NCBI GenBank assembly: GCA_003566505.1
Contig: PXDA01000034.1
Coordinates: forward strand, 1-27,386
Source of the DNA: Mollicutes bacterium
GTDB lineage: Bacteria; Bacillota_I; Bacilli_A; RF39; UBA660
Length of the DNA stretch: 27,386 nt
Direction of reading: 5' to 3'
Of the stretch, positions 1-27,386 are shown in pieces (the first letter of the stretch is position 1; each line of letters starts with the position of its first letter). The translations under genes and the position numbers were made by a program. The notes below the pieces were generated by a model. That model saw nothing but the letters and a program-made list of their open reading frames with translations, was not told where the DNA came from and ran no database searches.

Positions 1-452
1 AAATCTTTGGGCAATTGTTTTCGTTCCTTTAAACGACAAACATAAGTTTCCGGATAATCTAACTGATATTGGTCACAAATTTGATAAAAATTGTCTTTAT
101 TTTCTAATTTTTCATGCAATTCCCAGCCAATATATGGTACAACAAAATATTTTTGTAATTTCTCTTTATATTTAGCAATTAATTCTGTATAACGATCACC
201 ACATGAAACTAAAATTAATTTTTCGTATTTTTTTTGATATAATTCACCAATTTTTAAAATTTCTGATAAAAACACTTCATCACTATCAAAATTAGCAAAA
301 ACTTGCACATCAACAATACGACTATAACGTGTTGGATACATCCGCTTTTTGCCCAAAGCTAATGGTTTCACACCATAAGCCTGATGAAATGACTTCGCCA
401 TACTGTAAGCATTTTTATCAGTTCCTAGGATTATTGGCTTAAATTTTTTCAT
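1..452 (-). CDS. D-aspartate ligase-like ATP-grasp protein (Aslfm/YxbA family), 3' end runs off the window
   Basis: Not in the ORF track. Manual translation from ATG at 452 (SD GGGTGA upstream) gives MKKFKPIILGTDKNAYSMAKSFHQAYGVKP...PTRYSRIV...LILVSCGDRYTELI...NKDNFYQICDQYQLDYPET, open to the edge. This matches the recalled Enterococcus Aslfm N-terminus (ILLGSDMNVYGMARSF..AYG, PTRYSKIV, ACGDGY, NKVSFYEVC..YDLPYPKT). Confidence 0.82.
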   Translation of the reverse strand, partial: MKKFKPIILGTDKNAYSMAKSFHQAYGVKPLALGKKRMYPTRYSRIVDVQVFANFDSDEVFLSEILKIGELYQKKYEKLILVSCGDRYTELIAKYKEKLQKYFVVPYIGWELHEKLENKDNFYQICDQYQLDYPETYVCRLKERKQLPKD

Positions 453-463
453 TGTATCACCCT

Positions 464-1216
464 TTAAACAGCATTTTCTGTTTTCTGACTGTAATAATCT
501 AAATATTTCATAATTTTTTGTCGCACTAAATTAAAATCAAAGTTATATGGTTTATTATATTTATTCATAATTATTTCCAAATATTTAGTATTTTTCAAAT
601 AATCAAAACTAAAATGAAAATTTAAATCATAAACAAAAGCTAAAAATAATAATAACTGATCAGCCAAAGTTTTCATATCACGATAATCAATCGGTTTTTC
701 AGCTATAAAATTTTGCCAAACAAGCGGCGAAACTTCAAAGCCCGCTTTCCAAAAAACAATTTCATCATTGGCCGTTAAATAAAAAATATCCAATTTATCA
801 GCATCACGAATTATTTTTGCAAATAACCGCTCTCTTTTATTATAATTTGCCGCTATATTTTTTTTATTATGATTAGCAATCGCCTTCGCGATAACCGCAA
901 AATTATTTTCCTTATTATAAAATTGATAAATTAAATTTTCATCAAATAAAAGGTAGACACCAAAATCAGCATGATCCATATATTTGTCATCGGTGCTATC
1001 ATAATCTTCCACTTGTTGGAATCTACCAATATCATGCAAAAGACCAATAACGTAGGCTAACTCTTGATCTTCTTCTGATAATTGTAATGATACAGCAATT
1101 TTTTCTGCTAACTCAGCTACCCGATAAGCATGATGATATTTCAAATCAATCATCGGTATTTGTTGATCATATTTTTTCACATAAGCCGCAAAAGTTTCAT
1201 TTAAATGTTTTCTCAT
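464..1216 (-). CDS. HD-domain metal-dependent phosphohydrolase
   Basis: Motifs KYHHAYRV, LLHDIGRF, MDHADFG, IANHN, IRDADKLD. Start moved from 1288 to ATG 1216 (GGTGA SD) to avoid overlap with the upstream gene. Confidence 0.85.
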   Translation of the reverse strand: MRKHLNETFAAYVKKYDQQIPMIDLKYHHAYRVAELAEKIAVSLQLSEEDQELAYVIGLLHDIGRFQQVEDYDSTDDKYMDHADFGVYLLFDENLIYQFYNKENNFAVIAKAIANHNKKNIAANYNKRERLFAKIIRDADKLDIFYLTANDEIVFWKAGFEVSPLVWQNFIAEKPIDYRDMKTLADQLLLFLAFVYDLNFHFSFDYLKNTKYLEIIMNKYNKPYNFDFNLVRQKIMKYLDYYSQKTENAV

Positions 1217-1232
1217 AACTTTCACCAATTTT

Positions 1233-1868
1233 TTAATACCCTTTTTGTTTTTGCACTTTTTCTTCATCAAAAGCATGATGCGGACCAATTTGTTTTAATG
1301 ATTCATTATCCAAAAAACAAAAAGCCATGGCATCTAAACCTTGATCACGATTAAATATTCCATACGTAATATCAACCTGTCCTTTTTCTTCATCAAGTGT
1401 TACCACATTCCAAGTATGTTGTAAATAAATTCCTTTTTCTTCATTAATTAACTTAGTCGCCCCCGTTATTTTTTCGCAATCAATTTGTAACTTGACACAT
1501 AAATCATTAAAAGCACTCGCAATGCCAGCACAAGATCCTTTACCAAGTAAAATAGGAGCATATTTTTCTTGAGACCCTATCCCCCATTTATTCCAATAAG
1601 GATGCGAAACAGGATTAACATAACCATTTTCATTAACATGATCTAAAACTTCATAATCATAACTAATATTATTGATAAAATATTGATATAACCAACGCAA
1701 TTTTTGCAAAGGCGAAAAATCTTCATTAATTAACCCACTAATATCTTCTAATTTTTTTTCATATTCTTTTTCCCGCGTAAGATAAAAGGCTTCACTTTCA
1801 GCAAAAAACTCTTCTTCAGTAGTTGCTTCACCCTTACTATTATAGTATTGTGTTATTTCAATATCCAT
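1233..1868 (-). CDS. Transglutaminase-like (Cys-His-Asp) domain protein
   Basis: GKGSCAGIASAF, QHTWNVV and QVDITY match the papain-like transglutaminase core triad. No signal peptide is visible. Confidence 0.72.
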   Translation of the reverse strand: MDIEITQYYNSKGEATTEEEFFAESEAFYLTREKEYEKKLEDISGLINEDFSPLQKLRWLYQYFINNISYDYEVLDHVNENGYVNPVSHPYWNKWGIGSQEKYAPILLGKGSCAGIASAFNDLCVKLQIDCEKITGATKLINEEKGIYLQHTWNVVTLDEEKGQVDITYGIFNRDQGLDAMAFCFLDNESLKQIGPHHAFDEEKVQKQKGY

Positions 1869-1917
1869 TTTCTCACCGCTTTTATTTTAACATAATTTCT
1901 ATAAAAAAAGGAGTATT

Positions 1918-2907
1918 TTATATTGCAATACCCATTTTTTCTTTAATAAAATCTAATTTTTTTTGCGCCCTTGCCTCAGCCGCCTTAGCTCCTTCATGTA
2001 AAATTGTTATTAATTCTTCACTTTCACGATATTTTTGATATTTTGCTTGAAAATTTAACAAAAATTTTTCCACTTCATCAGCGACTTTTTCTTTAAAAAC
2101 ACCATAATTACAATCACCAAATTCTTTTTCAACTTCTTTAATAGAGCAATCACGTAAAGTAGCCAAAATAGTTATTAAATTACTAATGCCTGGTTTATTT
2201 TTTTCATCATATTTTACTTTATTATCACTATCAGTAACCGCTGACATTATTTTTTTACGCGTTGTTTTAACATCATCTAAAACAAAAATAGTTCCCTTAT
2301 CATCAAGCGGAGCTGATTTACTCATTTTTTCAGTTGGATTTTGCAAATCCATAATTCGATGCCCGTTTTCAGGAATATAATATTCTGGCAGTTTAAATAT
2401 TTCACCATACCTTTTATTTAAGCGTTCACCTAAATCACGAGTAATTTCAATATGCTGTTTTTGATCCGAACCAACTGGAACAACCTCAGCATCATATAAT
2501 AAAATATCAGCCGCCATTAAAGTTGGATAAATAAAAAGTCCTAAATCAACGCTATTGCCCGCTTTTGCTTTTTTTGATTTATACTGTGTCATGCGTGATA
2601 GTTCGCCAACACGACATTGAAAAGCTACCAAAAAACCTAAAACACTATGTTCGTTAACGCTACTTTGCACAAAAAACTTTGTATGTTTTGGATCCACACC
2701 ACATGCTAAATAAATAGCCGCTAAATCTAAAATAATTTTATTAATTTTTTTTGGTTCTTGATAAGTTGTCAAGCCATGCAAATCAGCAATAAAAATAAAA
2801 GAATCATGCTGCTCTTGCAGACTAACAAAATTTTTAATCGCACCTATGTAATTTCCCAACGTAAAATTACCGGTTGGTTGCACCCCTGTTATCATTGTTT
2901 TTTTCAT
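1918..2907 (-). CDS. trpS: Tryptophan--tRNA ligase
   Basis: TGVQPTG..TLGNYIG, YPTLMAADILLY, VPVGSDQKQHIE and KMSKS motifs; Trp T-box upstream. Confidence 0.98.
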   Translation of the reverse strand: MKKTMITGVQPTGNFTLGNYIGAIKNFVSLQEQHDSFIFIADLHGLTTYQEPKKINKIILDLAAIYLACGVDPKHTKFFVQSSVNEHSVLGFLVAFQCRVGELSRMTQYKSKKAKAGNSVDLGLFIYPTLMAADILLYDAEVVPVGSDQKQHIEITRDLGERLNKRYGEIFKLPEYYIPENGHRIMDLQNPTEKMSKSAPLDDKGTIFVLDDVKTTRKKIMSAVTDSDNKVKYDEKNKPGISNLITILATLRDCSIKEVEKEFGDCNYGVFKEKVADEVEKFLLNFQAKYQKYRESEELITILHEGAKAAEARAQKKLDFIKEKMGIAI

Positions 2908-2919
2908 TTTCTTCCTCCT

Positions 2920-3130
2920 TAATAAAAAAATGCCCCAAATAGGACAAAAGACTTGTTATACCACCTAAAAAAGTAAGATATCTCCTAATAACGATGGGAA
3001 ACCGTCCTTTCCTACTTGTTTCAAAAAGGCTCTCCTTAGTCCATTCAACTATTTTTTGGTTACAATTTCACACCAACCAATTGCTCTCTTTAACCTTTCA
3101 TAGCATACTATTCTAAATCAACGATTTTTA
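2920..3130 (-). promoter_or_regulatory. T-box riboswitch (Trp)
   Basis: Minus strand: stem I AGAGAG and GGTTGGTGTGAA motifs; specifier GAA-TGG-A (TGG at 3041-3043); antiterminator TAGG-TGGTATA-ACAAG/TTTGT-CCTA; terminator TGTCCT-ATTT-GGGGCA followed by a T-run. Confidence 0.9.
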
Positions 3131-3132
3131 TT

Positions 3133-3161
3133 AATATATCGTATTTAACCCCAAATGTCAA
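3133..3161 (-). promoter_or_regulatory. Sigma-A promoter of the trpS leader
   Basis: TTGACA (3161-3156), 17 bp spacer, TATATT (3138-3133), directly upstream of T-box stem I. Confidence 0.75.
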
Positions 3162-4567
3162 ACATTGCTCTTATGCATTAATTCGACAAAAACTTTCACA
3201 ATATATGGATCAAATTGTTTGCCTGCTTCTCTTTTTAATTCTGATACTGCCTCTTTTTTTGTTCGCTTGGCTTTATAAACTCTACGCGCTGTCATTGCCT
3301 CATAAGCATCTGCTACTGCAATAATACGAGCGGGCAGGGGGATATTCTTTCCTTTCAAGCCATGTGGATAACCTTTACCATCCCATCTCTCATGGTGATA
3401 GAGCACATATTCCGCTAAAGCAACATACTCATCAGCCGATTTTAATATTTGGTAACCTATTTCCGGGTGACGATAAATTAATGCATATTCTTTATCACTT
3501 AGCTTCTTCTTTTTTACTAAATCTTCAGGAAAAATAATTTTACCAATATCATGCAAAATAGCAGCAGTTTTTAGTTCCTCTTTTTCCCTTTTGTTAAGTT
3601 GCAAATATGAAGCTATCATTTCACAAAACTTTGTTACTCTTTCATTGTGAATTTGTTCTTGCTTATATTTACCATTAACACTCGTTATAATATCATCAAT
3701 CATATTTTTACGTATCGTTTTAGTAGTCCTAATTTTATTTTTATACATTTTACTATCAGCAATTGCTTTTATTTCATTCATATTTTCTTTTTCATTATTT
3801 TTAATAGCATAACCAATCGCCAGTGAAATTTTAATCACACCATCAATCTTTTTTAAACTTGTTTTAGTTATTTTTTCTTGCAAATACGCCATTTCTTGTT
3901 CGTCAGTTTTTGGAACAATAAGCGCAAACTCATCACCACCGGTACGGCAAATAATAATTTTTTTGACACAAATATTACGCAAAATTTGTGCTACTTGTTT
4001 TAATAATTCATCGCCTTTATCATGCCCAAAAATATCATTTGTTAATTTCAAACCATTAACATCTAAAAACATAATACCTAATGGTAAATTAGCTTTATTA
4101 TCTAATTGAGCAATTATTTTTTCCATATAACGACGATTATATAATGATGTTAGATAATCACAATAACTTAAACTTTCAATTTCTTTTAATTTTGTTCTTT
4201 TTTCCATAGCATCACGAAAAGCAACCACAATTCCTTTTATTTTTTTATTTTTATCACGAATAAAGTTTATCGTTTGCTCAATCGGAATTTCATCATTATT
4301 TTTTATTTTTAAAACTGTTTCGGTTTCACGATCAATAATACTTTTTTTTGATTTTGGTTTTTCTAATTTTACCAAAAAATTACAAAGATTATTATCAGCG
4401 GCATTATAAACTTTATCAATCTTTTCACCTACTGCATCAGAGTATTTCCAACCAGTTAATTTTTCAGCTTGCGGATTTATGGCTATTATTGTGCCTTTTT
4501 CATCAGTTGCTATTATTCCTTCACCAACTGAGTCCAGTGTTGCCTCTAATATTTTGTCTTCCATCAT
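3158..4567 (-). CDS. PAS - GGDEF - HD-GYP c-di-GMP turnover protein
   Basis: N-terminal PAS-like segment (GEGIIATD..G.I..IN..AE.LTGW); DVNGLKLTNDIFGHDKGD and intact GGDEF; LHDIGK and HHERWDGKGYP. Confidence 0.93.
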   Translation of the reverse strand: MMEDKILEATLDSVGEGIIATDEKGTIIAINPQAEKLTGWKYSDAVGEKIDKVYNAADNNLCNFLVKLEKPKSKKSIIDRETETVLKIKNNDEIPIEQTINFIRDKNKKIKGIVVAFRDAMEKRTKLKEIESLSYCDYLTSLYNRRYMEKIIAQLDNKANLPLGIMFLDVNGLKLTNDIFGHDKGDELLKQVAQILRNICVKKIIICRTGGDEFALIVPKTDEQEMAYLQEKITKTSLKKIDGVIKISLAIGYAIKNNEKENMNEIKAIADSKMYKNKIRTTKTIRKNMIDDIITSVNGKYKQEQIHNERVTKFCEMIASYLQLNKREKEELKTAAILHDIGKIIFPEDLVKKKKLSDKEYALIYRHPEIGYQILKSADEYVALAEYVLYHHERWDGKGYPHGLKGKNIPLPARIIAVADAYEAMTARRVYKAKRTKKEAVSELKREAGKQFDPYIVKVFVELMHKSNV

Positions 4568-4614
4568 CTATTTCTACCTTTCTTATTTTTTTATTGGTAC
4601 TCAAATTATATCAC

Positions 4615-4644
4615 AAAAAAAAATAAGCACCAATTTGGTGCTTA
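4615..4644 (-). terminator. Intrinsic terminator of hsp20
   Basis: Perfect inverted repeat TAAGCACCA-att-TGGTGCTTA followed by a T9 run on the minus strand. Confidence 0.75.
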
Positions 4645-5034
4645 CTCAATCGGAATTAATCTTGTTTTTGTTTCAACCTCTTCTTTTGGAAAAGTTAATT
4701 GCAATGTGCCATCTTCAAATTTCGCTTTGATTTTATTTTCATCAAGATCTCCAACATAGTAACTTCTCGTTAGTTCACCATAAAATCTTTCTCTCTTAAT
4801 ATAATTTGCCTTCTTATCTTCATCCTCATCAGCTTTTTTAGCCGTAATTGTAACATAACCACTATCATAATCTACTTGCACTTCATCTTTTTTAAAACCA
4901 GGCACATCGACTTCAATGACATAATTACCATCTTTTTCATAAATATCTGAGCGCATTGTCATATTGTGTTTTTTCCTCTCGAAGAGGTCGTCAAACAAAC
5001 TACCAAAAAAAGGATCACGTGTCATTAAATCCAT
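4642..5034 (-). CDS. Small heat-shock protein (Hsp20/alpha-crystallin family)
   Basis: MRSDIYEKDGNYVIEVDVPGFKKDEV, YIKRERFYG, IKAKFEDGTLQLTFPK; SD GGAGGTGA. Confidence 0.95.
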   Translation of the reverse strand: MDLMTRDPFFGSLFDDLFERKKHNMTMRSDIYEKDGNYVIEVDVPGFKKDEVQVDYDSGYVTITAKKADEDEDKKANYIKRERFYGELTRSYYVGDLDENKIKAKFEDGTLQLTFPKEEVETKTRLIPIE

Positions 5035-5055
5035 ATTATCACCTCCGTCATTTTA

Positions 5056-5097
5056 ATAGTAACAAAACCTTTAGCACTTGTCAAGTCCGAGTGCTAT
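5056..5097 (-). promoter_or_regulatory. CIRCE (HrcA operator) overlapping the hsp20 sigma-A promoter
   Basis: TTAGCACTT-N9-GAGTGCTAT at 5071-5097 versus consensus TTAGCACTC-N9-GAGTGCTAA. It overlaps a minus-strand TTGACA (5084-5079), 17 bp, TACTAT (5061-5056) promoter. Confidence 0.85.
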
Positions 5098-5788
5098 TTT
5101 TTTTATATTTTTGCTCATATAATTTTTTTGCTAAATCCTTTTCATATTTAGTTAATTGACCAGACTCTAGTCTTATATTTTTCTTTTTCAATTCCTTTAC
5201 AAAACCGGTATGCATTTTTTCCAACAGCAAAGACATATTTATTTTTTGTTTTAAAACTTTATTCAAAGCATTTATATGTGGATTTTCATTATCAATAATA
5301 AGCGTTCCCTGCTGTAAAACAACTCCGTGTTTATTTGTTTGTGCATTACCAGAAATTTTCTTGCCATCCACCTCAATATCATATGGATTTTCATTTAAAT
5401 AACAATCATTAGCTTTTTTTTGATAATCTTTATTGCTATATTGAGCGGTTACTCCTAATTCTTTTAATCCTGCCAATAACATATCACCAATATAATAATA
5501 ATTTCGATCTATATCAAATAATTCACCTTTTTGCGCCATTACTACCATATAAGTAAAATCATTATTATGAAATACTGCTGAACCACCTGTTAAACGTCGC
5601 ACGCAAGCTGCAAATTTTTTTTCATAGTTTTGATGACAACCGATAGTAGTTATCGGTGTTTGAAAAGCATAAAAACGAACCGTATCAGGCACCCTGCCCT
5701 CAATACGAGCAATCATTATTGCTTCATCAATCGCCATTTGCATAGCACCATCAGCTGTCATAAAATTAATAAATCGCCATTTATTCAT
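5081..5788 (-). CDS. Lipoate-protein ligase family catalytic domain (LipM/LplA-like octanoyl/lipoyl transferase)
   Basis: QMAIDEAI, RRLTGGSAVFH, GKKISGNAQ (catalytic Lys), VLQQGTL; no C-terminal LplA accessory domain. Start at ATG 5788 overlaps the lipA stop. Confidence 0.88.
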   Translation of the reverse strand: MNKWRFINFMTADGAMQMAIDEAIMIARIEGRVPDTVRFYAFQTPITTIGCHQNYEKKFAACVRRLTGGSAVFHNNDFTYMVVMAQKGELFDIDRNYYYIGDMLLAGLKELGVTAQYSNKDYQKKANDCYLNENPYDIEVDGKKISGNAQTNKHGVVLQQGTLIIDNENPHINALNKVLKQKINMSLLLEKMHTGFVKELKKKNIRLESGQLTKYEKDLAKKLYEQKYKKNSTRT

Positions 5789-6599
5789 GATAATAACCAT
5801 CCCTTGCACGATATGAACTACGTACCAACGGACCCGCTGCTACATATTGAAAACCCATTTGATAAGCCATTTCTTTAATTTCGGCAAATAATTCTTCACT
5901 ATAATATTTTTGCACTGGTGCTTTTTTATCACTAGGCGGAAGATATTGACCAATCGTTATTATATCAACGCCTACAGCACGCAAATCTTGTAATGTCATT
6001 TTAATATCAGTCATATCTTCCCCAAAACCAACCATTAAACCTGATTTTTTCTTAACCTTATTTACTTTTTGCAATAACATTAAAGAACGATCATAATTTC
6101 CTTGCGGACGCAATTTTGGAAAATAATTACGTACTACCTCAATATTATGATTTAAAACATCGGGTTTTGCTCTTAATATTTTCGCCAATGCCTCCCAATT
6201 ACCATTTAAATCTGATATTAATACTTCTATTTTCACATGGGGATTTTTTCTTCGAATTGCTTCCATTACGGATACTATATACTCAGCACCACCATCTATT
6301 AAATCATCACGTGTCACTTGTGTTAAAACAACATAATTTAACTGTAAATCAGCAATTGTTTGCAAAATTTTTACAATCTCACTTTCATCAACCATTCCTG
6401 GTATTCCGCTTGTTACATTACAGTAATGACAATTACGGGTACAAATATTTCCCAACAACAAAAAAGTTGCTGTCTTGGCAGCAAAGCATTCGTAACGATT
6501 GGGACAATTAGCTGCTTGGCAAATAGTATTTACATGATGTATTTTTTGATAATTTTTTAAATATGCCAAGCGATTAAATTCATTCAACTTAATATTCAT
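5781..6599 (-). CDS. lipA: Lipoyl synthase (radical SAM)
   Basis: Auxiliary cluster motif CQAANCPNRYEC (Cx4Cx5C), radical SAM motif CTRNCHYC, NHNIE and C-terminal VRSSY. Confidence 0.93.
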   Translation of the reverse strand: MNIKLNEFNRLAYLKNYQKIHHVNTICQAANCPNRYECFAAKTATFLLLGNICTRNCHYCNVTSGIPGMVDESEIVKILQTIADLQLNYVVLTQVTRDDLIDGGAEYIVSVMEAIRRKNPHVKIEVLISDLNGNWEALAKILRAKPDVLNHNIEVVRNYFPKLRPQGNYDRSLMLLQKVNKVKKKSGLMVGFGEDMTDIKMTLQDLRAVGVDIITIGQYLPPSDKKAPVQKYYSEELFAEIKEMAYQMGFQYVAAGPLVRSSYRARDGYYHE

Positions 6600-6609
6600 T
6601 TGACACCAA

Positions 6610-7926
6610 CTAATTATTTTTTAAAAAGGTTACTTTTTTTTCAGCAATAATAGCAGCAACACTTAAAGGTTCAAAAACGGAAACCGTTGCCGGATTATAA
6701 CAAGTTTCTAATTTTGACAGTTCATTGACTGTCATTTTTTGTTTTATCGCTAAAGACAATAAATCTAATCGTCCTACTATTTCACCATGCGCAATTATTT
6801 GACCACCCAAAATAACACCTTCACGATCAAAAATTAATTTTATAATTATTTTTTCTTTTTCACTATAGTATTTAGCTCGTAAATTATCACGATATTTAAC
6901 ACTTAATACTTCTAAACCCATTGCTTGGGCACGGTTTTCAGTCAGGCCTACAGAACCAACATAAATATCACCCATTTTAGAAACAGTATTATTAACAACT
7001 GCTTCGCCTGCTTGAGTAAATCCACAAATATTTGCTGCCAACATCCGCGCTTGTAAAACAGCTAGCGAACCTAATTGACTAACAATTTTTGCATCACTAT
7101 TAAATTCTTTTTGCTCAATGCAATCACCAATAGCATAAATATTTTCACGAGAAGTTTGAAAAAATTCATCAACAACAATTCCCTTATTAACTTTTAATGA
7201 CAATTTTTGAGCAATTTCAGCATTAACTCGAAATCCTGTACAAACAAACAGCTTATCAAAAATTACTTCTTTATTTTCTAAAATAACACGATTATCTTTA
7301 ATTTCTTTTATGTGAGCCACTACTTCAACATTTAATTCTTTAAAAAAATCTAATAACTCTTGGGCGATGTCTTTATCAAGCATATTAGTTAGAATATTTT
7401 GTTCCTTTTCAATTAATGTTACTTCCTCACCTTTTTCTTTTAATGCACAAGCAAGTTCCATGCCAATCATACCAGCACCAATAATAACTGATTTACTATC
7501 TTCATTAATATTTGCTTTAATCTTTTTAACATCATCAATTGTTTTCAATTGATAATAATCATGCTCTGAAAGTCCTTTTATTTTCGGTATAAAAGATACA
7601 CCACCAGTAGCAATAATTAATTTGTCATATTCAATTTCCTTTTCTTGATCATTGTTTTTATAAAAAACTTTACTGGCATTAACATCATATACTTCACTAT
7701 TTAATAAAATTTTTATATTATTCTTTTCGTAATCTTCCTTTTGATAAATAAAAACCTTCTCCACAGATGGAATTTCATCATTAATTAAATAAGGTAGGGC
7801 GCATGGCGAATAATCATAATAACTACTTTTCTCAATTATTATGATTTCCATTTCTTTATCTAATTTACGTAATTCAAAAGCACAACTTGTGCCAGCGCTG
7901 CCACCACCAATTATAACAACCCGCAT
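6610..7926 (-). CDS. FAD-dependent pyridine nucleotide-disulfide oxidoreductase (CoA-disulfide reductase / NADH oxidase family)
   Basis: FAD motif IIGGGSAG, single redox Cys in YSPCALPY, NAD motif IIGAGMIGMELA, YAIGDC, and a C-terminal dimerisation domain (LGGQI..., ETCYNP). Confidence 0.9.
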   Translation of the reverse strand: MRVVIIGGGSAGTSCAFELRKLDKEMEIIIIEKSSYYDYSPCALPYLINDEIPSVEKVFIYQKEDYEKNNIKILLNSEVYDVNASKVFYKNNDQEKEIEYDKLIIATGGVSFIPKIKGLSEHDYYQLKTIDDVKKIKANINEDSKSVIIGAGMIGMELACALKEKGEEVTLIEKEQNILTNMLDKDIAQELLDFFKELNVEVVAHIKEIKDNRVILENKEVIFDKLFVCTGFRVNAEIAQKLSLKVNKGIVVDEFFQTSRENIYAIGDCIEQKEFNSDAKIVSQLGSLAVLQARMLAANICGFTQAGEAVVNNTVSKMGDIYVGSVGLTENRAQAMGLEVLSVKYRDNLRAKYYSEKEKIIIKLIFDREGVILGGQIIAHGEIVGRLDLLSLAIKQKMTVNELSKLETCYNPATVSVFEPLSVAAIIAEKKVTFLKNN

Positions 7927-7935
7927 AAAAACCTC

Positions 7936-8331
7936 CTATAAAGACAGTTTTTCTTGATAATACGATAATGCTTCTTTGGCTTCCATTAATTCTGTTAAAT
8001 CCTTTTTATCGTTTATTTTTATTTTTACAAGCCAATTATCATACGGAGCCTTATTTAACAAACTTGGTTCATTAAAAACTGCCATATTTACCGCCACTAC
8101 TTCGCCATTTACCGGCGTCGTGATTTCACCTGACCATTTTACGGCTTCTAAATTAACATAAACTGCGCCTTTTTGCAATTGGGCGCCTTCTTGTGGCAAC
8201 ATAGCAAAAATAAATTCTTCAACCTGTTGCGCAGCCGGTGCTATAATCCCTAAAGTTACCACATCTTCTTCTTCCTTAATCCATGAGTAATCTTTACTAT
8301 ACTTTCGATCTTCAGGAAAACTATTATTCAT
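7936..8331 (-). CDS. Glycine cleavage H-protein-like lipoyl carrier
   Basis: FPEDRKYSKDYSWIK, lipoyl-Lys hairpin LEAVKWSGEITTPVNGEV, LNKAPYDNWLVKIK. Start at ATG 8331 with SD AAGGTGA. Confidence 0.88.
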   Translation of the reverse strand: MNNSFPEDRKYSKDYSWIKEEEDVVTLGIIAPAAQQVEEFIFAMLPQEGAQLQKGAVYVNLEAVKWSGEITTPVNGEVVAVNMAVFNEPSLLNKAPYDNWLVKIKINDKKDLTELMEAKEALSYYQEKLSL

Positions 8332-9253
8332 TTTTATCACCTTCTCCAAATCCAATCTTTTTTTCATATATTTCCGCAATTATTAACGAAACAACAATAA
8401 TACTACCAAACAAAATAATGGTTTGTGTTATATTATTTAACACTTTTAAATCCAAAAATAAAATTATCGCCAAAGCAACCATAATTAAGCCACCAACTAA
8501 TTTTAAAATGCGCCCTTGTTTTTCCTCAAATTTATTAATTTTTAAAGTAAATACAACTACCAAAAATATCGTTATTTCTACTAAAAAATATGTCAAAATA
8601 TAAACAACAAATAATAGATTAAAAAAGGAACTCGACACTTCATAACTTGCAACAATCCCGGTCCATGTTGCCGGCAGACCAGCAGTACAAGGAAGTTCTA
8701 CTAGGGTAATTCCTAAAGCCATCATGGCCGAACCAATTACTAATCCTTTAAAACTATTATTAGGATTTAACAAATTACGAACTCTTTGGTATAACTTTGG
8801 TTTATAAGAATCGGAAATAGTTAACGATACCCCTTTTTTATACCAAAAGAAATCTTTAACATTAACAAGTCCAAAAATTAACGCAATTGAAGCAACTACA
8901 ACTGTAATAATGCGTAAGTGTTCAACATAATCAACCACCCTAATCATTGTCAGAATAAAAGCTCCATAAGCAGAAGCAGCCACTAATAAATAAGTAAAAC
9001 CAATAATAATAATTTTTTTGCGATCTTTTGTAAGCGCAACAATACCAAGTAAAAATGCTAAAACCCAAAGTGAACAAGGATTAAGACCATCAACAAAAGC
9101 AATTAAAAACGTTGAAAAAATAAGCGGCATTTCATCCAAGGAAATTACTCTGCCAAAAAGTGTAATCTCTTCACTAGCAATATCAATCGGCAAGAAAAAA
9201 AGACTAATAATAAGACCTAATATCGCCAATTTTATTATCATCGATTTTGACAT
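8324..9253 (-). CDS. CcdA/DsbD-like transmembrane disulfide electron transporter
   Basis: About 7-8 hydrophobic segments, with two intramembrane Cys in DGLNPCSLWVL and VELPCTAGLP. Confidence 0.75.
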   Translation of the reverse strand: MSKSMIIKLAILGLIISLFFLPIDIASEEITLFGRVISLDEMPLIFSTFLIAFVDGLNPCSLWVLAFLLGIVALTKDRKKIIIIGFTYLLVAASAYGAFILTMIRVVDYVEHLRIITVVVASIALIFGLVNVKDFFWYKKGVSLTISDSYKPKLYQRVRNLLNPNNSFKGLVIGSAMMALGITLVELPCTAGLPATWTGIVASYEVSSSFFNLLFVVYILTYFLVEITIFLVVVFTLKINKFEEKQGRILKLVGGLIMVALAIILFLDLKVLNNITQTIILFGSIIVVSLIIAEIYEKKIGFGEGDKNE

Positions 9254-9271
9254 TTATAACCCTCCTTTTGA

Positions 9272-9691
9272 CTAATTTCTAAAAACAATATCATAGGCTT
9301 TATCATCACAACCATCAATAATACATTGTTTGATTGTCTCTTCCATTTCCGACACCATGTTTTGGTTAAAGCCACGCCATACTTTCTCACCAATAAAAGT
9401 AGTAGGTACGCCTTCAACTTCAACGCCATATGCGGCTGCTACTTCTTCAAACATATCAATATTTTCACGCGATTGCCATGCTTTAATCTCTTTTATTTTT
9501 ACCTCTTCATATTTTTCCGCAAACTCTTCTAAATATGGCTTTTGTTCATTACAAAACGGGCATCCATCATCAGAAAAGAAATAAACAATAACATCTTCAC
9601 GAGAAAAATCATTATTATCAATCTCATTTTCATCATTAAAACAACCAACCGCCATAATTAAAATCAATATTCCTAAATATATTTTTTTCAT
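9272..9691 (-). CDS. Thioredoxin/glutaredoxin-fold lipoprotein
   Basis: Start at ATG 9691 (SD GGGAGG); signal peptide MKKIYLGILILIMAVGC with lipobox; active site CPFC; cis-Pro loop GVPTTFIG; extra C-terminal CIIDGC. Confidence 0.85.
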   Translation of the reverse strand: MKKIYLGILILIMAVGCFNDENEIDNNDFSREDVIVYFFSDDGCPFCNEQKPYLEEFAEKYEEVKIKEIKAWQSRENIDMFEEVAAAYGVEVEGVPTTFIGEKVWRGFNQNMVSEMEETIKQCIIDGCDDKAYDIVFRN

Positions 9692-9713
9692 AATAATCCT
9701 CCCTGTTTCCATT

Positions 9714-11141
9714 TTACTTAATCACAATATCCCAGTAAGTCTTTTCCCGTGTATCACGAAGCACAACACCTTTATTCAACAACTGCGTTCGCACTTGATC
9801 TGCTTCATTATATTCGCCTTTTTCTTTAAGTGCTTGTCGTTTCGCAATCAATTTTTCTATTTCCTCTTCATTGATATTATTTTTAGCTAAATATTTATCT
9901 TTAATTTCTGTAATAACTTTTTCCGGTTTTTGTTGTAAAATGCCTAAAACATCATATACTTTAATAATGCACTCTTTTAAAGTAGCGGCCTCTACTATTT
10001 CTTCATCAGCGATTAATTTTTCTAATCTACTAATATAATTAAATAAATTAGCAAAAACCACTGGCGTATTAAAATCATTGTTCATAGCTTCCTTAAATTC
10101 TTCATCAATCTTTTGCAATGTTTCAGCATCGGCCGATAAATTATGAGTATCCACCATTTTATCTATTTTATTAAACAACTGATAAATTCGATAAATCCTC
10201 GCTTCGTTTTCTTCAAACATACCATCAACAATATTTAAATATGAACGATAACTATTATGTAACAATGTCATACGAATAACATCACGATTATATTTTTCCA
10301 AAAGTTCCGAAAGTAAAATACTGTTGCCTAACGATTTACTCATTTTTTGACCATTAATATTTACCAAACCATTATGAATCCAATAACGTGCAAATTGCTT
10401 GCCCGTTAAAGCTTCCGTTTGTGCTATTTCATTTTCATGATGCGGAAATAATAAATCTTCACCACCACCATGAATATCAAGTGTTGCACCTAAATACTTC
10501 ATACTCATCGCTGAACACTCAATATGCCATCCCGGCCTTCCGCGACCCCAAGGTGAATCCCACGCCATTTCATCATCAGTTATCTTCCACAAAGCAAAAT
10601 CATGTTCATCGCGTTTGCCCGGTTCAATTTCCTTTCTTGTTCCCGCCACATTTTTTTCTAATGTTCGATTAGAAAATTTGCCATAATGGGGAAACGTAGC
10701 GACTGCAAAATAAACATCGCCATTTTCGCTAACATAAGCATAATCCTTTTCAATCAACTTTTCGATAAAAGCAATCATATCACTAATGCATTCTGTTGCT
10801 TTTGCCAATACCGTTGGAGGCTTTACACCTAATTGCGCTAATTCTTCATCCGTTTTTTCTATTAATTGTTTAGCATAATCGCTGGCATCAATTCCTAAAT
10901 CACGAGCGCGATTGATTATTTTATCATCCACATCGGTATAATTGCGAACATAATTTACTTCATAACCTAAATACATTAAATATCGGTATATCATATCAAA
11001 AACAACTGCTTGATATGCATGTCCAATATGAGCATCATCAGAAACAGTAATGCCACAAGCATACATCTTTACCTGGTTGTTTTCTTCTGTTACAAATTCT
11101 TCTTTTTTTCGCGTTAACACATTATAAACTTTTAAAGACAT
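9714..11141 (-). CDS. cysS: Cysteine--tRNA ligase
   Basis: MYACGITV..AHIGH, NYTDVDDKII, PWGRGRPGWHIECSAM, HGGGEDL.FPHHENE, KMSKSLGN. Confidence 0.98.
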   Translation of the reverse strand: MSLKVYNVLTRKKEEFVTEENNQVKMYACGITVSDDAHIGHAYQAVVFDMIYRYLMYLGYEVNYVRNYTDVDDKIINRARDLGIDASDYAKQLIEKTDEELAQLGVKPPTVLAKATECISDMIAFIEKLIEKDYAYVSENGDVYFAVATFPHYGKFSNRTLEKNVAGTRKEIEPGKRDEHDFALWKITDDEMAWDSPWGRGRPGWHIECSAMSMKYLGATLDIHGGGEDLLFPHHENEIAQTEALTGKQFARYWIHNGLVNINGQKMSKSLGNSILLSELLEKYNRDVIRMTLLHNSYRSYLNIVDGMFEENEARIYRIYQLFNKIDKMVDTHNLSADAETLQKIDEEFKEAMNNDFNTPVVFANLFNYISRLEKLIADEEIVEAATLKECIIKVYDVLGILQQKPEKVITEIKDKYLAKNNINEEEIEKLIAKRQALKEKGEYNEADQVRTQLLNKGVVLRDTREKTYWDIVIK

Positions 11142-11171
11142 AAAATTTCAACTCCTGACTGTTCTTTTCTC

Positions 11172-11180
11172 ATTATATCA
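11172..11180 (-). promoter_or_regulatory. Extended -10 promoter of cysS
   Basis: TGATATAAT about 30 bp upstream of the cysS ATG and just downstream of the tyrS terminator. Confidence 0.6.
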
Positions 11181-11200
11181 TAAAATATTTATTTTAAAAC

Positions 11201-11224
11201 AAAAAAAAGGATTCTTTCATCCTT
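11201..11224 (-). terminator. Intrinsic terminator of tyrS
   Basis: AAGGAT-gaaaga-ATCCTT followed by a T-run on the minus strand, spanning the tyrS stop. Confidence 0.6.
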
Positions 11225-12452
11225 TTAATACAACCTTTAAATAAACCTTTTTGCCCTTTTGTAAAACTAAAATATTATCTTTAAAATCAGTTTGTTTAAT
11301 CATTTTATTTACATCAGCAATTTTTTCCTGATTTAGCTTAAGACCGCCTTGTTCAATCAACCTTTTTGCTTCTGACTTTGATGGGACTAAGCCAACCAAA
11401 ACAACAAATGTCATAATATCTAAATTATCTAACTGTTCTTGTTTGATTTCCACAAAAGGCATATCATCACTAACACCTTCTGTAAAAATTTTGGTGCTTG
11501 CTTCGGCAACCTTATTTGCTTCATCTTCACCATGCACTAATTTCGTTATTTCATAAGCCATTATTTTTTTTGCTTTTATAATATCTTTTTGACACAAATC
11601 TTTAATATAATCCATTTCTAAATCAGTGAAAAAAGCTAATAATCTTTCGACATCTTCATCGAAAGCATTAATAAAAACTTGATAAAAATCATATACAGTT
11701 GTTTTTTCACGGGAAACCCACATTGTGCCACTGGCCGTTTTGCCCATTTTTTCGCCATCAGCCTTGACTAACAATGGACATGTTAAACCAAATAAACGAT
11801 CGACTTTCCGCCCATCTAAATTGTCTAACTTGCGTCCTAAATCAACACCAGCAACAATATTAGCCCATTGGTCAGAGCCACCAACTTGTAGTTTACAATC
11901 ATATTCTCTATTTAAATAAACAAAATCATAAGCTTGCATCAACATATAGCCCATTTCCAAAAAAGTTAAACCGCCTTCTTCCAATCTTTTTTTATAACAT
12001 TCAGTTGCTAACATTTTATTAACATTAAAATGAATGCCAACTTTGCGTAAAAAATCAATATATGTTTCCTTGTTAATCCAATCAGCATTATCCAAGATAA
12101 TAGCAGCGTTATCGCCCTCGGTATAAACAAACCTTTTTACTAAATTTTTTACTTCCTTTTTATTAAAATCCACTTCTTCTTTTGTCAACATATTACGCAT
12201 TTGCGTTTTGCCTGAAGGATCACCAACCAAAGCAGTTGCACCACCAATAATAATTATCGCACGATGGCCGAATTCCTGCATTCTCCTTACCATTGTCAAA
12301 GCAAAAAAGTGTCCAATATGCAAACTATCAGCAGTCGGATCAATCCCTAAATAAAAAGTTATTTTCTCCTCATTTAACAACTTTTTAATGTTAACCTCAT
12401 CAGTCGCTTGATAGATATAGCCCCGTTCCTTTAAAACATCGAAAGTTTTCAT
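11217..12452 (-). CDS. tyrS: Tyrosine--tRNA ligase
   Basis: YLGIDPTADSLHIGH, GGATALVGDPSGK, LMQAYDF, LQVGGSDQWANI, KMGKT and a C-terminal S4-like domain. Confidence 0.98.
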   Translation of the reverse strand: MKTFDVLKERGYIYQATDEVNIKKLLNEEKITFYLGIDPTADSLHIGHFFALTMVRRMQEFGHRAIIIIGGATALVGDPSGKTQMRNMLTKEEVDFNKKEVKNLVKRFVYTEGDNAAIILDNADWINKETYIDFLRKVGIHFNVNKMLATECYKKRLEEGGLTFLEMGYMLMQAYDFVYLNREYDCKLQVGGSDQWANIVAGVDLGRKLDNLDGRKVDRLFGLTCPLLVKADGEKMGKTASGTMWVSREKTTVYDFYQVFINAFDEDVERLLAFFTDLEMDYIKDLCQKDIIKAKKIMAYEITKLVHGEDEANKVAEASTKIFTEGVSDDMPFVEIKQEQLDNLDIMTFVVLVGLVPSKSEAKRLIEQGGLKLNQEKIADVNKMIKQTDFKDNILVLQKGKKVYLKVVLKG

Positions 12453-12465
12453 TGTATTCCTCCTT

Positions 12466-12670
12466 TAAAAAAACGACAAATTATCCACATAAGGACGAAA
12501 TGCCGCGGTACCACCTTAATTCATAGTTATACTATGCTCTCAATACTATAACGCATAACCGAACAAACTCATAAAACGTATTTTCAGTTTAATCTTTGTT
12601 CAATTTACACCGCCATTGAATCGCTAATAAACCCAACTAAACTTACTAAATTTTAATCTTCGTTTGTTAA
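12466..12670 (-). promoter_or_regulatory. T-box riboswitch (Tyr)
   Basis: Canonical AAGGTGGTACCGCGG (12517-12503); stem I AGCGA and GGTGTAAA motifs; specifier GAAAA-TAC-G (TAC at 12580-12578); downstream hairpin plus T-run. Confidence 0.92.
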
Positions 12671-12674
12671 CATT

Positions 12675-12703
12675 ATTTTAGCACTTTTAAAATCCAAAAG
12701 CAA
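12675..12703 (-). promoter_or_regulatory. Sigma-A promoter of the tyrS leader
   Basis: TTGCTT, 17 bp spacer, TAAAAT with a TG extension. Confidence 0.65.
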
Positions 12704-12712
12704 CTTGCTTTT

Positions 12713-14164
12713 TTATTTATTTTTTTTAAATTGTTTTATCTTTATTTTTGCCGCCGCAGTTTTCGCTTGTTCTAACCACTCTTGTTGCGGACCGTCAACT
12801 AATTCATTTGTTATTATGCGCACACGATCATTATTTTGCAATTGATAATTCAATGACACCTCTTGATCATTAACAATAGCAAGCGCCATGCGATTGGCCA
12901 CATCAGTATCAATTTTATAAGCAAAATCAATTGGGGTTGCTCCTTGTGGTAGTTGAACAATATCGCCTTTCATAGTATAAACATAAACATTTTCACCAAA
13001 TAATTCTTCTTTGGCTTGTTCAACAAATTCTTGATTATCATCAATTAACATATTCAATTCATTTAAAGTGCGAAAAAATTGTGAATTTTGTGATAAATCT
13101 TCCCGCATAACATTTTTTGCCTCGCCTTTGTTAATATCCCAATAAGCGGTTAAACCAAATGAAGCAATTTTATCCATAGCAAAAGTTCTAATTTGGGTTT
13201 GTACCAGGCGTTCATTGGGACTAAAGACGGTTGTATGTAACGATTGATACATATTGGTTTTGGGCAGGGCGATATAATCTTTAAAATGATGATTAAGAGG
13301 TGGATATTCACTATGAATAAGACCCATAGTATGATAACAACTCTTAATATCTTCTACCATTATTTTCAATGCTAACAAATCATGAATATCCTCAATTTGT
13401 TGACCATCAACTATTTCTTTATAGACACCATAAATGTTTTTGGTTCTAATTTTAATATCGCGACTAATGCCTTCATTTTCTAGTATATTTAATAAATTCA
13501 CTAACATGTCGTATAAATGTTCTTCATTTTCTTCTTTCGTAAGATTTATTTTATTTTTAACATCACGATAATGCTCTGGTTTTAAATATAATAACGAAAT
13601 ATCCTCAAGTTCACATTTTAAACGAAAGGCTCCAATATAATGTGCTAATGGAACATAAATTTCCATGGTCTCTAAAGCAATTTCTTTTTGTTTATGTTCT
13701 TCTTTATAAAGCAAAGTACGCATATTGTGTAGTCTATCAACTAATTTTATAATAAGAATACGAGGATCTTCTTTAATACTTGTTACTAATTTTCTAATAT
13801 TGGCACTTCTTTCCTCGCTTTTAGAAGAAAAAACCATTTGATCAATTTTACTAACACCATCAACTAAATTAGCAATATCCTTACTAAAATCATGTTCCAA
13901 AGCTTCTTTTGTAACCGATGCATCTTCAATCACATCATGTAACAAAGCAGCACAAATTGTATTTTTATCCGCTCGCATTTCCGAAAGCGTATAAGCAACC
14001 GTCAAAGGGTGTGTAATATAATCCTCTTTACTTTCCCGTTTTTGATTTAAATGGTGCTTTTCAGCATAACGATACGCATCAGTAATTGGTTCAATTTCTG
14101 ATGAATTATATTTCATAACATCGGCTATTAATTTGCTAAAAGTTACAACCTCGATACCATTCAC
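12713..14164 (-). CDS. RelA/SpoT homolog, short form (HD hydrolase + degenerate synthetase + TGS)
   Basis: Hydrolase motifs QKRESKEDYITHP, LLHDVIED, KLVDRLHNMRT; synthetase region RTKNIYG, DLLALKI, KDYIALPKTNMYQSLHTT, VQTQIRT; TGS domain LPQGATPIDFAY. It ends shortly after TGS at 483 aa. GTG start. Confidence 0.92.
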   Translation of the reverse strand: MNGIEVVTFSKLIADVMKYNSSEIEPITDAYRYAEKHHLNQKRESKEDYITHPLTVAYTLSEMRADKNTICAALLHDVIEDASVTKEALEHDFSKDIANLVDGVSKIDQMVFSSKSEERSANIRKLVTSIKEDPRILIIKLVDRLHNMRTLLYKEEHKQKEIALETMEIYVPLAHYIGAFRLKCELEDISLLYLKPEHYRDVKNKINLTKEENEEHLYDMLVNLLNILENEGISRDIKIRTKNIYGVYKEIVDGQQIEDIHDLLALKIMVEDIKSCYHTMGLIHSEYPPLNHHFKDYIALPKTNMYQSLHTTVFSPNERLVQTQIRTFAMDKIASFGLTAYWDINKGEAKNVMREDLSQNSQFFRTLNELNMLIDDNQEFVEQAKEELFGENVYVYTMKGDIVQLPQGATPIDFAYKIDTDVANRMALAIVNDQEVSLNYQLQNNDRVRIITNELVDGPQQEWLEQAKTAAAKIKIKQFKKNK

Positions 14165-14213
14165 CTCTTCAATAAAAAAATGACAGCAAAATTTAATTTA
14201 GGCTCCCATTTTT

Positions 14214-14294
14214 TTAACATTTAAAAACAAAGTTAATTTGCTTAACAAATAATACACTAAAGCATAAATTAATGCTATGTGAACTTTTTGTCAT
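14214..14294 (-). CDS. Possible 26-aa leader peptide / small ORF upstream of the RSH gene
   Basis: SD GGAGTGA, ATG at 14294, MTKSSHSINLCFSVLFVKQINFVFKC*; lies between a strong promoter and the RSH gene. Confidence 0.3.
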   Translation of the reverse strand: MTKSSHSINLCFSVLFVKQINFVFKC

Positions 14295-14323
14295 ATTATC
14301 ACTCCATTTTAAATGTGAAACCT

Positions 14324-14352
14324 AGTATACTTTAAATAAAATTGCTTGTCAA
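14324..14352 (-). promoter_or_regulatory. Near-consensus sigma-A promoter upstream of the RSH gene
   Basis: TTGACA (14352-14347), 17 bp spacer, TATACT (14329-14324). Confidence 0.8.
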
Positions 14353-14357
14353 GCATG

Positions 14358-14383
14358 AAAAAAGGCAAAATAATTATTTTGCC
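14358..14383 (-). terminator. Intrinsic terminator of serS
   Basis: Perfect GGCAAAATA-at-TATTTTGCC stem plus a T-run, overlapping the serS stop. Confidence 0.75.
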
Positions 14384-15669
14384 TCATTTTTATTAACATT
14401 AATTTTAGTTAATCCTTTCATGTATGGTTGCAGAACTTCGGGAATTAAGACACTGCCATCTGCTTGTTGATATTGTTCCAAAATGGCTGGAATTAAACGA
14501 CTTGTTGCCAATCCAGATGCATTTAAAGTATGCAAAAACTTTTTTTCATCTTCGCTATCACGATATTTCATCTCGCCCCGTCGTGCTTGATAATCACGGC
14601 TATTAGACGCTGAACTTACCTCTTTATATTGTGCCATACTAGGAATCCAAACTTCAATATCATATGTTTTCGCCATAGCGGGACTGCAATCATTAGCGGC
14701 TAATTTACTCACTTGATAATGCAATCCTAATTGTTGCACTAAATCCTCAGCTTTTTTTACCATCTCATCTAAAGCCTTCTTTGAATCCTCTTCTTTGGTA
14801 TACTGCACTAATTCAACTTTATTAAATTGATGACCCCGAATAGTTCCGCGCTCACTAGCACGTGAACTACCAGCTTCTTTACGATAACAAGGCGTAAAGG
14901 CAAAATATTTTTTTGGCAAATCATCTTCCGTTAATATTTCTTGGTAATGAACATTAACTAATGCTGTCTCAGCAGTGGGCAGAAGAAATTTTTGTTGCAC
15001 TTCTTCGTCTTCATCAAGCCAATAAACCTCATCACTAAATTTGGGCAGTTGCCCGGCCGTAAAACCACAGGCACGATTCAACATATGGGGCAGTAGCATA
15101 AAATGCCAATTATCTTTTAAATGTTGATCAATAAAAAAATTAAGTAACGCCCATTCTAATTGTGCTCCCACGTCGGTATATATCCAATTGCCACTACCAG
15201 CAATTTTTACACCTCGTTCATAATCAATTAAATGTAAATCTTTTGCTAAAGCAACATGATCTTTAGCTGTAAATGAAAATTCTGGTTTTTTACCACAAAC
15301 TTTAATAACTTCATTATTTTCTTTGCCACCAGAGGGGACGTCATTATCAGGCAAATTTGGTAACCTTATCAAAAAATCATAGATTTTTTGTTCCAATTCA
15401 GCAAACTTTTCATCATGCTCAGCAATCAAATCACCTAATTCCTTCATCTCTTTAATAGCTGCCTCAGCATCTTGATTTTCTTTTTTCATTTGTGGTATTT
15501 TTTTCGAAATAACATTACGTTTATTTTTCATTTCATCACGCTTTGTTCCGATTTTTCTTTTCTCTTCATCCCATGTTAACACTTCATGTAAAGAAACATC
15601 TGGAACCCGTTTTTTTAATGCTTCTTCCACTCTTTTTTGGTCATTTCTAATTAAATTAATATCAATCAT
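14374..15669 (-). CDS. serS: Serine--tRNA ligase
   Basis: N-terminal coiled-coil arm, LLPTAETALVN, FTPCYRKEAG, RGHQFNKVE, EVSSASN, HTLNASGLATSR. Confidence 0.98.
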   Translation of the reverse strand: MIDINLIRNDQKRVEEALKKRVPDVSLHEVLTWDEEKRKIGTKRDEMKNKRNVISKKIPQMKKENQDAEAAIKEMKELGDLIAEHDEKFAELEQKIYDFLIRLPNLPDNDVPSGGKENNEVIKVCGKKPEFSFTAKDHVALAKDLHLIDYERGVKIAGSGNWIYTDVGAQLEWALLNFFIDQHLKDNWHFMLLPHMLNRACGFTAGQLPKFSDEVYWLDEDEEVQQKFLLPTAETALVNVHYQEILTEDDLPKKYFAFTPCYRKEAGSSRASERGTIRGHQFNKVELVQYTKEEDSKKALDEMVKKAEDLVQQLGLHYQVSKLAANDCSPAMAKTYDIEVWIPSMAQYKEVSSASNSRDYQARRGEMKYRDSEDEKKFLHTLNASGLATSRLIPAILEQYQQADGSVLIPEVLQPYMKGLTKINVNKNEAK

Positions 15670-15674
15670 TTTTT

Positions 15675-15875
15675 CCTCCTTTGATAAAAAAAAGATGGCG
15701 TAAAGGAGTGCTAATGCACGGTGCCATCCTCATTTTTCCTTATTATTATAACGGTTTTACCCGGAAATAGTTTACTATTTCACTCCAAGGTAGAAATCTT
15801 AAAGACTTTTCATTAGTTTACACCAACCACTAACTCTCTAAACAAAACCCTAAAAGACCGTCCTCTTCAACGTTT
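15675..15875 (-). promoter_or_regulatory. T-box riboswitch (Ser)
   Basis: Stem I AGAGAG and GGTTGGTGTAAA motifs; probable specifier TCT (15794-15792); antiterminator AGGA-TGGCACC-GTGC-atta-GCAC-TCCT. The C in TGGC complements the G73 discriminator of tRNA-Ser. Confidence 0.9.
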
Positions 15876-15885
15876 TATATCTGAA

Positions 15886-15915
15886 ATTATAGCATTATCG
15901 AATTAATTCTGTCAA
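15886..15915 (-). promoter_or_regulatory. Sigma-A promoter of the serS leader
   Basis: TTGACA, 18 bp spacer, TATAAT with a TG extension. Confidence 0.8.
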
Positions 15916-15918
15916 TAT

Positions 15919-17466
15919 TTAATCCGTTTCCTCATCATTGTTTTCTTCCGCTTCTTCCTCTTCATCATCTTCTTCCTCTTCTTCATCATTCTCTTCTGGA
16001 ACATAAACATTAAAAGGTGGATTATCATTACCCGTATCAGTTAAACCAGTAACACTACATTGTACACCGGCGGGAAGATCTTGCAAATTAACAAGCGTAA
16101 TTACATCCGTATCATATGATTTATAAGCACAAAAATAATTATTATAAAAAGCCATATAAATAATATCTTCATCAACAACTACAATACCACCACCCAATGG
16201 CTCCGGTTCATTGACATCAAGAAAAACACCATTTGGTTGATATGGAAAACGTGCTTCAAACCCTAATTCTTCATTATCATTTAAAGCGCGTCGATAATAT
16301 TCTGTTTCCGCAGCTTGTAAATATAATTGCGCGATAAAATAAAAACTGCTTTCTTCTTGCGATAAATCTGGTTCTTCTTCTTCTTCAATTTCTGGTAAAG
16401 TTACTTCTGTTTCGTTAATATCGGTATATGTCATAGTAATTTTTTCCAAATGTTCTTCATCAACCACTAATTTAACATTAATTGTATCAACATACTCTTC
16501 ACCGACTACTATACCAATTTCTGCCATTGCTTCTTCTTCAATCGTTGGGTCAAAATCAACAGCGAAAAGACTAAACCCTATCTCATCATTTTCCCAGAAA
16601 TAAGTCTCTTCTTCCTCATCATAGTGAAACAATTCCTCATAATCGACTAGATTTTCAATAAAAATACCTTCCATAAATATTGTTTGCATTTCCGCAAAGG
16701 CATCATCAACAATTTCCTGACGATCCCATTCACCCTCATCATCTAAATAATAATCATAAGGTTCACCAGCTTGAATCCCAGAGAAAAACATTTGATCTTC
16801 CTCGTATACAACTGATACAACATCCGCCACAAAATCATAACGCACCATTATTTCTTCACGAACAACAAAATCGTCTTCATCATATTCATGAAAATTTAAT
16901 GTTAAAGTGTAATTATCAGCCGCCTGTAAATTAGCAACCGCTGTTTCTAAACTAAGAATTTCTTCTTCTTTTTCTTCCTCTTCTTCTTTTTCAAAAACAC
17001 CAAGAGCGAATAAAGCACCGCCAATAATTAGCAAAACAGCCACAATAAGCAAAATTATTTTTTTCTTGCCACTGCCACTTTTATCTTCTAATTTATCAGC
17101 AACCGCCGCTTGATCAAATTCTTTTGTGTTCTCTAAATCATCTTTTTCTGGCTCTTGAACATTTTCTTCCTGACCAGCATCTGATAAATTTTCTTCATTA
17201 ACTGGTTCTTCCTCATTTGGTGTTTCTTCATCAGAAACATCTTCAATTTTCTTTTCTTCTTCAACATTTGATTCGCTATCCGTTGCTTCTTGTTCAGATG
17301 CTTCCTCATCCATAACATCTTCTAATTCTGTTTCTTTTTTTTCATCACTAGTAAATTCTTCTTCTTCCATAAAATCTTCTTCGAAATTATCTTCTTCTGA
17401 TTTTACTTCATCAGTATTATTTGTTTCCTCTTCTTCTAGTATTTCGTCTTCTTCACGCACAAACAT
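15919..17466 (-). CDS. Extremely acidic single-pass membrane protein of unknown function
   Basis: 515-aa ORF; 26 of the first 50 residues are D/E; KKK followed by TM helix IILLIVAVLLIIGGALFALGVF; acidic extracellular domains; poly-E/D tail. Confidence 0.75.
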   Translation of the reverse strand: MFVREEDEILEEEETNNTDEVKSEEDNFEEDFMEEEEFTSDEKKETELEDVMDEEASEQEATDSESNVEEEKKIEDVSDEETPNEEEPVNEENLSDAGQEENVQEPEKDDLENTKEFDQAAVADKLEDKSGSGKKKIILLIVAVLLIIGGALFALGVFEKEEEEEKEEEILSLETAVANLQAADNYTLTLNFHEYDEDDFVVREEIMVRYDFVADVVSVVYEEDQMFFSGIQAGEPYDYYLDDEGEWDRQEIVDDAFAEMQTIFMEGIFIENLVDYEELFHYDEEEETYFWENDEIGFSLFAVDFDPTIEEEAMAEIGIVVGEEYVDTINVKLVVDEEHLEKITMTYTDINETEVTLPEIEEEEEPDLSQEESSFYFIAQLYLQAAETEYYRRALNDNEELGFEARFPYQPNGVFLDVNEPEPLGGGIVVVDEDIIYMAFYNNYFCAYKSYDTDVITLVNLQDLPAGVQCSVTGLTDTGNDNPPFNVYVPEENDEEEEEDDEEEEAEENNDEETD

Positions 17467-17532
17467 TCACCTACTTTCTTAATCTAAAAACAATTATAAC
17501 ATAAACAAACCTAATAATAAAATTAATATTTT

Positions 17533-17892
17533 TTATGACTTATTTTTCCAATGCCAAATACCCAAACGCCCTTTTATTTTCTCATCAGAATTAATTTGGA
17601 TGGCATTTTTTAAAACAAAAGCATAACGATAATTATTAGTTTTTTTTGCTGCTTTGTCTAAAACATTTTCAGCCAAAACACAGTCTACTAAATCAACCTG
17701 ACCAACAATAACTCCCGTTGGATGGGGCAGATTCAAATTTTCGTATTTTGCCATTGCTTTTTTATCAACTGTACTACTGGCGTGAATATATAACTTACCA
17801 CGATATTTAGTTCGCCAATTACGAAATTCATATTTTTTATAACCATGAACAATTAAACTTGCATAGGGCTGTTTAATGGTGAGCACTCGCAT
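17533..17892 (-). CDS. ASCH domain protein
   Basis: LTIKQPYASLIVHGYKKYEFRNWRTKYRGKLYIHAS...GVIVGQVDLVDC is the ASCH signature (GxKxxExR). Confidence 0.9.
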   Translation of the reverse strand: MRVLTIKQPYASLIVHGYKKYEFRNWRTKYRGKLYIHASSTVDKKAMAKYENLNLPHPTGVIVGQVDLVDCVLAENVLDKAAKKTNNYRYAFVLKNAIQINSDEKIKGRLGIWHWKNKS

Positions 17893-19727
17893 TACGCAAC
17901 CATCTTTCTTATTTTTTCTAATATAACAAACATAGCATAACTATCCTGTTTACAATATTCAACTAATTCTTGATATTTTTTTTGATAATCAGCTTTTTCA
18001 TATTGATCTAAATTAGCATATGTTACCAGTGCTTCAACTCCATCACGAACACCCATATTTTCATATGATAAATCACTGAAAACATTAATAGTTTTTTTAA
18101 GCGAATATGAACCACTCAATTCCGGGTGATAATAATTAACAACCTTCGCTTCTTCCTCGCAATAGCCCAATTCTTTATATAAATCCTTATTATTGCGAAC
18201 AATATATAACAAGTCAAACATATTAGTAATCATTTCATTTAATTGTTTTTGATAATCAGGAAAGTTATTTCCCAAATATTTTAAAACTTTTTTTTCAAAA
18301 CCAGCATTTTGTGCAAAAACCATCCCGCCCTTTGATAAATCAATTGCTTGACATAATTTTTGCACCAGTTCCTCCCGCTGATCTTCATGAAAGCTAGTTG
18401 CTAAAAACTCATAATGATCTTTTTCTTTATCACACTTGCCAGCTGAATTTTCAATGTGAAGCGAAAACTGAAACGGTGATTGATCATAACATTTTTCACC
18501 GCGAAAACGGGGCAGGGGCGCTGGGAAAGTTTCAAAATCAAGATGATATAAAGGAAATTCTAATTGCCGAAGCGCCAACATTATTTTGTCTTTATTTATA
18601 TAAGGAACATTGTTAGCAACGGTATCCCTTTGCACAAAATGATTAGGATTTTTTAGCCACTCCAAAGGCACATCTAACATCCGTAAATAACCCATATTAA
18701 CCAAATCAATTACTTTGTAACGGACATCTTCACTAACTAAAAACCCTTTACCATTATTCATATACGAAAAAACCGAATTTTCTTTAGGAACATGACTAAA
18801 GCAAATTTTTGTATATTTACAATGAGTATTTTTTTTATATTCACAATAAGAACCTAATCGATAACTACTAGCATCCATTTTTGTTAAATAATAGGTTATG
18901 TTTTTTTGATCATTTAAAACATTGGGCTGGAGGGATGTAGTGACCGAAGTCATATCAAAAATACTAATAATATCATCATCATAAACTGGTTTGCCATCTT
19001 CATATTTGCCATCAAATACATAATCATGGTTTAAAAAAGCTAAAAAATAACGTACATTTTGATAGCCACTTTTTTCAATAATCATTTGTTGGACTGCTAA
19101 ATCATAAACATGCCGTCCCATTTTTTCATATCTTTGCAAGAACTTATTTTTCTTTTCTTGATAAGTTTCAATTGGCATTTCCGCTCCTATATCATATCCT
19201 TTAATCTCATCTTTAAAATAATAAATGCCTTCTTTTTCCATAAAAAGCGGAAATTTTTCCTTACTACGATAACCACCTGCCGTATCTTTTAAAAATGAAG
19301 TAGTTGTACTTTTCACCTCAATGATATTAATTGTCTCACCCTTTTTATTACAAACATCAACATAACAAAGATATTTAATACCCTCTTCTTCAAAAGAAAA
19401 CTTTTTTTGAGCAAAAGTATCCTCGGCATAATAAGTTTTACCACCAAATAAATTTTGCACCCTAGCACCCGCTAACATTTCAATTTCTTGATAATAGGGC
19501 TGCATAATTTCTAATTGTGGATTTTCCTCATCAATTAAATCAATTTCTTCGTCTTCATTTTCTTCATACATCTTTGCTAAAATTTCTTTTAACTTTACTT
19601 CTTTTTCTTCTTGTTTATACTCTTCATAGGAAACATCCGCTTGCAAACGTTCTTTTTTTACCTTATCCAAGGCAACATAACGCGGGCAACGACTATAATT
19701 AATAAATTTTGTTTTTGTTATCGCCAC
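17892..19727 (-). CDS. DUF2779-type protein: Cas4/AddB-like PD-(D/E)XK nuclease + DEDD/RNase H-like exonuclease domain
   Basis: N-terminal FINYSRCP; YVDV...IIEVKSTT...YDLAVQ; Cys trio SYCEYKKNTHCKYTKIC; C-terminal HLDFET, PFQFSLH, NAGFEKKVL, SYSLKK, EYCKQD. Confidence 0.83.
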   Translation of the reverse strand: MAITKTKFINYSRCPRYVALDKVKKERLQADVSYEEYKQEEKEVKLKEILAKMYEENEDEEIDLIDEENPQLEIMQPYYQEIEMLAGARVQNLFGGKTYYAEDTFAQKKFSFEEEGIKYLCYVDVCNKKGETINIIEVKSTTTSFLKDTAGGYRSKEKFPLFMEKEGIYYFKDEIKGYDIGAEMPIETYQEKKNKFLQRYEKMGRHVYDLAVQQMIIEKSGYQNVRYFLAFLNHDYVFDGKYEDGKPVYDDDIISIFDMTSVTTSLQPNVLNDQKNITYYLTKMDASSYRLGSYCEYKKNTHCKYTKICFSHVPKENSVFSYMNNGKGFLVSEDVRYKVIDLVNMGYLRMLDVPLEWLKNPNHFVQRDTVANNVPYINKDKIMLALRQLEFPLYHLDFETFPAPLPRFRGEKCYDQSPFQFSLHIENSAGKCDKEKDHYEFLATSFHEDQREELVQKLCQAIDLSKGGMVFAQNAGFEKKVLKYLGNNFPDYQKQLNEMITNMFDLLYIVRNNKDLYKELGYCEEEAKVVNYYHPELSGSYSLKKTINVFSDLSYENMGVRDGVEALVTYANLDQYEKADYQKKYQELVEYCKQDSYAMFVILEKIRKMVA

Positions 19728-19733
19728 TTTTAA

Positions 19734-20387
19734 TCACCTTCTTTTTTCCGATGTGTCATCTTTTAAACTTTGCAATTTATTTTCATTATCCTTACGATAC
19801 ACTTTAGCAAAACGATAAAAATTTTCTTGTTCCATATCATAATGAACAAATTTAAATTCACCATCACAGTCTACCATACATCCCATTAATTGCGCCTCTT
19901 TATTACGAAAAACATTATTTTCTTCCGTCATTTTTACATAGGCACCAAAATCACCTAAAGAAAAATAATGATAAAATTGACCAATTGGCGGGTGAGAGTG
20001 TCCATGACACACCACTAAATTGCCAGTCATTAATTTTTTTGACAAATAATCAACCATCGCTGGCGAAAAATGGGCACTTGTTTCTTCCCGTTTACTACTT
20101 TGTGAAAAAAACTCATCGAAAAAAACAACATTATCATCTATTTCATGACCAAATAAAAAAAATGGGAATTCTTTCCGACTTTCGCCAGTTGCCTCTCCTA
20201 AAGCCCGCATTGCTTCATATACTTCAGGAGCCAAAATAACTGTGCCACCAGGAATAACGGATAAAAGTTCATCATTAATAGGTGTCATATCACCATAATT
20301 AAACTTCGTAAAATTTTCTTGATGCACTTTTTGATGAAATCCTTTACGACATAATATATTATATACTTTTTTGGCATAATCAGACAT
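19734..20387 (-). CDS. JAB/MPN (JAMM-like) metalloprotease-fold protein
   Basis: KEFPFFLFG (Glu) and VVCHGHSHPPIGQFYHYFSLGD (HxH...SxxD). Start moved to ATG 20387 behind SD GGAG and extended -10 TGATATAAT (20424-20416). Confidence 0.6.
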   Translation of the reverse strand: MSDYAKKVYNILCRKGFHQKVHQENFTKFNYGDMTPINDELLSVIPGGTVILAPEVYEAMRALGEATGESRKEFPFFLFGHEIDDNVVFFDEFFSQSSKREETSAHFSPAMVDYLSKKLMTGNLVVCHGHSHPPIGQFYHYFSLGDFGAYVKMTEENNVFRNKEAQLMGCMVDCDGEFKFVHYDMEQENFYRFAKVYRKDNENKLQSLKDDTSEKRR

Positions 20388-20421
20388 AACTAGGTTCTCC
20401 ATTTCTTTTATCTTCATTATA

Positions 20422-20943
20422 TCAAATTTTTTTGGTAAGTTTTTCAATATCTTCATTTCTTAAATTTTTTTGTTCATATTCTTGTCTCATTTTATTTATG
20501 GCCTGCGAAAAGAAATAGTCATCTTCACATAAAAACACTTTATACGCTTTCGCTTCTCCTAAACTAAATTTTTCGAGTGATTCTCTGTGATAAATTACAT
20601 CCGGGATATTTGCTGATGCCGTAAAATAAATTGGCGCTTTTTCAGAGCGAAAATAATAAATATCAAAACTATCTTTGGCAATAATCAAAAAATTATTTTC
20701 GGTGCCGTCTTGCCGAATAATATCGTCAAAATAAGGACTGCGATAAGAACAAATGAAATAACTAGCGGTTTCCTCCATTATAACATCATCCAAACTTTCC
20801 GTTATCATTTTTTGTGCTAATTCTTCGCCAAATTTATTTATTACATTTTGCAACCGCGAAGTTTTTAACATTTGTTCTAGTGTTTGTCGATTAATAATCA
20901 AAAACCTTTGTAATTGTCTTAATTTTAACTTTTTTTCTTCCAC
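20422..20943 (-). CDS. Hypothetical protein
   Basis: 173-aa ORF with GTG start, co-oriented and filling the gap; no recognisable motif. Confidence 0.7.
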   Translation of the reverse strand: MEEKKLKLRQLQRFLIINRQTLEQMLKTSRLQNVINKFGEELAQKMITESLDDVIMEETASYFICSYRSPYFDDIIRQDGTENNFLIIAKDSFDIYYFRSEKAPIYFTASANIPDVIYHRESLEKFSLGEAKAYKVFLCEDDYFFSQAINKMRQEYEQKNLRNEDIEKLTKKI

Positions 20944-21030
20944 ATTATCGCCCCCAAAAGTAAAATTATTATAACAAAAAATTTCCTTTCCGCAAACCTA
21001 ATTATTTTAAATTTTAAAAAGCCATGTTTA

Positions 21031-21579
21031 TCACATGGATTTTCGCAAACGTTTTTCTTGTCTTACCCAATAACGGCAAAGTGTGTTACCATCATCAAGC
21101 ACTACTTTATCCTCTAATTCTCCTAAATGGTTTTCAACTATTTTAATAGAAGCAAGATTATCGTGATCGCAGGTTATTAAAACTTCTTCAATACCAAGTT
21201 CTAAACATTTTTCCAAACCCAATTCTAACAAATAAGAACCATAACCTTCTCTTCTTTCGTGCGGACGAATTGCGTAACCAATATGACCACCCTCCTTTAA
21301 TAAAAAATCATTTAACTCATAACGAATATCAATAATTCCTACTAAAGTAGTTTCTTCATTATCACATAAAAAATAAACTGTTGAGGGCACACGTCCTTTG
21401 GGAACCGTTTCAGTACTATGGTGTAATCTTTGATAAGCTAACCACTCTTGATAGTCCACAAATTCATCAATGCCGCCACCACCTGGTATCATTTCATTAT
21501 ATTTATTAAATTCGGCAACCATTTCTTTTGCCATCTCTTCATGCTCTTTTTTTGGCAAGACTAATTGTAATTCATTCAT
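21031..21579 (-). CDS. GNAT family N-acetyltransferase
   Basis: VPSTVYFL, VGIIDIRYELNDFLLKEGGHIGYAIRPHERREGYG, VLITCDHDNLASIKIVE. Start moved to ATG 21579 (SD GGGAG). Confidence 0.9.
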   Translation of the reverse strand: MNELQLVLPKKEHEEMAKEMVAEFNKYNEMIPGGGGIDEFVDYQEWLAYQRLHHSTETVPKGRVPSTVYFLCDNEETTLVGIIDIRYELNDFLLKEGGHIGYAIRPHERREGYGSYLLELGLEKCLELGIEEVLITCDHDNLASIKIVENHLGELEDKVVLDDGNTLCRYWVRQEKRLRKSM

Positions 21580-21684
21580 TTTTTGCTCCCTAAATAAAAT
21601 TAAAGGTATTATAGCACTTTTTCCATAAAAAGACAATTTAAAAAGCGTGCTATCCATCACGCTTTAACAATAAGATTTTTTTGC

Positions 21685-22164
21685 TTAGTAATACTCGCCA
21701 CCAAGCCCCATATCGAGTGCCGTTCTAGGATGAATACCATAATTTTTTAACTTTAACACCTTAACTTTTTCAATATTATAACATTCATAACCAGCCGCAT
21801 ATACATCTTCTGTGAAAATTTCTTGTAGTCGTTCTTCAGGCGCTTTATTATGCCACTCAACTACCGCAATATTTTCATCATTTTCTACCTTCGCTAAATC
21901 ATAACGAATAATAGGATTATCAATAATTTCATCTAATGCACCAATTAACTCTTCTAACTTTTCTTTACCTTCTTTTTCGATTTCGATTTTTAAAAATTCT
22001 GCTTGCATATGCTTTAATTCAATATTATGAGTTTGATACAATCCTCTAATTTCTTGATATTTTTTTTCACCATTTTTATATTCCATTTCCTGATTAACAA
22101 TATAAAAATCAAATAAATTATTTTCCAAATAAGTTAACAATTCCTGACATGTTACTGCCCTCAC
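21685..22164 (-). CDS. Hypothetical protein
   Basis: 159-aa ORF, GTG start with SD GAGGAGG; no recognisable motif. Confidence 0.7.
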   Translation of the reverse strand: MRAVTCQELLTYLENNLFDFYIVNQEMEYKNGEKKYQEIRGLYQTHNIELKHMQAEFLKIEIEKEGKEKLEELIGALDEIIDNPIIRYDLAKVENDENIAVVEWHNKAPEERLQEIFTEDVYAAGYECYNIEKVKVLKLKNYGIHPRTALDMGLGGEYY

Positions 22165-22219
22165 AATAAAACCTCCTCAAAATCCAGCTCATATACTAAC
22201 TTATTTTTTTTTATTTGTC

Positions 22220-22245
22220 AAAAAAAAAAGATAGAAAACTATCTT
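22220..22245 (-). terminator. Intrinsic terminator after the LRR lipoprotein gene
   Basis: AAGATAG-aaaa-CTATCTT hairpin flanked by A/T runs. Confidence 0.7.
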
Positions 22246-22256
22246 TTTAAATTTAA

Positions 22257-23096
22257 TTAACGATGATAAGAAACATCAATTCCCATATGTTTTAATTCTT
22301 CCACTTGCTCAAAAATTAAATGTTTTACTTCATGATCTAAATAAACTATTACCACATTTAATGCCGGTAGTGATTCCAACGGTTTTAAATTATAGACCGG
22401 GTTATAAGATATAGTAACATCATTTAAAGATTGTAAATCCGTTAGCGGTTCAATTGATGACACGCTATTGCTTTGCAAGTTTAATACTTCTAATTTGTTC
22501 ATCTCTGATAAGGAACTAATATCTTCAATTTCATTACCGCGAAAATTTAATTGTTCTATATTAACACAATTTTCTAAAGCTGAAATATCTTTTATGCCAC
22601 CATCACTAATTGTTACATGCTCCAAATTTGTCATGTATTCAACAAAGGAAACATCTTCAATAATCGTCCCGGTTATTGATATATGTTTTAAATTAACCGC
22701 TTCACTAAATGCAATGGGCAGTTGTTTAATTTCACTATAACGAATTGTTAATCGTTCTAATTTATCCAAATTTTTCAATGGCGCTAATGAATCAACCGTT
22801 TCTCTAATTAATGAAAATTCCCGCAATTCCAATGCATATTCCAAGCCATCTAGATTTGTAATTCCCGTTTCATTAATAGTTAAATAATATAACTCTTGCA
22901 TATCAAAAGACGTAATTTCACCAGTTGGTTTTTGCAATTCCTCTCTAATTACCGCCTCTAAATCTTCATTAGTAAAAGTTACCACTACTTCCTCAGTCGG
23001 ATCAATTTTTTCTTCATCAACATCATTTTCAGTCGCGCCACAACTACAAGCACTTACCATTAAAAAAAATCCCAGTGATAATAAATAATATTTCAT
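22257..23096 (-). CDS. Internalin-like leucine-rich-repeat lipoprotein
   Basis: Start at ATG 23096; signal peptide with lipobox (FLMVSACSC); F.NEDLEAVIREEL cap; repeats such as LEQLNFRGNEIEDISSLSEMNKLEVLNLQSNSVSSIEPL. Confidence 0.88.
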   Translation of the reverse strand: MKYYLLSLGFFLMVSACSCGATENDVDEEKIDPTEEVVVTFTNEDLEAVIREELQKPTGEITSFDMQELYYLTINETGITNLDGLEYALELREFSLIRETVDSLAPLKNLDKLERLTIRYSEIKQLPIAFSEAVNLKHISITGTIIEDVSFVEYMTNLEHVTISDGGIKDISALENCVNIEQLNFRGNEIEDISSLSEMNKLEVLNLQSNSVSSIEPLTDLQSLNDVTISYNPVYNLKPLESLPALNVVIVYLDHEVKHLIFEQVEELKHMGIDVSYHR

Positions 23097-23154
23097 TTTC
23101 CCACTCTTTTCTATGAAATGATTATAGCACACTTTTTCTTATTAGTCTCTTTCT

Positions 23155-23724
23155 TTAAATTTTCTTTTGCAAAAGCTTTGTTTTCACATCCAACCACCCA
23201 TCAACCCGCTCAATTCCTTGTTCTTGTAAATAATCATTTGCCAAATGTTTATTATGATACGCTGTATAAAGTAATTTCCGCCTTGTTCTTTTTAAATTTT
23301 CTAATCGATCATCTATTTTAGCATAACAATTTAAAATTTCTTTATTACCAACAAATACATAATTATGAGGGTTTAAAAAAGAAAAATGCTCTTGCAAAAA
23401 ATTATATTTATGCAATAAAATGATTCCCGATTCTTTTTCGCGCTCGGGAATAACATAAGAAGTGCCAACAAAAACCTCATATTCTTCTTGTAATTCTTGT
23501 AAAACTGTTTGTACATAAGGATAAATATGACAATAATCATAAAAATTTTTTGACATCAAATAATCTAAAAATAACGCTTGTTTATCCTTTGGCATAAGAT
23601 TTTGCATGTAATAGCCCTCGACATCTTCTTCAGTATAATTTGTCCCTAAAAATTCATTTATCAAACCTAAAAAGCCACCACCGCACATTACGTCATCCAT
23701 ATCAACCATTATCGCTTTCTTCAT
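23155..23724 (-). CDS. 5'(3')-deoxyribonucleotidase (NT5C-like HAD)
   Basis: HAD motif I VDMDDV, then K..FLQEHF.F, K..L..YAKIDD and LLYTAYHN; SD AAGGAGG. Confidence 0.85.
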   Translation of the reverse strand: MKKAIMVDMDDVMCGGGFLGLINEFLGTNYTEEDVEGYYMQNLMPKDKQALFLDYLMSKNFYDYCHIYPYVQTVLQELQEEYEVFVGTSYVIPEREKESGIILLHKYNFLQEHFSFLNPHNYVFVGNKEILNCYAKIDDRLENLKRTRRKLLYTAYHNKHLANDYLQEQGIERVDGWLDVKTKLLQKKI

Positions 23725-23758
23725 CAATTGCCTCCTTTAAAAAATCATTGCTTTCATC

Positions 23759-24325
23759 TCAAACCAATTTTTGTAACACCTCATCAGTTACTTCGACAAC
23801 ATTTTTATTAGTTGTTGTCACTTGTACTACTTTTGTTTCATTAAAATCTTGACAAAAATCTTGCAATAATTTTCCATAAAAATTCATTTTTTCCTTGGTA
23901 ACAAAACGACCTTCGCTACCTCTTCTTCTAACCGCTTCTTCACCATCTACTAAAAAAACTATTAACAAATCAACTTGATAATTAATAAATTCATGTAACA
24001 CAAACAAATCTCTGGATTGTTTTTCTTCTTCACCAATATCGCCATTCATATAAGAAAAATAATTCCAAAAATAACGATCATATAAACCCCTATCAATTAA
24101 AATATAATCATAGTCGCCATTAATAGCAGCAACATATTCTTTAATGATATCTGCAACAATATAGGTTACTTTATTTTTAGCATCATCAGGTAAATCCTTT
24201 TTCATTTTTGTCGTAGCTTCATCAATTATTTTTACCCGATAATCTCCTAAAGCTTCTTTTAATTTATAAATTACCGTTGTTTTGCCTGCTTCTGGCACCC
24301 CTGTAAACTCAATTATCTTCGCCAT
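23759..24325 (-). CDS. P-loop nucleoside-monophosphate kinase (thymidylate/deoxynucleoside kinase-like)
   Basis: Walker A EFTGVPEAGKTT, DR motif LIDRGLYD, VDLLIVFLVD.EEAVRRR lid. Confidence 0.72.
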   Translation of the reverse strand: MAKIIEFTGVPEAGKTTVIYKLKEALGDYRVKIIDEATTKMKKDLPDDAKNKVTYIVADIIKEYVAAINGDYDYILIDRGLYDRYFWNYFSYMNGDIGEEEKQSRDLFVLHEFINYQVDLLIVFLVDGEEAVRRRGSEGRFVTKEKMNFYGKLLQDFCQDFNETKVVQVTTTNKNVVEVTDEVLQKLV

Positions 24326-24863
24326 TTAATTCGTCTATCCTTTCTCCTAATTGCTTTAAGTCATCAAAAATTTCTCCCGAAGCATTTAAACAAATTGCCT
24401 TAATAACCGTTTGATAATACCAAATTACATCACGTCGACTAGCATTGAAATTCGCCCATACCTTTTCACCTTGCTTTTGATAATCTTCATAAAGTGAATA
24501 TAAATTATGCATTTTATCAGCAGCGCCAATTGCTTTTACTTCTAAAGCAGCTTTTTTTAATGATTCAATTTGAGTTTTTTTTCTTAATTGTCAAGAATTT
24601 TTTTTATCAATTTCTGTTTCTGCTAAAACATATCCAGCTACTTTTTGACCAAAAAGTTTTTTAATTTCATCAATATCGCGATCGGTATCTTCTACGACAT
24701 CATGCAAAATACCTGCCACAACAACCTCTTCATCATAACCATACTTTAATAATATGGCTGCTACGCTAAATAAATGCGTTGATTTGGGTAGGTTATTTCC
24801 TTTTCGATATTCATCTTGATGTGCGACAACCATATAATTAATGGCTTGAAATATTTTTTCCAT
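24309..24863 (-). pseudogene. Mesh1-like small alarmone hydrolase (HD domain) interrupted by an in-frame TGA at 24593-24591
   Basis: The two track ORFs (24591-24863 and 24309-24512) share one frame: AH..EYRKG...P..THL, ILHDVVED, ETEIDKKNS*QLRK, AADKMHNL, VWANFN, WYY. The stop sits where the family has Trp (SWxxRK). Confidence 0.85.
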
Positions 24864-24915
24864 TTCTTCCCTCCTGATACTATTATAACAAAGATATAGG
24901 TTCTATATGCGCCCT

Positions 24916-25467
24916 TTAAAAATATTCATTTAATTTTTTATAACTTAAAATTGAATCTAATCGAAACCTTCTAATGTCTTTTTTATATTCACAAAAAGCT
25001 TGTACACGCCAGATATCCAAATTATTATATAATGCTTATGGATGAATAATTCTACTACGCACCGATCCTTTAGTTGATTGATAAGTAATTAACATTTTTT
25101 GATTTTGAGCAATGGCATCCGCTATTTTATTATAAAGAGCGCGATTCATTATTTTTACTTCTTTGATTAATAAATTTTCCAATTTATTAACAATATTCTG
25201 AATCTTTGGATCATCAATATTCTTCAAATACTCTAGCTCCTCTTTTCCAATTCCCCTTACTGGCATACTAAAATCATAATCAAGATAATAACCCCCTAAA
25301 GGGCCTTTGATGGTGGCAATATAAATGCCGGCTTTTTCTAACTCTTCTTTATATTGTCTTATCATTCTAGGCTTAACTTCCAAGCACTCACTTAATTCCT
25401 TAGCATTATATACACGCCCATTAGCTAATAATTCCAACATTTTAAAAGTATTACTTGTTTTTCCCAT
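24916..25467 (-). pseudogene. HTH + WYL domain transcriptional regulator interrupted by an in-frame TAA at 25038-25036
   Basis: wHTH (AKELSECLEVKPRMIRQYKEEL, GPLGGYYL). After RIIHP* the same frame continues ALYNNLDIWRVQAFCEYKKDIRRFRLDSI to TAA at 24918-24916, completing the WYL domain; the family has HPY at the stop. Confidence 0.85.
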
Positions 25468-25491
25468 CATATCACCCAATTAAATTATAAC

Positions 25492-25516
25492 AAAAAAATG
25501 TGAACAATCACATTTT
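25492..25516 (-). terminator. Inverted repeat, probable intrinsic terminator upstream of the WYL gene
   Basis: AAAATGTGA-acaa-TCACATTTT followed by a T-run on the minus strand, abutting a TGTTATAAT extended -10. Confidence 0.6.
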
Positions 25517-25705
25517 CTCGTTTTTATCTTTTTTTTAACATTATTCACTTGCACCAATTTTATATGCCTTTGGCAAACTTTTTGGTCTGATTTTTTTCAT
25601 GTTGTTATTATAACATTACTTAATTTTAAAGCCCCATATGAAATTAAATTACTATTTAAATTAAAATCACTCTTATAATAAATTATTAATATAACATAAT
25701 CTTTT

Positions 25706-25837
25706 TTAATCAATCGCCCAAATTTCATCTACCCATTCAGAACTAAGAACTATGTCCCATTCGGGTAAATAGGTGTTTATGTCTTGCATTTCGGCAGAAC
25801 TTTTGGGTGTTCCCCTACCATCATCATCATTTTTTAT
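25706..25837 (-). pseudogene. Orphan fragment resembling the C-terminus of the upstream GLUG protein
   Basis: A start-less frame reads IKNDDDGRGTPKSSAEMQDINTYLPEWDIVLSSEWVDEIWAID*, similar to DGGEGKTTSQMQDITTYSVWDI...WNDNYIWGIG of the preceding ORF. Confidence 0.6.
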
Positions 25838-27386
25838 TCAAGTTTTAAAAATGGATAACCCTCATTAGCAGTTCCAATACCCCAAATATAGTTATCATTC
25901 CAGCCATATTCATCTTGCGTTACATCATTTTGAGGTGCTATATCCCAAACACTATAAGTAGTAATATCTTGCATTTGCGAAGTAGTTTTTCCCTCGCCTC
26001 CATCTGATTCATTTTGTCCAGAAGTTTCAGTATTCCAATAAGAGTTATTAACACTCCCCCAATTTTCACCAACTAAACCACCGATATCATTATCACCTGT
26101 AACATTTCCTATTGCATAAGAATTGTTGATATTACTTCCATTTGAACCTACGAGTCCACCAGTCCACCATTCTCCACCAGAAACATCACCTAATGAAAAA
26201 GAATTTGTTATATAAGAACCACTTGTTGCCAATCCGACTAAACCACCTACATTTTCATCACCAAAGACATCACCAGTGGCATAAGATTTTTCTATATTTC
26301 CACTATCATGCCAACCAACCAAACCACCAATATATTCTTCGCCTTCAACTATTCCCGTTGCATAAGAATTTATTATCTCTACTTCATCAGTACGACCAAC
26401 TAATCCACCAATATTTCTAGCGTTCCATCCGACACCACTAGGGATATGAATATCACCAGTTGCATAAGAATTTATTATATTTCCATATTCTGCGCGCCCA
26501 GCTAAGCCACCAATATTATAACCTTGTCCTATAATATTACCAGTTGCATATGAATTAATAATATCACCATTCGAATGTATACCGATTAATCCACCACCTA
26601 GTCCACCTTCAGTAGTTTCAATATCAACTGTTGAATAACTATCTATTATATTGCCATCCTCATAATTATATCCAATCAGCCCGCCAACATGTCCGCCTTT
26701 CATACTACCCGTTGAAGAACAATTTTCTATTATTGTTTCTCCTTCTGTTTCACCAACTAAAGCTCCTGAAGTCGCTCCACCAACTATATCAACATCAGTA
26801 AGTTTTATATTCCTAAAGCTTGCTTCAAATGTCCAGCCAAATAAACCAGCATAAGTTAATTCGACTTCTTCATCAATAATTGTCAAATTTTTTATTTCAT
26901 AATTATTACCATCAAATTTTCCTCTAAAGATATCGGGCCAACTAGACCAACACTCACTTAGAGGACTCCAATTAACAAAACTTGCCAAATCAATTTCTGC
27001 TACTTGAATATAATTTTTATCTAAACCACCTATATAATCATCTTCCCATTTTGTGCCAGCACCAAATGTATTACTTGAATCATACCTTACATTATCAAGT
27101 TCAGTTCCATTAGCAACCGGAATCCAAGTTCCTTCGGTCCCAACATAATATTCAGGCACTTCAACTTCTTCACAATCATTATTAATTAAACAATCTTCCA
27201 ATGTATTGCCTGTTTCCTCTTCTTCAACTATACAACGCACCGAATATGCATTCCCCATATGCTCCGCCCAACGATGTACGCCTTCTTCAGCTTGTTGCAT
27301 GCCACGATACCAAGCGGTACCACTACATACTGGGAAGGTGTTTATTAAACCTAACAAATATTGTTCTAATAATACTAAATCTTGGA
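25834..27386 (-). CDS. Large acidic surface protein with GLUG repeats and a probable FISUMP-like domain; 5' end outside the window
   Basis: The frame is open upstream of the track start to the window edge (QDLVLLEQYLLG). It has AWYR...GNAYSVRCI (FISUMP-like end), FRGKFDGNNYEIKNL, many GGLxG..NSYATGxV repeats and a WDI...GYPFL terminus. Confidence 0.85.
   Translation of the reverse strand, partial: QDLVLLEQYLLGLINTFPVCSGTAWYRGMQQAEEGVHRWAEHMGNAYSVRCIVEEEETGNTLEDCLINNDCEEVEVPEYYVGTEGTWIPVANGTELDNVRYDSSNTFGAGTKWEDDYIGGLDKNYIQVAEIDLASFVNWSPLSECWSSWPDIFRGKFDGNNYEIKNLTIIDEEVELTYAGLFGWTFEASFRNIKLTDVDIVGGATSGALVGETEGETIIENCSSTGSMKGGHVGGLIGYNYEDGNIIDSYSTVDIETTEGGLGGGLIGIHSNGDIINSYATGNIIGQGYNIGGLAGRAEYGNIINSYATGDIHIPSGVGWNARNIGGLVGRTDEVEIINSYATGIVEGEEYIGGLVGWHDSGNIEKSYATGDVFGDENVGGLVGLATSGSYITNSFSLGDVSGGEWWTGGLVGSNGSNINNSYAIGNVTGDNDIGGLVGENWGSVNNSYWNTETSGQNESDGGEGKTTSQMQDITTYSVWDIAPQNDVTQDEYGWNDNYIWGIGTANEGYPFLKLE

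What the first reader, a model, noticed from the sequence alone, without database searches (positions are those of the whole stretch)
5081..9691. Candidate lipoate-based transmembrane electron relay: Trx lipoprotein - CcdA - H-protein - flavin disulfide reductase - LipA - LipM operon
Seen: six co-oriented genes with gaps of 18 bp or less, or 8-bp overlaps. They encode an exported CPFC thioredoxin lipoprotein, a CcdA/DsbD-like membrane protein with two Cys, a lipoyl carrier, an NAD(P)H flavoprotein with one redox Cys, and a self-contained lipoylation kit. No GcvT/GcvP or 2-oxoacid dehydrogenase subunit is in the operon. Established: CcdA/DsbD normally takes electrons from cytoplasmic thioredoxin and passes them to exported CxxC proteins. 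Stand-alone lipoyl carriers act in redox roles in the GcvH-L/sirtuin/macrodomain operon and the sHdr-LbpA sulfur oxidation system, but with other partners. Inference: NAD(P)H -> flavoprotein -> lipoyl-H -> CcdA -> surface thioredoxin, with a dedicated lipoylated protein replacing thioredoxin. I do not know of this architecture being described.
Basis: partly seen in the sequence, partly recalled or inferred. Interest (0 to 1): 0.82.

Follow-up and report, generated by a model that had tools for sequence, protein, structure and literature searches.

The report
Lipoyl-protein cassette feeding a membrane thiol relay
A tiny soda-lake bacterium carries a six-gene operon, shared with ultra-small archaea, that builds a lipoic-acid carrier protein with no normal metabolic partner and joins it to a DsbD-like membrane protein and a surface thioredoxin. 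This points to an undescribed, still untested way of passing reducing power across the membrane.

Summary
Six co-oriented, tightly packed genes at 5081-9691 (minus strand) encode a CPFC thioredoxin-fold lipoprotein, a two-cysteine membrane protein, a GcvH-type lipoyl carrier, a single-cysteine CoADR/Nox-type flavoprotein, LipA and an LplA-type enzyme.

The membrane protein has no Pfam model, but its predicted fold matches DsbD/CcdA. In 105 of its 120 closest homologues it is fused to the same thioredoxin domain.

The membrane gene is directly followed by the GcvH gene in 12 of 13 related genome loci, including DPANN archaea. Conversely, all four GcvH representatives of this clade (Lys-Trp motif) that I looked up follow a gene of fusion size, confirmed as the fusion in two.

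The four genomes of the genus show no GcvT, E2, classical lipoamide dehydrogenase, ACP or ketoacyl synthase. GcvP and a second lipoyl domain were sought, and not found, in the window's genome only. TrxA and TrxB are present, so lipoate adds to thioredoxin rather than replacing it.

Within its bacterial family only this genus has LipA and GcvH, which suggests horizontal acquisition.

Best reading (about 0.55): NADH to flavoprotein to lipoyl-GcvH to membrane cysteines to surface thioredoxin. Direction, direct transfer and targets are untested. "LipM" is not supported.

No paper describing it was found. This scan had already noted the module at least eight times in CPR and DPANN genomes.

The parts
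9272..9691 (-). Exported thioredoxin-fold lipoprotein (139 aa). It has lipobox MAVGC, active site CPFC, a cis-Pro motif VPTTFIG and a second Cys pair, C-x4-C, near the C-terminus.
   Evidence: Pfam Thioredoxin_2, Glutaredoxin and AhpC-TSA score above their cut-offs. The AF2 model has pLDDT 97-98 in the folded part, a minimal beta-alpha-beta-alpha-beta-beta-alpha fold, and matches thioredoxins and glutaredoxins at probability 1.0. The same domain is fused to the N-terminus of the membrane protein in 105 of 120 homologues. The lipobox Cys is conserved in L006 and L007.
8324..9253 (-). DsbD/CcdA-like membrane thiol-disulfide conduit (309 aa). An N-terminal signal or anchor helix is followed by seven long helices. 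Cys60 (NPCSLW) lies at a break in core helix 1 and Cys189 (ELPCTAG) at a break in core helix 4.
   Evidence: It matches no Pfam or NCBIfam model. Both Cys motifs are invariant in 40 homologues. The AF2 model has pLDDT 80.6. The top 30 AFDB Swiss-Prot matches are all DsbD, at probability 1.0 and TM 0.5-0.55 over residues 41-308. CcdA 5VKV scores Z 7.5 with 204 of 224 residues aligned. The nearest Atlas clusters carry DsbD_TM, SfLAP or DsbD_2.
7936..8331 (-). GcvH-type lipoyl carrier (131 aa) of a clade marked by LEAVKWSGH, with Trp after the lipoyl Lys. Its ATG overlaps the stop of the membrane gene by 8 nt.
   Evidence: PF01597 scores 5e-31, but the protein falls below both GcvH equivalog cut-offs. 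It aligns with the lipoyl Lys of pea and E. coli H-protein. The Lys is invariant and the Trp is present in 15 of 16 clade members. It is the only GCV_H or lipoyl domain in the genome.
6610..7926 (-). Single-cysteine NAD(P)H flavoprotein disulfide reductase of the CoADR/Nox/Npx group (438 aa), without a rhodanese domain. Cys42 lies in YSPCALPY.
   Evidence: Pyr_redox_2 scores 2e-62 and the dimerisation domain is present. CoADR models score 306 and 279 bits, far below their cut-offs. The nearest solved structures are A. fulgidus NoxA-3 (6PFZ), CoADR (3ICR) and CoA-persulfide reductase (8A56). Cys42 is invariant in 12 clade members. Apart from TrxB, it is the only lipoamide-dehydrogenase-like protein in the genus.
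5781..6599 (-). Lipoyl synthase LipA (272 aa).
   Evidence: NF004019 scores 342 bits against a cut-off of 203. The CX4CX5C, CX3CX2C and RSSY motifs can be read in the translation.
5081..5788 (-). LplA-type lipoate/octanoate-protein ligase catalytic (large) subunit (235 aa). Its ATG overlaps the LipA stop by 8 nt. No LplB-like small subunit follows it here.
   Evidence: PF21948 LplA-B_cat scores 2e-27. The best NCBIfam match is LplA_large, covering 1-242 of 248 profile positions but below the cut-off. An LplB-like gene of 86-104 aa follows LplA in L003, L013, L015, L017, L045, L047 and L126. It was not found in G000, G001 or G003.
9714..11141 (-). cysS (context). It ends 22 nt before the thioredoxin gene and is probably co-transcribed with it.
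   Evidence: The same order is seen in L006 and L007. No convincing promoter or terminator lies in the gap.
4642..5034 (-). hsp20 (context), with its own promoter-like site (TTGACA-17-TACTAT with TG, 5084-5056) and a terminator (4647-4621).
   Evidence: It is conserved downstream in L006 and L007.

Best explanation
The operon encodes a private lipoyl-protein redox module joined to a DsbD-type membrane conduit.

1. The LplA-type enzyme attaches scavenged octanoate (or lipoate) to the one GcvH-like carrier, and LipA inserts the two sulfurs.
2. The single-cysteine flavoprotein uses NAD(P)H, probably NADH, to reduce the lipoyl dithiolane through a Cys42-lipoyl mixed disulfide.
3. The dihydrolipoyl arm then reduces the Cys60-Cys189 pair of the membrane protein from the cytoplasmic side.
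4. That pair reduces the CPFC site of the surface thioredoxin lipoprotein, which keeps unknown extracytoplasmic cysteines or other oxidised targets reduced.

Shown here: the gene content and motifs, the fold of the membrane protein, the Trx-membrane fusions, the conserved neighbourhood across domains, and that canonical lipoate-dependent enzymes were not found.

Inferred: every electron-transfer step and its direction, the acyl source, and the targets.
For: - Anatomy and translational coupling.
- The membrane protein is DsbD/CcdA-like by fold, with one invariant Cys in each of two broken helices.
- The Trx domain and the membrane domain are one polypeptide in 105 of 120 homologues.
- Membrane-to-GcvH adjacency holds in 12 of 13 genome loci, including Woesearchaeota, Undinarchaeota and Micrarchaeota. 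It also holds in three metagenome loci, two of which carry the full set.
- Reciprocally, four of four Lys-Trp-type GcvH representatives follow a no-Pfam gene of fusion size, confirmed as the Trx-membrane fusion in L125 and L126. Where the contig continues (L126), a CMD/AhpD-like CxxCxxxH protein, the flavoprotein, LipA, LplA and LplB come next; L127 shows CMD and the flavoprotein before its contig ends, and L125 CMD only.
- The genus lacks GcvT, E2, classical Lpd, MsrA and ACP/KAS in the genomes searched. The window's own genome lacks GcvP and any second lipoyl domain. Five DPANN carriers show no GcvT, and one of the five has an E2.
- Lys140 in the predicted cytoplasmic loop is invariant in 18 of 18 GcvH-linked membrane proteins but is Glu in 40 of 59 unlinked ones, and the window's GcvH is acidic, pI 4.6. 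This is only suggestive.
- Established knowledge: characterised DsbD, CcdA and ScsB proteins carry reductant outwards; CoADR-type enzymes reduce disulfides and persulfides with NAD(P)H; and lipoyl is a strong reductant (E0' about -0.29 to -0.32 V; PMC13692748).
- The NADH to Lpd to lipoyl-DlaT to AhpD to AhpC chain of M. tuberculosis is a precedent for a lipoyl protein reducing a CxxC protein (PMC12028322).
Against: - There is no biochemical or expression evidence. No RNA run was listed.
- The genome has TrxA and a TrxB-like reductase, so the usual donor for a DsbD-type protein is available.
- Of 80 members of the wider membrane family sampled from metagenomes, 77 show no GcvH next to the membrane gene (19 of those contigs end within 600 nt downstream, so adjacency could not be judged). 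They sit near ArsR, permease and Thioredoxin_3 genes instead.
- Many relatives carry an AhpD-like protein that may be the true link. It is missing here.
- The surface domain has CP[HYF]C, a DsbA/Grx-like dipeptide that usually goes with more oxidising potentials.
- No LplB subunit was found, so how the carrier is acylated in this genome is unclear.
- No usual target of such relays was found in the genus: no MsrA, no true peroxiredoxin in three of the four genomes, and no DsbD_TM partner set.
- The genome is only 77% complete.
Confidence: 0.55

Rival explanations
1. Same parts, opposite direction. The surface CP[HYF]C domain oxidises exported cysteines (a DsbA-like role). The membrane protein passes the electrons inward to oxidised lipoyl-GcvH. 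The flavoprotein then re-oxidises dihydrolipoyl with NAD+ or O2. This would be a quinone-free substitute for DsbB or VKOR in cells without a respiratory chain.
For: - CPHC, the commonest motif in the fused domains, is the DsbA motif, and CPYC is the glutaredoxin motif.
- The Trx domain has a conserved second Cys pair that looks like a structural disulfide.
- 13 of 17 predicted lipoproteins in this genome contain cysteine, and 6 of them have exactly two.
- Lipoamide dehydrogenases normally run in the oxidising direction, and relatives of this flavoprotein include NADH oxidases.
Against: - Lipoyl disulfide is a very poor oxidant (about -0.3 V) for a DsbA-like site, so the reaction would need O2 as a sink. 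Many carriers come from anoxic sediments and aquifers.
- All characterised DsbD-superfamily conduits move reductant outward.
- The domain is a minimal Trx/Grx fold without the DsbA helical insert.
- AhpD-like partners in relatives are known as reductive adaptors.
- The Cys parity sample is too small to weigh.
Confidence: 0.15
2. GcvH, the flavoprotein, LipA and LplA form a purely cytoplasmic lipoyl-based antioxidant or disulfide/persulfide reductase, like Lpd-DlaT-AhpD or S. aureus GcvH-L. The Trx-membrane pair is only co-regulated with it as part of one thiol-stress regulon and is fed by ordinary thioredoxin.
For: - TrxA and TrxB are present.
- An AhpD-like protein is present in many relatives.
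- The nearest relatives of the flavoprotein include CoA-persulfide reductase.
- TusA, YeeE and DGC genes lie beside the module in L010.
- GcvH-L protects S. aureus from oxidative stress (PMC12440151).
- hsp20 lies directly downstream.
Against: - Co-regulation alone does not explain why gcvH is the gene immediately after, and often overlapping, the membrane gene in every carrier examined, while the order of the other genes varies.
- No cytoplasmic peroxiredoxin partner was found in three of the four genomes of the genus.
Confidence: 0.2
3. The H-protein is an ordinary lipoyl relay or glycine-cleavage component whose partners lie in the unassembled part of the genome, and its position beside the membrane gene has no functional meaning.
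For: - The window's genome is 77% complete.
- The protein is close to canonical GcvH overall: 113 bits against a cut-off of 117.
- Most of the best-scoring representatives of the clade profile are canonical GcvH.
Against: - No GcvT or E2 was found in four genomes of the genus, including one that is 95% complete. The window's own genome has no GcvP and no second lipoyl domain.
- None of five DPANN carriers has GcvT, and four of the five lack an E2.
- Adjacency is conserved across domains.
- LipA and GcvH are found in none of 21 other genomes of the same family.
Confidence: 0.05

Closest known systems
DsbD / CcdA / ScsB transmembrane reducing pathways (for example E. coli DsbD, Bacillus CcdA-ResA/StoA, pneumococcal CcdA-Etrx)
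   Same: A membrane protein with one essential Cys in each of two helices, a DsbD-like predicted fold, and an extracytoplasmic thioredoxin-fold CxxC partner that is often fused to it.
   Different: - It matches no DsbD_TM or DsbD_2 Pfam model, and the Trx domain is N-terminal.
- The gene fixed beside it is a lipoyl carrier with its own reductase and lipoylation enzymes, not thioredoxin.
- No cytochrome c maturation or Msr targets were found.
Mycobacterium tuberculosis NADH-Lpd-DlaT-AhpD-AhpC peroxidase relay (PMC12028322)
   Same: A flavoprotein reduces a protein-bound lipoyl group, which then reduces a CxxC protein. Relatives of this operon even carry a CMD/AhpD-like CxxCxxxH protein between GcvH and the flavoprotein.
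   Different: - The carrier is a dedicated GcvH, not an E2 borrowed from a metabolic complex.
- The reductase is a single-Cys CoADR/Nox-type enzyme, not a class I Lpd.
- The proposed acceptor is a membrane conduit, not AhpC.
- This window has no AhpD-like gene.
Stand-alone lipoyl carriers with non-canonical roles: the GcvH-L/LplA2/SirTM/macrodomain operon (PMC4518038, PMC12440151) and sHdr-LbpA sulfur oxidation (PMC6067878, PMC10332631)
   Same: A GcvH-family protein with its own dedicated ligase, used outside glycine cleavage and tied to redox or sulfur chemistry.
   Different: - The loci examined contain no sirtuin, macrodomain, sHdr, DsrE or LipS1/S2 genes.
- The partners here are a DsbD-like membrane protein, an exported thioredoxin and a CoADR-type flavoprotein.
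Bipartite archaeal LplA/LplB lipoate-protein ligase (Thermoplasma type), working here with LipA
   Same: The catalytic subunit matches the LplA large-subunit model over its whole length. Relatives carry the small LplB-like gene right after it.
   Different: The window and its two closest relatives lack the small subunit. The score is far below the family cut-off.

Membership tests
DsbD/CcdA superfamily (membrane protein 8324-9253) | Two conserved cysteines, one in each of two transmembrane helices (TM1 and TM4 of the core), flanked by Pro | tested here: met
   Cys60 (NPCSLW) and Cys189 (ELPCTAG) are invariant in 40 homologues. Each lies at a helix break in the AF2 model.
DsbD/CcdA superfamily (membrane protein 8324-9253) | Match to the family's sequence models (PF02683 DsbD_TM, PF13386 DsbD_2) | tested here: not met
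   No hit for the window protein. Among 40 homologues, one gives a weak DsbD_2 hit and three give SfLAP hits.
DsbD/CcdA superfamily (membrane protein 8324-9253) | Fold of the DsbD transmembrane domain or of CcdA | tested here: met
   The top 30 AFDB Swiss-Prot hits are all DsbD, at probability 1.0 and TM 0.5-0.55. CcdA 5VKV gives Z 7.5 and covers 204 of 224 residues, but ranks ninth among helical proteins. Foldseek against the PDB found nothing.
DsbD/CcdA superfamily (membrane protein 8324-9253) | Extracytoplasmic thioredoxin-fold CxxC acceptor | tested here: met
   105 of 120 homologues are N-terminal Trx fusions. Here the acceptor is a separate lipoprotein 18 nt upstream.
DsbD/CcdA superfamily (membrane protein 8324-9253) | Outward transfer of reducing equivalents from a cytoplasmic dithiol donor | not testable with these tools
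   This needs biochemistry.
Glycine cleavage H-protein (7936-8331) | GCV_H domain with a lipoyl-lysine hairpin | tested here: met
   PF01597 scores 5e-31. The Lys aligns with the lipoyl Lys of pea and E. coli H-protein.
Glycine cleavage H-protein (7936-8331) | Scores above the GcvH equivalog/subfamily cut-offs | tested here: not met
   113 bits against 117 (NF002270) and 85.5 against 115.85 (TIGR00527). The clade has KW instead of KA after the lipoyl Lys.
Glycine cleavage H-protein (7936-8331) | GcvT and GcvP present in the genome | tested here: not met
   Not found in the window's own genome. GcvT was not found in four genomes of the genus. Incomplete genomes limit this result.
CoA-disulfide reductase / NADH oxidase / NADH peroxidase group (6610-7926) | FAD and NAD(P)H Rossmann domains, a dimerisation domain, and a single redox Cys near residue 42 | tested here: met
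   Cys42 is invariant in the clade.
CoA-disulfide reductase / NADH oxidase / NADH peroxidase group (6610-7926) | Equivalog-level match to CoADR or Nox | tested here: not met
   306 bits against 579, 279 against 458 and 208 against 600. It is a separate clade of the group, and its substrate is unknown.
Lipoyl synthase LipA (5781-6599) | Radical-SAM CX3CX2C, auxiliary-cluster CX4CX5C and RSSY motifs, and a score above the cut-off | tested here: met
   342 bits against 203. The motifs can be read.
LipM octanoyl-ACP:protein transferase (5081-5788) | Uses octanoyl-ACP made by fatty-acid synthesis | tested here: not met
   No ACP (PF00550) or ketoacyl synthase (PF00109) was found in four genomes of the genus. 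The best family match is the LplA large subunit.
Bipartite LplA/LplB ligase (5081-5788) | The small LplB subunit needed for acyl-adenylate formation | tested here: not met
   It is present after LplA in G002 and in archaeal loci. It was not found in G000, G001 or G003.
Lpd-DlaT-AhpD-AhpC-type lipoyl relay | An AhpD (CMD, CxxCxxxH) adaptor and an AhpC acceptor | tested here: not met
   A CMD gene is present in relatives L045, L125, L126 and L127. It was not found in this genome by tblastn. No true peroxiredoxin was found in three of the four genomes of the genus.
sHdr-LbpA sulfur oxidation | sHdr genes and DsrE/TusA sulfur transferases beside the lipoyl carrier | tested here: not met
   None lie in the window's operon or in the related loci, except TusA, YeeE and DGC in L010. 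The whole genome was not searched for Hdr genes.

The most novel reading that the evidence does not exclude
Protein-bound lipoate, made by a private LipA/LplA kit and recycled by a dedicated single-Cys flavoprotein, is the physiological cytoplasmic electron donor of a distinct branch of DsbD-like membrane conduits. This makes it a thioredoxin-independent route for exporting reducing power. The route is shared by DPANN archaea, CPR bacteria and, through horizontal transfer, a genus of tiny soda-lake Bacilli, and it explains why genomes without any lipoate-dependent metabolism keep lipoate synthesis.
Probability: 0.5. Interest if true: 0.85.

Novelty: new variant of a known kind. Interest (0 to 1): 0.72.

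Why it matters
Lipoate is known as the swinging arm of 2-oxoacid dehydrogenases and glycine cleavage, with a few recent exceptions (sHdr-LbpA, GcvH-L). Here, genomes of about 0.6-1 Mb that have shed fatty-acid synthesis, glycine cleavage and all E2 enzymes still pay for LipA, a ligase, a carrier and a dedicated reductase, and they place the carrier gene right after a DsbD-like conduit.

If the proposed relay is real, it gives three things:
- a new cytoplasmic donor for transmembrane thiol reduction;
- a function for orphan lipoylation in CPR, DPANN and reduced Bacilli;
- a compact set of five or six proteins that can be rebuilt in vitro.

It would also be a clear case of a redox cassette shared between ultra-small archaea and bacteria living in the same habitats.

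Tried and rejected
- Sequence profile of the membrane family against PDB sequences: no hit. Foldseek against the PDB: nothing meaningful.
- Pfam scan of 40 family members: only scattered weak hits.
- Wider family survey: 77 of 80 metagenome loci show no GcvH next to the membrane gene, so the link is a property of sub-lineages and not of the whole family. On the tree the linked proteins cluster but need 4-6 changes.
- The roughly 30%-identical paralogues in other genera of the same family have no lipoate genes nearby.
- A strict search for specificity-determining positions gave only six columns, two of them in the cytoplasmic loop. A looser ranking put most discriminating columns on the predicted cytoplasmic face, but it is confounded by phylogeny and by loop variability.
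- Cysteine parity of 17 predicted lipoproteins is too small a sample to decide direction.
- A word-based homologue search with GcvH found only 11 proteins. The exhaustive profile search is dominated by canonical GcvH.
- Sequencing runs: only two DNA runs with 5-8% of the sampled words, and no RNA run was listed, so there is no expression evidence.
- Rfam: no riboswitch or leader in or before the operon. The only T-box lies at 2937-3130.
- Six literature searches found no description of this architecture.
- The idea that lipoate replaces a missing thioredoxin system is rejected.
- The LipM reading is rejected.

Full report
**What is there**

On the minus strand, six genes run from 9691 to 5081 with gaps of 18, -8, 9, 10 and -8 nt.
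- 9272-9691: a 139-aa lipoprotein (lipobox MAVGC) with CPFC. It passes the Pfam cut-offs for Thioredoxin_2, Glutaredoxin and AhpC-TSA.
- 8324-9253: a 309-aa membrane protein with no Pfam or NCBIfam match.
- 7936-8331: a GCV_H protein (5e-31) that scores just under the GcvH equivalog cut-offs.
- 6610-7926: a 438-aa pyridine-nucleotide disulfide oxidoreductase of the CoADR/Nox group, far below every equivalog cut-off, with the single redox Cys in YSPCALPY.
- 5781-6599: LipA, above its cut-off, with all three Cys/RSSY signatures.
- 5081-5788: an LplA/LipB-family catalytic domain whose best match is the LplA large subunit.

cysS ends 22 nt upstream with no promoter-like site in between. hsp20 follows downstream with its own TTGACA-17-TACTAT site and a terminator. 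No Rfam element lies in or before the operon.

**The organism**

The window is contig 38 of a 560-kb assembly that is 77% complete. TGA is used as a stop codon. The closest public records are soda-lake MAGs labelled Mollicutes or Bacilli bacterium, carrying the same operon at 57-95% identity. The surrounding family consists of genomes of 0.8-1.3 Mb.

**The membrane protein**

- It belongs to a large, well-conserved family: more than 1,400 hits, with mean column identity 59% in a 40-sequence alignment. The family has two invariant cysteine motifs, NPCSLW and ELPCTAG.
- In 105 of the 120 best homologues the N-terminus carries one or two copies of the same thioredoxin domain that is a separate lipoprotein here. 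The two proteins therefore form one functional unit.
- The AF2 model (pLDDT 80.6) has a signal or anchor helix followed by seven long helices, with each Cys at a helix break.
- Against AlphaFold Swiss-Prot, all 30 best matches are DsbD (probability 1.0, TM 0.5-0.55, residues 41-308).
- An exhaustive structural comparison with the PDB puts the CcdA NMR structure at Z 7.5 with 204 of 224 residues aligned. The nearest ESM Atlas clusters carry DsbD_TM, SfLAP or DsbD_2.
- Sequence methods do not see the relationship.
- The thioredoxin model (pLDDT 97-98 in the fold) is a minimal Trx/Grx fold without a DsbA-type insert. The family also conserves VPxTFIG and a C-x4-C pair near the C-terminus.

**Is the link between the two halves real?**

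- Starting from the membrane protein, 12 of 13 related loci in species-representative genomes have a GcvH gene directly after it. These include Woesearchaeota, Undinarchaeota and Micrarchaeota. Most also carry the flavoprotein, a further Trx gene or LplA, while the gene order otherwise varies.
- In 80 metagenome loci of the wider family (40-54% identity), only three have GcvH, and two of those carry the complete set. In 19 of the other 77 the contig ends within 600 nt downstream of the membrane gene, so adjacency could not be judged. The rest lie near ArsR, permease, Thioredoxin_3 and cation-efflux genes.
- On a tree the linked proteins cluster: an all-linked clade of nine joins this genus with DPANN sequences, and a clade of 55 contains none. 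Even so, at least four changes of state are needed.
- Starting from GcvH, the clade is marked by LEA(V/M)KWSGH, whereas canonical GcvH has ESVKA.
- All four Lys-Trp-type representatives that I looked up sit right after a gene with no Pfam match. In three it is 405-479 aa; in the fourth it is cut by the contig end. I confirmed the gene as a Trx-membrane fusion in L125 and L126.
- In L126 there follow a CMD/AhpD-like CxxCxxxH protein, the flavoprotein, LipA, LplA and a small LplB-like protein. L127 shows CMD and the flavoprotein before its contig ends, and L125 shows CMD only.
- The fixed core is therefore the Trx-membrane protein plus GcvH.

**Is the H-protein explained by ordinary metabolism?**

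- In the window's own genome there is no GcvT, GcvP, E2, second lipoyl or biotinyl domain, or DsbD_TM protein.
- In the four genomes of the genus, one of them 95% complete, there is no E2, GcvT, class I lipoamide dehydrogenase, MsrA, ketoacyl synthase or ACP. The only lipoamide-dehydrogenase-like proteins are the operon's flavoprotein and TrxB.
- Five DPANN genomes with the module have no GcvT, and one of the five has an E2.
- Within the bacterial family, LipA and GcvH are found in all four genomes of this genus and in none of 21 others. Those others carry only a 30%-identical paralogue of the membrane protein without lipoate genes.
- Together with the tree, this points to horizontal acquisition of the cassette, most likely exchanged with DPANN archaea. 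The direction of transfer was not tested.

- The genome has a standard thioredoxin (102 bits) and a TrxB-like reductase (292 bits). All five DPANN carriers also have a TrxR-like gene. Lipoate is an added donor, not a stand-in for a lost thioredoxin system.
- With no ACP or fatty-acid synthesis, an octanoyl-ACP transferase (LipM) makes no sense. An LplA-type ligase working on scavenged octanoate or lipoate, followed by LipA, fits better.
- The LplB-like small subunit that follows LplA in G002 and in the archaeal loci was not found in this genome or in its two closest relatives. This is unexplained.

**Mechanism**

I favour the following chain, at about 0.55: NADH to flavoprotein (Cys42-lipoyl mixed disulfide) to dihydrolipoyl-GcvH to Cys60/Cys189 to the CPFC lipoprotein to unknown surface targets.

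The reasons are:
- the outward reductive role of every characterised DsbD-family protein;
- the reductase chemistry of CoADR-type enzymes;
- the low potential of lipoyl (PMC13692748);
- the AhpD-like adaptors in relatives, which recall the M. tuberculosis Lpd-DlaT-AhpD-AhpC chain (PMC12028322);
- the tight, often overlapping membrane-gcvH gene pair.

A weak extra hint comes from Lys140 in the predicted cytoplasmic loop. It is invariant in 18 linked proteins but is Glu in 40 of 59 unlinked ones, and the carrier in this window is acidic.

Three rivals remain:
- the reverse, oxidising direction, suggested by the DsbA/Grx-like CP[HYF]C dipeptide and by cysteine-containing lipoproteins;
- a purely cytoplasmic lipoyl antioxidant or persulfide reductase that is merely co-regulated with the membrane pair;
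- missing canonical partners in the unassembled part of the genome.

No step of electron transfer has been shown.

**Novelty**

Six full-text searches found no paper describing a lipoyl carrier coupled to a DsbD/CcdA-type conduit. Recent lipoate reviews and surveys do not mention it.

This scan has flagged the same module at least eight times in CPR and DPANN genomes, and those notes agree with what I found. New here are:
- its presence in a reduced Bacilli lineage;
- the split lipoprotein form of the thioredoxin;
- the lack of the AhpD-like and LplB-like genes;
- the genus-restricted distribution that indicates transfer.

Noticed in passing
window 5081-9691, compared with G004-G024: Within the bacterial family, LipA and GcvH occur only in this genus (4 of 4 genomes, against 0 of 21 others). 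The membrane protein groups with Woesearchaeota and Undinarchaeota sequences at 56-58% identity. This suggests that the whole cassette was transferred between domains.
   Followed up: partly
L027-L040 (for example G010:C4:9271-9969): Other genera of the same family, and two further families of the class, carry a paralogue of the membrane protein of about 400 aa and roughly 30% identity. It has no lipoate genes within 8 kb, and its partner and role are unknown.
   Followed up: partly
L010:2935-4549: In an Undinarchaeota locus the module is followed directly by genes for a DGC-domain protein, TusA and a YeeE/YedE-type sulfur transporter. This hints at a link to sulfur trafficking in some carriers.
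   Followed up: partly
L012:15156-15782, L013:4333-5001, L017:13485-14135: Three archaeal loci share an exported protein of about 210 aa with no Pfam match. Two of them conserve a GYCPTM motif and the third has ACRTM at the matching place. It lies next to the module and could be a target or an accessory protein.
   Followed up: no
L011:3061-3825, L012:12100-12837: A short-chain dehydrogenase gene is inserted between the second Trx gene and the flavoprotein gene in two Woesearchaeota loci (Pfam-confirmed in L012).
   Followed up: no
P0132 (1391 aa): The best-scoring protein in the exhaustive GcvH-clade search is a very long protein with three matched H-protein-like stretches. The copies visible in the first 400 residues lack the lipoyl-lysine motif.
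   Followed up: no
G000 whole genome: 13 of 17 predicted lipoproteins contain cysteine in the mature part, and 6 of them have exactly two. This is unusual for Bacillota, which tend to avoid cysteine in exported proteins.
   Followed up: partly
window 3158-4567 (-) and 2937-3130 (-): A PAS-GGDEF-HD-GYP signalling protein lies just downstream of hsp20. A T-box leader (97 bits) precedes the next gene, 1918-2907.
   Followed up: no
L016 = L003 = G002:C1: The 62.5-kb contig that carries the fused form of the operon is labelled 'uncultured Muribaculaceae bacterium' in its public record, yet it belongs to a genome placed in the same genus as the window. The label looks wrong.
   Followed up: no
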